Shown piece by piece: positions 1 through 64,000 of a DNA stretch of 64,000 bases. Both the position numbers and the translations under genes were made by a program. Below the pieces are notes generated by a model that did not search any database, was not told the origin of the DNA, and saw only the letters and a program-made list of their open reading frames with translations. Position 1 is the first letter of the stretch. Each line of letters begins with the position of its first letter. The DNA is from Macrostomum lignano (taxonomy: Eukaryota). Location of the stretch: NCBI GenBank assembly GCA_002269645.1, contig NIVC01000175.1:186001-250000 (forward strand). The letters are read 5' to 3'.

Positions 1-479
1 CGTTATAGTTGATCACCATAAATCACTTTAAAACGCTTCTATACCATTTAATTTCTCAGAAAAAATTTTTCAGAACATATGTTTTAAGTAATTTTCCCAG
101 TTATTTAACTGCAGGTTTTTACCTACTTTTTCTACCTTTAACTTCGGTCAACTTGCAGGCAGTTAAGAGTTACAATCTCGTGCACAGATTTGATCATACG
201 TCAAAGGCGAAAGTCTACGCTTAAAAAAGGGTGACATAGTCGAGGCCTTATCTCTGCAATTAGGGTGCAAAGTTCAATCTTCAATCTGCAGTTCTATACG
301 CAGGTACATTGTTAATAACAATTTAGAAATCCAACTTGACAATTCTTCAGTTGGCCACCAGCTGTCCACAGCGTGTCTTTAGCGGCTGGCTCTCATGCCA
401 TCTGCCTTGGCCAGTTAGTAACAATACAAAACTTTATTATTGTTCGGCTAAAGAGTTCGCATTCCGGTTTAAAGAGAAA

Positions 480-3400
480 ATGTCTAATAGCAGGCAAGAT
501 CAACTGCAGCAGGACTACCCATCAGCTGTCAGAGCTCTTAACAAGCTGCAATCGAATGCAGCAAATTTAGATCAGGTGCTGCGCGAGAAGGACGCCAGGT
601 GTGGCGATAAAATACCAGAAATGATACGATGGGCTGCTAAGCTGGGTGAGATCTGTTGTTCCTTTGTTGCTTCTGCTGTTTCTTTGTTGCTTCTGCTGTT
701 TCTTTGTTGCTTCTGCTGTTCCTTTGTTGCTTCTGCTGTTTCTTTGTTGCTTCTGCTGTTTCTTTGTTGCTTCTGCTGTTTCTTTGTTGCTTCTGCTGTT
801 CCTTTGTTGCTTCTGCTGTTTCTTTGTTGCTTCTGCTGTTTCTTTGTTGCTTCTGCTGTTCCTTTGTTGCTTCTGCTGTTTCTTTGTTGCTTTTGCTGTT
901 TCTTTGTTGCTTCTGCTGTTCCTTTGTTGCTTCTGCTGTTCCTTTGTTGCTTCTGTCGTTTCTGTTGTTGCTGGCGAGCCTTAGTGCTGGCGCCCTTTGG
1001 TGCTGGCGCCCCTTGGTGCTTGAACGTGTCGAAGTTATTGTCAGCTGCTGCTAAAATAACCTATTATAAGATGACGAGCCGTTAATAACTGTTAAAGCAG
1101 GGATATTTACTCCAGCCGTTTACCCTAAACGCGCTTTCTTTAGATGTAACGCCTGCCGACTACAACTCGCTTCGTGTGATCCACGTGACCGGCACCAAGG
1201 GTAAAGGCGGAACTTCGGCCTACGCCGAATCTATTCTACGTTGCCATGGTTACCGTACAGGTTTCTTCTCGTCGCCGCATTTGGTAGAAGTTCGCGAACG
1301 AATTCGAATCAACGGCCGGCCTCTGTCGCGTGAACAGTTTGCTAAACAGTTTTGGCGCGTGCACGGCAGGCTGATTGGCACGTGCTCTGCGGGTGAGCCC
1401 GAGCCAGCCTATTTTCCTTTCCTAACGCTGATGGCTGTGTGGACTTTTCTGGCTGAAAAGGTGGACGTTGCTATTGTTGAGGTAAGCGCTAGTAGTGTGC
1501 ATCAACTGGCGGTTAGGTATAATATCCCCTTCCTAAGATGTAAGCAACCGTTGCTAGGGTATAAAATCCCATTGCTAGGGTGAATATCCCATTTCTGGAA
1601 CCGTTGCTAAGGTATAAAATCCCATTGCTAGGGTGAATATCCCATTTCTAGAACCGTTGCTAGGTAAATACTCCATTTTTAAGCCATAAGGAACCGTTGC
1701 TAGGGCATAATATCCCATTTCTAAGGGATAAGAAACCGTTGCTAGGGTATAATATCCCATTTCTAAGGCATAAGGAACCGTTGCTAGGGTATAATATCCC
1801 ATTTCTAAGGCATAAGGAACCGTTGCTAGGGTATAATATCCGATTTCTAATGCATAAGAAACCGTTGCTAGGGTATAATATCTTGTTGCTAAGGTATATA
1901 ATCAGGGGGGCCGTAGCCCAGCGGTAGCGCAGCTGCTCTGGTGTGCCAGCGACCCAGGCTCGATTCCAAGTGCAGTCACATTAATTTGGGGCTGAATTGG
2001 AATCTCGGCTTGGCTCTGCTCGTGCAATTAACGGCCTTGAGAGCCAACCCCCCAAGGCGCAGTGAAGTGTACATGCCTAACGATAATATAAAGTTAGGGC
2101 CGCTGTACACTCCTGTGTGAGTGTGTGCCTGCGTAACGTATCCGCGCGCTTGTGTGCCTGCTCAGGGGAGTCGGCGGAATGGGCAGCAATGCCTCTCGCC
2201 GGTTGTGTGCCTATGTCGCTTAAAGTGCGCCAGGGTGCACACAACCCCCTGCCTCTAAAAAATAATAAATAAAGGTATATAATCAGCCGTTGCTACGTGT
2301 AATCTTACGTTACAACAGCGAGTTACAATTTTCATTAGAGTACTATATGCCCTGCTACTAGAGTATGAATCTCGGTTGCTAAGGTATTAGCAAGTGTCTG
2401 TTGCTAAGGTATGAAATGGTTTATTTCGTTAACAGTTTAATTAAGTAGTATTAACCAGGCTATTAGTACTACTCGTATTAACAGCAAAAATAAAAATTCC
2501 GTTTTTTCAAAGAGCCTAGTGACACTTTCAATGCACAGCAGATATTTAAATTTATAAATAATCAATAAAAGGACACTTGAAGGTCAATATTTTCACACTG
2601 TCTGCACCTGTGCATTAAGAGAAGAGATTCGATATTGCACTGTACGAGCGTAATTATATTCAACATCGACAATTTCCATGCTAGACATTTAAGTGCTTTC
2701 TGGGAAACCTGACAAAAATGCCTTCAAAAAAATAAATTCCAGTGCAGTATAACAAAACTGTATAGCTCCCGCTAGAGCCGAAATTGAAGTGCATTCAAAT
2801 GCGACTCAGGTTGATTCCTTTATCAATACCAATATTTTATCGTTGATTAATTAGTGGGGACGTTGCTCATCCTGCCTTTGAACTTGACAGATAGAAAGCA
2901 TCTGGCTCTAATGGCTCAGATGCTAATTGTCACTCTGAACCTCGCCCATTTTCACTCTCAATCTCACCAATTGTCACTCTCAAACTTTCTGAATTTCACT
3001 CTCAACCCCAAAAAATATCACTCTCAACCTCGCCAAGTGTCACTCTCAACCTCGCCAATTGTCACTCTCCACCTCGCCAATTGTCACTATCAACCTCGTC
3101 CATTTTCACTCTCAACCTCGCCAATCGTCACTCTCAACCTCGCCAATTGTCACTATCAACCTCGTCCATTTTCACTCTCAATTTCGCCAATTGTAACTCT
3201 CAACCTCGGCAATCGTCACTCTCAACCTCGCCAATTGTCACTCTCCACCTCGCCAATTGTCACTATCAACCTCGTCCATTTTCACTCTCAACCTCGCCAA
3301 TTGTCACTCTCAACCTCGCCAATTGTCACTCTCAAACTTTCTGAATTTCACTCTCAACCCCAAAAAATATCACTCTCAACCTCGCCAATTGTCACTCTCA

Positions 3401-5005
3401 ACCTCGCCAATTGTCACTCTCCACCTCGCCAATTGTCACTATCAACCTCGTCCATTTTCACTCTTAATTTCGCCAATTGTCACTCTCAACCTCGGCAATC
3501 GTCACTCTCAACCTCGCCAATTGTCACTCTCCACCTCGCCAATTGTCACTATCAACCTCGTCCATTTTCACTCTCAACCTCGCCAATTGTCACTCTCAAC
3601 CTCGCCAATTGTCACTCTCAAACTTTCTGAATTTCACTCTCAACCCCAAAAAATATCACTCTCAACCTCGCCAATTGTCACTCTCAACCTCGCCAATTGT
3701 CACTCTCCACCTCGCCAATTGTCACTATCAACCTCGTCCATTTTCACTCTTAATTTCGCCAATTGTCACTCTCAACCTCGCCAATCGTCACTCTCAACCT
3801 CGCAATTTTCACTCTCAAACTTTCTGAATTTCACTCTCAACCCCAAAAAATATCACTCTCAGCCTCGCCAATTGTCACTCTCAACCTCGCCAATTGTCAC
3901 TCTCAAACTTTCTGAATTTCACTCTCAACCCCAAAAAATATCACTCTCAACCTCGCCAATTGTCACTCTCAACCTCGCCAATTGTCACTCTCAACGTAGC
4001 CAATTGTCACTCTCAACCTCGCCCATTTTCACTCTCAATTTCGCCAATTGTCACTTTCAACCTCGCCAATTGTCACTGTCAAACTTTCTGAATTTCACTC
4101 TCAACCCCAAAAAATATCACTCTCAACCTCGCCAATTGTCACTCTCAACCTCGCCAATTGTCACTCTCAACCTCGCCAATCGTCACTCTCAACCTCGCCA
4201 ATTGTCACTCTCCACGTAGCCTATTGTCACTCTCAACCTCGCCCATTTTCACTCTCAATTTCGCCAATTGTCACTTTTAACCTCGCCAATTGGCACTGTC
4301 AAACTTTCTGAATTTCACTCTCAACCCCAAAAAATATCACTCTCAACCTCGCCAATTGTCACTCTCAGCCTCGCCAATTGTCACTCTCAACCTCGTCAAT
4401 TGTCACTCTCAACTTCCCATTTTTCATTCTCAGTGTCCCCATTGTCACTCCCGTCACTCCAGGTGGGCATCGGCGGTCGTTACGACAGCACAAACTTTGT
4501 CTCGTCTCCCTGGGTGTGCGCCTTCTCCCCTCTCGGCCTCGATCACACCGCCCTCCTTGGCAATAGCATCGCCGAAATTGCCTGGCAAAAAGCTGGAATC
4601 ATGAAGCCCGGATGTCCCTCAGTGACTGTCTATGGCCAGCCAGAAGAGGGCCTGGCTGTGCTTCAATCCCAGTCTGCCGATCTGGGTTGTCCGCTGTTGA
4701 TCGCTCCAGAGCTGAATGAACTGCCCGAGTCGCTAGCGGGCAGGTTGGCTCCATCGCAGAAGGCCAATGCCGCTCTGGCCGTGGCCGTCTGCCGAGTGTG
4801 GCTGCGCAGAGCTCGGACTGATGAGGCCTTGCTGGAGGCTGGGCGAGGCCTGGTTGTGGTGAGTGTTCTGGCTGCGACAGTACGGCACTGAGACAGGCAG
4901 ACTGACAGACAGTAGTACAGACACTTAGACACTAGGGCAGACACTGAGACAGACATTAAGACTGAGAAAGACACTGATACAGACACCAAGAGAGACTTAC
5001 ACTGG

Positions 5006-5072
<67 letters not shown>

Positions 5073-5176
5073 GGACGGACAGGCAGACAGACAGACGGAC
5101 AGGCAGACAGACAGACAGACAGACAGACAGACACTAAGACACTAAGACACTAAGACAGACAGACAGACAGACACTA

Positions 5177-5214
<38 letters not shown>

Positions 5215-5216
5215 GC

Positions 5217-5272
<56 letters not shown>

Positions 5273-5376
5273 GGACGGACAGGCAGACAGACAGACGGAC
5301 AGGCAGACAGACAGACAGACAGACAGACAGACACTAAGACACTAAGACACTAAGACAGACAGACAGACAGACACTA

Positions 5377-5433
<57 letters not shown>

Positions 5434-5452
5434 GGCAGGCAGACAAACAGGC

Positions 5453-5485
<33 letters not shown>

Positions 5486-5532
5486 GGTAGACAGACAGAC
5501 AGGCAGACAGACAGACAGACAGACAGACACTA

Positions 5533-5585
<53 letters not shown>

Positions 5586-5608
5586 GGCAGGCAGGCAGAC
5601 AAACAGGC

Positions 5609-5641
<33 letters not shown>

Positions 5642-5660
5642 GGTAGACAGACAGACAGGC

Positions 5661-5701
<41 letters not shown>

Positions 5702-5748
5702 GGCAGGCAGGCAGACACTAAGACAGACAGACAGACAGGCAGACACTA

Positions 5749-5781
<33 letters not shown>

Positions 5782-8191
5782 GGCAGGCAGGCAGACACTA
5801 AGACAGACAGACAGACAGGCAGACACTAAGACAGACAGACAGACAGACAGGTAGGCAGGCAGACAGACAAGCAGACACTAAGACAAACAATAGGTCAGAC
5901 ACTGAGATAGACACTAATGCAGACATAAGACAGACACTTTAATACAGACTCTAAGACAGACACTGAGACAGGCATTAGGAGACACTAGGACATCGCTAAA
6001 ACAAATCAACAGTTACACAGGGCTCATGCATGTAATTATAATATTTTGCTTGCTGCATATTTGAAACTGCATATTTGAAACTGTCAATGTCACTTTTCGT
6101 GCCCCTATCTGCAGAGACATAAATTTAGTTTAGTTTGACATTTGACGCGTTCGCGGTGTTCTTGTGTCATTTTTCTTTTTTTAGAAAACCACATGAAAAA
6201 TTGACGGTTACTTTCATTGAATCTCTAGCTGACGCTGTCTACTCTTTATCAATTTGAGTTACAAGGACTGGCATTTAGCTAAAAAGTACCATTCATTCTT
6301 GTCTCTGTCTGTTAGACTATTCATTTTTAATCAGGGCCTTATATGTATGCTACTCGTATGTTACACTATGATCCCTGTGATCCTTCTGAGTTGGTAGTTT
6401 GTGACACTGCATGTTCTTCATACTATTTATCTCTTATAATTGGTATTAGCCTTCTTCATGACCGTCTGAATGGGTCATAAACCTTCTATGATCTTCATGA
6501 CCCTTTTGTATTAGTCATAAACCTTCTATAGTCTTTATGACTTGTTTGAATTGGTCATAAACCTTCTATGATCTTCATGACATAAACCAAAATTAGTCAT
6601 ATTAGTCATTTGAAACTGCATATTTGAAACTGCATATTTGAAACTGTCAATGTCACTTTTCGTGCCCCTATCTGCAGAGACATAAATTTAGTTTAGTTTG
6701 ACATTTGAACAGCCACGGGAATAGCTGCTATTTAGGGAGCTATTTAGGGATTCCAAACAAACAAAGTCATATTAGTCATAAACCTTCTATAGTCTTTATG
6801 ACTTGTTTGAATTGGTCATAAACCTTCTATGATCTTCATGACCCTTTTGTATTAGTCATAAACCTTCTATAGTCTTTATGACTTGTTTGAATTGGTCATA
6901 AACCTTCTATGATCTTCATGACCCTTTTGTATTAGTCATAAACCTTCTATAGTCTTTATGACCCTTTTGTATTAGTCATAAACCTTCTATAGTCTTTATG
7001 ACTTGTTTGAATTGGTCATAAACCTACTATGCTCTTCATGACCCGTCTGAATGGGTCATAAACCTTCTATGATCTTTACGACTTATCTGAATTGGTCATA
7101 AACCTACTATGATCTTCATGACCCGTCTGAATGGGTCATAAACCTTCTATGATCTTTACGACTTATCTGAATTGGTCATAAACCTACTATGATCTTCATG
7201 ACCCGTCTGAATGGGTCATAAACCTTCTATGGTCTTTACGACTTGTCTGAATTGGTCAAAACCTTCAATGATATTCGTGGCCCGTCGGAATGGGTCATAA
7301 ACCTTCTATAATCTTTACGACTTGTCTGAATTGGTCATAAACCTTCTATGATCTTCATGACCCTTTTGTATTAGTCATAAACCTTCTATAGTCTTTATGA
7401 CTTGTTTGAATTGGTCATAAATTTTTATGATCATCCTGACTCCACTAAATCGATCCTAAACTTTTCAACCTCATATTTGACAGCCTAATTAAATATTGTC
7501 ATCACGAACTGCATAATCGATGATGTTGCAAACTCTGTACAAACCTGTGCATTTCCCGCAGAAAAATCCAACCGAAGATTCAAACGACCCCCTAGATTTG
7601 GAGGCCTGCAACCGTGGCTTGTCCCTTGCCAGCTGGCCCGGTCGCTATGACGTCATGCCCTACCGACCAGGTGTCACCCTGTACATTGACGGCGCTCACA
7701 CAGCTGAAAGCGTATCCCAGGCCGCCAGCTGGTTTGCTAATCTGCAACAGGGTCGAATTGGCGCTAAGAAAAAATTGCTATTCAATAGAACCGGCGACAG
7801 AAGGCCTAAGGATCTGCTGGCTCAGTTGGTTAAATTAGGATTTGTTCAGGCTGCATTTTGTCCCAATGTTGTGGACTCAAGGAGCTCAAGCAGCAGCCGT
7901 AGTGCGGATCTATTCAGCGCGTTGGCTTCCGGTGACTCTAGCGGTATCCGACTTAAAGTTGAAGAGAATAAAACCGCTTATGAGCAGCTTGATAGCCAAT
8001 GCGATTGTCGAATATTCGATTCCGTAGCTGAAGCCCTCGAATGGTTGGTTACTGACGGAAATGGCTCGGACGAGATGCAATGCGATGTACTTGTCACCGG
8101 CAGTTTGCACTTGGTTGGCTGTCTGTACGCAATGCTAGCGCCCCAGGTGGCCGACGGGGAGACAACTGGGGAGGCTAGAGCTATTAGCTAG
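480..8191 (+). CDS. FPGS: Folylpolyglutamate synthase, 4 exons (480-645, 1144-1481, 4463-4858, 7562-8191; 509 aa)
   Basis: All GT-AG junctions are phase-compatible and give an open 1530-nt CDS. Motifs: [11 protein letters not shown]-loop, [63 protein letters not shown]. An additional upstream exon cannot be excluded. Confidence 0.95.
652..970. repeat. 20-bp minisatellite (TTCTGCTGTTTCTTTGTTGC)n in FPGS intron 1
   Basis: Period-20 tandem repeat visible directly; ends approximate. Confidence 0.9.
1510..1900. repeat. ~42-bp minisatellite (AACCGTTGCTAGGGTATAATATCCCATTTCTAAGGCATAAGG)n
   Basis: Imperfect tandem copies at the start of FPGS intron 2; ends approximate. Confidence 0.85.
1906..2271 (+). 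mobile_element. tRNA-derived SINE, copy 1
   Basis: 5' head with A-box-like TAGCCCAGCGG and B-box-like GGCTCGATTCC, A-rich tail, and a 15-bp TSD AAGGTATATAATCAG (1891-1905 / 2272-2286). A highly similar second copy lies at 45661-46018. Confidence 0.9.
2925..4460. repeat. 22-bp minisatellite (CACTCTCAACCTCGCCAATTGT)n with higher-order variants
   Basis: Tandem array running up to the FPGS exon 3 acceptor; ends approximate. Confidence 0.9.
4890..5990. repeat. (GACA)n microsatellite with degenerate flanks
   Basis: Visible directly. Confidence 0.95.
6470..7430. repeat. 39-bp minisatellite (GGTCATAAACCTTCTATGATCTTCATGACCCGTCTGAAT)n
   Basis: Tandem array in FPGS intron 3, interrupted by a ~90-bp segment at ~6620-6710 that duplicates ~6060-6145. 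Confidence 0.85.
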
Positions 8192-8299
8192 CTCTTAGTA
8201 GTCTTCCCGAGTTGTCAGCCGAACAGCGTAATTAACTATTAGCCTGACGAAAATGGCCCTTTGTTACACTCTTACCTTTGATTCCTTCCCCTAGATGTA

Positions 8300-8555
8300 C
8301 TCTCACCCCCGCTTCAACTCCGGCCCTCGAATGTACATTCTACCCCGCTTCAACTCCTGTCCCCGAATGTACATTCAACCCCCTTTCAACTCCTGCCCCC
8401 GAATGTACATTCAACCCCCTTTTAACTCCTGCCCCCGAATGTACATTCAACCCCCTTTCAACTCCTGCCCCCGAATGTACATTCAACCCCCTTTTAACTC
8501 CTGCCCCCGAATGTACATTCAACCCCCTTACAACTCCTGCCCCCGAATGTACACT
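8300..8555. repeat. 36-bp minisatellite
   Basis: Unit GAATGTACATTCAACCCCCTTTTAACTCCTGCCCCC. Confidence 0.9.
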
Positions 8556-9059
8556 CAGCGTCTATCGATCCTAAATATTGGTTTCAACTTGACGATATTA
8601 AAATTATTGTGCTTTGTGAAAAGTTTGTTGTTCATCGATTTTTTTGCCTCCTTTGTTTTTTGTTTTTCTGATTTCTATTTAATATAATTAAATAATGAAT
8701 GCTTATTTTGTAATTTTTGAACTTGATTATTTTATTCAGCAAATCCTTGATATTTTGATACAAGCGTAAAATGTTTGAAAGAAGGTTATGTTTCGTTTAA
8801 CTATATTTAGATATGGCATTTACTCGCTAAAAACAAAATCATGAAAATTTATATTGTTACATTTTGCAACAAATTATAGTTGCTAGCTTTTTGCCAACAA
8901 TTATTTTTCCTAATATTTTACCTGGATATATCTACTCAAAATACTGTAGTGTGTTGAAATCATTTCCGTGGATTGTAACTGGTACGCAAGGTAGGAAATT
9001 TTATCGTAGCTTTATGAGCTTTCATCATGTTGCTTAAAATATCTAGATACTTGCTATTT

Positions 9060-9290
9060 TATGTACACTCGCTCCAGAGCACAACCCCACCACCCCAATG
9101 TACACTCGCTCCAGACCGCCACCCCACCACCCCAATGTACACTCGCTCCAGACCGCAACCCCACCACCCCAATGTACACTCGCTCCAGACCGCAACCCCA
9201 CCACCCCAGTGTACACTCGCTCCAGAGCACAACCCCACCACCCCAGTGTACACTCGCTTCAGACCACCACTCTACCACCCCAGTGTACGC
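9060..9290. repeat. 37-bp minisatellite
   Basis: Unit AATGTACACTCGCTCCAGACCGCAACCCCACCACCCC; shares an AATGTACA core with the 8300 array. Confidence 0.85.
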
Positions 9291-10949
9291 TTGGCACACC
9301 CAGTTAAATTTAAAATATTCTGCTACCAACTACCAGTTGTAGTTTTCCATTCCGAAATCCGTGACTGGTTGATCTATTTATTAATCAATATTCGTCTTAT
9401 GAATAGCCAAGATGCCTAAAACTATCCAAGCTATTTTGAGCATTTGATCCCTCAATCGGAGTCTATTATGTTTGCCATTATACTGCAATAAAAAAAGTTG
9501 TATATTTTTGCCATTGATTCTATGCAAATTAAGATGAGATATCTGACAATACAGACTTTATATAGCTTCATCTATATGTACTATAACTGTAGTGTATTGT
9601 CTTTGCTTCACTCTTCTTTTGTTTCCCAGCCAGGAAAGAGATAATTTTCGCGCGCAACAAGTGAAACAATAGCAAGCGACATGTCGACCGTGCAAATCTT
9701 CCTTTTCTCGCTGTGTGGCTTTCCATTTTCTAAAAGCTGTCTCTTTTTCCTCTTTTAGCAGACATTGTAGAGCATTGATCGTGCGCTCGCGTGAGAAGAG
9801 GAGAGGCGAAAAATCATTTCTATATTCCTGCTGATGCTGACTGCAACTATTGCACTTTTAATACGGGATGTTAGAATGATCAGGTGAAACAAATCTTTGA
9901 TGAAGCAGCCCTCATTAGTGCTAGAAATTCATTCGTCCATGTCAAGTTTACTAATCAGATGGCGAAGCATTCGTGCTTAAAGGTGGTACAGGTACATGTA
10001 TAGCTACTCGCGCCCATCATTTTACTACTATTGACTTCGTTCTTGGCTAGACTTGTTTTGTATTTTCCTATAGCATAAAGCTGTGTCTTTCTATCTAACA
10101 GCTTCCAGAGCTGCTTTGTACTTTAAAATTTAGTAAAAAAGACGACTACCTACACCTTTTCCATTCAATTTCAACAAAATTTAGCTCTGTCTTCGTCAGA
10201 CACTCGTCCGTATGGCCCTCCGGGTTCAACATCATCATCTGCGTCACCGTTTTTTTTCAATTCTTCATCTCCTGCTCCTGCGAACATCTCGTCGCTCATT
10301 CTTCTTATTCGTTAACATGAAGCTTCTGTCTTCTGGAAGCGAACTTCAAGAAGAGCAGCACTTAATTTACAGAGGGATGTAATAAAGAGCCATACATAGA
10401 CAGTTCGAAGTATTTTGTTAGCTTGAGAGGGGCTATTGAAGATTTAAGCAGTACAGTGTACACTAAAAATTTGCGTCAAAAATGTTGTGCTGAAATTGAA
10501 TGGTAAATCTATGGTAAATCAAAACAGAAGCAAGTTTTGTCCATGGACAGAAATATAATATCTAACTGCCGAAATTGAATGGGTCCTCCTTGCCGAATTC
10601 GAATGATGGTTGAAGTAGATATAAAATGATGAAATTGAATGTCAGCTTAGTTGCCGAAATTGAATGCGAGTTTGATTGAAATTGAGCAGAAAAGGTGTAG
10701 TAGGCCTGACCTTTGGGAATGCCGGTAACAATATCAGGATTTGTTTCTACGGATGTGAAGATAACATTAATAAGAAGCATTGTATTTTAAGGCTATAGCT
10801 CATTTTTTCACTTATCCAGAACTCACCTAAAAATACCTAATTTCAGACGTGAATGGGAAAATTCCTGATAAATGTACCTGTATGTGCTATGCTAGTTCTG
10901 GGAGTATTGTTTGACTGACTTTGTGTATAATATTTTGTGTGAAATAGTA

Positions 10950-11680
10950 CAAAGGACTAGTACGATTGCCCCCCCTTTTGAAGTATTTAGTACAATATAG
11001 ACTACCAACATTGCCCCCTCTGCAGTATTTATTACAATAGACTAGCACCATTGCCCCCCTCTGTAGTATTTAGTACAATGGACTAGCACCATTGCCACCC
11101 TCTGTAGTATTTAGTACAATGGACTAGCACCATTGCCACCCTCTGTAGTATTTAGTACAATAGACTAGCACCATTGCCCCCCTCTGTAGTATTTAGTACA
11201 ATAGACTAGCACCATGGCCCCCCTCTGTAGTATTTAGTACAATAGACTAGCACCATTGCCCCCTCTGTAGTATTTAGTACAATAGACTAGCACCATGGCC
11301 CCCCTCTGTAGTATTTAGTACAATAGACTAGCACCATGGCCCCCCTCTGTAGTATTTAGTACAATAGACTAGCACCATGGCCCCCCTCTGTAGCATTTAG
11401 TACAATAGACTAGCACCATTGCCCCCTCTGTAGTATTTAGTACAATAGACTAGCACCATGGCCCCCCTCTGTAGTATTTAGTACAATAGACTGGCACCAT
11501 TGCCCCCTCTGTAGTATTTAGTACAATAGACTAGCACCATTGCCCCCTCTGTAGTATTTAGTACAATAGACTAGCACCATGGCCCCCCTCTGTAGTATTT
11601 AGTACAATAGACTAGCACCATTGCCCCCCTCTGTAGTATTTAGTACAATAGACTAGCACCATTGCCCCCCTCTATAGGAG
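10950..11680. repeat. 40-41-bp minisatellite
   Basis: Unit CTAGCACCATTGCCCCC(C)TCTGTAGTATTTAGTACAATAGA. Confidence 0.9.
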
Positions 11681-12279
11681 TGAATGTTGGCTAAACACCA
11701 ATAATGCAGCACTGGACTGTACATGCTGCCATAGATTTCAAAAGTATTTTTCGAATTAAAGGATGGATGATAAACAAAACTCGTCTAGAAAGGACTGGAT
11801 TGGCTGAGTTTGAAACAGCCAATTACTGATGCTCCAAGCAGCTGTACTCTAATGGCAAGGCTGTTCACAGCCTTTTAAAACATTATAACCTCTCAGTTCA
11901 CCCTCACTGTTCTGTTTGGGAATCATAAACTCTAACGAGTAATATCCAGCCTATCGATTCACTGGCACCTGGCATCGCCATCATGGACTTGGGAGTTATT
12001 GCTCAAATGGAGCGGCAGGCTCCCGCCGGTACCGCCCATAACTGGGAACTCAGCAATGAGACTCGAACTCGCGACTGGGAAGAGGCTGTCGCGGCTGGCT
12101 TGTGGCTTGTAAATCATTATCCCGGTAAGAATTCTGTATGCCCTGTGAATATGAATTACCAATTTAATGTCTAATGGCTTGATGCCGCGTGTTTTGTGTC
12201 GCGCACAAAAGTGCATATTCATATCAACAGGTGTGTCATTATATGGTCCTCATTTTCTGACGCTGGCCCCTCTGATAAA

Positions 12280-13025
12280 ATTGCGCCCCCTCAAAATGAA
12301 ATAGCGCTCCCTTCAACTGGAATGGCGCCCCCTCAAATGGAATGGCGCCCTCTCAAATGAAATAGCGCCTCTCTCAAATGAAATGGCGTCTCTTCAAATT
12401 AAATGGCGCCCCCTCAAATGAAATGGCGCCCCCTCAAATGAAATGGCGCCCCCTCAAATGAAATGGCGCCCCCTCAAATGAAATGGCGCCCTCTCAACTG
12501 GAATGGCGCCCTCTCAACTGGAATGGCGCCCTCTCAAATGAAATAGCGCCTCTCTCAAATGAAATGGCGCCCCCTCAAATGAAAGGGCGCCCCCTCAAAT
12601 GAAATGGCGCCCCCTCAAAATGGCGCCCCCCAAATGAAATGGCGTCCCCTTAAATGATATGGCGCCCCTCTAAAATGAAATGGCGCTTCCTCAAATGAAA
12701 TGGTGCCCCCTCAAATATAATGTCGCCCCCTCAAATGAAATGGCGCCCCCTCAAATGAAATGGCGCCCCCTCAAATGAAATGGCGCCCCCTCAAATATAA
12801 TGTCGCCCCCTCAAATGAAATGGCGCTTCCTCAAATAAAATGGCGCCCCCCCCAAATGAAATGGCGCCCCTCAAATGAAATGGCGCCCCCTCAAATGAAA
12901 TGGCGCCCCCTCAAATGAAATGGCGCCCCCTCAAATATAATGTCGCCCCCTCAAATGAAATGGCGCTTCCTCAAATAAAATGGCGCCCCCCCCCAAATGA
13001 AATGGCGCCCCTCAAATGAAATGGC
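12280..13025. repeat. 21-bp GGCGCC minisatellite (GGCGCCCCCTCAAATGAAAT-like)
   Basis: Same family at ~17410-17712, ~30345-30500 (reverse complement) and ~32262-32720. Confidence 0.9.
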
Positions 13026-13769
13026 AGCAGTCCGACGAAACGACCCTTTCAATAAAAATGCAGACCCAAATGTGAATATATTACAAATTGATGTTGTGAA
13101 TTACATGTGACATTTTCATGTATGGATTGCGGATATTTATTCGTGTCCTGGACAAAAGTTTACATGACGAAAAAATGTGACCACATGGTACATGATCTCA
13201 AAATATTTTGCCAGAACTCAAGCATCTCTCTCATCTATGGAGAAGCTCTATATACCGAAGCCTAAAAAAGATCAACTGTAATAACAGAAGCTGACATTGT
13301 ATGTCGAATGCGTAGATTACTGTATCTGAAAATGAAAAAGCAACAGAAAGAAATTTATTAATAAAAAATTTTTATCTACGTTGCTTTCAAAAATAATTAG
13401 ATATAGATCTGCAGCAGTCTGAGCTGGTAATCATAAAGTTACTGAGCATTTTTTCAAGCGGATCCCGATTAATTGAGGGCTTGCTGGGGTTGCTTTCTGA
13501 TTTGCATGCAGCGCTGCAGATTTTTTTTCATGATTCCATTTGCAGGTGAATTAGATTTTTATGATTGATAATTGAGCTCATTGGTTGATGAGTAGCAGAT
13601 GGTTCCCAAAAATGCCGCTCTTGAGCAGAGATTTCTTTTAATTAGTATAGGGTGTCACGTGACAAACAGAATTTTAGCCTATGCAGAATTTATTGATGTT
13701 TTCTTATGCAACAGCGATATCATGCCTGGGATTTTGCCCTGTTAGAGTCTAGAGAGTGTTAGACAGCAG

Positions 13770-14150
13770 CTTCGTTCAACCTGTTAGATATAGATGTTAG
13801 ACAGTAGCTTTGTTCGACCTGTTAGATATAGGTGTTAGACAGTAGCTTTGTTAAACCTGTTAGATATAGATGTTAGACAGTAGCTTTGTTTGACCTGTTA
13901 GATATGGATGTTAGACAGTAGCTTTGTTTGACCTGTTAGATATAGATGTTAGACAGTAGCTTTGTTCGACCTGTTAGATATAGATGTTAGACAGTAGCTT
14001 TGTTCGTCCTGTTAGATATAGATATTAGACAGTAGCTTTGTTCGACCTGTTAGACATAGATGTTAGACAGTAGCTTTGTTCGACCTGTTAGATATAGGTG
14101 TTAGACAGTAACTTTGTTCGACCTGTTAGATATAGGTGTTAGACAGCAGC
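13770..14150. repeat. 38-bp minisatellite
   Basis: Unit GTTAGACAGTAGCTTTGTTCGACCTGTTAGATATAGAT. Confidence 0.85.
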
Positions 14151-14263
14151 CATTTTAACTTGTTAGACATCGGCTATTTATACCAACAGAATCGAGGGCT
14201 GTTAGATACAAGTCAATACATAAGTTTCATGTACAACTATAAACATTTGGCACACATTTTTAG

Positions 14264-22343
<8,080 letters not shown>

Positions 22344-22479
22344 AAATGTCTCAGTTGTTTTTATATGGATTCATATCAAAATCCATCTCTGTTTCTTGTA
22401 ATGCATGCATTCTTAACCAAGCGGTCCCACTTGCAGTCACACACCGGAGTCTCACCACACAGCCTCTCGACCACAGAGA

Positions 22480-22975
22480 CTCTTACCTCAGAATCTCTCA
22501 TTCCAGAATCTCTCATTCCAGAATCTCTCATTCCAGAGACTCTCACCTCAAAATCTCTCATTCTAGAGACTCTCACCTCAGAATCTCTCATTACAGAGAC
22601 TCTCACCTCAGAATCTCTCATTCCAGAGACTCTCACCTCAGAATCTCTCATTCCAGAGACTCTCACCTCAGAATCTCTCATTCCAGAGACTCTCACCTCA
22701 GAATCACTCATTCCAGAGACTCTCACCTCAGAATCTCTCATTCCAGAGACTCTCATCCCAGAATCTCTCATTCCAGGGACTCTCACCCCAAAATCTCTTT
22801 TCCCAGAGACTCTCACCTCAGAATCTCTCATTCCAGAGACTCTCACCTCAGAATCTCTCATTCCAGGAACTCTCACCTCAGAATCTCTCATTCCAGGGAC
22901 TCTCATCCCAAAATCTCTCATTCCAGAGACTCTCACCTAAGAATCTCTCATTCCAGGGACTCTCATCCCAAAATC
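22480..22975. repeat. 30-bp minisatellite (CAGAATCTCTCATTCCAGAGACTCTCACCT)n
   Basis: Visible directly; built from 15-bp sub-units. Confidence 0.9.
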
Positions 22976-23389
22976 TTTTTACCCCTTATTTTGGATTATT
23001 TTTTTACACATTTAATTTAATTTCTTTTCTGTCTGTCTGTCTTACTAGACAACCAATTTTAATCAGGTGACGATGGTAAGCTGTACGTATCATAATAATT
23101 CAATTGTCAAACTGTTAATTGTGGCATTTTGTATTGTCTAACGCTCGTAATGGTAGTTAGCAGTTTGCGATTCTTTCGAAAAAAATCCGTGCGTTGACGT
23201 TTGTCATAAATAAATTTATTAATTAAATTCAAAAATTTTGTGCTTAAGCTCTCAAGGATAACTCCTTGTACTCCAGTTACTCCAGTACAGTGGCGTAGTT
23301 AGTTAAATCTAAATTAAACCAAAGGAACCAAGGCTTGACGAATGAAAGGAGCTCAACTCTTGCCACCTCTCGGATCTGGTTTCCACCGG

Positions 23390-23755
23390 CACAGGAGACA
23401 GGGGTAGAGGTTCCAGAGACAGGGGTAGAGGTTCCAGAGACAGGGGTAGAGGTTCCAGAGACAGGGGTAGAGGTGCCAGAGACAGGGGTAGAGGTGCCAG
23501 AGACAGGGGTAGGGGTGCCAGAGACAGGGGTAGAGGTGCCAGAGACAGGGGCGCCCACCAAGAGACAGGGACACCCACCAAGAGACAGGGACACCCACCA
23601 AGAGACAGGGACACCCACCAAGAGACAGGGACACCCACCAAAAGACAGGGACACCCACCAAGAGACAGGGACACCCACCAAGAGACAGGGGTGCCCACCA
23701 AGAGACAGGGGTGCCCACCAAGAGACAGGGACACCCACCAAGAGACAGGGGTGCC
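23390..23755. repeat. Two adjoining 21-bp minisatellites sharing a GAGACAGGG core
   Basis: GAGACAGGGGTAGAGGTTCCA units switch to CCACCAAGAGACAGGGACACC-like units. Confidence 0.85.
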
Positions 23756-23864
23756 CACATTAAAATTGTTTAAATTGGCTTGAACTCGTCGCTGCACTAC
23801 AATCAGTAGGCCAAATTGAATTTTTAAACTGAAATTTTCGTTTTAATCAGGGACCACTAGAAGT

Positions 23865-24522
23865 TACCTCCCTCCTCTCCTCTCCCCTCCTCTCCTCTCC
23901 CTCCTCTCCTCTCCCTCCTCTCTCTCCCCTCCTCTCCTCTCCCTCCTCTCCTCTCCCTCCTCTCCTCTCCCCTCCTCTCCTCTCCCTCCTCTCCTCTCCC
24001 TCCTCTCCTCTCCTCCTCTCCTCTCCCTCCTCTCCTCTCCCCTCCTCTCCTCTCCCTCCTCTCCTCTCCCTCCTCTCCTCTCCCCTCCTCTCCTCTCCCT
24101 CCTCTCCTCTCCCTCCTCTCCTCTCCCTCCTCTCCTCTCCCTCCTCTCCTCTCCCCTCCTCTCCTCTCCCTCCTCTCCTCTCCCTCCTCTCCTCTCCCTC
24201 CTCTCCTCTCCCCTCCTCTCCTCTCCCCTCCTCTCCTCTCCCCTCCTCTCCTCTCCCCTCCTCTCCTCTCCCCTCCTCTCCTCTCCCTCCTCTCCTCTCC
24301 CTCCTCTCCTCTCCCTCCTCTCCTCTCCCCTCCTCTCCTCTCCCCTCCTCTCCTCTCCCCTCCTCTCCTCTCCCTCCTCTCCTCTCCCCTCCTCTCCTCT
24401 CCTCTCCTCTCCTCTCCCCTCCTCTCCTCTCCCCTCCTCTCCTCTCCCTCCCCTCCTCTTCTCTCCCCTCTTCTCTCCCCTCCTCTTCTCTCCCCTCCTC
24501 TTCTCTCCCCTCCTCTTCTCTC
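23865..24522. repeat. Polypyrimidine (CTCCT/CTC)n low-complexity tract
   Basis: Visible directly; similar tracts at ~28846-29170 and (reverse complement) ~33905-34180. Confidence 0.95.
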
Positions 24523-25230
24523 GTCATATCACAGAATATCACAAACCCGAAATATCACAAACCCGAAATATCCTAAACCCGAAATAGCATAAACCCGAAA
24601 TATCATAAACCCGAAATATCATAAACCCGAGATATCAAACCCGAAATATCATAAACCCGAAATAGCATAAACACGAAATAGCATAAACACGAAATATCAT
24701 AAAGCCGAAATATCACAAACCCGAAATATCATGAACCGAAATAGCATAAACCCGAAATATCAAACCCGAAATATCATAAACCCGAAATAGAATAAACACG
24801 AAATATCATAAACCCGAAATATCATAAACCCGAAATATCACAAACCCGAAATATCATAAACCCGAAATAGCATAAACCCGAAATATCAAACCCGAAATAT
24901 CATAAACCCGAAATAGCATAAGCTCGAAATATCAAACCCGAAATATCATAAACCCGAAATATCATAAACCCGAAATAGCATAAACCCGAAATATCAAACC
25001 CGAAATATCATAAACCCGAAATATCAAACCCGAAATAGCACAAACCCGAAATATCATAAACCCGAAATATCATAAACCCGAAATATCATAAACCCGAAAT
25101 ATCATAAACCCGAAATATCACAAACCCGAAATATCATAAACCCGAAATATCACAAACCCGAAATATCACAAACCCGAAATATCATAAACCCGAAATATCA
25201 CAAACCCGAAATATCACAAACCCGAAATTT
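24523..25230 (+). repeat. 16-bp array (AAACCCGAAATATCAT)n, probably the left arm of a foldback/MITE-like element
   Basis: Begins CGTCAT...CACAAACCCGAAA like the left end of the 29229-30153 element; no right arm seen. Confidence 0.75.
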
Positions 25231-25239
25231 CACAGAACA

Positions 25240-25950
25240 GAGCAGCAGGCTGAGGTCGCCGTGGGGCCGGAGGTTCCACTCGAGCCAAGGCTGGCTCGAC
25301 CAGTTCTTTTGCTGGTCCCGTGCTCGTGGCCCCCCAACCCCCACCCCCATCGCCGTTGTCACCACTCGGATCAACCAGTGGGTGGCTTCAAAGCATAGGG
25401 AGAGGTAGGCTGACGCCCCCGACTGCCGGCAATCCCACGCGGCTGTCCTGTCCTTCCTCCGCCCTGCGCAGGGCCCTGCTTGGACTCAACTGCAGGGACA
25501 TCAGGGCGGTGACCATGGCCCTCTCGGGTCATGGCTGCTTTGCCAGGCATCGCCACCTCCAGGAGAAAATCCGCAGTGAGGAATGCCCATTCTGCCTCTC
25601 CGGTGTCGAGAATGCGGAGCACTTCATCTGTGAATGCCTCGCCTTTACTCAGGACAGGCTCACCTACCTCGGCCCAAACCCGGACCTCTCCGACGTTTTA
25701 AGGCCCGAGAATCTCTGCCAGCTCGTCCGCTACCTAAGGGCTACCGGGCGAGCGACAATCCACCTCCTGGACTCCCCGGAGGGGGACCGCGCTGCGGACA
25801 CCGGCGCCACCGGAACTCCCTGCGCGACACCGCAGCATTAGACAACACCGCTGCATGCAGATGCTGGGACCCCCTGCAGCTCAGTCATGCAAGTCAAGTC
25901 AAGGGCCAGATAGATAAAAAATCTAAAGCACATGGCTGCGGGCCGTGAAG
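25240..25950 (+). mobile_element. 3' fragment of a non-LTR retrotransposon (LINE), post-RNase H / zinc-knuckle region
   Basis: ORF 25320-25841 has LSGHGCFARHRHL..CPFC...ENAEHFICECLAF (CCHC knuckle); a GAAGA-rich tail lies near 25947. Confidence 0.75.
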
Positions 25951-27777
25951 AGAAAGAAGACAGCTGAGAAAAGACACACGCCTTGAGCAGGCTGGATTGC
26001 TATTGTGAAGCTTCAAAGGACCCGGGGGCGGAAAGAGAGGCTTTTAGCCCCCATAGATGGTAGACTGAGGTTGGAATTGAGGACTTGCAGTGCCCACTCT
26101 TATACAATCGAAGCAATGTTTTCAGCGATCACTCGCGCAAATTGCAATGCCCAGGGCTTAAGACAGTAAGTCCTACGTTTATGAAGGCATCCAGAAGACG
26201 AATGTTTTAAGAGGCCAAACTTAAAGGCTGGAGAAATATTCGCTATGATTGAGTAGTTAGCCATTTTAATTCATGTTGAGCCATGGCTTGCAACATGGGC
26301 ACGCTTCCCATCTTGCTAAACTGGGCACATGTAGTGTGAGCATCTTTTGCGTGTATTTTGTTAGTTAATTGATTGTATTAGTTTCTATATTGTTAATTAT
26401 TATTTTGCTTCAATTTAGTCACGCGGTCTAATGTACTTTTTTCTTGTTAGTTAAAATCTAAATTTGTAAACAGTTTAGAAGTTAGACGCCAATTCTGTGA
26501 CTCAGCGGAGGGTTGAGTTTTTCTGCGAACCCCAGCTTTGCGCGGCCAGCCAATCAGAACCGGCCTGGACCCTGGCACGCGGCAAGTTCCAGTTCTACCC
26601 GGCGCCGCGGGCACAGTGCAAATCGGCTTAGCGGGCGGCCGGCCAGACGACCACCACCCGGCTTGAGGGGGAGGGGGTTTTGAGGGTTTGACTCTGACTA
26701 TATATGAAAGTGTGTTTGGCAATCAGATCTCACTTCTGTTTTTCCGTCCCCGGTTTTGATTTTTGTCCCGGCTTTCCGGCCGCTTGCCCTTGTTTTGGTT
26801 CGCGCTTTGAGGCGCTTGAGTTCATCACCCCCGGTCCATATTTTTGTCCCCGCCCGACCGCTTCAGTCTTGTAGCGTAACGTAGCGTAACTTCTGTCTGA
26901 AGTCATCGCTATCAAGCGCGGTTAAATAGAGACTGTCGGATCTGATCAAGTACGCGGCCTCGACCCCGAGGGCCTCAGTGTCACACTGAAGGGCAGCGCT
27001 GATAGAATTTAGTCAGTGCTCCGTTGAACGGTCAATTCGGCAGGGCTCTCGTTCGAGTGTAGGTTTTGGTTTAGGCCAGGGGTTAGGAGTCTTCTCCGTA
27101 GGCCCGTGTGCGGTTTCTTCTTCTTCAGCTGAGATCCGCTTGCCAGTTGCGTAATTAATTAGTTATTAATCGTTATTATCATCGGTGTCAATTTTATCTG
27201 CGCCGTGAATCGTATTAAGAACCCTGTAACTTTATATAACTTGTCAAATTAAATCGTCAAGTCAATTACTTATTAGCTATTCTCATTAGGATTATCACTC
27301 TCTAAATCTATTCGGTTCGTGTTCCATCGCGTTCTTTCTTTTCTTGTACTGTACCTGCGGCTATTGGAGAAAGACTGGTAGGACTCGCCGACCGGCGATA
27401 GGCGATTAGGGCCAATAGCTTTAAAATCTCTGAACGCTCCAAGTAGGTTTGTTTGTCTAGGGCCTAAATAATTGCTTATCGTGCATGCTATATACATTTA
27501 TTGTATCTATCAAACACATACAATATTTTCATCAAATAGCTCTATTGTCCAGCTTCTGTGGCAAGCAGTGAGAGATGAAGAAATGGAGACCAAATTAAAA
27601 AGCAGAGCTAGGCAATTCGCAGTCTGCGTGCCACGTAAAGAATTGCATCGAAAGCGTGCACGCGCGCTTGGTGCGTTTTAGAGAGAGTTGTTTATAAAAG
27701 CAGCTGACCCGAAGCAGCGCATTTCTGTTTCAATTAGGAAAGATTAAATTTTATTCAGGCCTCACAAAACCAAACAC

Positions 27778-27972
27778 ATGAAGATGTAACTTGGCATCGC
27801 ACTGCTGTTGACCCTGTTCCTGGTGTCCGAACTGGCAGCCAGCAACCAGTGGGAGCAGCCGGACGAGCCCGACACGCTTGACGCCCTCGCAAGCGTTATC
27901 AAACATTGTGAAACACGACTGAAAACTGTTTTTTATTTACAGGCTAACACCATACGGACTAATAGCAACTAA
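27778..27972 (+). pseudogene. Possible secreted-peptide gene or exon with an early stop codon
   Basis: MKM*LGIALLLTLFLVSELAASNQWEQPDEPDTLDALAS...: hydrophobic signal-peptide-like segment, TATAAAA at 27693-27699, TAA at codon 4. Confidence 0.3.
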
Positions 27973-28276
27973 AGTGCTATTACTAACAATTATAATAAAG
28001 TAATTTGTTCACTAAGTTATGTGAACACACGTATAGGCAGGGGGGGTTACTGTCTTTGTATTTTGCTTCCATCGCTAACATCAGAGATGGATTCATGTCT
28101 CTGGCGCCCTCCCTAAAGTGAATCCTGGCTACACACCTGCACATAGGGAGATCAAAAACCGTTCTTTTCTTTCATTGTTAGAAAGTTAAGATAGCTGTGT
28201 CAGAGTTCGTCTACTAATGAGTAGAAAGTATAGAATGTGACTCGAAAGATGTCAAAGAAATGGCGCCCATGACAGA

Positions 28277-28845
28277 GTGCGGAGTTTTAAAGTATCTAAG
28301 TATACGAGCGTAGTCTTCGGTGTCGAATACGGAGACTCGTTTGGTAGCCCGGAGAAACCGGGTGAGCCGTGGGATGTTCTCGGGCCGGCAAGCGTCGTTC
28401 AGGGACGGGTTGGGCCCGAGGTGGTTGAGCCGGTCTCAGTTGAAGGCCGGGCAGTGGCAGACGAAGTGCTTGGCGTCTTAGTTCTCAAGGTTGCAGAAGG
28501 GGCAGAGTTCGCTCAGCGGGCGCTTCGGAGGAAGCAGTGCCTGGCAAAGCAACCGTGACCCGTGAAGATCATAGTGAGAGCGCGGATATCTTTTCGATTT
28601 GGTTCAAAAGATTTTCTGCAGCTTGGGGGACGGGTTGGGCACTGCCGCACGGGATTTTGGCGGCAGTTGGAAATGCCATCCCATCTGCGCAGGTGCCAGG
28701 ATGTCCGCCCAGTCGTTAATCTGACGATTAATGACCGTGGCGGGGATGGGGGCCAGAGGCACGGGGCCAAGGAGCGAGCTGGAGCTACCCGTCTTAGCGA
28801 GGGAGTCAGCGAGCTCGTTACCTTTGAAACCAGCGTGTCCTGGGA
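28277..28845 (-). mobile_element. Degenerate LINE fragment (RNase H C-terminus plus CCHC), same family as 25240-25950, inverted
   Basis: VPGHAGFKGNELADSLAK (RNase H), LTMIFTGHGCFARHCFL and ELCPFC; frameshifted, and cut by the CT tract at 28846. Confidence 0.8.
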
Positions 28846-29228
28846 CCCTCCTCTTCTCTCCCCTCTTCTCTCCCCTCCTCTTCTCTCCCCTCCTCTTCTC
28901 TCCCCTCTTCTCTCCCCTCCTCTTCTCTCCCCTCCTCTTCTCTCCCCTCCTCTTCTCTCCCCTCTTCTCTCCCATCCTCTTCTCTCTCCTCCTCTCCCTC
29001 ATCTTCTCTCCCCTCCTCTTCTCTCCCCTCTTCTCCTCTCCCCTCCTCTCCTCTCCCCTCCTCTCCCCTCCTCTTCTCTCCCCTCCTCTCCTCTCCCCTC
29101 CTCTCCTCTCCCCTCCTCTCCCCTCTTCTCTCTCCTCTTCTCTCCCCTTCTCTTCTCTCCCCTCCTCTTCTAAATAGGAAGATTACTTAGAAACGTGTCT
29201 GTCTGCTCTGCTCTCTGTGTAAATTCAA

Positions 29229-30153
29229 GGGTCGTCATCACAAACCCGAAACATCACAGCTCCGAAAACACTTCCCATTATAAACCCGAAATATCATTAC
29301 TCCGAAAGATCTCGAACGCCCAATGGTTTTTGTTTTTCGGGTTTGTGATGTTTCGGGTTTATGATATTTCGGGTTTATGATATTTCGGGTTTATGATATT
29401 TCGGGTTTATGATATTTCGGGTTTATGATATTTCGGGTTTGTGATATTTCGGGTTTATGATATTTCGGGTTTATGATATTTCGGGTTTATGATATTTCGG
29501 GTTTATGATATTTCGGGTTTATGATATTTCGGGTTTATGATATTTCGGGTTTATGATATTTCGGGTTTATGATATTTCGGGTTTATGATATTTCGGGTTT
29601 ATGATATTTCGAGTTTATGATATTTCGGGTTTATGATATTTCGGGTTTATGATATTTCGGGTTTATGATATTTCGGGTTTATGATATTTCGGGTTTATGA
29701 TATTTCGGGTTTATGATATTTCGGGTTTATGATATTTCGGGTTTATGATATTTCGGGTTTATGATATTTCGGGTTTATGATATTTCGGGTTTATGATATT
29801 TCGGGTTTATGATATTTCGGGTTTATGATATTTCGGGTTTATGATATTTCGGGTTTATGATATTTCGGGTTTATGATATTTCGGGTTTATGATATTTCGG
29901 GTTTATGATATTTCGGGTTTATGATATTTCGGGTTTATGATATTTCGGGTTTATGATATTTCGGGTTTATGATATTTCGTGTTTATGATATTTCGGGTTC
30001 ATGATATTTCGGGTTTATGATATTTCGGGTTTATGATATTTCGGGTTTATGATATTTCGGGTTTATGATATTTCGGGTTTATGATATTTCGGGTTTATGA
30101 TATTTCGGGTTTATGATATTTCGGGTTTATGATATTTCGGGTTTGTGATGCCC
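29229..30153. mobile_element. Non-autonomous TIR (foldback/MITE-like) element with a long 16-bp sub-terminal array
   Basis: Left end GGGTCGTCATCACAAACCCGAAA; right end TTTCGGGTTTGTGATGCCC; (GATATTTCGGGTTTAT)n fills ~29340-30145. No TSD seen. Confidence 0.65.
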
Positions 30154-30772
30154 CCGCCCCCTCCAATACAAAGGACCTGGACCTGGCCGAGTTTAGCGTT
30201 TGGTTATGCCACCTTGATATCATGGCTGATCTCACATGAATTTGTCTCCAACTTTTGTAACAATAAACATGAATCAATTTTACACGGAGGAAAAACCGTT
30301 TAATCCTCCATCTTCACTGGATGGAGGGCTTTCATTTCAGGAGGTGCCATTCCGTTTTAGAGGGCGCCATTTCCATTGAGGAGCGCCATTTCATTTGAAA
30401 AGGCGCCATTTCGTTTGAGGGGGCGCCATTTAATTTGAGGGGGCGCCATTTAATTTGAGGGGGCGCCATTTCAGTTGAGGGGCACCATTTCATTTGAGAA
30501 AACGCCCTGCCATTTCAAGACATGCTCCAGACACCAACAACCCCCTTCCATGCACTCAGAACACTCAGCCCCAAATGAGCGCAGCCAATGAGGTTGAGTC
30601 TACTCAATCCCGGCCAACCCCGCTCACTCCCTGCACTCAAAGCCTCACGTAGGGCCAATAAAATCCCTCTTGAGCCATTTATTAACAAGAATCCCAACAA
30701 AAACAGCAACACGAGAGACTGTGGGAGTTCTGAGTTTTGTAGAAGACAAGAAAACAGAAATCAACTCCAATC

Positions 30773-32063
30773 ATGTTCGGCATGGAAGCCATTTTGAACG
30801 AATCTGACGACTGCAAACGTGCATCTGCCGCTCTACAGAAGAAACTTGACGAGCATCTAATTGATGAAGAAGAAGATGCTGTTGATGTTGAATTAGCCGA
30901 AGAGAATAACTCCGATAAGGAGTTGCCTGCGGTGCCAGCGACCGCCTCTGCTACTTCGACTGGAGCAGGACTCAAATTTGGAATGTCGGCAATTCTTGGC
31001 GAGTCAATGACGGCTCAATGTGAGTAGCAATTTAATTGATTTGTGCACCAATGCATAACAGGTAGCAGAATCTAACTGTATCTACCTAATAAACTACAAT
31101 CTACCTAATAAACTACCATCTACCTAATAAACTACCATCTACCTAATAAACTACCATCTACCTAATAGCACTACCATCTACCTAATAAACTACCATCTAC
31201 CTAATAAACTACCATCTACCTAATAAACTACCATCTACCTAATAAACTACCATCTACCTAATAGCACTACCATCTACCTAATAAACTACCATCTACCTAA
31301 TAAACTACCTTCTACCTAATAAACTACCATCTACCTAATAAACTACCATCTACCTAATAGCACTACCATCTACCTAATAAACTACCATCTACCTAATAGC
31401 ACTACCATCTACCTAATAAACTACCATCTACCTAATAAACTACCATCTACCTAATAAACTACCATCTACCTAATAAACTACCATCTACCTAATAAACTAC
31501 CATCTACCTAATAAACTACCATCTACCTAATAAACTACCATCTACCTAATAAACTACCATCTACCAAATAAACTACCATCTACCTAATAAACTACCATCT
31601 ACCTAATAAACTACCATCTACCTAATAAACTACCATCTACCTAATAAACTACCATCTACCTAATAAACTACCATCTACCTAATAAACTACCATCTACCTA
31701 ATAAACTACCATCTACCTAATAAACTACCATCTACCTAATAAACTACCATCTACCTAATAAACTACCATCCACCTGCTAAAAACTACAATCTACCAAATA
31801 AACTAAAATCTATCTGAAAAACGACAATCTAAAATCTTATCTAATAATCTAGAATATAGAATTCATACAATTATTCAATTTAAAATTTATCAAATCTATC
31901 TACCTTAAGTGCAACCAGACCTGCAATCTGTCTAACCACCCAGTACATACCGCTCAAAAAAACAATTTTCAGCCACTTCATCCTCTGCTGCGTTGCCGCC
32001 ACCGCCTCCCACACTTCTGCCACCTCTGCTATTCGCTGGAGACCTGAGACACCTCATGTTTCT

Positions 32064-32109
<46 letters not shown>

Positions 32110-35100
32110 CATCAGCAGCAACATATAGAGGCCGCTATCTACTTTGGAAACTTATTGCATGGTAAGAATCTCTTATGTTTGACTGTATACATAGTGCATG
32201 CATTATTTGTTACTGCATACTTTGGAATATTACTGAAACCCCTCCCAAAATATATGCAGGCGAAATGAAATGGCGCCCCTTATAATGGAATGGCGTCCCC
32301 CTCAAATGAAATGGCGCCCCCCTCAAATGAAATGGCGCCCCCCTCAAATGAAATGGCGCCCCCCTCAAATGGAATGGTGCCCCCATCAAATGGAATGGCG
32401 CCCCCTCAAATGGAACGGCGCCCCCTCAAATGAAATGGCGCCTCCAATCAAATGAAATGGCGCCCCCTCAAATGGAATGGCACCCCCCTCAAATGGAATG
32501 GCGCCCCCCTCAAATGGAATGCGCCCCCCTCAAATGGAATGGCGCCCCCCTCAAAAGGAATGGCGCCCCCCTCAAATAAAATGGCGCCCCCCTCAAATGG
32601 AATGGCGCCCCCCTCAAATGGAATGGCGCCCCCCTCAAATGAAATGGCGCTCCCCTCAAATGGAATGGCGCCTCCAATCAAATGAAATGACGCCCCAATC
32701 AAAACAAAATGGCGCCCCTCAACACCACTCGCACCCACTCCAATGAATATGTGGCATCACGAGTTGAATTTTACATATCTTACTTAAGACTGAGATAATA
32801 ATTTTAACAAGATCAACTCACAGATGCCTTCAGTTGGTGATTTTTATGAACAAATTTAAATTAGGCTATTCATACTCATGTATGAATTGATTGAGACAGC
32901 TTACAAGAATACTTGTATAACCCCAACCAAATGCAGTGATTTTGTGAAGTGCGGCCACTTATTGTCAATGCTATCATAATAATCCTACATAACATAGCTG
33001 GGGATTTCAAGTCCTTTGTCTTCAATTTGATTCTCCAACAGGGTTGGGCCGTTGAAGGGGGTCGTGTTGGTTAATTTTGTCTTAAGTATTACATCTATTA
33101 TAAGAACTCTGAGTCCTAACTGAATTGGACACTTAGGGTAAGAATGAATATGAAGTGTTCTCAAATCTTTTACGGTCGGGGAGCTAATTAAAACTGGAAT
33201 TTCTAACATTTCTATAACATCTATAAGGCAGTTGCACAATTCTAAATTCCTGTTATAACAAAAAAGTCAAAGACCTGTTCAAGCATTCCACTTCAATTGA
33301 AGGGCAGGGCGAGTCTGGTTTGAATAACCAATTAGTTGAAATTGTTAAAGTTGTGAATGATTCTAAATCGGTGAATAATAGCGAATGAAAAGAGGTGTCA
33401 AAAATTGTGGGCAAGTTTAATTGATGTTAAAATCTTTCAGCTAATCTAACAATTGAACTGGAATTAGAATGGCTGTCGAGAATGAATATTCAAATGGGAA
33501 AATTTCGCTTATAAAAGTGTCTAAATTCCGAGAGGGCATTGTCACGCGGTATAGTTCAGTTACAATGACTGGGATGTCTTGCTGACAATGGCTATAGTTG
33601 CATTGTGTTGTGTGCTGTGGTCAACTGCAGGCAGGCCACGTATCTCACACTTGGTGTCTAATTGATCCTTACACGATTGGTTGCGTAATCTCTATGAGGT
33701 AGTATATCTAGCATAATATTGTTGAGTTTGAGTCTGTTGTGTACACAGCTAATCTATATTTGTTTAAATTATAACCGTCTTAAATAGCGAAAGCATGCTT
33801 GGAAGATTCGTGTTGAGGTGGGACAGATGGTGCCAAATTTAGGTGATAATACTCTTTGTCATGACGACAAGATATTGTAGTTGTTAGCTGATGCTGTTTG
33901 AAAGAGGTTTGGGAAGAAAGAGAAAAGAGAGAATAGGAGAGGAGAGGAGAGGAGAGGAGAAGAGAAGAGAAGAGAGGAGAGAGAGGAGAGGTGAGGAGAA
34001 TAGAGGAAGGAAAGGAGAGGAGAGGAGAGGAGAGGAGAATAGAGGAAGGAAAGAAGAGGAGAGGAGAGGAGAGGAGAGGAGAAGAGAGGAGAGAGAGGAG
34101 AGGAGAAGAGAGGAGAGAGAGGAGAGGAGAGGAGAGGAGAGGAGATGAGAGAGAGGAGAGAGAGGAGAAGAGAGAGATGAGATAAGCTAAGTGAGACTCA
34201 CCAGCCGTCCCCAGCAACAGCCCCAGCGCAGTCTCTTTCACCCCATCCCTCACAAAACCCATCCGCAGGCGGCTGTCCCAGCCTGCCGCCGCTGCCTCCG
34301 CCACCTCACTCGATGTCAAGCGGCACCTCAGTTGGAGTCTCCATGCCGCCGAGCTCCGCCCTGGCAACCACAGCCATCGCCGAATCCGCTGCAAACTTCT
34401 ACCAGCCTCCGCATCAGCAGCCGCACCATCAGAGCCAGCATCCTCATCATCACCATCATCATCAGCAGCAGCAGCACTTTGCCATGCTTCAGCAGCACTG
34501 CGGAGCCGCTGCAGCCGCAGCTGCCGCCGCCGCGGCTGCCGCAGCATTTCGAGGCAAGCCGCGTCGCGGGATGCTCAGACGGGCGGTGTTCAGCGACCAG
34601 CAGCGGAAAGGCCTGGAGAAGATGTTCCAGCGGCAGAAGTACATCAGCAAGCCCGACAGGAAGAAGCTGGCTGACAAACTCGGATTGAAAGACTCACAGG
34701 TGAGTGCATAGAGAGAGACTTGCTCTTTGCGGAGGGTGATAAAAGTATCGGTGAAATTGCGATTATTTTGATTCTATTGAGTTCAGGGGCTAAGTTTTCA
34801 TGAGATGAAAAGGAATTGAAGTTTATTGCCAAAAGACTAGATTATAATGAGATTTGCGTGTGATTCAGGTAAGATTTAGGTGAGATTCGGGTGAGATTTG
34901 GGTGAGATGTGAGTGAAATTTGGGTGAGATTCGGATGAGATTCTTGGGAGATTTGTGTGAGATTTGGATGAGTTTCGTGGGAGATTTGGGTGAGATGTGA
35001 GTGAGATGTGTGTGAAATTTGGGTGAGATTCGGGTGAGATTTGAGGGAGATTTTGGTGAGATTTGTGTAAGATTCGGGTGAGATTTGTGTGAGATTCGGA

Positions 35101-37104
35101 TGAGATTTGTGTGAGATTCGGGTGAGATTTGTGTGAGATTCGGGTGAGATTTGTGTGAGATTCGGGTGAGATTTGTGTGAGATTCGGGTGAGATTTGTGT
35201 GAGATTCGGGTGAGATTTGGGTGAATGTGGTCAAAATTTGGCCAAGTACTATTTCGGCAGATTAAAGGGATTTAATGGCCAAAATGGTAAAAATAGCCGT
35301 ATTTTATCAGCGTTTGAAAATTCTTTCCACAGCATTGAGTTTCGTTGCTCAGAAATGTTTTCGTGGTCTCAAATTGATTGAATAAAAATTTGGGGTCTAA
35401 CAATCTGCTCTCTCTCTCGCCCCAGTTTTTCTTTATAATCCTTTTCCAAAAGCTATAGGCCACAATGTGAATTGCAGCAATTTTAACACCTATAAGGTAA
35501 CCTAGCCAGATCAGTTTACAACTAGAAGTTAAGTCAATTTTAAAGGGCCTTTCTGGCTCCTGTTTGATTGTTCTGTAATCGATCTGAATTCATGCCTCTT
35601 TAATAGGCTCCGCTGAGGTGTGAGAAAATGCAGGCTAAATTCTCCCCTGAGACCCCTGTAATAACAGGATTAAGAAATTCAAGACACAATTTCTGCTGCC
35701 CCATGTAGAGAAACCGAATACTTGAGAGAACAATTTCTTGAGAATATGACGGTTTTTTGCTTCAACATCACAATTGAGTTCTTTACCCCCTTTTTCAATA
35801 TAGTATTATCCTAGCTACAAAATGGGCCCGGAGCTAGCCCTGTACCACGTGGTTTAATACCATTGTTTACACTCCCACTGCCCGCCAGACCCTGAGCCCC
35901 TGAGAAGGTTGGTAAGAAAATAATCCCATCTAATAGGACTTCATCAAGTAAGCTTTGCGGAATTGAACAAATTTTATATAACTGCTGTGATGACAAGTCG
36001 TTGACTTCTGACTCTCGGCGGGTTCCACAGGGCAAACACAGCTCAGTATAAATGCATGGGAATGAAATTAACAATCTTCCCCATAGGCCAAAGACTGAAT
36101 TTATAGTTTCCTAGAGACCGCTTGTCAATACGAGTACACACGCCAGTTTTGATGGGATGTTTGATTTTAGTCAAGGTTTTTTGATGTGGAACAAATATCC
36201 TCTCCATCTGTGTTCTTGACAACTGTTTCCTGAGAACGATCAAACTCGAATTAGGGTTTGAAATGCAACCAGCAATGACTTGTTGGAATGCTTGTTGGAG
36301 TTTGCCTTCGAGAAAATGTTTTAACTCAAAGAAATAATTTGGGCTCCTCATCGAATGGCCTCATAGAATACTCGTAGCGCTTATACAATGGCGGTTATAG
36401 AATGACGCTCATAGGATGACGTTCATAGGATGACGCTCATAGAATGACGCTCATAGGATGACGTTCATAGGATGACGCTCATAGAATGACGCTCATATAA
36501 TGACGCTCATAGGATGACGTTCATAGGATGACGCTCATAGGATGACGCTCATATAATGACGCTCATAGGATGACGTTCATAGGATGACGCTCATAGAATG
36601 ACGCTCATAGAATGACGCTCATAGGATGACATTCATAGGGTGACGTTCATAGGATGACGCTCATAGGATGACGTTCATAGGATGACACTCATAGAATGAC
36701 GCTCATAGAATGACGCTCATAGGATGACGTTCATAGGATGACGTTCATAGGATGACGTTCATAGAATGACGCTCATAGAATGACGCTCAAAAAACGGCGC
36801 TCATGAAATGACGCTCAAAGAATGACACTCATACAGTTTCCCCACCAACTCGTTCTCTAACCAATAGGTGAAAATCTGGTTTCAAAACCGACGCATGAAA
36901 TGGCGCAACTCCAAGGAGCGCGAACTCCTGACCTCTTCGTCCGGATCGTCGGTCAGGAAAGACTCCTCGTCAATTGCGGCTGGTTCAGGCGCCGCCAATG
37001 TTGAATGTCTGCAGGATACCGGGAGACCCGAGAGCTTTGAATACGAAATGCAGTTGGCTGGCGAGACAGCGCCCGACCCCCAAACGATGACGACCACTGA
37101 TTGA
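30773..37104 (+). CDS. DBX: Dbx (developing brain homeobox) NKL-class transcription factor; exons 30773-31019, 31973-32161, ~34215-34699, 36868-37104
   Basis: Homeodomain RRGMLRRAVFSDQQRKGLEKMFQRQKYISKPDRKKLADKLGLKDSQ|VKIWFQNRRMKWRNSKERELL matches the Dbx family; eh1-like LKFGMSAILG in exon 1. Splice phases are compatible. The exon 3 acceptor could be 34215, 34221 or 34227. Confidence 0.93.
31080..31800. repeat. 19-bp minisatellite (CTAATAAACTACCATCTAC)n in Dbx intron 1
   Basis: Visible directly. Confidence 0.95.
32262..32720. repeat. 21-bp GGCGCC minisatellite in Dbx intron 2
   Basis: Same family as the 12280 array. Confidence 0.9.
34840..35225. repeat. 22-bp (2x11) minisatellite GAGATTCGGGTGAGATTTGTGT
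   Basis: Visible directly. Confidence 0.85.
36400..36830. repeat. 14-bp minisatellite (AGGATGACGCTCAT)n
   Basis: Ends just before the Dbx exon 4 acceptor. Confidence 0.9.
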
Positions 37105-37419
37105 TTGATTTATTGATATAGTAATTTTATTGTCTTTGTCTTTTACTCTATGTTTAAGTTAAAGTAATTACGTTTCATTTTCATAAACAGTTTTAAACAT
37201 TTTTGCCGCGTTTGTTTCTCTTGTCGTATATAGAAATTCGTCATTGACCTCCTATATTTGTATTGTAGTCAGTTTGCCTTTTCTTAGTTACTATCGCTGA
37301 CCATGTACATCTATTATCCTATTAGCTTGTTTAAGTTCGCTTGCACTTATAATTCTCCGCAAGGGATACTGTTTCTTAGAATCAATGTAAATACACGCAG
37401 AAGTAGGTTTTTCAAACTT

Positions 37420-37940
37420 TAATGTCAGTCAGCATCAAACTTGGGTTGTCAGTGGGCTGTCAGTCAGCATCAAACTTGGGTTGTCAGTGGGTTGTCAGTC
37501 AGCATCAAACTTGGGCTGTCAGTGGGTTGTCAGTCAGCATCAAGCTTAAGTTGTCAGTTAGCATCAAACTTGGGCTGTCAGTCAGCATCAAACTTGGGCT
37601 GTCAGTCAGCATCAAGCTTGGGTTGTGTCAGTAAGCATCAAGCTTGGGTTGTGTCAGTCAGCATCAAACTTGGGTTGTCAGTCAGCATTAAACTTGGGCT
37701 GTCAGTGGGTTGTCAGTCAGCATCAAACTTGGGTTGTCAGCAAGCATCAAGCTTGGGTTGTGTCAGTCAGCATCAAACTTGGGTTGTGTCAGTCAGCATC
37801 AAACTTGGGTTGTCAGTCAGCATTAAACTTTGGGCTGTCAGTCAGCATCACATTTGAGTTGTCAGTCAGCATCAAACTTGGGCTGTCAGTGTCAGTAAGC
37901 ATCAAACTGAGCTGTCAGTGGGTTGTCAGTCCGCATCAAA
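37420..37940. repeat. ~24-26-bp minisatellite GTCAGTCAGCATCAAACTTGGG(T/C)T
   Basis: Visible directly. Confidence 0.85.
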
Positions 37941-39139
37941 TTGGGCTGTCAGTAAGGGTCCCGCTTCCATGTCAGTGGGGTGTCAAACGCGGGTTGTCAG
38001 GCTTGCATGTGACGCTAGTTTAAAATACACAATGGCACCAAAATATTGTTTCTTTTCGCTCATCTGCTTACAAAATGATGGATGCTTGAGCTGATTATAA
38101 ATCTAGCAAATTAATTAACTTAATACTTAATCTTCAAGTTAAAGGCTTATTTTTTTGCTGAATTTCGCATTGTTATTAAACATATTTTGATGGAATATTT
38201 CTGCTATATTAATAATAATCTGATTCCATAACGGAAATCCTTGGGAATTGGCGTTTAGCTAAAGTATATAGATCCATTTAATTGCAGTCATCAATCTTAC
38301 AGCTGTCGATTCAATCAAGGCTTAGATGAGGAAAAATTCATTTTCGAAAACTGACACATTCGACTCGCACTCAAACCTCTCCCGCCTCTAGCGCTTTAAT
38401 TGCCTTTCCATCAAAATTTGGCGCAAATCTTCTTCTTATAGAATTGAGCGGAGGCTCTCAAGTGCGTCAAACCTACAGGAGCCGCACTGTGTATGAAAAC
38501 ATGCGGCATGTATGCAGGGGATGTTGATGATTAAATTACAGTAATTCGTCTTTATGAAGTAGACAGAGGGGTAGATGATGAGCAGTAGATGTGTCAGATA
38601 CACACGCAGATTTGATTGAATGATAAGCAATCCCTGTTATCGGCATTGATGCAAGTTTAGTTAACAGTCTCCATGCTCGAAATAGACAGAGAGATGACAC
38701 ACGCGTTACGCGGGTTAAATACACAGTTTATATGTTGAACACATTTTCTCCATGCTTTTATAATAAGATATTTACGCAACTAAGGCCTTTATTTAAACAA
38801 GAATTGAACCCCCCCCCCGATCAGCGCCCGTAGCGTAGCCTAGTAACAACACGGCGCAACACACAAAAACAAATATGACGCGGCCGCTAAAAGGTGTTTG
38901 AAATGAGGCTAGCGGAATATCAATATACAATTTTGTATCTTATGGGCTACAGGTGTCAAGTCTAATTATTATAGAGCGCACATGTAAACTAATTAACGTG
39001 TTAAATTAATTTTACGTTGCTATACAACTAATAGACTTGTATAGAATTTGTTTGTGGCTTTTTATATAGAATTATTGTTTTAATTACAATTGATATGTAA
39101 ATATATAACTTATAGTAGCAATCTAATAAACATGTATCT

Positions 39140-39590
39140 TAAGAAGCCCAAATGGCATTATTAGTGGGAGGCCAAATGGCATTAGTGAGAGCCAAAATGA
39201 CATTAGAGAGAGCCAGAATGGCATTAGAGAGAGCCAGAATGGCATTAGAGAGAGCCAGAATGGCATTAGAAAGAGCCAGAATGGCATTAGAGAGAGCCAG
39301 AATGGCATTAGAGAGCCAGAATGGCATTAGAGAGCCAGAATGGCATTAGAGAGCCAGAATGGCATTAGAGAGCCAGAATGGCATTAGAGAGCCAGAATGG
39401 CATTAGAGGGAGCCAGAATGGCATTAGAGGGAGCCAAAATGGCATTAGAGGGAGCCAGAATGGCATTAGAGAGCCAGAATGGCATTAGAGGGAGCCAGAA
39501 TGGCATTAGAGGGAGCCAAAATGTCATTAGAGGAAGCCAAAATGGCAGAGAGCCAAAATGGCATTAGATTAGAGAGAGCCAAAATGGCAC
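39140..39590. repeat. 19-21-bp minisatellite GAGCCAGAATGGCATTAGA(GA)
   Basis: Visible directly. Confidence 0.9.
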
Positions 39591-40479
39591 TTGATATGCT
39601 AAACTGCAGTCTAGTGTAAATGATAGGTTAAAGATGCTGCTATTTTGATGATTTTTAAAATTTTTAAAAGTTCACTTACTTTTGACGCAGTTAAACTACA
39701 AATGCATTGTTAACTCTTCATCTTGGGGTCTTTTTTAAATGAAATAACTAAGACAATCAATCCACCATTCCTCCAAATATTTTAACGCGTTAAACAAAAG
39801 CTACAATTACAAAGCAACAACTTTGTTACTACTGATGACACGGGACTAATGAGTAGTGTAACAGATTTATTAAACTAAAAATGTTTGAAATTTAAGTGCA
39901 CAATAGTCATTTAGTTATGAAACGAACTTAAAGAAATTAAATTAGAGAAAAAAGAGAAATTCATTGCAATGTACATTAGAAAGGTAATTAGAATATTGTA
40001 GTTACTGTACATTACATTATATAGGATACGCAATTAACAAGTTTATAGCATAGTAGGTAAAACAACACTGAATTTGGATTCGCTACAGAGGGGATAACAA
40101 AAATATGACAGATTATTACTAATATGTACATAATCTCTGGAACAGAATTAAGCAGAGTCGGTCGGGTTTAACGTGTCAGTGGTGGGGATACAGAGAAACG
40201 CGCGCGCATATTGATACAATGTGAGAACAAGGCGATGAAGGCTTTTAAAAAATAATTAATATATTTATATGACAGAATATGAACTATGAACATTGCCCAG
40301 AAGCTTATAGCAGTCAAATAATTAACATTAGAACGCATTTAAGTAGTATAATATATGCAGCTGGGTTATGCAGGAATGGGAAGGGGATTTAGAGATCGGA
40401 TTTAGATTATTAGAGATTAGATAGAAGAAAAAAAGAAATGAAAGATATTGAACAGATTAAACGAGTTTACAGACAGAGT

Positions 40480-40970
40480 GGGAGATTTGAGATGGGGAGG
40501 TCGGATATGGGGAGTTTAGATATAAAGAGATTATATATGGCGACAGAGATTGGAGATTTGGGTGAGAAATTAGATATGGAAAGAGAGATTGGATGAAGAG
40601 AGATTAGATATAGGAAGAGAAATTAAGTATGGGGATAGAGATTAGATATGGGGAGAGATTAGATATGGGAGAGATTAGATATGGGGAGAGATTAGATATG
40701 GGAGAGATTAGATATGGGGAGAGATTAGATATGGGGAGAGATTAGATATGGGGAGAAAGATTAGATATGGAGAGATTAAATATAGGGAGAGAAATTAGAT
40801 ACGGAAAGAGAGATTAGATATGGGGAGAGAGATTAGATATGGGGAGCGAGATTAGATGTGGGGAGAGAGATTAGATATGGAGAGATTAGATATAGGGAGA
40901 GAAATTAGATATGGAAAGAGAGATTAGATGTACGCGAAGAGAGATTAGAGATGGGGAGAGATGAGAGTTA
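40480..40970. repeat. Degenerate GAGATTAGATATGGGGA array; reverse-complement partner at ~41500-41960
   Basis: The two arrays lie in inverted orientation around the last zinc-finger exon. Confidence 0.75.
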
Positions 40971-41085
40971 ACATTTGAGCGCAAAAAGCCGAGGCGATAA
41001 GATAAGTGATAAGAGCAATTAACAGACAACACCAAAGCGTTCACCTCAAGTAAAACATTCCCGCGAAAATTTCGCGCAGCCGCCA

Positions 41086-41630
41086 TCAACCAAGGATGAC
41101 CTCCTCGTCAGCCTCGGGCACCTCGACTGTTTCTAAGAAATGTTCGCGCACCTGCCGACCATGATCGAACCCAGGGTCCAGCATGCCGACCGGTGCCCGT
41201 CCGAGTTGATTTCGGAGTTTCCTTGGCCTACCAACCGATCGAGTGGTGGCAGCGGCGGACGAGATGATGGCCGTTGGGGACACCCCAACAGGCAGCTGCT
41301 GGCTTGGCTTGGTGTGGGTCAGAGCGTGGGTCCGCAGGTTCGTTCTCTGGCCAAACCGCCGGTCGCAGACCTTGCTCGGGGTAGAATAGTAGAACAATGA
41401 TTCTTTAATAATTAAACATGGCCTTTAATAGTATTATTAATTTAAATACATCCTTTTTACAAAATATTAAAAATAATCTCTCCCTACTTCTAATTTCCAT
41501 CTAATTTCGAATCTATCCCCAATTCTCTCCCTATCTCTAATCTCTCTTCATATCCAATCATCTCTCATGCAAATCTCTAATCTCTATAAACAAATATAAT
41601 CTCCCCACATCTAATCTTTCTCCCTATCTC

Positions 41631-41717
<87 letters not shown>

Positions 41718-44700
41718 TCTAATCTCTCTCTTCATATCTCTAACCTCTATCTCTATCTCTAATCTCCATCTTCATATCTAATCTCTCTCTCCCTATCTCT
41801 AATCTCTATCTCCATACCTAATCTCTCCACCAATCTATATCTCTCTCCACATATCTAATCTTTCTCTTTATATCTAATCTCTGACCCCATGTTTTATCTC
41901 TCTTCCTATAGTTAATTCTCTCTCATACCTAATCTCTCTCCCAATCTCTAATCTCTGTACCTGTGTCCAATGCCTCACTCTGCACAAAGCTATCTAAATC
42001 ATGAAACCCCAATAAAATTATGCAATCACCTGACACTTGAACGGCTTCACTCCCGTATGCGTCACCATATGCTTGTTAACGTCTCCCTTGTCAGCGAATC
42101 GTTTCTGACAGATCGGACAGGGGAACTGCCTCTGACCGGTGTGGCAGGTCAGGTGTCGGCGCAGATTAGTGTGCTGGTGAAAGCACTTGGCGCAGTAGGC
42201 GCACTGGTAGCATCTCTGATCCCCTCTGCCGCCTGTCTTCCTCAGCCGATGCACCGACTTGACGTGGTTGGCCAGCAGATGGGATTCAGCGAACGCCGAC
42301 TGGCAAATGGCACAGATGCACGGCCGAGAGAACGACGAGCCGGAGCCGACTCCGACATCATCAGCCATCGGATCGTCGCCATCCTCGTCGCTGGCATCAT
42401 TCTCGTCGTAGCCGTCGGCTTCATCGGAATCATCTTGAGCAGACTGGTGCGCGTCCTCTGAGTGTCGTTTGAGTCCAGCCAGGCTGGGGAACCACCGACC
42501 ACAGCGGGGGCACTCGTAACTGCCCGGATGGCTCAACAGGTGCCGGCGTAGTTCAGCTTCATCAACAAACCGACGATCGCACAGGGTGCAACGAGGACCG
42601 CTAATATTTTTATTAATATTACTATTGGTAGTAGTATTATTATTAAGACTTCTAAGCCGACGCTGCTTCTTTGGAGACGAGCCAGCCTCTTCTCCTTCAT
42701 CACCTTGATCGGGCCGATCAGCAGTCGCAACTTCGACATCGTCAGCCGACTGTCCGCGGCTGCTGAATTGCAGCAGACGAGAGTCGCGCAGATGGGCCTG
42801 ACGAACGTGGCGGCTCAGGTATTCAACGCGAGCGTAGCAATTGCCGCACAGACGGCACTGGAATCGCTTGCGACTGCCTTCGGGTAGAAGCACCAGGGCG
42901 CTCTGCAATGCGTCGTGAACTGACAGAGGCTCCTGATTAGAATTAGCTTCATCACCTGGTTCCTTATCAACCAGTTCCGTTGGAGCTTTTCTAGGCGAAC
43001 TGGACATTGCGGTGAAGCCTTCTTGGGCCGCTACCAGAGCGCGAACCTTGAGAAAAAGAAGACAAAATATTGTTTTGATTATTGTGCTATGTGGTATTAA
43101 TTACTTAGCTCACGGATTTAGCTTCAGATGTGGCGCCAAATATACCCTTACCCTTCTCTCTCTTGTAGCTTCAGATCTGGCGCCAAAAATACCCTACTCT
43201 CTCTTTTGTAGCTTCAGATCTGGCGCCAAAAATACCCTACTCTCTCTTGTAGCTTCAGATGTGGCGCCAAAAATACCCTACTCTCTTTTGGAGCTTCAGA
43301 TGTGGCGCCAAAAATACCCTACTCTCTCTTGGAGCTTCAGATGTGGCGCCAAAAATACCCTACTCTCTATTGGAGCTTCAGATGTGGCGCCAAAAATACC
43401 CTACTCTCTCTTGGAGCTTCAGATGTGGCGCCAAAAATACCCTACTCTCTCTTGTAGCTTCAGATGTGGCGCCAAAAATACCCTACTCTCTTTTGGAGCT
43501 TCAGATGTGGCGCCAAAAATACCCTACTCTCTCTTGGAGCTTCAGATGTGGCGCCAAAAATACCCTACTCTCTTTTGGAGCTTCAGATGTGGCGCCAAAA
43601 ATACCCTACTCTCTCTTGGAGCTTCAGATGTGGCGCCAAAAATACCCTACTCTCTCTTGGAGCTTCAGATGTGGCGCCAAAAATACCCTACTCTCTCTTG
43701 GAGCTTCAGATGTGGCGCCAAAAATACCCCACTCTGTATTGTAGCATCAGATCTGGCGCCAAAATACCCTACTCTGCATTGGAGCTTCAGATGTGGCGCC
43801 AAAAATACCCCACTCTGTATTGTAGCATCAGATCTGGCGCCAAAATACCCTACTCTGCATTGGAGCTTCAGATGTGGCGCCAAAAATACCCCACTCTGTA
43901 TTGTAGCATCAGATCTGGCGCCAAAATACCCTACTCTGTATTGGAGCTTCAGATGTGGCGCCAAAAATACCCTACTCTCTTTTGGAGCTTCAGATGTGGC
44001 GCCAAAAATACCCTACTCTCTCTTGGAGCTTCAGATGTGGCGCCAAAAATACCCTACTCTCTCTTGGAGCTTCAGATGTGGCGCCAAAAATACCCTACTC
44101 TCTCTTGGAGCTTCAGATGTGGCGCCAAAAATACCCTACTCTCTCTTGGAGCTTCAGATGTGGCGCCAAAAATACCCTACTCTCTCTTGGAGCTTCAGAT
44201 GTGGCGCCAAAAATACCCTACTCTCTCTTGGAGCTTCAGATGTGGCGCTAAAATACCCTACTCTCTCTTGTAGCTTCAGATCTGGCGCCAAAATCACGGG
44301 TCCTCTCTAGCTTCAGTCTGATGTCAGAAAACTAATTAGAATTGGAAAACTGGCATAACTAAAGTTAAAGACAGGTACAAACCGCTAACCTGACTGCCAA
44401 CGCTATCCGACAATCTTTTAGAAGCGGTTGCAACCCGAATAGTCGATATTGGCGCAGTGGAGCTAACGGCAGTTGAATTAGTTGACATTGACACTGGTTT
44501 CACAGCCGATCTGGGTATGCTGATAACACAGCAATTATTTCTTCGTTCCACTGTAATACCACTAGACGAAGTTGTAGCTGTATTGTTAGTAGAACCTACT
44601 ATGCTACTAACAGTAGCTGGAGTCACTGCACCAACAGATTTTGACACTGTAGAACCGGAGGCGTCCGACAGTCGAGTAATTTTAGTTCCAACACTATCAT

Positions 44701-44845
44701 TTGATGGTTCAATTTTCACTTGGACTACAACTGGTTTAGAAGTGCCACCGCCCACGCTGGAGGCAGTGCTGAAGTGGCGAACCAGTGGAGGCGATGCAGA
44801 AGAAGAGACTATTTCAACTCTTCTTGCTGCTGCTGTTGAAGACAT
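41086..44845 (-). CDS. C2H2 zinc-finger transcription factor with 7 fingers; exons 44845-44390, 43046-42030, 41370-41086 (further 5' exons possible)
   Basis: Phase-0 GT-AG junctions; the last finger is split FKCQ|VCDRRFGQRTNLRTHALTH; linkers HTGQRQF and HTGVKPF. An acceptor just upstream of the 44845 ATG suggests an upstream exon. Confidence 0.88.
43120..44290. repeat. 41-bp minisatellite (GGAGCTTCAGATGTGGCGCCAAAAATACCCTACTCTCTCTT)n
   Basis: Near-perfect tandem array filling a zinc-finger intron. Confidence 0.95.
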
Positions 44846-45660
44846 TCTTTTTGGTTTGCTTCTGTAGACTGTAGAATTATTGAGTCAATTTAGCATGAAA
44901 TTACAAAAAGTTACCAATTGTACTTTTGAATATTTTAGTGAGAAGTTAATAAGTTATTTTTCAATTTCACAGAGTACAAAGTTTTCTAGAAGTACGGACT
45001 ATTTTTTTGCTCAAACTTTTGCTTTAGATAAATTCTCAAAATTATTGAAACCTGCAAACAAGAATCTAACTTGAACATTTTGGAAACTATGTACATTAAG
45101 GCCACCAAAAACAAACTTAAAGAATTAATTTGCAGGGAATGGTAGAAGCCAACTACTGAATGCATTCTGAGGTATGGAGGTACTTGTTTGTAATGTACCC
45201 TTCAATCGCTTTACCCAACTGCACAATTTTCTATCCTTGCAATCCAAAATGTCTATCAACTGTCTTTTATTTATCCATTGGACTATATATATTTACCATC
45301 TTTCTCTTTGATCTTTCAATTAAAAAACTTTTAGTTGTTCATAAAATGTATTGCCTTGACAATGCCTGCTTTGGTTATAATGCATTGGCTTTCCAAATAA
45401 TGTTTGTCTTGACCTTGGAGATAATTTTTCAATAAAAATATAAATAATTACCACATATTGATTCTAAAGTCCATTCAGGTATTACTCTAGCAACGAATAT
45501 TTTGTGAATAGAGTGCAACTTTAGAAATGATTAATATGTTCTATAATGGCAAGTCCAGAAGAAAGCAAATATAATTTTTTCAATCAACAAAGATTTTTGT
45601 GCTAAGTCACTATTATCTTTTTAAGTGCAAGGAAATGTTCTATAATAAGAGAAAAAGAAG

Positions 45661-46018
45661 GGGGCCGTAGCCCAGCGATAGTGTAGCTGCTCTGGTATGC
45701 CAGTGGCACAGGCTCAATTCCAAATGCAGTCACATTAATTTGGGGCTGAATTGGAATCTCGGCTTGGCTTTGCTTGTGCAATTAACGGCCTTGAGAGCCA
45801 ACCCCCCAAGGCGCAGTGAAGTGTACATGCCTAACGTAAATATAAAGTTAGGGCCGCTGTACACTCCTGTGTGAGTGTGTGCCTGCGTATGTATCCGCGC
45901 GCTTGTGTGCCTGCTCAGGGGAGTCGGCGGAATAAGTAGTAATGCCTCTTGTCGGATGTGTGCCAATGTCGCTTAAAGTGCACCAGGGTGCACACAACCC
46001 CCCTGCCTCTAATAAAAA
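45661..46018 (+). mobile_element. tRNA-derived SINE, copy 2
   Basis: Aligns end to end with 1906-2271; 17-bp TSD AATAAGAGAAAAAGAAG (45644-45660 / 46019-46035). Confidence 0.9.
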
Positions 46019-49000
46019 AATAAGAGAAAAAGAAGCAATATGGACTTTAGAAATGTTCTATAGTTAAGAGAAAAAGAAGCAACTAAATAGCAAGTAAGCA
46101 TTTTTTACTTAGTTACATTTTATAAATTTTCATTTAATATTAAATTAGTATATCACTAAGTAAAACATGAAACTTAAAATGTTAATTTAAAGGCACCATT
46201 TAAAAAACATAGACTCTTTAAACAGGACACTATGGTTTATAGATTTTTTAAAAGTAGCTCATAGTTTTTAATTGCCTTTCTGATAAAAAAAATTATTTTA
46301 TAGTACAAACTAAAATAATTTATCACCAAAGGGTTTTGAACCCTTTTTTAGTGATTTTTTAAAATTCAAATTCTGAAACTAAGCTTATATACTATAATGC
46401 TAGCAAATTTCATATCTTTATTATATTTTTGGCCTTGCTTTTTTGTCAAACTTTTATCTAAGTAGTATCTTTACTAGTTACTTTGGTTCTATTTTGTTTT
46501 TGTCTATATTCTACCAACCATACATGTGCAACCTTGGGAATCACTTGGCCATTTCTATTGGCAACACACACATGTAAGTTGCTATTGGCTGAGAGCAGTC
46601 ACATGACTACTATTCCGTGCAATAATGACTTACATGTATGTGTGTTGCCAATAGAAACAGCTAGGTGAATCCTTAGGTTGCTACCAATTATTGATAGTGT
46701 CTTGAATTTTTATGCAAAATATATGATTATTGTTGTTAATCAATGCTATATATCTTATAATATGTATCTAGTTTTGGAGTTGCCATTTTTTATATATTAT
46801 ATATTTTTATATTACTTGCTAAACTACTACTTTTAGAGCCATAACCATGGTGACCAAGTCCCATTGGTACTAGTCCTCTTATATTAGCCAATAGAATAGA
46901 AACACTATAACAAAAAATGAACAATGATACTAACTATTTCATGTTTGACTTATAGGTCCTAGGTCTTAACCCTTAAATTTTAGCTGCCTACCTGTTCTTC
47001 TTACCTATTTTGCATGCACACAATCATGAATACAAGATCCTTTTAAGTTTTTTTTGCTTTTTTTCTATTTATTTATGTATTATATTCTTTTTTTTATATT
47101 TTTAAGTTTTTAAAAATGAAATATTAATTGCAATTATAATATACAAAAATCAATTCATACTATGTGAAAAACTAAAAGCTTTTATTTGTAAAAAATCTGT
47201 TTTAAATATTTAGTTTTGTCTAGTCTAACAATTATATTAATAATTAGTTGTCTAATATAATGTAACTAGATAACACTCATAGGCCTACTTCTTATAGATT
47301 TGAATAGAATTTTATTTAGGTAGGACCAAAAATTAGTTTTTAACAAAACTTATATACTTCTATAGTCTAACCTTCTTACTACTTAGGCTAGGCTAGGCCT
47401 AGTTTTTATTCTAAGTCATATTTATTCTAAATTATTCAAAATCTAGGCTAGCCTACTTTATAAAATCTTAGGACTAGTACTAGGAGCCTAATAATTCTAG
47501 TTGTAACTTTATGCCCCTTAATTACCAAATATTATATGATAAAATTTATTAAATCAAATGATTTATATCATCGCAAAATTATTTTCTTTACTTTCTATAT
47601 TTGACAAAAGTTTTCCAATTTAATCTTAACTCAAATGTTACTTTTTTTATTCGTAAATCTATAGGCTATACTCTGGGTTTTTTAAGGTTGAAATCTAGTT
47701 GCCAACTGGCCTTTGGCTTGGGGCTCAAAATCTAGTTGTTAATGCCAATGGCTATTTTTAGTTGCCTATTGGCAATTAGGTTAGCCAAATTATTGAGGAT
47801 AGATAGGGGGGCCTATTTCTAAAGCTCATTAAGCATGTATGCATTGTTGACTGTTTGGCTTTGGGAATGAGATTGTCTGGGACTTGTTATTGACATTGTT
47901 GATTTTTGCAACTTAGCTTAGTATTTAAGCCAGTTTAATAAATATCAATATCTTTTATACCTATAACTCAAATTGGCAACTGGCACAGGAAAAATCAAGT
48001 TGCCAGATAGGCCTCTGCTGCCAAAAATCCAGTTGCAAATGAGATTTTCAAAAGGCCAAAAAGGCAAAAACACTGCATGGCCCAATAAACCCAGCTCATA
48101 ATTATAATAAATGTAATAATCCAAAACCTTTTAAACTATAATAATTTACAATAGCCAATTGAAAGGCTTATATTTGTAAGAAATTTATTGCTTTTACACT
48201 TTCTCTTTAGTCACAATGACACAAGTAATCTGATCTGATCTGATTTTAAGGATAGGCCTATTTAGAATTCTTACACTTAAACTGCCTTAGGCCTTTACTT
48301 AACTACTTTAGGAAAATTGGTAGGCCTAAAATTTAAAAATTTTATAGCCTAGGGGTGTAAGGCCTAAGGGCCTACTCATTTGACTTTTGTTTAGGTTCTT
48401 TTTCATGTTATAGCAAATATAGGCCTAAACAAAGACAATATTTTTAAAAGTAGGCCTCTAAAAGTCAAAGACTGCGCCTACATAACGATTGTTTATAAAC
48501 TACTATGTTATTTGGTGTAGTCTTCATCTAAAAACTTTGACAGTACAAAGATGAAGATGATTATGATAATGTAAAATTAAAATAATGACTGGGTTTTGCC
48601 TGGTAGATTTTTTCCGCGAAACAGTTTTCTTCCGTTATTGTAAAATATGTTCAGTATAACAAATCTTAAATAAACTAAAAAGCATATTTAAGTAAAAAAG
48701 CATTTTTTTATTTATTTCGATTTTGTATTCAGTATTTAAAATGAAAGTTACATTTTTTTCTTTATGTGTGATATTTAAATTAATTTACAAGACTTGCAAG
48801 CTGAAAGCCTGGACTCTGTGCATTCCCGTCTTTGGTCAGCATTTTTAATTGCTGCTATCCAATTCTAGAATGCGCTGTGAAGGCTCTTGTATCAATGCTT
48901 GAAATCGCATATAACTTGCGAATCGGTAATTTTCAAAATTTCTCAGAAGTCAGTTTAGTTTGAAATAAAATAAAACAATTAATATCTATATACAGGCCGG

Positions 49001-49326
49001 CTCTTTCTCTCACATATTACCGGTAGCTAGTAGTAGCTTTGATATTATGTCAAATAAATCCATACAGTTTGGTTTAAAACCATTATAAAATTTATTGGAG
49101 CATTTTTGGCCAGCCGAGTTAATGGCATCGATAATCTAAAAAATCAGCCTTAAGGCCAGTCGTAAATACATGTAAATAGACGGAAGTTGAGAGAGGAAAA
49201 TGTCGAGGGGTCAGGCAATACATGTATGTATCAATATTGTCTGACTGCTAACAGATGTACATCGTTCGTTGCAAGTGTACACGTACGTTACATATAGCAG
49301 AGAGAAAGCAAATTCACAGCATCTGA

Positions 49327-50132
49327 ACTACGTAATGCGCAGATAGAGCAGGGTTTTGGAGGTGAGGTGGGTGTCAGAGCCAATGCAAATTCAACGCCTA
49401 TCTAAATACATTAGACCGATTCTAATTGGTCCAGAGTCATTATGTGAGACATTTATACTCTCATGTAAAATCTATACATGTAATCAGTGTATCGTACAGC
49501 AGCGACGAGTACAATATAGTACGCATAATTAGCGCTTCACCGTTGTTGTACGTAGAAACGCGCGCGCCCCCATCCCCACACAATGCAGCATTGGTGTACG
49601 CAGAATTAACTGTCTATATTAACTGTCCATATACCAAAAATTGGCAGAATTAGAGCGCTCACCCACCCCATAACGTCTATATTATTACTTGTCCATATTT
49701 ACTGTCCATCCCAAAATTGGTGTACGCGCAGAATTGTAGCGCCAGCCCACCCCATAACTGTCCATATTATTACTTGTCCATATTTACTGTCCATATATAC
49801 ACCCAAAATTGGTGTACGCGCAGAATTGTAGCGCCCGCCCACCCCATAGCTGTTTATATACCAAACTTCGTGTACGCACAGAATTGTAGCGCCCACCCAT
49901 CCAAGAAAATATTCTTTGACCCCCACAATTAATTGGCGGCCCCGCGCGGAGGCATGATGAGTCAGCCGCTGTAAATCGCCGCTATCCACACTGTTATATC
50001 CACTCCTTCCATACTTCACTCTCTAGAATTCAGCCCTCGTCGACACTCCGAGACAATTACGTCATCCACCAACCCCCTCTCCCAAATAAGTTTTCAAAAG
50101 GCGTATATATTTACACAAAAAGCCGGCCGAGC
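49327..50132 (+). repeat. Left terminal inverted repeat (806 bp)
   Basis: Reverse complement of 58963-59769 with scattered substitutions; starts ACTACGTAATG; contains ~90-bp imperfect sub-repeats. Confidence 0.97.
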
Positions 50133-50262
50133 CACAATGCTAACTTTATAGTCAGACACGTCATCAAGGTCTGAAAACACAAACTTCTATGCATGAAATA
50201 TTCTCGTTTAACAAGATGCCAAACCAATTTTGTTCAGACAGCAAACTATAAATAAGAAAATT

Positions 50263-50596
50263 CGGATTCTCGGCCGTTTATCTAAATTCACCTAGTTCAA
50301 TTAACACCCCAATCATGTGGAAAACACAGTGTTTGACAAGCAATTTTTGGTTGCCAAAGCACAAGAGGATCAGACCGCCAAAGTATGAACTGGCAACAAC
50401 TTGGAGCAAGGATTTCAGCACACCTCCATCGCCAGCACCGAAAATAGGTACAAAAGGCTCATTTTTTCTGGAATCCTCGATAACGACAACACCGTAAAAA
50501 GCTCGTTAACATGTAATTAAAACAAAAACTTATTGAGACTATCGGGTATATAAGCACCAACCCGGGGCACCAAGCACCCGTACCTGCAAATTTTTC
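50263..50596 (+). pseudogene. Internally deleted duplicate of the ORF1 cassette
   Basis: 50341-50596 matches 51031-51290; leader motifs CGGATTCTCGGC and CAGTGxTTGACAAG match 50598-50672; about 358 bp of ORF1 are missing. Residual ORF 50315-50497 matches the ORF1 C-terminus. Confidence 0.8.
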
Positions 50597-50674
50597 TCGG
50601 ATTCTCGGCAGTTTTTCAAGCTCAAATAACATCCCCACCACTAGTGCGAACAACGCAGCAGTGCTTGACAAGAA

Positions 50675-51211
50675 ATGAGCTGGATTTCCAGAGACTACCC
50701 CCTATTATCGAACGAGGAAAAAGACGAATATGAGGCCTTGAAAAAATCTGCTGACTGGTTGTGCATTTGCCACAGCAAACCGATTTCCGAGCGATTAGTC
50801 ACCTTCAATGCCAAGGTCGAGGAAATTGATCAAGGCCCCTACGACAGCCAAGACTACGCAGCAGCCAGGATAAATGAGCAACTACGGGACAAAATGAGAT
50901 TCAAAGCTGATTTAGCACGAATGGAAAGATTACTGGCTCCGATACTAAGTGAAGAGCATCGCCAAAAAATACGTTTTCGGAACCATCAAGATCTGTATAA
51001 TCCGTCGTGGGAGGAGCAACAAAAGATTTGGAATTTTTGGCTGCCAAAGCACAAGAGGAACAGGCTGCCAAAGCTTGAACTACCAGCAACTTGGAGCAAG
51101 GATTTCAGCACACCTCCAACGCCAGCACCCGAAAATAGGAACAAAAGGTTCATTTTTTCCGGAATCCTCGATAACGACAACTCTGTAAAAAGCTCGTTAT
51201 CGTGTAATTAA
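50675..51211 (+). CDS. Element ORF1, hypothetical protein (178 aa)
   Basis: ATG-initiated ORF downstream of TATATAAG (50547-50554); no recognisable motif. Confidence 0.65.
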   Translation: MSWISRDYPLLSNEEKDEYEALKKSADWLCICHSKPISERLVTFNAKVEEIDQGPYDSQDYAAARINEQLRDKMRFKADLARMERLLAPILSEEHRQKIRFRNHQDLYNPSWEEQQKIWNFWLPKHKRNRLPKLELPATWSKDFSTPPTPAPENRNKRFIFSGILDNDNSVKSSLSCN

Positions 51212-51306
51212 AACAAAAACTTATTGAGACTCTCGGGTATATAAGCACCAGCCCGGAGCATCTGCAAGCGCCCGTACCTGCAAATTTTTCTAAACAGACA
51301 AGAGAC

Positions 51307-52017
51307 ATGGAGACAGTGCAAGACTTCAACTGCGTCAAGCGAGAGCTGCTGGCACTCAAACCGCGAGGTCCGAGCTTCAACGGGGTTGAAACGTTTGACA
51401 TTGAATATGACGAACAGGGACCTCTCTACTTGGCCAATGCGGTCCCTGTTTTGATCGTCAAAGGTGTGCGTACTGACAACGAAGGTCGCGAATTCATCAT
51501 CATTGCACAAAAACACATTGAAAGCTGCATACCCTACACTTTCAACACTGTGGCGGAGCACCTTTCCAGCGAAAGTCTAGCTCTGCTGGGCTACAACCCA
51601 GCGTTTGGAGGTGACAGTGCAGCGTTTGGGCTGGCTCACGACTTTAAAATGTACGACCAAAACGGACTGCCTGTAGAGGATTACAAAAACAAGAGCGGCT
51701 ACTACAGGATTCTGTTTACTCTCGACACGGCCGTGATTCGAGACGCTGTTTTGACCGCAATGCCAAAAATTCAACAGCTACAGTTTGTCGAAGAAGCCAA
51801 ACAGGCATTCGATCGTTGCTTTTGGACGCCACCTCCAAAAATCAAGGTAGGCGTCAAGAAAGTAAGCAAGAAAGCAAAGAAACCACCAAAGCTTGTCAAG
51901 GAGAAGCAGCCAAAGGTGCCTAAAAGTCAGGCCAGAAAGCGACAGCATCAATCGAAACTAGTAGCAGCCAACGAATCAAAGAAGCGGTCGAAAGCCCCAA
52001 GAAGGATACGAAAGTAA
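51307..52017 (+). CDS. Element ORF2 (236 aa), possible OB-fold ssDNA-binding protein with a basic C-terminal tail
   Basis: ATG ORF downstream of TATATAAG (51238-51245). FKMYDQNG..SGYYRILFTL..PKIQQLQFVE resembles viral SSB beta-strand patterns (by eye only); Lys/Arg-rich NLS-like tail. Confidence 0.55.
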   Translation: METVQDFNCVKRELLALKPRGPSFNGVETFDIEYDEQGPLYLANAVPVLIVKGVRTDNEGREFIIIAQKHIESCIPYTFNTVAEHLSSESLALLGYNPAFGGDSAAFGLAHDFKMYDQNGLPVEDYKNKSGYYRILFTLDTAVIRDAVLTAMPKIQQLQFVEEAKQAFDRCFWTPPPKIKVGVKKVSKKAKKPPKLVKEKQPKVPKSQARKRQHQSKLVAANESKKRSKAPRRIRK

Positions 52018-52036
52018 AAACTGCCGAAAAATCTAC

Positions 52037-52516
52037 TTGCAGAACGTCGAGTGTGTGAACCGAGTGTTTTGCGCGAAATGGAGCCGCATGCCTGACTTGG
52101 ACTGGGCGAGCGCACGGACATTTCGCAGACCAAGAGCTCTTATCAATTTGCGAATAGGAAAATGTACAATCAACTTTTTTCAGCGTTCTTTGTCTGCAAT
52201 TGTATTCGGTTGTCGCTCAGTCAACCAAGTTTTGCGTCTTTTTCCTCAATGTAAACCAATTTCTGTTGTTGTTACCACTAGTACTTACCGCGCTGAAGTA
52301 GACAGATGGCCAAACTTTTTCCAAATTGCATACTCCGGATCCCGCTGGGTGAAGTGGGAGTGTGAAGTTTTCAATGGAATAGTAATAAAGTCTCCATTTC
52401 GCAATGCTAAATGTTTATTATGCGGAAAGAATGGCCGCCTTGTTTTCCTTGGAATACGAAACTTTAAAGAGCTCTGTCAAATGTACGATCATGTGACTAG
52501 CGTTTTGCATGCCTAA
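52037..52516 (+). CDS. Element ORF3, divergent TATA-box-binding-protein-like; start uncertain (frame open from 51965, first ATG 52088)
   Basis: LQNVECVN ~ TBP LQNIVSTVN; RRPRALINLRIGKCTINFF...IVFGCRS ~ RFAAVIMRIREPRTTALIF...CTGAKS; WECEVFNGIVIK...CLLCGKNGRLVFLGIRNFKELCQMYDHVTSVL ~ YEPELFPGLIYR...[31 protein letters not shown]. Confidence 0.7.
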   Translation: MQNVECVNRVFCAKWSRMPDLDWASARTFRRPRALINLRIGKCTINFFQRSLSAIVFGCRSVNQVLRLFPQCKPISVVVTTSTYRAEVDRWPNFFQIAYSGSRWVKWECEVFNGIVIKSPFRNAKCLLCGKNGRLVFLGIRNFKELCQMYDHVTSVLHA

Positions 52517-52622
52517 TCCATGTAGCTGTTGCGTAACTTTACTGCTTTACCACTGTACCGAATTTGTATGTACGTACAAGCTGCTATGAAATTGTCTATA
52601 AATATATTGTGCATAAATTGCA

Positions 52623-53012
52623 GTGCACTGCAACCAACATCTTTTTGCTAAACAAAATGAAAACGGAATCTCCAGACTATGTTCTTGTCGCGGCGAGCTC
52701 GCAGAGCTCGCCAAAGCCCGTCCCACTCTTCGGCGGGCCATTATTCGAGGTGCAGGCAAGGAACTGATTCATTGTCTCTGTGAATTGAGTCACAACGTGC
52801 TCCGGGGAAATATCGATCTTTCTCCGAAACAGTATCTACGATTAAAGCGATACAGAAGATCGTTGCGTGAATTGGCAGACACAAAATTGTCTATAAATAG
52901 GAAGAAGAATATGCTTCTCTCGAATCCTCAAGTCGGTGGCTTTCTACCCATCCTTGCATCTGTTGCTGCACCGCTAATATCAAGCCTGTTTGGCGGACTA
53001 CTTGGTCGCTAA
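52623..53012 (+). CDS. Small basic Polinton/adintovirus core-like protein with an adenovirus pX-like GGFLP hydrophobic tail; 5' end uncertain
   Basis: LAKARPTLRRAIIR..LIHCLCELSHNVLRGNIDLSPKQ..RLKRYRRSLRELA..QVGGFLPILASVAAPLI is a pattern I recognise from Maverick small ORFs. No in-frame ATG; the nearest ATG (52657) is out of frame. Confidence 0.7.
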   Translation: MHCNQHLFAKQNENGISRLCSCRGELAELAKARPTLRRAIIRGAGKELIHCLCELSHNVLRGNIDLSPKQYLRLKRYRRSLRELADTKLSINRKKNMLLSNPQVGGFLPILASVAAPLISSLFGGLLGR

Positions 53013-53013
53013 A

Positions 53014-53664
53014 ATGAATAAATACGTTGTTGTACCAGAAGAAGAATTTAATAGACTAAGTCAAGGCGCACCCCGAGAAATTGCATCCAAAACAGAATAT
53101 GAAAAACTCATTGAATACAACACTCAACTCCAAAATAAACTAAGTCAGATCAAGCAAAAGAAGAGTAATCGTTTTCCTGAACGACAACAACGTGTTTGGG
53201 ACATGCTGACAGAAAGATACCCAAATTTGGAGTACAACAAGTCGTGGGAAATTGTATTTGATGGAAAAACCTGGCCAGGAAGCAATATTTTCGATCTATT
53301 GAAGGAGATTACATCGAATGAAAGGCGCGACCGCCCAAGCCCAAAATATAGTACCGCTTTTTGGGCCCTGGCCGAAGAGGCAGATATTGCAAAAGCTCTA
53401 CTAGGACGACGCCAACAAGAAGAAGTCAGTGTGAAAAAAGAAGTCGGCACGGATCCGGATCGAGACGATTTTTTAGTCGAGCAAGCAATTGGAACTAATG
53501 ATTTCTACAACGACTTCCACAAAGACCAAGCCAGTGGCCTGAATGAAATTAAAAAATATGAAGATCGTGGCAGCAATGCCTACAGGCATGCTTCATACCA
53601 ACTTCGCGAACCAAAGAGGCGGCAGAAACCAGCAGTAAAATACGAGACGTTAAAAAAACTATAA
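53014..53664 (+). CDS. Conserved Polinton/adintovirus accessory protein (216 aa from ATG 53014)
   Basis: YNKSWEIVFDGKTWPGSNIFDLLKEIT...STAFWALAEEADIAKALLG resembles the 'GE(l/i)v.dG..i.gSnI.DL' Maverick ORF pattern (recognised from memory). Confidence 0.65.
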   Translation: MNKYVVVPEEEFNRLSQGAPREIASKTEYEKLIEYNTQLQNKLSQIKQKKSNRFPERQQRVWDMLTERYPNLEYNKSWEIVFDGKTWPGSNIFDLLKEITSNERRDRPSPKYSTAFWALAEEADIAKALLGRRQQEEVSVKKEVGTDPDRDDFLVEQAIGTNDFYNDFHKDQASGLNEIKKYEDRGSNAYRHASYQLREPKRRQKPAVKYETLKKL

Positions 53665-53704
53665 ATAGAAATCATTTTCATGATTTATAATCTGTTTTTG
53701 GATC

Positions 53705-53971
53705 ATGGGTGCCGCAGCTGTAACTTCAAAGCTTTGCTCAGACAAACCGTCTGTGGAGTTCAAGTGTAATTACTCATGCTGTGCATCGAATCTAGTTGCG
53801 AATGAGGGTGAAAACCGCTCTTCGGAGAGTGTACGAACAGGGGGACGCCGCTTTTACAAATGCTGCCCGTGTATATCAGGAGGCCAAACGGCTGGTCCCC
53901 TCCCTGACGAGACGCCAAACAGACGAATGGCTGAAGACCCAATCGAGCTACACCCGGCACAAGAGGGTTAA
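53705..53971 (+). CDS. Small putative myristoylated/Cys-rich protein overlapping the integrase 5' end
   Basis: ATG 46 bp after CTATAAATA (53659); MGAAAVTS N-terminus and CNYSCC cluster. Confidence 0.4.
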   Translation: MGAAAVTSKLCSDKPSVEFKCNYSCCASNLVANEGENRSSESVRTGGRRFYKCCPCISGGQTAGPLPDETPNRRMAEDPIELHPAQEG

Positions 53972-54869
53972 AAGAAAATTCCGAACCGGAAAAGTAATGT
54001 CGGGAGGCTTCATGGAAACTGTGCAAGCGGATTTGATGGACATGTCGCGATACGAACAATGGAATGATGGTCATCGATATATTCTAGTTGCAATTGACGT
54101 GCTTAGTAAATTGGCTTTTTGTCAGTCAATAAAATTGAAAAGCGACACTCCAAAGGCTTTTGAAAGCATGATCAAAGACTTCCCCATTAAGCCTTTATAT
54201 CTACACGTTGATCGAGGTACCGAGTTTTATAACAATCGCATGCAGAACTTACTGAAAGCCCATAATATCAAAATGTACAGTACAAACTCTGTATACAAGG
54301 CAAATATGGCTGAAAGGCTGATTAGGACTCTCCGAAAACGTTTAGCTCGCTACTTTGAGCATAAAAACACGTGGCGTTGGATCGACTATTTGCCAATATT
54401 GGTTAAAAGTTACAACAACACAGTACACTCTACTATTGATATGAAACCTTCGAGTGTCGGTCTGCACAATCAAAAAGAATTGTGGGAAAAGCTCTACAAG
54501 GATCCTGAATATGATGAACCAGTTTACCAAAAAGGGGACTTTGTCAGAATTTCAAAATCTCGTCGAGCCTTTGACAAGGAAGCATACGATATGTACAGCG
54601 AAGAAGTTTACGTTGTGTCTCAAGTATGCCCGGGACCGCCTCATTTTTATCGCATTTCCGACCTATCTGGAGAACAAATCGAGGGTCGATTCTACTATAA
54701 TGAACTTTCAAAGACGGTTCGACCGGACCGCTTTGTTATAGACAAAATTCTGCGTCGCAATGTCATCATCAATGGTGTCGCTCATCATTTCGTTAGTTGG
54801 CGCGGCTATCCCGAGTCGTTCAATGCATTTGTACCAGTTGAGGAAGTTATAAATATAAGACAAGGATGA
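53802..54869 (+). CDS. Retroviral-type (rve, DDE) integrase with a C-terminal chromodomain
   Basis: Catalytic D (TVQADLMDM), D (LHVDRGTEF) and E (NMAERLIRTLR); YNNTVHSTIDMKP; chromodomain FVIDKILR...HFVSWRGYPESFNAFVP. ORF intact. Confidence 0.95.
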   Translation: MRVKTALRRVYEQGDAAFTNAARVYQEAKRLVPSLTRRQTDEWLKTQSSYTRHKRVKRKFRTGKVMSGGFMETVQADLMDMSRYEQWNDGHRYILVAIDVLSKLAFCQSIKLKSDTPKAFESMIKDFPIKPLYLHVDRGTEFYNNRMQNLLKAHNIKMYSTNSVYKANMAERLIRTLRKRLARYFEHKNTWRWIDYLPILVKSYNNTVHSTIDMKPSSVGLHNQKELWEKLYKDPEYDEPVYQKGDFVRISKSRRAFDKEAYDMYSEEVYVVSQVCPGPPHFYRISDLSGEQIEGRFYYNELSKTVRPDRFVIDKILRRNVIINGVAHHFVSWRGYPESFNAFVPVEEVINIRQG

Positions 54870-54903
54870 ACACACATACACTCGAAACGTGTAGTATATT
54901 ACA

Positions 54904-56055
54904 ATGCATCTATTCCTACCTAGCAATGCGTGCGTTGAGCACTATCCTGAGAATAATTCGGCACATTATAGCATTAATTTGCCCGACACCCTCCACTTTC
55001 CGAATCATGAAGTCTGCATCGAACGGATCTACTTTTGTAAAGAATTCAAAACCGTCCCCGATAATCGAATGGTTGATGTCCTGACCAACGCTCCGAGGAT
55101 GAAGTGATTGACATTGAGGTGAGAGAAAAACCCGCCTCCACGTATAAACAGTTTGCGTCGGTTTCTCTCGCCGCGGGGCTATCAACAGCCAACGAAGTGG
55201 TTGATGCAATCATCGCCGATCTAAAATATGAGCAAGACGATAATGCGATGATTTGCATTGAGCGTTCACAGGAAGGCCAAATTTCAATTGTGAACAAATC
55301 ATGGTATGGTGCGAACATTAGGCTGTCCAGTAATGTGCGTAGCATGTTTAAAAAGGTTGATGACGCTGGAAATAAATCAAATATCGAAGTAACGACTTTT
55401 TTATTAAACCCAAGAAATTCGTTAGTATTCGCTATAGAATTGGAGTCCTCCTCCTCCATAGAGAGTCCGATGACTCTAACGTTTGAAAAGAGTGTCTGGC
55501 CTTCTAGAACGTCACTGCGGATTGCTAAAGGATTCTACCGCACGCCTGATGAGCTCTTAAATTATGTTAATGGAGCGCTTTGGGGTCGTTTCAAAGCTCC
55601 CAATAAGTCCAGCGACGAGAGTGGATGCATTCCGCTACAACCCTTTTCTGAACCGGTGTGAGTACAAACCCATTGAAAACATTTTATTCGACATTGGAGA
55701 GCTTGCTGCCATTCTCGGCTTTCGCGAAGATGTTTTCAATGAAACTCCAAAGACCGCTAAACGACCAATCGATTTAACAAATGGTGTACAAACTATGTAC
55801 ATCTATTCAAATATTGTCGACTCTGCCATTGTTGGAGACGTCAAAGTCCCCCTGCTTGGGGCAATTCCTTTGAATGAAAAGGTATACGGCGAACGAGAGT
55901 ACTACGAGTTTGTCAATCCATCCTACTTACCGTTGGTGAAACACCCATTCAAAACCATTGAGGTGCAAATCTGTGACGATATGGGCAAGTTAATGGATCG
56001 GATTCTTCGAGGCAAAACTGTTTTATCGATCAACATTCGTGAAATTAAGCTATAA
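54904..56055 (+). pseudogene. Minor capsid protein (penton-like), ~383 aa, broken by two compensating frameshifts (~55075-55104 and ~55600-55630)
   Basis: N-terminus LFLPSNACVEHYPENNSAHYSINLP; middle IAKGFYRTPDELLNYVN in a different frame; C-terminus MYIYSNIVDSAIVGDVKVPLL..F.NPSYLPL...KTIEVQICDDMG back in the first frame. Confidence 0.85.
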
Positions 56056-56099
56056 ATAAAGAAGTTTTCACGAATAAAAGGTAGCAACTGATCGACAAT

Positions 56100-56468
56100 A
56101 TGCCTTCAATCTTGATCGGAGGAGCTTTACCGGTATTTTCCGGTGCACAGCGCGGCAACGGCCTGTTTGGCAGCATTGCCCGATTTGCCCTGCCAATTTT
56201 AAAGAGTTTTGGCAAAAATATTCTTCGCCACGGAACACGAGCCCTAGCTACAACAGTTAGCGACACACTCGATCAAGGCGGGAACTTGAAAGAAGCGGCA
56301 TTGCGTAACTCTGTCCAGGCAGCTAAAGATGCTTTCAAGGACACAGTCGCACAACGAGGTAGCGGCAGACAAAGACGAAGAAAGATGACTAACAAAAAAA
56401 CGAGAAAAAGACTGCAGCATTCTGATATTTTCGACTCTATAAATAAAAAAACCCGTGCCAATAACTGA
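56100..56468 (+). CDS. Amphipathic, putatively membrane-lytic virion protein (adenovirus VI / cupiennin-like), 122 aa
   Basis: QRGNGLFGSIARFALPILKSFGKNILRHG amphipathic helix; QRGSG followed by a basic tail ending HSDIFD; sits between penton and hexon. Confidence 0.75.
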   Translation: MPSILIGGALPVFSGAQRGNGLFGSIARFALPILKSFGKNILRHGTRALATTVSDTLDQGGNLKEAALRNSVQAAKDAFKDTVAQRGSGRQRRRKMTNKKTRKRLQHSDIFDSINKKTRANN

Positions 56469-56511
56469 TCTGTCTATTAGAGCACCACACTAAGCCGCTG
56501 TTGAATGAAAA

Positions 56512-57793
56512 ATGACTGAGTGCCTGTGTACAAAGTCGGAATTCGAGCTTTTTGCTCCTCGCGCACACCAAATTGCTGCAATTAGCGCCACCACTGAAGA
56601 AGTTCACCCTGTTGCCAGTGTTGAAAATGCCAGCGTGGTCGAATTTAGGATTGTTGGTGGTGAGACGTTTATCGATCTTAACGACATTGACCTCGAGATT
56701 AAGGCCCGCGTTAAGCAGTCTAATGGTACAAATCTTGCTGCTGATTCGAATGTTGCGCCGGTCAATTACGTCCTTGAAAGCATGTTTAAAAACGTCACGT
56801 TGACAATCAACGGGACACACGTAGAGTCGAGCAATAACAACCACGCTTACAAGGCCTATATTCTCACGTGTTTGAATTACGGACACGATTCAAAAACTAA
56901 TCAACTGAGAATGATGGGCTACGCAAAGGACGCTGGAGGTCAAATGGCTGTGGTTGGAAATCCTGGCTTTGTAGCCCGCAAGGCGATGGCGGCAAACTCA
57001 CGCACCTTTCACCTTTATGGACCTCTTAGTTTAGACTTTTTTGTTACCAACGACCGAATGCTACTGCCATACACTGATATGGTAATTACGCTGACCATGC
57101 ACAATTCCGGCTTCGTTCTGGAAAACCACGCGGACGGGGTTGATGCGCGGCTAGTACTCGAGAGTGCCAAACTACATGTGCGCCGCGTCAAGGCAAACCC
57201 CCAATTGGCATTGGAGATTGAAGAACAACTAGGCAAACAGAATGCAATCTATCCGATTGAGCGACTTGTTGTGCACAATACTTCAGTGGCTGGCGGTGTT
57301 CGGGACATGTCAATCAATAATATATTTCCTGAACAAAAGCCTAAACTAGTGGTTGTTGGCATGGAACAGCGGCGCATACAACGGTGTGGCTACACATAAC
57401 CCGTTTAATTTTGAGCCATTTGGTGCCGACAGTGTCGCTCTGTATAAGGACGGAGTCAGTCTGTGTGGACAACCGTTTACTCCTCGATTCGGTGTTCATA
57501 ACTATGCTCGCGAGTATGCCATGCTACTAAAAAGCCTAGGAAAGATGAATCGGGACCTGGATATTGACGTATCATATTCCGACTATGGAGCTGGCTACTG
57601 CTTCTTCGCCTGGAATCTCATGCCCGACATGGAGCTGGGCGGGCATAGCATGCCTCGCGAGCGAGGGAATCTGACGCTACAAATAAAGTTTTCTGCTGCC
57701 TTGGCCGCAGGAATCAACGTGTTGGTGTTTGGCTACTTTGACAATACTGTGCAAATCACTCGCGGTCGTCAGGTTATTCTAGACTACGTGTAG
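56512..57793 (+). pseudogene. Major capsid protein (double jelly-roll, hexon/PY-like), ~427 aa, one frameshift at ~57364
   Basis: N-terminus CLCTKSEFELF...EEVHPVASV...VEFRI..FIDL. The frame break ATG G AAC AGC is restored by +2 nt to VVVGM(V)NSGAYNG..NPFNF. C-terminus GNLTLQIKFSAAL...VLVFGYFDNTVQITRGRQVILDY. Confidence 0.9.
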
Positions 57794-57843
57794 AAACAAA
57801 CATCTCTTTTTTATTCTCGAATAACGACCATATTCATGCCGAT

Positions 57844-58293
57844 ATGAATAGTCTAGATATATTAGAACGTCTAATACTACCTGTCCCTGTTCGAGTAACA
57901 CCAGTTGACAGGATTCCGCAGCCTGTTTATCCTGCTGCATACGTGATTAACTTTGACACTGGCAATCTACCAGGCACTCACTGGGCTTTAATTTGTCTTC
58001 ATGCCGATGAGAGCGTGACATTTTTTGACCCCTTGTGTATCGATCCTGTGCCAGATTTATTAAAGTTGTGGATCGCAAAGTATGTCCCTGTGGAGGTGGC
58101 CATGAACCGGCATCCTGTACAGCATCCGCTGAGTGTGACCTGCGGGGCTCATGTAATATTTGTGGCTGAAAAACACTTTCTGGAGGGTCTGTCAATTGAA
58201 AAAATATTGCGCGACTGTTATAGCACAAATCTTTACGAGAACGACTTGATGGTGCAGAATCACTGTCTACAAATAAAGCAGCATCATCCATAA
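57844..58293 (+). CDS. Adenain-like cysteine maturation protease (149 aa)
   Basis: YVINFD..NLPGTHW (His), FFDP (Asp), VQHPLSVTCG (Gln/Cys) catalytic motifs; intact. Confidence 0.92.
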   Translation: MNSLDILERLILPVPVRVTPVDRIPQPVYPAAYVINFDTGNLPGTHWALICLHADESVTFFDPLCIDPVPDLLKLWIAKYVPVEVAMNRHPVQHPLSVTCGAHVIFVAEKHFLEGLSIEKILRDCYSTNLYENDLMVQNHCLQIKQHHP

Positions 58294-58295
58294 AT

Positions 58296-58946
58296 ATGAT
58301 TGGGCTGCCTATCAAAATGTATCAAACAATAGACCCCGACTCTTTAAAATTTGCCCCCAAAACGTCTGCAATTTTTGCTGGGGTGGCTCAAAGCGGCAAG
58401 ACCACACTTGTGAAAAACCTATTGAGACAAGAATTTTTTCAAGATCCGAAGCCGATTCGCGTAGACTGGTTTGGCCACTATCCGGATCCTGAACTGTTTG
58501 AATTGCCGTACCCTGTAAATTTTCGTTCGTGTACATTTGATCCTGAACAATATGTCCCTGAACCAAATATTCTGCTTGTCGTCGACGACCAAATGCATGC
58601 CATGGAAAAGAGTGGCGCTTTTACAACTTTTTTCACGCGCAAAGTCTCCCACGTGGGGTTCCGACTTTGGTATCTTGTGCAAAACCTGTTTGCAAAGGGT
58701 AAGGAGCACCGAACTCAGTCGCTCAATTCGAACTACCTTGTTTTATTCCGCAATGTACGGGATGCCAGCACAGTGTCTCATATTGCAAGGCAGCTGGTCC
58801 CCACTAATCCAAAAAGTTTTGTCAAAACGTATGAGGATGCTACTCGCGACCCCTACTCATACTTGATTGTAAACTGTTTGCAAAATGCTCCTGCTCGCTA
58901 TTATTCAAACGTTTTGGGTCGTCACCCAATTGTGTATGCTAAATAA
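58296..58946 (+). CDS. A32/FtsK-HerA-family genome packaging ATPase (216 aa)
   Basis: Walker A GVAQSGKT, Walker B LLVVDD, SH..F.LWYLVQN and R..SLNSNYLVLFRN..D motifs; intact. Confidence 0.93.
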   Translation: MIGLPIKMYQTIDPDSLKFAPKTSAIFAGVAQSGKTTLVKNLLRQEFFQDPKPIRVDWFGHYPDPELFELPYPVNFRSCTFDPEQYVPEPNILLVVDDQMHAMEKSGAFTTFFTRKVSHVGFRLWYLVQNLFAKGKEHRTQSLNSNYLVLFRNVRDASTVSHIARQLVPTNPKSFVKTYEDATRDPYSYLIVNCLQNAPARYYSNVLGRHPIVYAK

Positions 58947-58962
58947 ATATATACGTATCAAA

Positions 58963-59769
58963 GCTCGGCCGGCTTTTTGTGTAAATATATACGCCTTTTG
59001 AAAACTTATTTGGGAGAGTGGGTTGGGGGATGACGTAATTGTCTCGGAGTGTCGACGAGGGCTGAATTCTAGAGAGTGAAGTATGGAAGGGGTTGATATA
59101 ACAGTGTGGATAGCGGCGATTTACAGCGGCTGACTCATCATGCCTCCGCGCGGGGCCGCCAATTAATTGTGGGGGTCAAAGAATATTTTCTTGGATGGGT
59201 GGGCGCTACAATTCTGTGCGTACACGAAGTTTGGTATATAAACAGCTATGGGGTGGGCGGGCGCTACAATTCTGCGCGTACACCAATTTTGGGTGTATAT
59301 ATGGACAGTAAATATGGACAAGTAATAATATGGACAGTTATGGGGTGGGCGGACGCTACAATTCTGTGCGTACACCAATTTTGGGATGGACAGTAAATAT
59401 GGACAAGTAATAATATGGACAGTTATGGGGTGGGTGGGCGCTCTAATTCTGCCAATTTTTGGTATATGGACAGTTAATATAGACAGTTAATTCTGCGTAC
59501 ACCAATGCTGCATTGTGTGGGGATGGGGGCGCGCGCGTTTCTACGTACAACAACGGTGAAGCGCTAATTATGCGTACTATATTGTACTCGTCGCTGCTGT
59601 ACGATACACTGATTACATGTATAGATTTTACATGAGAGTATAAATGTCTCACATAATGACTCTGGACCAATTAGAATCGGTCTAATGTATTTAGATAGGC
59701 GTTGAATTTGCATTGGCTCTGACACCCACCTCACCTCCAAAACCCTGCAGAATCTGCACATTACGTAGT
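58963..59769 (-). repeat. Right terminal inverted repeat (807 bp)
   Basis: Ends CATTACGTAGT, followed by the TSD ATCTGA. Confidence 0.97.
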
Positions 59770-60606
59770 ATCTGATCATCTGCCTGTAATGCGGGAGAAT
59801 GCTGCACATGGCATTTGCGGTGCCGCTTCTGGTTTGCCTGCCATCTGGCGGTCGTAGTTTATCTAGAATTCATCGGCTGATGTTTCAGCGGCTGCCATCG
59901 GACAGATAGATCGTGTTGCTCTCGCGACGCTGCGACTGTCTGCACTTCGGAGACACCATCCACTGCTCAGCTTTTTGCGCCTCGGCCGGCCGACGCGCAC
60001 ACGGCACTCGACAGTCAGCACTGCGTCCTTCCGCAGCTGCCTCCGCTTGCACATCCGGCGGTGGCTTCTGGCCTGCTGCTTTTGCTCCGTGACGCTGCGC
60101 CACAGGTCCGTCGCTGAATCAGTACTTGTTGGTTGAAAACGACCCTAGAAGCAGGCGGAGCCCTAATTCGTCCCAGCATCAGTTCAGTCGGCGACTTCTT
60201 AGTCAGCGCTCGATTGGATGACCAATACGTCAGCAGCAGCTCCTGGAGCACGTACGGGACCTGCTGCACCGGCGCCAGCATGCAGAGTGGTCTTGATTAA
60301 GCCGTTGTACCTCTCGACTCTGCAATTCTGTTGTGGGCACTAGAACGGAGTGAGATGGTGCCTGATGATGGCGACCGAGCGGAGGAAGTCCGTGAACTCA
60401 CTCAATGCAAATTAATGCCATGGTAATTTTGTCTAAAGTCCCAGCGGATTAACAGGCTGCAACACAGTCACACAGGCAGTCACTGATGAAGATTCTCTAT
60501 ACGTGAGTGGTCCTTGGCTATGATCTTCAGGCCACTTGAAGTAGAGAACGTGGACTGCGATGAAAAATCGTTGAGACTGCACCAAGCTTGGCCGCCGGCA
60601 GCTTGT

Positions 60607-61467
60607 AGAGAGTTATTAAACCATACCGTAATGCTCTACTTAAAGTAATATTCTAGGAAACTCAATTTATTCTAGAATGAGTCATATCTATTTTTAGGAA
60701 TCACGTGCAAATAGAATGATTTAGAACCCTACATTGTTTGATCAAGGAACCGGATTCCAACAGCTGTATTTGCTTAACCCCATATATGGTAATGATCAAA
60801 CATGCATGACAGCTTATTCAAACATTTTTTACCTAAGTAAATACCCAATCCCAAACCGGTTTTTCTCCAAAATTTTGCTATAAATATAAGTGAAAATTCG
60901 AGTAAAAAATTCAGACTCGGAGCGGTCTCAAGGAAGACTTTGGAAGACAAAGAAGACTCATCTCTGAGAGAAGAAATCCGGATAGATTGGTAAGCGTTTA
61001 CCCGATTGAGTTATTTGTTACTAGCGCTAATAAGTTGGTTAATTGAGTTATAGGAGAGCAGTTCATTGTCGATACATTTGAGAAAGGCCTCCTTGTTTCC
61101 TAGGATATTCCTAGAGGATTTATTGAGTTAATTGAGTTATCCGTTACGTTTCGGACGTAACGAAGAAGACGCCCTTCAGGAGGACCTATCACAGACAGTT
61201 AGAGAATTCAATTGTTCATAAGGGCGCACGAGCACGTTCTATTGTGAATTCCGAGCTCGAGGACCGTCAAGAATTCTGATTCGCTCTCGTTCTGGTCGAC
61301 CCACAGATAAAGTTAAGGACCACCAAGTAACAACAGTTGTTCACCGGAACCGGCCGCCGTAACCGCTCAGCAAGCTTGCTATCCCGACGCGTCATAGGAC
61401 TCCACCGGCTGCCGACCCCAAGAGGATCCGCTGCAGTAAGTTATTTGAACTGGTAAATACCTAGGCA
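60607..61467. mobile_element. ~860-bp insertion in the Gypsy integrase remnant, possibly a solo LTR
   Basis: The Gypsy frame resumes on both sides; CTTGT flanks both ends (60602-60606 / 61468-61472); internal TATAAATA; canonical TG..CA ends are not cleanly resolved. Confidence 0.4.
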
Positions 61468-62093
61468 CTTGTTCCCCAGTGTCTAGAAATGGAAGTTTTT
61501 GAGTGACTGATCACCACTCTTAAACTCTTCAAGCTCTCCGACGCTGTCAATTTGCAGCTGTCGCCATGGACCCGTACAGTAGCTCTGTCGCTGACCATAG
61601 GACCTTGATCGGCTTGAACACATTTTCGGAAAGGACGCAATCGCTACAGTTCCGCAGGAAGGCCTCCACGCAACGGTAGATTCGCGACGACAAGGCAATG
61701 CGCCTTGACATTTTGCCAATAACGCAATGTCCCTGATGCGTCTCTGCCAGCACAAGGTCGCGGAAGTTAGCTGGGATGATCCTGATCTTCGGCTGGTCAT
61801 CCGTTGATGAGGTACCCGATGACTCGCTGGAGTTGATTGTCGCTCTTCGTTACATTAGCCAGTTGAATGACTGAGATCGGCTGGGCGCTTCTGGGCGCTG
61901 ACCTGGCCAGCACCAGGTTGATGTCGGACTCACTGACTGTACTTTCAATTGCCATCGTAGCCATAGGGAGACAGAAAGTCGAACTGGACGTTGAGCTTGC
62001 TGTGGAGGTACTCGATGCTAGTTAAAGTCGTAAACAAAGAGTCGCTCAATACCAGCACTTGATTTTCGGTGAGCTCCAGACGCAGGCCAGAGC

Positions 62094-62359
62094 GGGTCGC
62101 TTTCATAAGACCGAAATTTCACAACGCCGAAAAGCACTACCCTTCACAAGACCGAAACTTCATAAGACCGAAATTTCACAACGCCGAAAAATCGAAATGC
62201 AGGGCCCTTCACACGACCGAAACTTCATAGGACAGAAAACTCAAAATGCTTATGTACTAAATGGCATTTTATTTTATGCGGCCTTACGAAATTTCAGTCT
62301 TGTGAAGGGCCCTGCATTTTGGGTTTTCGGCGTTGTGAAATTTCGGTCTTATGAAACCC
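62094..62359. mobile_element. MITE (~265 bp) with long imperfect TIRs
   Basis: TTTCATAAGACCGAAATTTCACAACGCCGAAAA...AAATGCAGGGCCCTTCAC is mirrored at the right end; termini GGGTCG...CCC. Confidence 0.75.
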
Positions 62360-63747
62360 CCCCCCCCAGGCAGAGCCTCCCTCTTCGACACAGAGTATCG
62401 GCGCTCGGTGGTCGGAAAATTACAGGCTATGTGGCGAGGGCGACTTAGCTCTCGGTGTCATCGTCGCTGCTAACGCGGATACAACAGTTTCGTGATCTGC
62501 GGTCGAAGAATTTCAGGCACGTCGGTGCTGATGAGATACATGTAAGCCGCTATAATTCACCTCTCTGAAGGTGGCCTCGAATTTCGCGTCGCAGTTCCAT
62601 AGCGCTTCCTTGTGCAAGAGCGCTGTCAGCAACTCGGCGACGTGCAGACAGGTTCTTGATGCAGAACAGAAAGAAATTTGAAAAGCCGCGAGAAATGAAG
62701 CCAAGCTCTGCTATATTTCAGGGTGCTTGAGTTGCGATATAGTGGCGGTCTTGATAGGAAGCCATCAACGCCTTTGATGCCTTCTACGTTTTGGGTAAAA
62801 TTGGTTCAAGAACACATGACCAACCTGAAGCAAATCAGTAAGTCTACTTACCTTCTTTCTAAGTCCTCTCAGCAACAACGGTAAATCAGGAGACATTCGC
62901 TATTCTGCGACACAGGTGCACGGATTTAGCAAGCACTTGAGCAACAAATTCCAGCTTTCAAGACATATTTAGCAACCGCTTCATCCGCTCAACAAGGGAT
63001 ACTTCATCAGCGAGACCATGAATGTGACTAGACACCGATCGGAATCCCAAACGGCGAAGAGCGCTCATTTTGTTGATGGAGGCACCTGCTATAAAAATTC
63101 TGGTCTCTTGTAATGAACTGAAGTAATTCACACTCTCAAAATTTTATATCTTCCAATTAGTTTAAGTCACAGAGGCTTAACTTCACAATAGCCATCCGGC
63201 CTGCTTAAGGTTCTTCTCTCTTCTCAGCTGGCTTTTTCTCTTCTCTATTCTCTTCTCTACTCTTCTATCTCGTCTCATCTCTCATCTTTTTCAGCCTGGT
63301 TCACTTTTCAGGATATTTTACGTGTGCCAGCGCAATGAGAGGGCTGGGAACAGAGAAGTGAGTCGGGGAGGTCTACCACAGAGGGAGTTGTCTCTCTCGC
63401 CACGTTGCCATGGCTACATCAATCAGCCACAGAGCCGTCCTAGTGAGCGGCCTTTGAGCTTAGCTAATAATTGTTATTGTTATCATGCAACCACAGATGA
63501 TGGAGTGAGGTGGAGGAAGAGATAACCAACTGAAGCTTCTCATACTGGATAGGGGTGGAGGAGTTTTGAGCAGCTCCCAAAAAGTATTCAGCAACAGAAG
63601 CAAGCTGTCGTCAGCCAGCAAGACCACAGGCACCTCAAGGTGTACACTAGCCTCGGCCCCCCCCCTATCTATCTATCTACGAACGTATCTATCTATCTAT
63701 CTATCTATGTAACGGGCAATGCCACCATTTCAGTGCTGCTCACAGCA

Positions 63748-64000
63748 ATGGCAGTGGAACTCGATCCCAACAGCTTCACCGCCTCTGAGCAGCCAGTCGA
63801 GCTGATGGACGCCTCCAGCAGCGAGGTCGTCACCCTGAGCCGCATGCGCTCAGCTACCGACTGCATGCTGCAGTGCTCAGAGAGACACTGCGCTGCAGCT
63901 GCTGCTAGCAAGTCCGGCATCTGCGAGCTGCTCTTCATCAATGACGCCTCGAAGCAGCTGGGCCCGCCAATGACTCACGCAGCCAGGCGGTTCGGCAACA
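63748..64000 (+). CDS. Partial ORF or exon with a PAN/apple-like Cys pattern, running off the window end
   Basis: Open frame MAVELDPNSFTASEQP...RSATDCMLQCSERHCAAAAASKSGICELLF; not in the ORF track because no stop is reached. Confidence 0.35.
   Translation, partial: MAVELDPNSFTASEQPVELMDASSSEVVTLSRMRSATDCMLQCSERHCAAAAASKSGICELLFINDASKQLGPPMTHAARRFGN

Follow-up and report, generated by a model that had tools for sequence, protein, structure and literature searches.

How is a virus-like element copied that carries genes for integration and for building a virion and lacks a polymerase gene? The question is raised by the window analysed here, a 64,000-nucleotide stretch of the Macrostomum lignano genome (contig NIVC01000175.1, positions 186,001 to 250,000), in which a Polinton-like element of 10,443 bp occupies positions 49327-59769. 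Judging from sequence, this element is probably the capsid, packaging and integrase half (component A) of a two-component Polinton whose polymerase half (component B) is carried by separate elements.

The window element and its genes

The element is bounded by a left TIR of 806 bp (49327..50132, + strand), which starts ACTACGTA, and by a right TIR of 807 bp (58963..59769, - strand); 793 of the 806 aligned bases are identical, with one gap. The TSD ATCTGA flanks it on both sides (49321..49326 and 59770..59775), so that the TIRs and the 6-bp TSD reported in the first-pass annotation are both borne out. Its termini read 5'-ACTAC...GTAGT-3', as against the usual AGTAGT of Polintons. The 8,830-bp interior between the TIRs is tiled by co-oriented + strand frames, as had been described; the longest stop-to-stop frame is 357 aa, and the upper size of about 430 aa given earlier is reached by the capsid only if a frameshift is read through.

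The integrase call stands: a 355-aa open frame (53802..54869, +) matches Pfam rve (PF00665) at E 2.5e-8, above the cut-off, together with a weak C-terminal chromodomain match (PF00385; E 0.055, below the cut-off). It is followed by a penton-like minor capsid gene (54904..56055, +), spread over three frames in the window copy, whose C-terminal part matches the gene at the same position in an autonomous Polinton of the same genome (E 1e-8). A basic ORF of 122 aa (56100..56468, +) then separates the penton gene from the capsid gene, in the place that PW takes in an account of vertebrate Mavericks (PMC8097293). The major capsid gene (56512..57793, +), in two frames here, was assigned from its homologues and from the model of a natural sister copy's protein, a double jelly roll (pLDDT 87.7) that matches PBCV-1 Vp54 at E 9e-18; the predicted fold of the family's capsid is a double jelly roll, in agreement with the hexon-type protein originally named. 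Downstream, an adenain-like protease of 149 aa (57844..58293, +), with His, Asp and Gln/Cys motifs read from the sequence, resembles the protease-position gene of the autonomous Polinton C1704 (E 2e-14), and the 216-aa packaging ATPase (58296..58946, +; Walker A GVAQSGKT, Walker B LLVVDD) resembles the ATPase of the same element (E 2e-25). The ATPase, protease and penton calls rest on motifs, on gene position and on resemblance to co-resident Polintons; none of the three has a curated Pfam or PDB match, and the protease matched nothing in either. With its penton and capsid genes split over several frames, the window copy, which had been called complete, is so in structure and not in coding.

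The left arm opens with a degenerate duplicate (50342..50597, +; 235/256 bases) of the last part of ORF1 plus the adjoining downstream sequence (51032-51291). ORF1 (178 aa; 50675..51211, +) has a 61% identical counterpart in A2, one of the two subfamilies of component A (dN 0.30, dS saturated), and ORF2 (236 aa; 51307..52017, +), with a basic tail, has four relatives at 41-73%. Beyond ORF3 (142 aa; 52088..52516, +) lie a 131-codon frame (52617..53012, +), which has no in-frame start in the window copy, ends in an amphipathic GGFLP stretch and is 77% identical in A2; ORF5 (216 aa; 53014..53664, +), 48-61% identical in A2; and a Cys-rich ORF of 88 aa starting MGAAA (53705..53971, +; 92 aa in A2), which overlaps the integrase start. 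The earlier argument against simple decay, drawn from this arm as organised and regulatory with SSB-like and TBP-like genes, is weakly backed. The TBP-like label of ORF3 is a weakly supported lead: 28 of 30 Atlas matches carry PF00352 (score 0.91) at a recognition below the reliable level, the poor fold model (pLDDT 40, built from three sequences) matched no structure at Z >= 5, and no TBP is among the PDB sequence matches. The SSB label of ORF2 is unconfirmed, with no Pfam, Atlas or PDB match behind it; five of nine representative matches are repeat proteins with weak, scattered alignments. No other replicase (helicase, primase) was found by Pfam in 13 ORFs, the largest unassigned one having 236 aa. 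The absence of a family-B polymerase is confirmed: a profile of homologues of the protein-primed polymerase (pPolB) had no match in the six frames of the element (best E 7), the B elements used as positive controls scoring to E 2e-293.

Two families of elements with related ends

Component A, the family of the window element, has about 57 loci in the genome, counted by ATPase, in subfamilies A1 and A2. pPolB is missing from all 20 copies fetched through ATPase similarity, which have an identical gene order; those with both ends located span 10.1-10.9 kb. The layout of about 10.4 kb that the first-pass annotation proposed to look for is thus found in other copies; since it recurs in 20/20 copies and in both subfamilies, the window element is not a one-off deletion, and the suggested deletion derivative, which would call for a pPolB-bearing sister, is not borne out. 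A1 and A2 differ at dN 0.07-0.51 and dS of at least 1.6, and the A genes are under purifying selection over this saturated synonymous distance. In the tree they form a clade separate from co-resident autonomous Polintons (support 100/97), and among the best own-genome candidates scored, ATPase and integrase identity falls from the family directly to 44% or less. Each of the 13 A1 copies examined has at least one of its eight scored frames interrupted. Single-base frameshifts are spread through all copies, and part of them may be sequencing errors. Elsewhere, close relatives (capsid 78-80%, ORF3 69%) lie on short contigs without context; relatives with genomic context amount to one distant locus among metagenome contigs and none among viral contigs. 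Twenty listed runs from 7 studies contain the stretch wholly or partly (up to 0.88 of words), none of them recorded as RNA.

Autonomous Polintons are present in the genome as well: at C114, C393 and C1704 long pPolB frames are neighbours of ATPase and capsid genes. Their genes are 27-41% identical to those of A, and C393, the one whose ends were seen, starts AGTAGT, against the ACTAC of A. A third family, A3, is a non-autonomous deletion derivative that resembles A in being TIR-bounded, amplified and without a working polymerase. It keeps both ends of the deleted pPolB (residues ~16-290 and ~1376-1408 of a C1704-type element) and has an autonomous relative at 65% identity, whereas no pPolB remnant was found in A1 or A2, which have no such relative.

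Component B is a TIR element of about 9 kb with A-type ends, represented by about 101 polymerase loci in subfamilies B1 and B2; the pPolB elements with the same termini whose search had been recommended do therefore exist. It encodes an intron-containing pPolB (Pfam PF03175; relatives in animal genomes at ~35%) and, in some copies, a PC4-like gene (9/9 B2, 3/13 B1) and a dUTPase gene (3/13 B1). Profiles of integrase, capsid, penton, protease and ATPase matched none of the 22 B elements with paired ends, the window element serving as positive control. GT..AG introns interrupt 11 B1 and 10 B2 copies at identical codon positions; contigs from three RNA-like runs, each of a different study, contain a splice-like joint of the polymerase gene, which is absent from a fourth run covering the same place, the RNA status being the tool's guess and the reads having been compared with B only. 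B1 and B2 differ at dN 0.19-0.44 and dS of at least 1.2, and in the polymerase tree (FastTree; long-branch joins flagged among the autonomous rows) they form a clade (support 100) far from the autonomous Polinton polymerases. A single autonomous element with a B-type polymerase and virion genes was considered for the loci C4072 and C2932 and rejected: the B2 element at these loci lies between TIRs of its own, inserted into the capsid gene of A3, an unrelated family.

The gene sets of A and B are complementary, do not overlap and lie on separate elements; only three of the 57 A ATPase and 101 B polymerase loci are on a shared contig, the nearest 49.8 kb away. Exact 6-bp TSDs flank 13/14 A1, 6/7 A2, 22/22 B and 21/23 non-coding fold-back elements, two of the B TSDs lying within simple repeats and one being seen over just 5 bases. 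Copies differ widely from one another in the terminal 31 bases, which agree left and right within a copy. In the window element this word (49327..49357, +), in which fixed ACTAC and TTTT flank copy-variable nt 6-27, is of the B1 word class and matches exactly the end of the B1 copy C2786. In a blind test on 40 copies picked by protein alone, 10/10 B1 carried the A1 end class and 10/10 B2 the A2 end class, and 0 of 20,000 label shuffles matched this pairing. Mean differences per 31 nt are 8.3 for A1-B1 and 10.6 for A2-B2, against 16.8 for A1-B2 and 14.7 for A2-B1; four B2 copies come out closest to the A1 region C261, through the word of a type-2 element that lies in its flank, and the averages were taken with the A1 word of that region. 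Clean pairing is limited to one inner block and the outermost 31 nt: nt 32-50 are shared by A1 and B2 and differ between A1 and B1. The inner TIR block of the window element (49957..50132, +) has 86% identity to a block that lies close to an end of the B1 copy C1485. Exact 31-nt words common to A1 and B1-type elements make up 2 of 18 A1 words. Longer end patterns matched 73, 182 and 321 times, their controls 0, 0 and 4 times; an 11-mer pattern did not exceed its control (141 vs 182) and was used as a lead only. Three A1/B1 recombinants (C1705, C356 and C816) have outer A1 TIRs and inner B1 sequence.

A without pPolB and a separate B with matching ends are thus likely halves of one split Polinton, and since B lacks capsid and integrase and has ends like those of A, the dependence looks mutual. 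The helper-dependent lineage suggested at first is supported in its dependence and in not being simple decay (low dN at saturated dS), and probably gives way in its one-sidedness.

The proposed split and its alternatives

If A and B are two halves of one Polinton, the protein-primed polymerase of B would copy both from a shared terminal origin, the integrase of A would insert A, B and the non-coding fold-back derivatives, and the capsid, protease and ATPase of A would package A and probably B too. The split would predate the divergence of A1 and A2, and pairing of TIR with TIR during replication could produce the left-right identity of the variable end word. We infer such trans-action and co-packaging from integrated copies, which constitute the evidence for the two-component reading throughout. 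The outside rows differ between the capsid tree and the polymerase tree, and these trees do not show a common ancestral genome of A and B; co-divergence comprises two pairs only, both with saturated, undatable dS. A fuller proposal, to which we give even chances, is a bipartite Polinton that would be the first segmented double jelly-roll DNA virus, with replication and virion/integrase segments packaged, transmitted and integrated separately as two end-specific pairs whose partner specificity is set by the fast-changing terminal word. Literature searches found no description of a split-Polinton arrangement.

The excess of B over A (101 vs 57 loci), its variable cargo (PC4, dUTPase), its spliceosomal introns and the many non-coding fold-backs that it spawns would also suit two mutually exploiting replicons, A borrowing the polymerase of B and B the integrase of A, with B linear-plasmid-like, capsid-less, unpackaged and spreading only within the genome. 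We regard this as unlikely: end classes and divergence depth agree per subfamily, which is expected of co-travelling halves, and A and B are similar in length (~9-10.5 kb), two points that weigh against it without being decisive. It is improbable that both are complementary deletion products of an extant single-piece parent, extragenomic or unassembled, that supplies the missing functions: A3 shows that deletion derivatives arise and amplify here, and own-genome searches scored the best candidates only, but A1 and A2 hold no pPolB remnant, the like layouts of A1/A2 and B1/B2 would require four matching deletions, no linked locus emerged from the 57 x 101 comparison, and ATPase and integrase identity falls directly to at most 44%.

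The long pPolB genes at C114, C393 and C1704 could make A an ordinary non-autonomous Polinton copied by unrelated autonomous polymerases, or by host enzymes, with B incidental. This is very improbable given the 27-41% identity of the autonomous genes to A, the AGTAGT ends of C393 and the distance of the autonomous polymerases from those of B, and it leaves the A-type ends of B and the A/B recombination unexplained. An assembly artefact, raised in the first-pass annotation, has a negligible probability; scattered frameshifts, some perhaps sequencing errors, speak for it, while for the layout it is refuted by the many copies, each with its own different TSD, and the stretch recurs in the 20 runs of 7 studies.

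Comparison with known systems

A shares with Polintons/Mavericks (adintoviruses) the long TIRs, the TSD (5-8 bp in that group, usually 6), the rve integrase and the double jelly-roll capsid, together with a putative penton, protease and ATPase, and its order integrase-penton-small ORF-capsid-protease is that of the second gene module described for vertebrate Mavericks (PMC8097293). The definition of Polintons asks for a polymerase and an integrase together in a single genome; in A/B the two are never in the same element. According to the published descriptions, Polintons/Mavericks measure 12.7-24.6 kb (13-25 kb), against 10.4 kb here, and end in (AGT)2, (AG)3 or (AC)3A rather than ACTAC; pPolB is intronless in the intact vertebrate Mavericks described, in contrast with that of B. 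Adintoviruses have been defined by an integrase with a C-terminal chromodomain and a PolB bearing at its N terminus a domain of OTU-like type (bioRxiv 2024.03.25.586562). One survey describes a requirement for core genes within 20 kb (bioRxiv 2023.08.22.554363); such a criterion misses A/B pairs, so that many 'incomplete' Polintons may be segments. Since a single genome contains about 150 coding loci as well as defective fold-backs, the balance of copy numbers, the specificity of partners and the parasitism of defective genomes become countable, and the TIR-pairing model of Polinton replication can be tested directly on the left-right matched variable end word.

Polinton-like viruses, Tlr1 and MELD viruses, as described, likewise have a virion module without pPolB; they carry another replicase in the same genome, whereas A has no Pfam replicase and is accompanied by a pPolB element dedicated to it and matching it in its ends. 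For a PLV associated with an entomopoxvirus, integration functions acting in trans have been proposed (PMC11296320). Killer/helper plasmids of the yeast pGKL1/pGKL2 type (PMC13348850) and transpovirons are described as capsid-less, protein-primed linear replicons, one aided by another, but unlike A/B they are cytoplasmic or giant-virus-associated and have neither an integrase nor an end-matched virion partner. Bidnaviruses and Drosophila Vesanto virus, in the accounts available, resemble A/B in their adintovirus-related pPolB, their several segments and a common TIR sequence (PMC8363768, bioRxiv 2024.03.25.586562); they differ in having ssDNA, a parvovirus-type capsid and NS1, where A/B combine a capsid of the double jelly-roll type with a packaging ATPase and a TSD-leaving integrase. 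If the split is stable, segmentation, known in the Polinton-derived ssDNA bidnaviruses, would also have arisen among double jelly-roll viruses.

A polymerase-less element and its family

The window element (49327-59769; 10,443 bp) has termini ACTAC...GTAGT and, as the first-pass annotation had described, is bounded by TIRs (793 identities over 806 aligned bases, one gap) and flanked on both sides by the 6-bp TSD ATCTGA. Co-oriented frames on the + strand fill its 8,830-bp interior, as claimed, but the longest has 357 codons rather than the proposed ~430 aa, and in this copy the capsid gene is split over two frames and the penton-like gene over three. The annotated integrase is borne out by a Pfam rve match scoring above the cut-off, and the lack of a DNA polymerase by a pPolB profile that found no match in the element. 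The proposed hexon agrees with the capsid protein of a natural sister copy, whose predicted fold (pLDDT 87.7) resembles the PBCV-1 Vp54, mavirus and Sputnik capsids (best E 9e-18); its animal relatives at 29-37% are named 'F54H12.2-like' and those at 78-80% are unnamed. Protease (the annotated adenain), ATPase and penton are putative assignments based on their motifs, their position and their resemblance to genes of an autonomous Polinton in the same genome; no curated match was found for any of the three. Elsewhere in the window, which is G000:C175:186001-250000 of the genome, positions 1-46000 are densely filled with minisatellites whose units measure 8, 9, 14-16, 19-22, 30 and 41 nt, and contain no long non-repeat ORF.

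The element belongs to a family, component A, with at least 57 loci by ATPase similarity; among the best 150 of 302 candidates scored, identity to the window copy forms tiers of 97-100% (subfamily A1, including the window copy) and 85-86% (subfamily A2), with broken copies in between and non-family Polintons at ~40% or less. Integrase similarity, scored for the best 150 of 1,350 candidates, reproduces both tiers, below which identity drops to 44% or less. In ten A1 and ten A2 loci picked by ATPase rank, pPolB is absent and gene order kept in 20/20 (one rearranged, one cut by a contig end), with spans of 10.1-10.9 kb where both ends were located; sister copies sharing the ~10.4-kb layout, which the annotation had proposed to look for, thus exist. 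A1 interiors differ by ~1% from the window, and between A1 and A2 genes dN is 0.07-0.51 while dS is 1.6 or saturated, from which we infer that the polymerase-less layout was long maintained under selection. Eight frames were scored in 13 A1 copies, and every copy has at least one that is not open; 7 copies have an open capsid frame, 8 an open integrase frame and 5 an open penton frame. Part of the breaks may be assembly errors. In trees, A1 and A2 fall into a cluster with the unnamed relatives that excludes the genome's autonomous Polintons (three autonomous rows being half-genes). One A2 locus (G000:C150:69198-81089) carries an A2-type and a B2-type end, a possible A2/B2 recombinant or nested insertion.

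The annotation had also considered a simple deletion derivative, and the genome supplies an internal control for what such an element looks like: A3, a second polymerase-less Polinton of ~15 kb (contigs G000:C424, C593, C641; regions L206-L212), with ~28 near-identical ATPase matches among the best 150 of 302 candidates. It is 65% identical to the autonomous Polinton C1704 and retains both ends of the deleted pPolB; since its ~300-aa ORF corresponds to the start and very end of a C1704-type pPolB, the deletion was internal and the N-terminal region was retained. For A1 and A2, by contrast, no pPolB remnant was found, nor a parent among the best candidates scored, which speaks against that origin. 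As pPolB is a defining gene of autonomous Polintons and A lacks it, A by itself is not to be filed as one.

A separate element carrying the polymerase

pPolB genes are numerous in the genome (119 matches), and tracking the A end sequence led to pPolB elements lying between A-like ends, component B. A polymerase-piece search (126/126 candidates scored) yields ~100 loci in tiers of 88-100% (B1) and ~60-69% (B2). Ten copies of each were taken in order of polymerase similarity: B2 elements measure 8.5-9.8 kb and B1 elements mostly 9.5-9.9 kb, with one truncated copy of 4.4 kb; longer B1 copies appear to carry insertions. The gene set is complementary to that of A: integrase, capsid, penton, protease and ATPase profiles find no match in 22/22 B elements with paired ends, and yet integrase-type TSDs flank all 22 of these integrase-less elements (one visible for 5 bases, two within simple repeats). 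A PC4-domain gene occurs in 9/9 B2 and 3/13 B1 copies, the same three B1 copies carrying a dUTPase (E 1e-30, and PC4 E 6e-6, at L030:711-3841 of one B1 copy).

The pPolB gene (L029:898-5039, - strand) is interrupted by spliceosomal introns that B1 and B2 have in common: 11 B1 and 10 B2 copies carry GT..AG introns at matching codon positions, with two junctions scored for both subfamilies. Polymerase contigs look spliced: for one B1 copy, contigs of three runs from as many studies (X1, X5, X10) show the intron-type joint at L029 1287-1370, and X17, a run covering that place, lacks it, the RNA status of all four being a tool's guess; two further joints on L029 occur in X1 only, a run that spans the whole B element and so likely contains DNA. 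Among named proteins, UniRef gene models labelled Macrostomum lignano come nearest (84-98%), the next relatives standing at ~35%; one annotated B1 gene model keeps the ExoI-III, PolA and PolB motifs and misses PolC, although YCDTDS is present in genomic B copies. B1 and B2 polymerases cluster together, apart from those of the genome's autonomous Polintons (FastTree only). A 1,206-aa pPolB of a separate family (L219-L220, contig G000:C2506) has neighbours matching none of the window's proteins.

Pair-specific and variable ends

A and B share ends that are specific to each pair. In a set of 40 copies selected only by their proteins, 10/10 B1 show the A1 end class, ACTACRTA, and 10/10 B2 the A2 class, ACTACTA. 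Mean differences over the terminal 31 nt are 7.5 (A1-A1), 7.7 (B1-B1) and 8.3 (A1-B1), and 9.8 (A2-A2), 9.4 (B2-B2) and 10.6 (A2-B2), against 14.7-16.8 across non-partner pairs; 0/20,000 label shuffles match this contrast. Genome-wide, 73 A1-type, 182 B1-type and 321 type-2 ends (looser pattern) are counted, with controls at 0, 0 and 4. A stretch of ~180-200 bp of inner TIR is 86% identical between A1 and one B1 copy; however, nt 32-50 are common to A1 and B2 and not to A1 and B1, which runs counter to a tidy pairing. No A gene neighbours a B gene: among the 57 A and 101 B loci compared, three share a contig with a partner, the closest 49.8 kb apart. Three elements have an outer 450-735 bp of A1 TIR and an interior of B1 sequence, so that A1 and B1 molecules must have met and recombined.

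The terminal 31 nt (the word; 49327-49357 in the window) is hypervariable: 52 elements, some found by end pattern, carry 41 distinct words with a mean of 7.8 differences between copies, and left equals right in 42/52, versus 12/1,326 pairs of different elements. This fits a step in which the two TIRs would pair on a displaced strand, making both ends of a copy identical. The autonomous Polinton G000:C393:106807-123169 (L221-L222; AGTAGT ends) has ends differing at ~nt 7-19, and terminal variation may thus extend beyond A and B. Non-coding elements of 2.6-14.4 kb (contigs G000:C657, C903, C1526, C247, C982, C695 and others; L035-L040, L186-L205), mostly fold-backs of the B1 left arm, have B1- or A1-type ends, and 21/23 are flanked by 6-bp TSDs; they resemble defective interfering genomes and would fit as defective genomes exploiting both halves.

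A candidate two-component Polinton

The window element is real, multi-copy and selected; selection acts on both halves. Judged from the sequences of one genome and two A/B pairs, it most likely represents one of the two parts of a two-component Polinton. That A and B depend on each other as one system is probable; that both are packaged has about an even chance. The mechanism draws its steps from established Polinton and adenovirus biology: the B polymerase would start at the terminal origin of A or B, the A integrase would insert either, and the A virion proteins would package both. A terminal-protein domain is ascribed to pPolB in bioRxiv 2024.03.18.585575.

Full-text literature searches found no description of a bipartite Polinton; these families could still be described in subscription papers, in supplements to preprints or in Repbase, which lie outside that scope. 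The A/B system would work like a Polinton. In comparison, bidnaviruses are segmented and their segments share TIRs (bioRxiv 2024.03.25.586562 and PMC8363768), PLVs have replaced pPolB (bioRxiv 2024.03.25.586562 and bioRxiv 2024.03.18.585575), and helper-assisted linear plasmids are a known neighbour of the A/B system.

Follow-up and report, generated by a model that had tools for sequence, protein, structure and literature searches.

A shortened TBP homologue in a polymerase-less Polinton-like element of Macrostomum lignano

A TBP-fold gene in a Polinton-like element

The window analyzed here, a stretch of 64,000 nucleotides of the Macrostomum lignano genome (contig NIVC01000175.1, positions 186,001 to 250,000, assembly GCA_002269645.1), encodes at positions 52043-52516 a real, shortened homologue of TBP, the protein that binds the TATA box. 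This is a TBP-fold gene, yet not a canonical TBP, and it lies within a polymerase-less Polinton-like element. An earlier note, made from the letters alone, had read a TBP-like ORF in a virus-like element at this place, and profile searches, structure prediction and the pattern of selection now support that claim. The lineage of the window element, hereafter group A, has two subfamilies, and the comparisons below use the window copy, copies of subfamily 2 and relatives from public collections.

The window protein alone has zero matches in Pfam or the PDB, and a weak TBP match in NCBIfam (E 0.026). PF00352, and no other family, is matched by the subfamily-2 copy and by each of four database relatives (E 2e-5 to 0.04). 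Against a cut-off of 22.9 bits, the subfamily-2 copy scores 22.7 bits and the relative P0004 24.6 bits, and the match covers only the C-lobe. A profile built from these six proteins, with no cellular TBP among them, gave 35 matches in the PDB at E<=10, all 35 to TBP (best 1.9e-6). The Atlas feature search assigned 28 of its 30 matches to the TBP set; its recognition score was low, which makes it weak when taken alone. HHalign gave a probability of 94 against a profile of the TBPs of two other lineages of the same genome (groups B and C, see below) and of 37 against two host proteins, in both cases over the C-lobe alone.

The AlphaFold2 model computed on the six-protein alignment (pLDDT 70.6, pTM 0.57) has two lobes with 5+5 strands and two closing helices; a single-sequence fold (pLDDT 38) was discarded. 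Foldseek returned 44 PDB matches at E<=0.001, all of those listed being TBP (best E 9e-8), and viral TBPs lead the BFVD matches where rows carry names (best E 2.9e-8). VIA also ranked TBP first (Z 10.4, rmsd 8.4 over 154 residues), the next non-TBP fold having a Z of 6.5; the alignments to TBPs run over the full length. The structures superpose only loosely (TM 0.41-0.47, rmsd 8-10 A), so that the geometry and orientation of the lobes are not to be trusted. The saddle of two PF00352 repeats that the earlier note named as a check is supported by the two-lobed model and by the rank of TBP in Foldseek; in Pfam, the window protein has no match and its relatives match with the C-lobe only. The frame had also been described as about the length of a TBP core. 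It does hold 183 open codons (51965-52516), but the first 23-26 residues overlap the tail of the upstream ORF, which leaves a core of 157-160 aa, below that of the host. The by-eye alignment of the two pseudo-repeats holds in the C-lobe (WECEVF with YEPELF, NGRLVFLG with SGKVVLTG, and the closing helix), but the register of the first strand is uncertain: MAFFT backs the proposed LQN pairing, the relative P0002 lacks that Asn, and the strand break in the model points to the Asn at 52058.

The core evolves as a protein-coding sequence. Between the window and the subfamily-2 copy L021, a single pair with dS near 2, dN/dS is 0.073 over 157 codons, close to that of the integrase (0.079), and the other two plus-strand frames of the same pair give 1.27 and 2.32. 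The genome of the species has 91 matches, 37 of which run through the core with no stop (16 being 95-100% identical and 21 being 74-77% identical), counts that overstate the independent insertions since the host TBP itself is present three times in this assembly. Some genomic copies have stops or frameshifts. Relatives in public collections are 61-68% identical, plus one at 44%, and scans of viral contigs and metagenome contigs found no related loci.

Architecture of the element

The element is bounded by terminal inverted repeats (TIRs) and a 6-bp target site duplication (TSD), and every one of its genes lies on the plus strand. Its features, apart from the promoter-like words and the putative splice sites given further below, are:

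49327-59769: Polinton/Maverick-like element of 10,443 bp, bounded by TIRs and a 6-bp TSD
49321..49326 (left) and 59770-59775 (right): TSD of 6 bp, ATCTGA
49327..50132, plus strand: left TIR, ~806 nt, terminus 5'-ACTAC
50675..51211, plus strand: orf1, 178 aa, of no known family, under purifying selection (dN/dS 0.10)
51238..51245, plus strand: TATATAAG box preceding orf2, kept in both subfamilies, a candidate early promoter read by the host
51307..52017, plus strand: orf2, of no known family; conserved over codons 1-180 (51307-51846), with 74% between subfamilies, and variable in its basic tail
52043..52516, plus strand: TBP-like core, 157 codons
52657..53012, plus strand: small conserved Polinton ORF, presumably PZ-like, split over two frames in the window copy
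53014..53664, plus strand: 216-aa ORF of no known family
53802..54869, plus strand: rve integrase (PF00665 E 2.5e-8) with a weak chromodomain
54895..56055, plus strand: gene taken, mainly from its position, to be minor-capsid-like; frames split in the window copy
56100..56468, plus strand: small basic ORF, presumably core-protein-like
56512..57793, plus strand: major-capsid-like gene, so labelled from position, size and similarity to group B; in two frames in the window copy, dN/dS 0.03
57844..58293, plus strand: cysteine-protease-like ORF; its His, Gln and Cys line up with the protease of group B, itself matching Peptidase_C5
58296..58946, plus strand: P-loop ATPase, assumed from its position to be of the packaging type
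58963..59769, minus strand: right TIR

Three genes are thus split between frames in the window copy. The capsid-like and ATPase genes are ~25-37% identical to those of the group B elements, which bear pPolB, and the capsid-like genes had no family match in Pfam and NCBIfam searches. No usable match to orf2 was found in Pfam, NCBIfam, the PDB or the Atlas. In groups B and C an ORF also lies upstream of TBP, but the idea that orf2 is its homologue was dropped (BLAST E>1).

When the region between the TIRs was searched by tblastn with the group B pPolB, neither group A subfamily gave a match, and every long ORF there is already assigned; the element is therefore a polymerase-less Polinton-like element and not an autonomous Polinton. 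Since both subfamilies (dS ~2) lack pPolB while their capsid-like genes are still strongly selected (0.03), the polymerase-less lineage is apparently old and not the product of a fresh deletion. The termini of group A are 5'-ACTAC, with clean 6-bp TSDs in both subfamilies, and the resolved ends of groups B and C are AGTAGTAG; this difference may have a bearing on whether group A is copied in trans by the group B polymerase.

Two further observations concern the left side of the element. The subfamily-2 copy L021 carries beside its left TIR a Fic-domain gene (1130-1909 in L021 coordinates, PF02661 E 6.7e-14) and a 117-aa ORF (1944-2297), both missing from the window copy. Window positions 50250-50670 are a partial duplicate of the end of orf1 and the region upstream of orf2, with a second TATATAAG box at 50547.

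Key residues and shape of the lobes

Residues of the TBP-like core are numbered here from 52034, and the ones that matter most are:

N9 (52058): the first-lobe Asn, in the register suggested by the model
F49 (52178) and F113 (52370): the two intercalating Phe that are kept
E109 (52358) and E111 (52364): the two glutamates of the C-lobe stirrup
C130 (52421): the Cys replacing the fourth Phe

With cellular and archaeal TBPs (PF00352; PDB 1mp9, 7o4i_O, 4rod_B) the protein has in common two lobes of five strands, the first-lobe Asn, two of the four Phe, the E-x-E-x-F stirrup of the C-lobe and the closing helix. It differs from the host TBP (~15% identity) in an N-lobe of 73 residues instead of 90, 17 fewer, and in lacking a start codon of its own; in the model, helix H1 appears to be absent and H2 is predicted to have 7 residues. 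Of the intercalating Phe that the earlier note proposed to check, F49 and F113 are present, that of C.L5.1 is replaced by Cys throughout group A, and the first one of the N-lobe has no assignable position. Group A also has Thr instead of the second-lobe Asn. E109 and E111 are invariant in the 15 element and host proteins aligned (15/15). The basic N-lobe H2 surface for TFIIA, TAF1, Brf1, Mot1 and NC2 is not found in group A.

These positions have been discussed for other viruses. In the accessible text of one survey (PMC7221094), the positions of E109 and E111 (C.L3.2 and C.L3.4) are TFIIB contacts, the basic patch of the N-lobe is a regulator site, and the C-lobe L5.1 Phe is described as crucial to TATA binding. 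According to the same text, these glutamates vary in most viral TBPs, which bring their own TFIIB; C.L3.2 is conserved in ~40%, nearly all viruses with a TBP encode a TFIIB, and the regulator surface is lost from viral N-lobes. Among the ORFs of the window element, neither TFIIB nor RNA polymerase was detected. We infer from these residues that the grip on DNA is altered, that docking of TFIIB is retained and that control by TFIIA, TAF1 and Mot1 is lost. A model pairing the TBP-like protein with part of the host TFIIB had a score of 0.00, without folded controls, and weighs neither way.

Other TBP-bearing lineages in the same genome

A PF00352 scan of the same genome, in which 150 of 330 candidates were scored, showed the host TBP, a paralogue that we take to be TRF2-like, and many repeated matches. 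Among 20 repeated stretches examined, 17 have capsid-like or ATPase neighbours. They include group B elements, which measure ~17 kb and encode pPolB, a PC4-like protein and a TBP (PF00352 E 1e-22) whose nearest named relatives are Macrostomum lignano proteins (75-94%), and group C elements of 10-11 kb, with a TBP (PF00352 E 2e-19) and with pPolB remnants in two of the three tested. The TBPs of both groups carry their own ATG. The cores of the host TBP and of its paralogue are intronless, each with three near-identical assembly copies (L033-L044). The PC4-like protein of groups B and C matches PF02229 with E 8e-5 (L106 7330-8058) and 0.02 (L064 5609-6463), and is, beside the TBP, a second product of these elements that relates to transcription.

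A tree of the second lobe was computed with 19 rows, leaving out the giant-virus and archaeal rows, P0006, P0010 and P0014, and four group B near-copies. Groups A (100/99) and C (99/96) each fall on one side of a branch, and group B does not. The branches of this second-lobe tree are long, and it is no guide to the origin of these TBPs.

Promoter-like words before the element genes

Seven copies of a TATA-like word, and one variant, stand before most of the other genes of the window element:

50246..50254, plus strand: word 1, CTATAAATA; in subfamily 2 it lies 39 nt before the 117-aa ORF missing from the window copy
52596..52604, plus strand: word 2, CTATAAATA, 60 nt ahead of the small conserved ORF
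52891-52899: word 3, inside the small conserved Polinton ORF
53659-53667: word 4, overlapping the stop of the 216-aa ORF
54847-54855: word 5, TTATAAATA, within the integrase span 53802..54869
56050-56058: word 6, at the end of the minor-capsid-like gene
56437-56445: word 7, within the core-protein-like ORF
58267-58275: variant word CTACAAATA, conserved, preceding the ATPase

Each of the two group A elements tested has 7 copies of TATAAATA on the plus strand and 0 on the minus strand, for a shuffle mean of ~0.15, and its sites are conserved between subfamilies in 7 cases out of 7, as against 8.6% of all 8-mers. The word differs between lineages. Five group B elements have no TATAAATA and 7-9 plus-strand copies of TTAAGAA, mostly directly before genes, and three group C elements have 4-5 copies of TATAA(G/A)A, a weaker case in that 3 of 200 shuffles equalled the count in one of the three. 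The words of groups B and C are related to each other, and in both groups the lineage word also precedes the TBP gene; in group A, the TBP-like ORF has no box of its own and orf2 has a different conserved box, TATATAAG. The words were chosen from the same elements after looking at them, which biases the shuffle tests in their favour, and co-evolution cannot be shown with only three lineages. TATAAATA fits the canonical TATA consensus, so that it might be read by the host TBP. An upstream ORF, conserved and without a Pfam family, overlaps the TBP gene in groups B and C and has the promoter word of the TBP inside its coding sequence (L055 4293-5147; L120 8821-9702).

A gene without a start codon of its own

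The first in-frame ATG of the TBP-like gene in the window is at 52088, and that Met is missing in subfamily 2, where the first in-frame ATG lies 438 nt inside the core. An upstream in-frame ATG was found in none of the 29 subfamily-1 loci scored (30 examined). Similarity between the subfamilies stops at codon 180-182 of orf2 and restarts a few bases before 52037, and the edges of this spacer look like splice sites (AAG/GTAGG at the donor):

51847..52042, plus strand: candidate intron or outron, from a GTAGG donor at 51847 to an acceptor ending at 52042, in phase 0 at both ends
52037..52042, plus strand: TTGCAG acceptor, which fits the top trans-splice acceptor of the host, [T/C]TNCAG; its TTG is a candidate non-AUG start

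The spacer measures 195-200 nt in subfamily 1 and 66-67 nt in subfamily 2. Donor and acceptor are present in all 30 subfamily-1 loci, the donor being in phase 0 in 23. Of 12 other loci, 8 have both, each time in phase 0; in three degraded copies the acceptor has changed, and in one it was not found. TTGCAG is the only one of 13 [C/T]TNCAG sites to be conserved between subfamilies, and the 15 codons ahead of the internal Met have a dN/dS of 0.068. The lack of a conserved ATG together with a conserved in-phase acceptor at the 5' edge suggests that the start is probably provided by splicing, either in cis or with the spliced leader of the host.

Two other explanations were rejected. A start at the internal ATG at 52088 does not agree with its absence from subfamily 2 and with the selection on the 15 codons before it. 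A conserved programmed frameshift would call for a constant offset between orf2 and the TBP-like frame, but among 29 subfamily-1 loci 15 have -1, 11 have +1 and 3 have 0, and of the 8 intact subfamily-2 copies 7 have +1; the remaining one (L022) reads through as a 359-aa fusion, probably through a homopolymer indel.

The conservation of the acceptor has to be read with care. Runs of four identical codons occur in 4% of coding windows (51/1266), which makes the conserved acceptor suggestive only, and the substitutions in the spacer, which look neutral, fall short of significance (Fisher p 0.06, 0.13). If the first-strand register of the earlier note holds, Leu-Gln-Asn would be conserved as protein and the acceptor would be coincidental. 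Assembled contigs cross the acceptor unspliced in three of four run assemblies, and no junction at the acceptor is seen among 7 listed joints and 16 of 41 loose ends shown; such contigs, of uncertain RNA status, may be DNA and may lose rare forms, so they are no test of splicing.

The published Macrostomum leader is found in its own genome, with 61 matches to the leader 21-mer and 30 exact matches to the leader end followed by a donor. In six examined matches to the 21-mer (L098-L103) the donor is missing, and these may derive by retrocopying from leader-capped RNAs. No retrocopy of the TBP-like gene was seen, the 61 leader and 91 TBP matches having no contig name in common. Within the accessible text of PMC8629364, [T/C]TNCAG is the top trans-splice acceptor, the leader ends in ATG, and trans-splicing predominates where an upstream cis donor is absent. 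The flatworm leader AUG is able to start ORFs (PMC9851317, in the part citing Cheng et al. 2006). As in the slORFs described there, the acceptor of the TBP-like gene is in phase with the leader AUG, matches the host motif and precedes an ORF without ATG; unlike them, it belongs to an element and not to a host gene, is a candidate only, and has a competing upstream cis donor.

Among these routes, we place first cis-splicing from the donor at 51847 to 52042/52043, a plausible event that would fuse orf2 to the TBP-like core (180+157 codons) and that we rate above a leader start given the presence of an upstream cis donor. Trans-splicing to the host leader, whose last three bases, AUG, would supply the start, is possible and somewhat less likely. 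A UUG start at 52037 seems doubtful, and little weight is left for other routes.

A possible late-promoter factor

With moderate confidence, we favour the view that the protein is an element-encoded late-promoter factor that would act with host TFIIB and Pol II through TATAAATA, likely from a spliced RNA. Host machinery would transcribe orf2 and the TBP-like gene from the TATATAAG box before orf2, and the RNA, once spliced at 52042/52043, would yield the TBP-like protein. This protein is predicted to bind the TATAAATA words, which would be the late promoters; host TFIIB would dock on its invariant glutamates, and the genes for integrase, capsid and packaging would thereby receive Pol II. With its shortened N-lobe, the protein would escape the control of TFIIA, TAF1, Mot1/BTAF1 and NC2. 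A role in late-gene transcription had been suggested in the earlier note, and the evidence that has since accrued, i.e. lineage-specific TATA-like words before capsid and integrase genes and invariant glutamates, is circumstantial. The replacement of the C.L5.1 Phe by Cys and of the second Asn by Thr, and the first N-lobe Phe that cannot be placed, count against the binding of TATAAATA. A broader version of this scheme, which we regard as unlikely, is that each of the three lineages has a private code, with one TBP variant per word on top of host TFIIB and Pol II, and that the polymerase-less lineage takes its AUG from the host leader.

The alternative that survives best, although we give it rather low credence, is that the words are ordinary TATA boxes for the host TBP and that the element protein is a decoy for TFIIB or a competitor of the host TBP. 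It would account for a protein in which the TFIIB-contact glutamates are invariant and the DNA face has lost one or two Phe and one Asn, and the group A word fits the host consensus. However, the word varies by lineage, that of group B (TTAAGAA) being non-canonical, and a single exact word at 7 of 7 sites is stricter than what a host TBP is known to need. Less probable still is a DNA-binding module of TBP fold, possibly fused to orf2, that would serve replication, packaging or chromatin. The absence of pPolB from both group A subfamilies, their unusual termini and the possible in-frame fusion to a 180-aa domain of no known family would all suit such a module, as would the divergent Giardia TBP, which lacks the phenylalanines and binds ssDNA according to the accessible text of PMC12209930. 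Yet the pPolB-bearing group B elements also encode a TBP, and a module of this kind would not need the TFIIB-contact glutamates.

The words could instead be 3'-end or polyadenylation signals, with a coincidental link to the TBP, since two window sites overlap stops and two run into AATAAA. We find this improbable: at three sites the word falls within the ORF ahead of it, as much as 120 nt short of the stop, and seven of the eight window sites are 28-142 nt before the ATG of the next gene, the eighth being 39 nt before an ORF in subfamily 2. Finally, a decayed, untranslated remnant, as the missing ATG and the stops or frameshifts of some copies might suggest, is hardly credible for an ORF with a dN/dS of 0.07, 37 of 91 matches spanning the core without a stop, and relatives elsewhere that are 61-68% identical.

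Comparison with known systems

That large dsDNA viruses encode TBPs is well established (PMC7221094; PMC5825884; PMC12529657, each in its accessible part). The NCLDV TBPs, B263R of ASFV and BcRF1/ORF24 of herpesviruses have in common with the protein described here a virus-encoded TBP fold, and are among its BFVD matches; a late-promoter role is described for ORF24 (PMC12529657, excerpt), and the loss of the regulator surface in viral N-lobes (PMC7221094, same part as above) resembles group A. In contrast with the large viruses, both glutamates are invariant here, the element is of 10 kb, and TFIIB and RNA polymerase are undetected in it.

Long TIRs, a 6-bp TSD, an rve integrase, and capsid-like, protease-like and ATPase genes under purifying selection are shared with Polinton/Maverick elements (adintoviruses), as presented in the accessible text of PMC8097293 and PMC8502044. 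Group A differs from them by the lack of pPolB and by termini in 5'-ACTAC and not in the AG/AGT motifs given in PMC8097293. The statement of the earlier note that TBP is not a canonical Polinton gene agrees with the eight vertebrate core genes, described as intronless, of the available part of PMC8097293, which do not include it; but TBP is listed for MELD viruses, from non-animal data sets, in the Fig. 5 legend of PMC8502044 and its preprint. The text supplement of PMC8502044 has no TBP, the term TATA is absent from the accessible text of PMC8097293, and TATA and TBP are both absent from that of the main text of PMC10748475. In the literature covered, mostly papers available without subscription, we found no study of TBP in animal Polintons. 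To this, the present work would add a start-less, probably spliced gene and three co-resident pairs of TBP and word.

If our reading is right, viral TBP use would extend from giant viruses and herpesviruses to integrating elements of 10-17 kb, with the host TFIIB contact kept. We know of no established account of how Polintons/Mavericks switch on their capsid genes. A mini-TBP encoded by the element and a lineage word would provide a simple answer, which can be tested with a matrix of three proteins and three words (TATAAATA, TTAAGAA, TATAAGAA), the relatives coming from a genetically tractable flatworm. Natural pairs of TBP and word would inform the rewiring of TBP specificity, and a leader-supplied start, if true, would tie the expression of the element to hosts whose leader ends in AUG.

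Two further features of the window lie beyond the element: a C2H2 zinc-finger ORF outside it, at 42018-43007 on the minus strand, and short inverted repeats clustered to its right, at 62086-62371.
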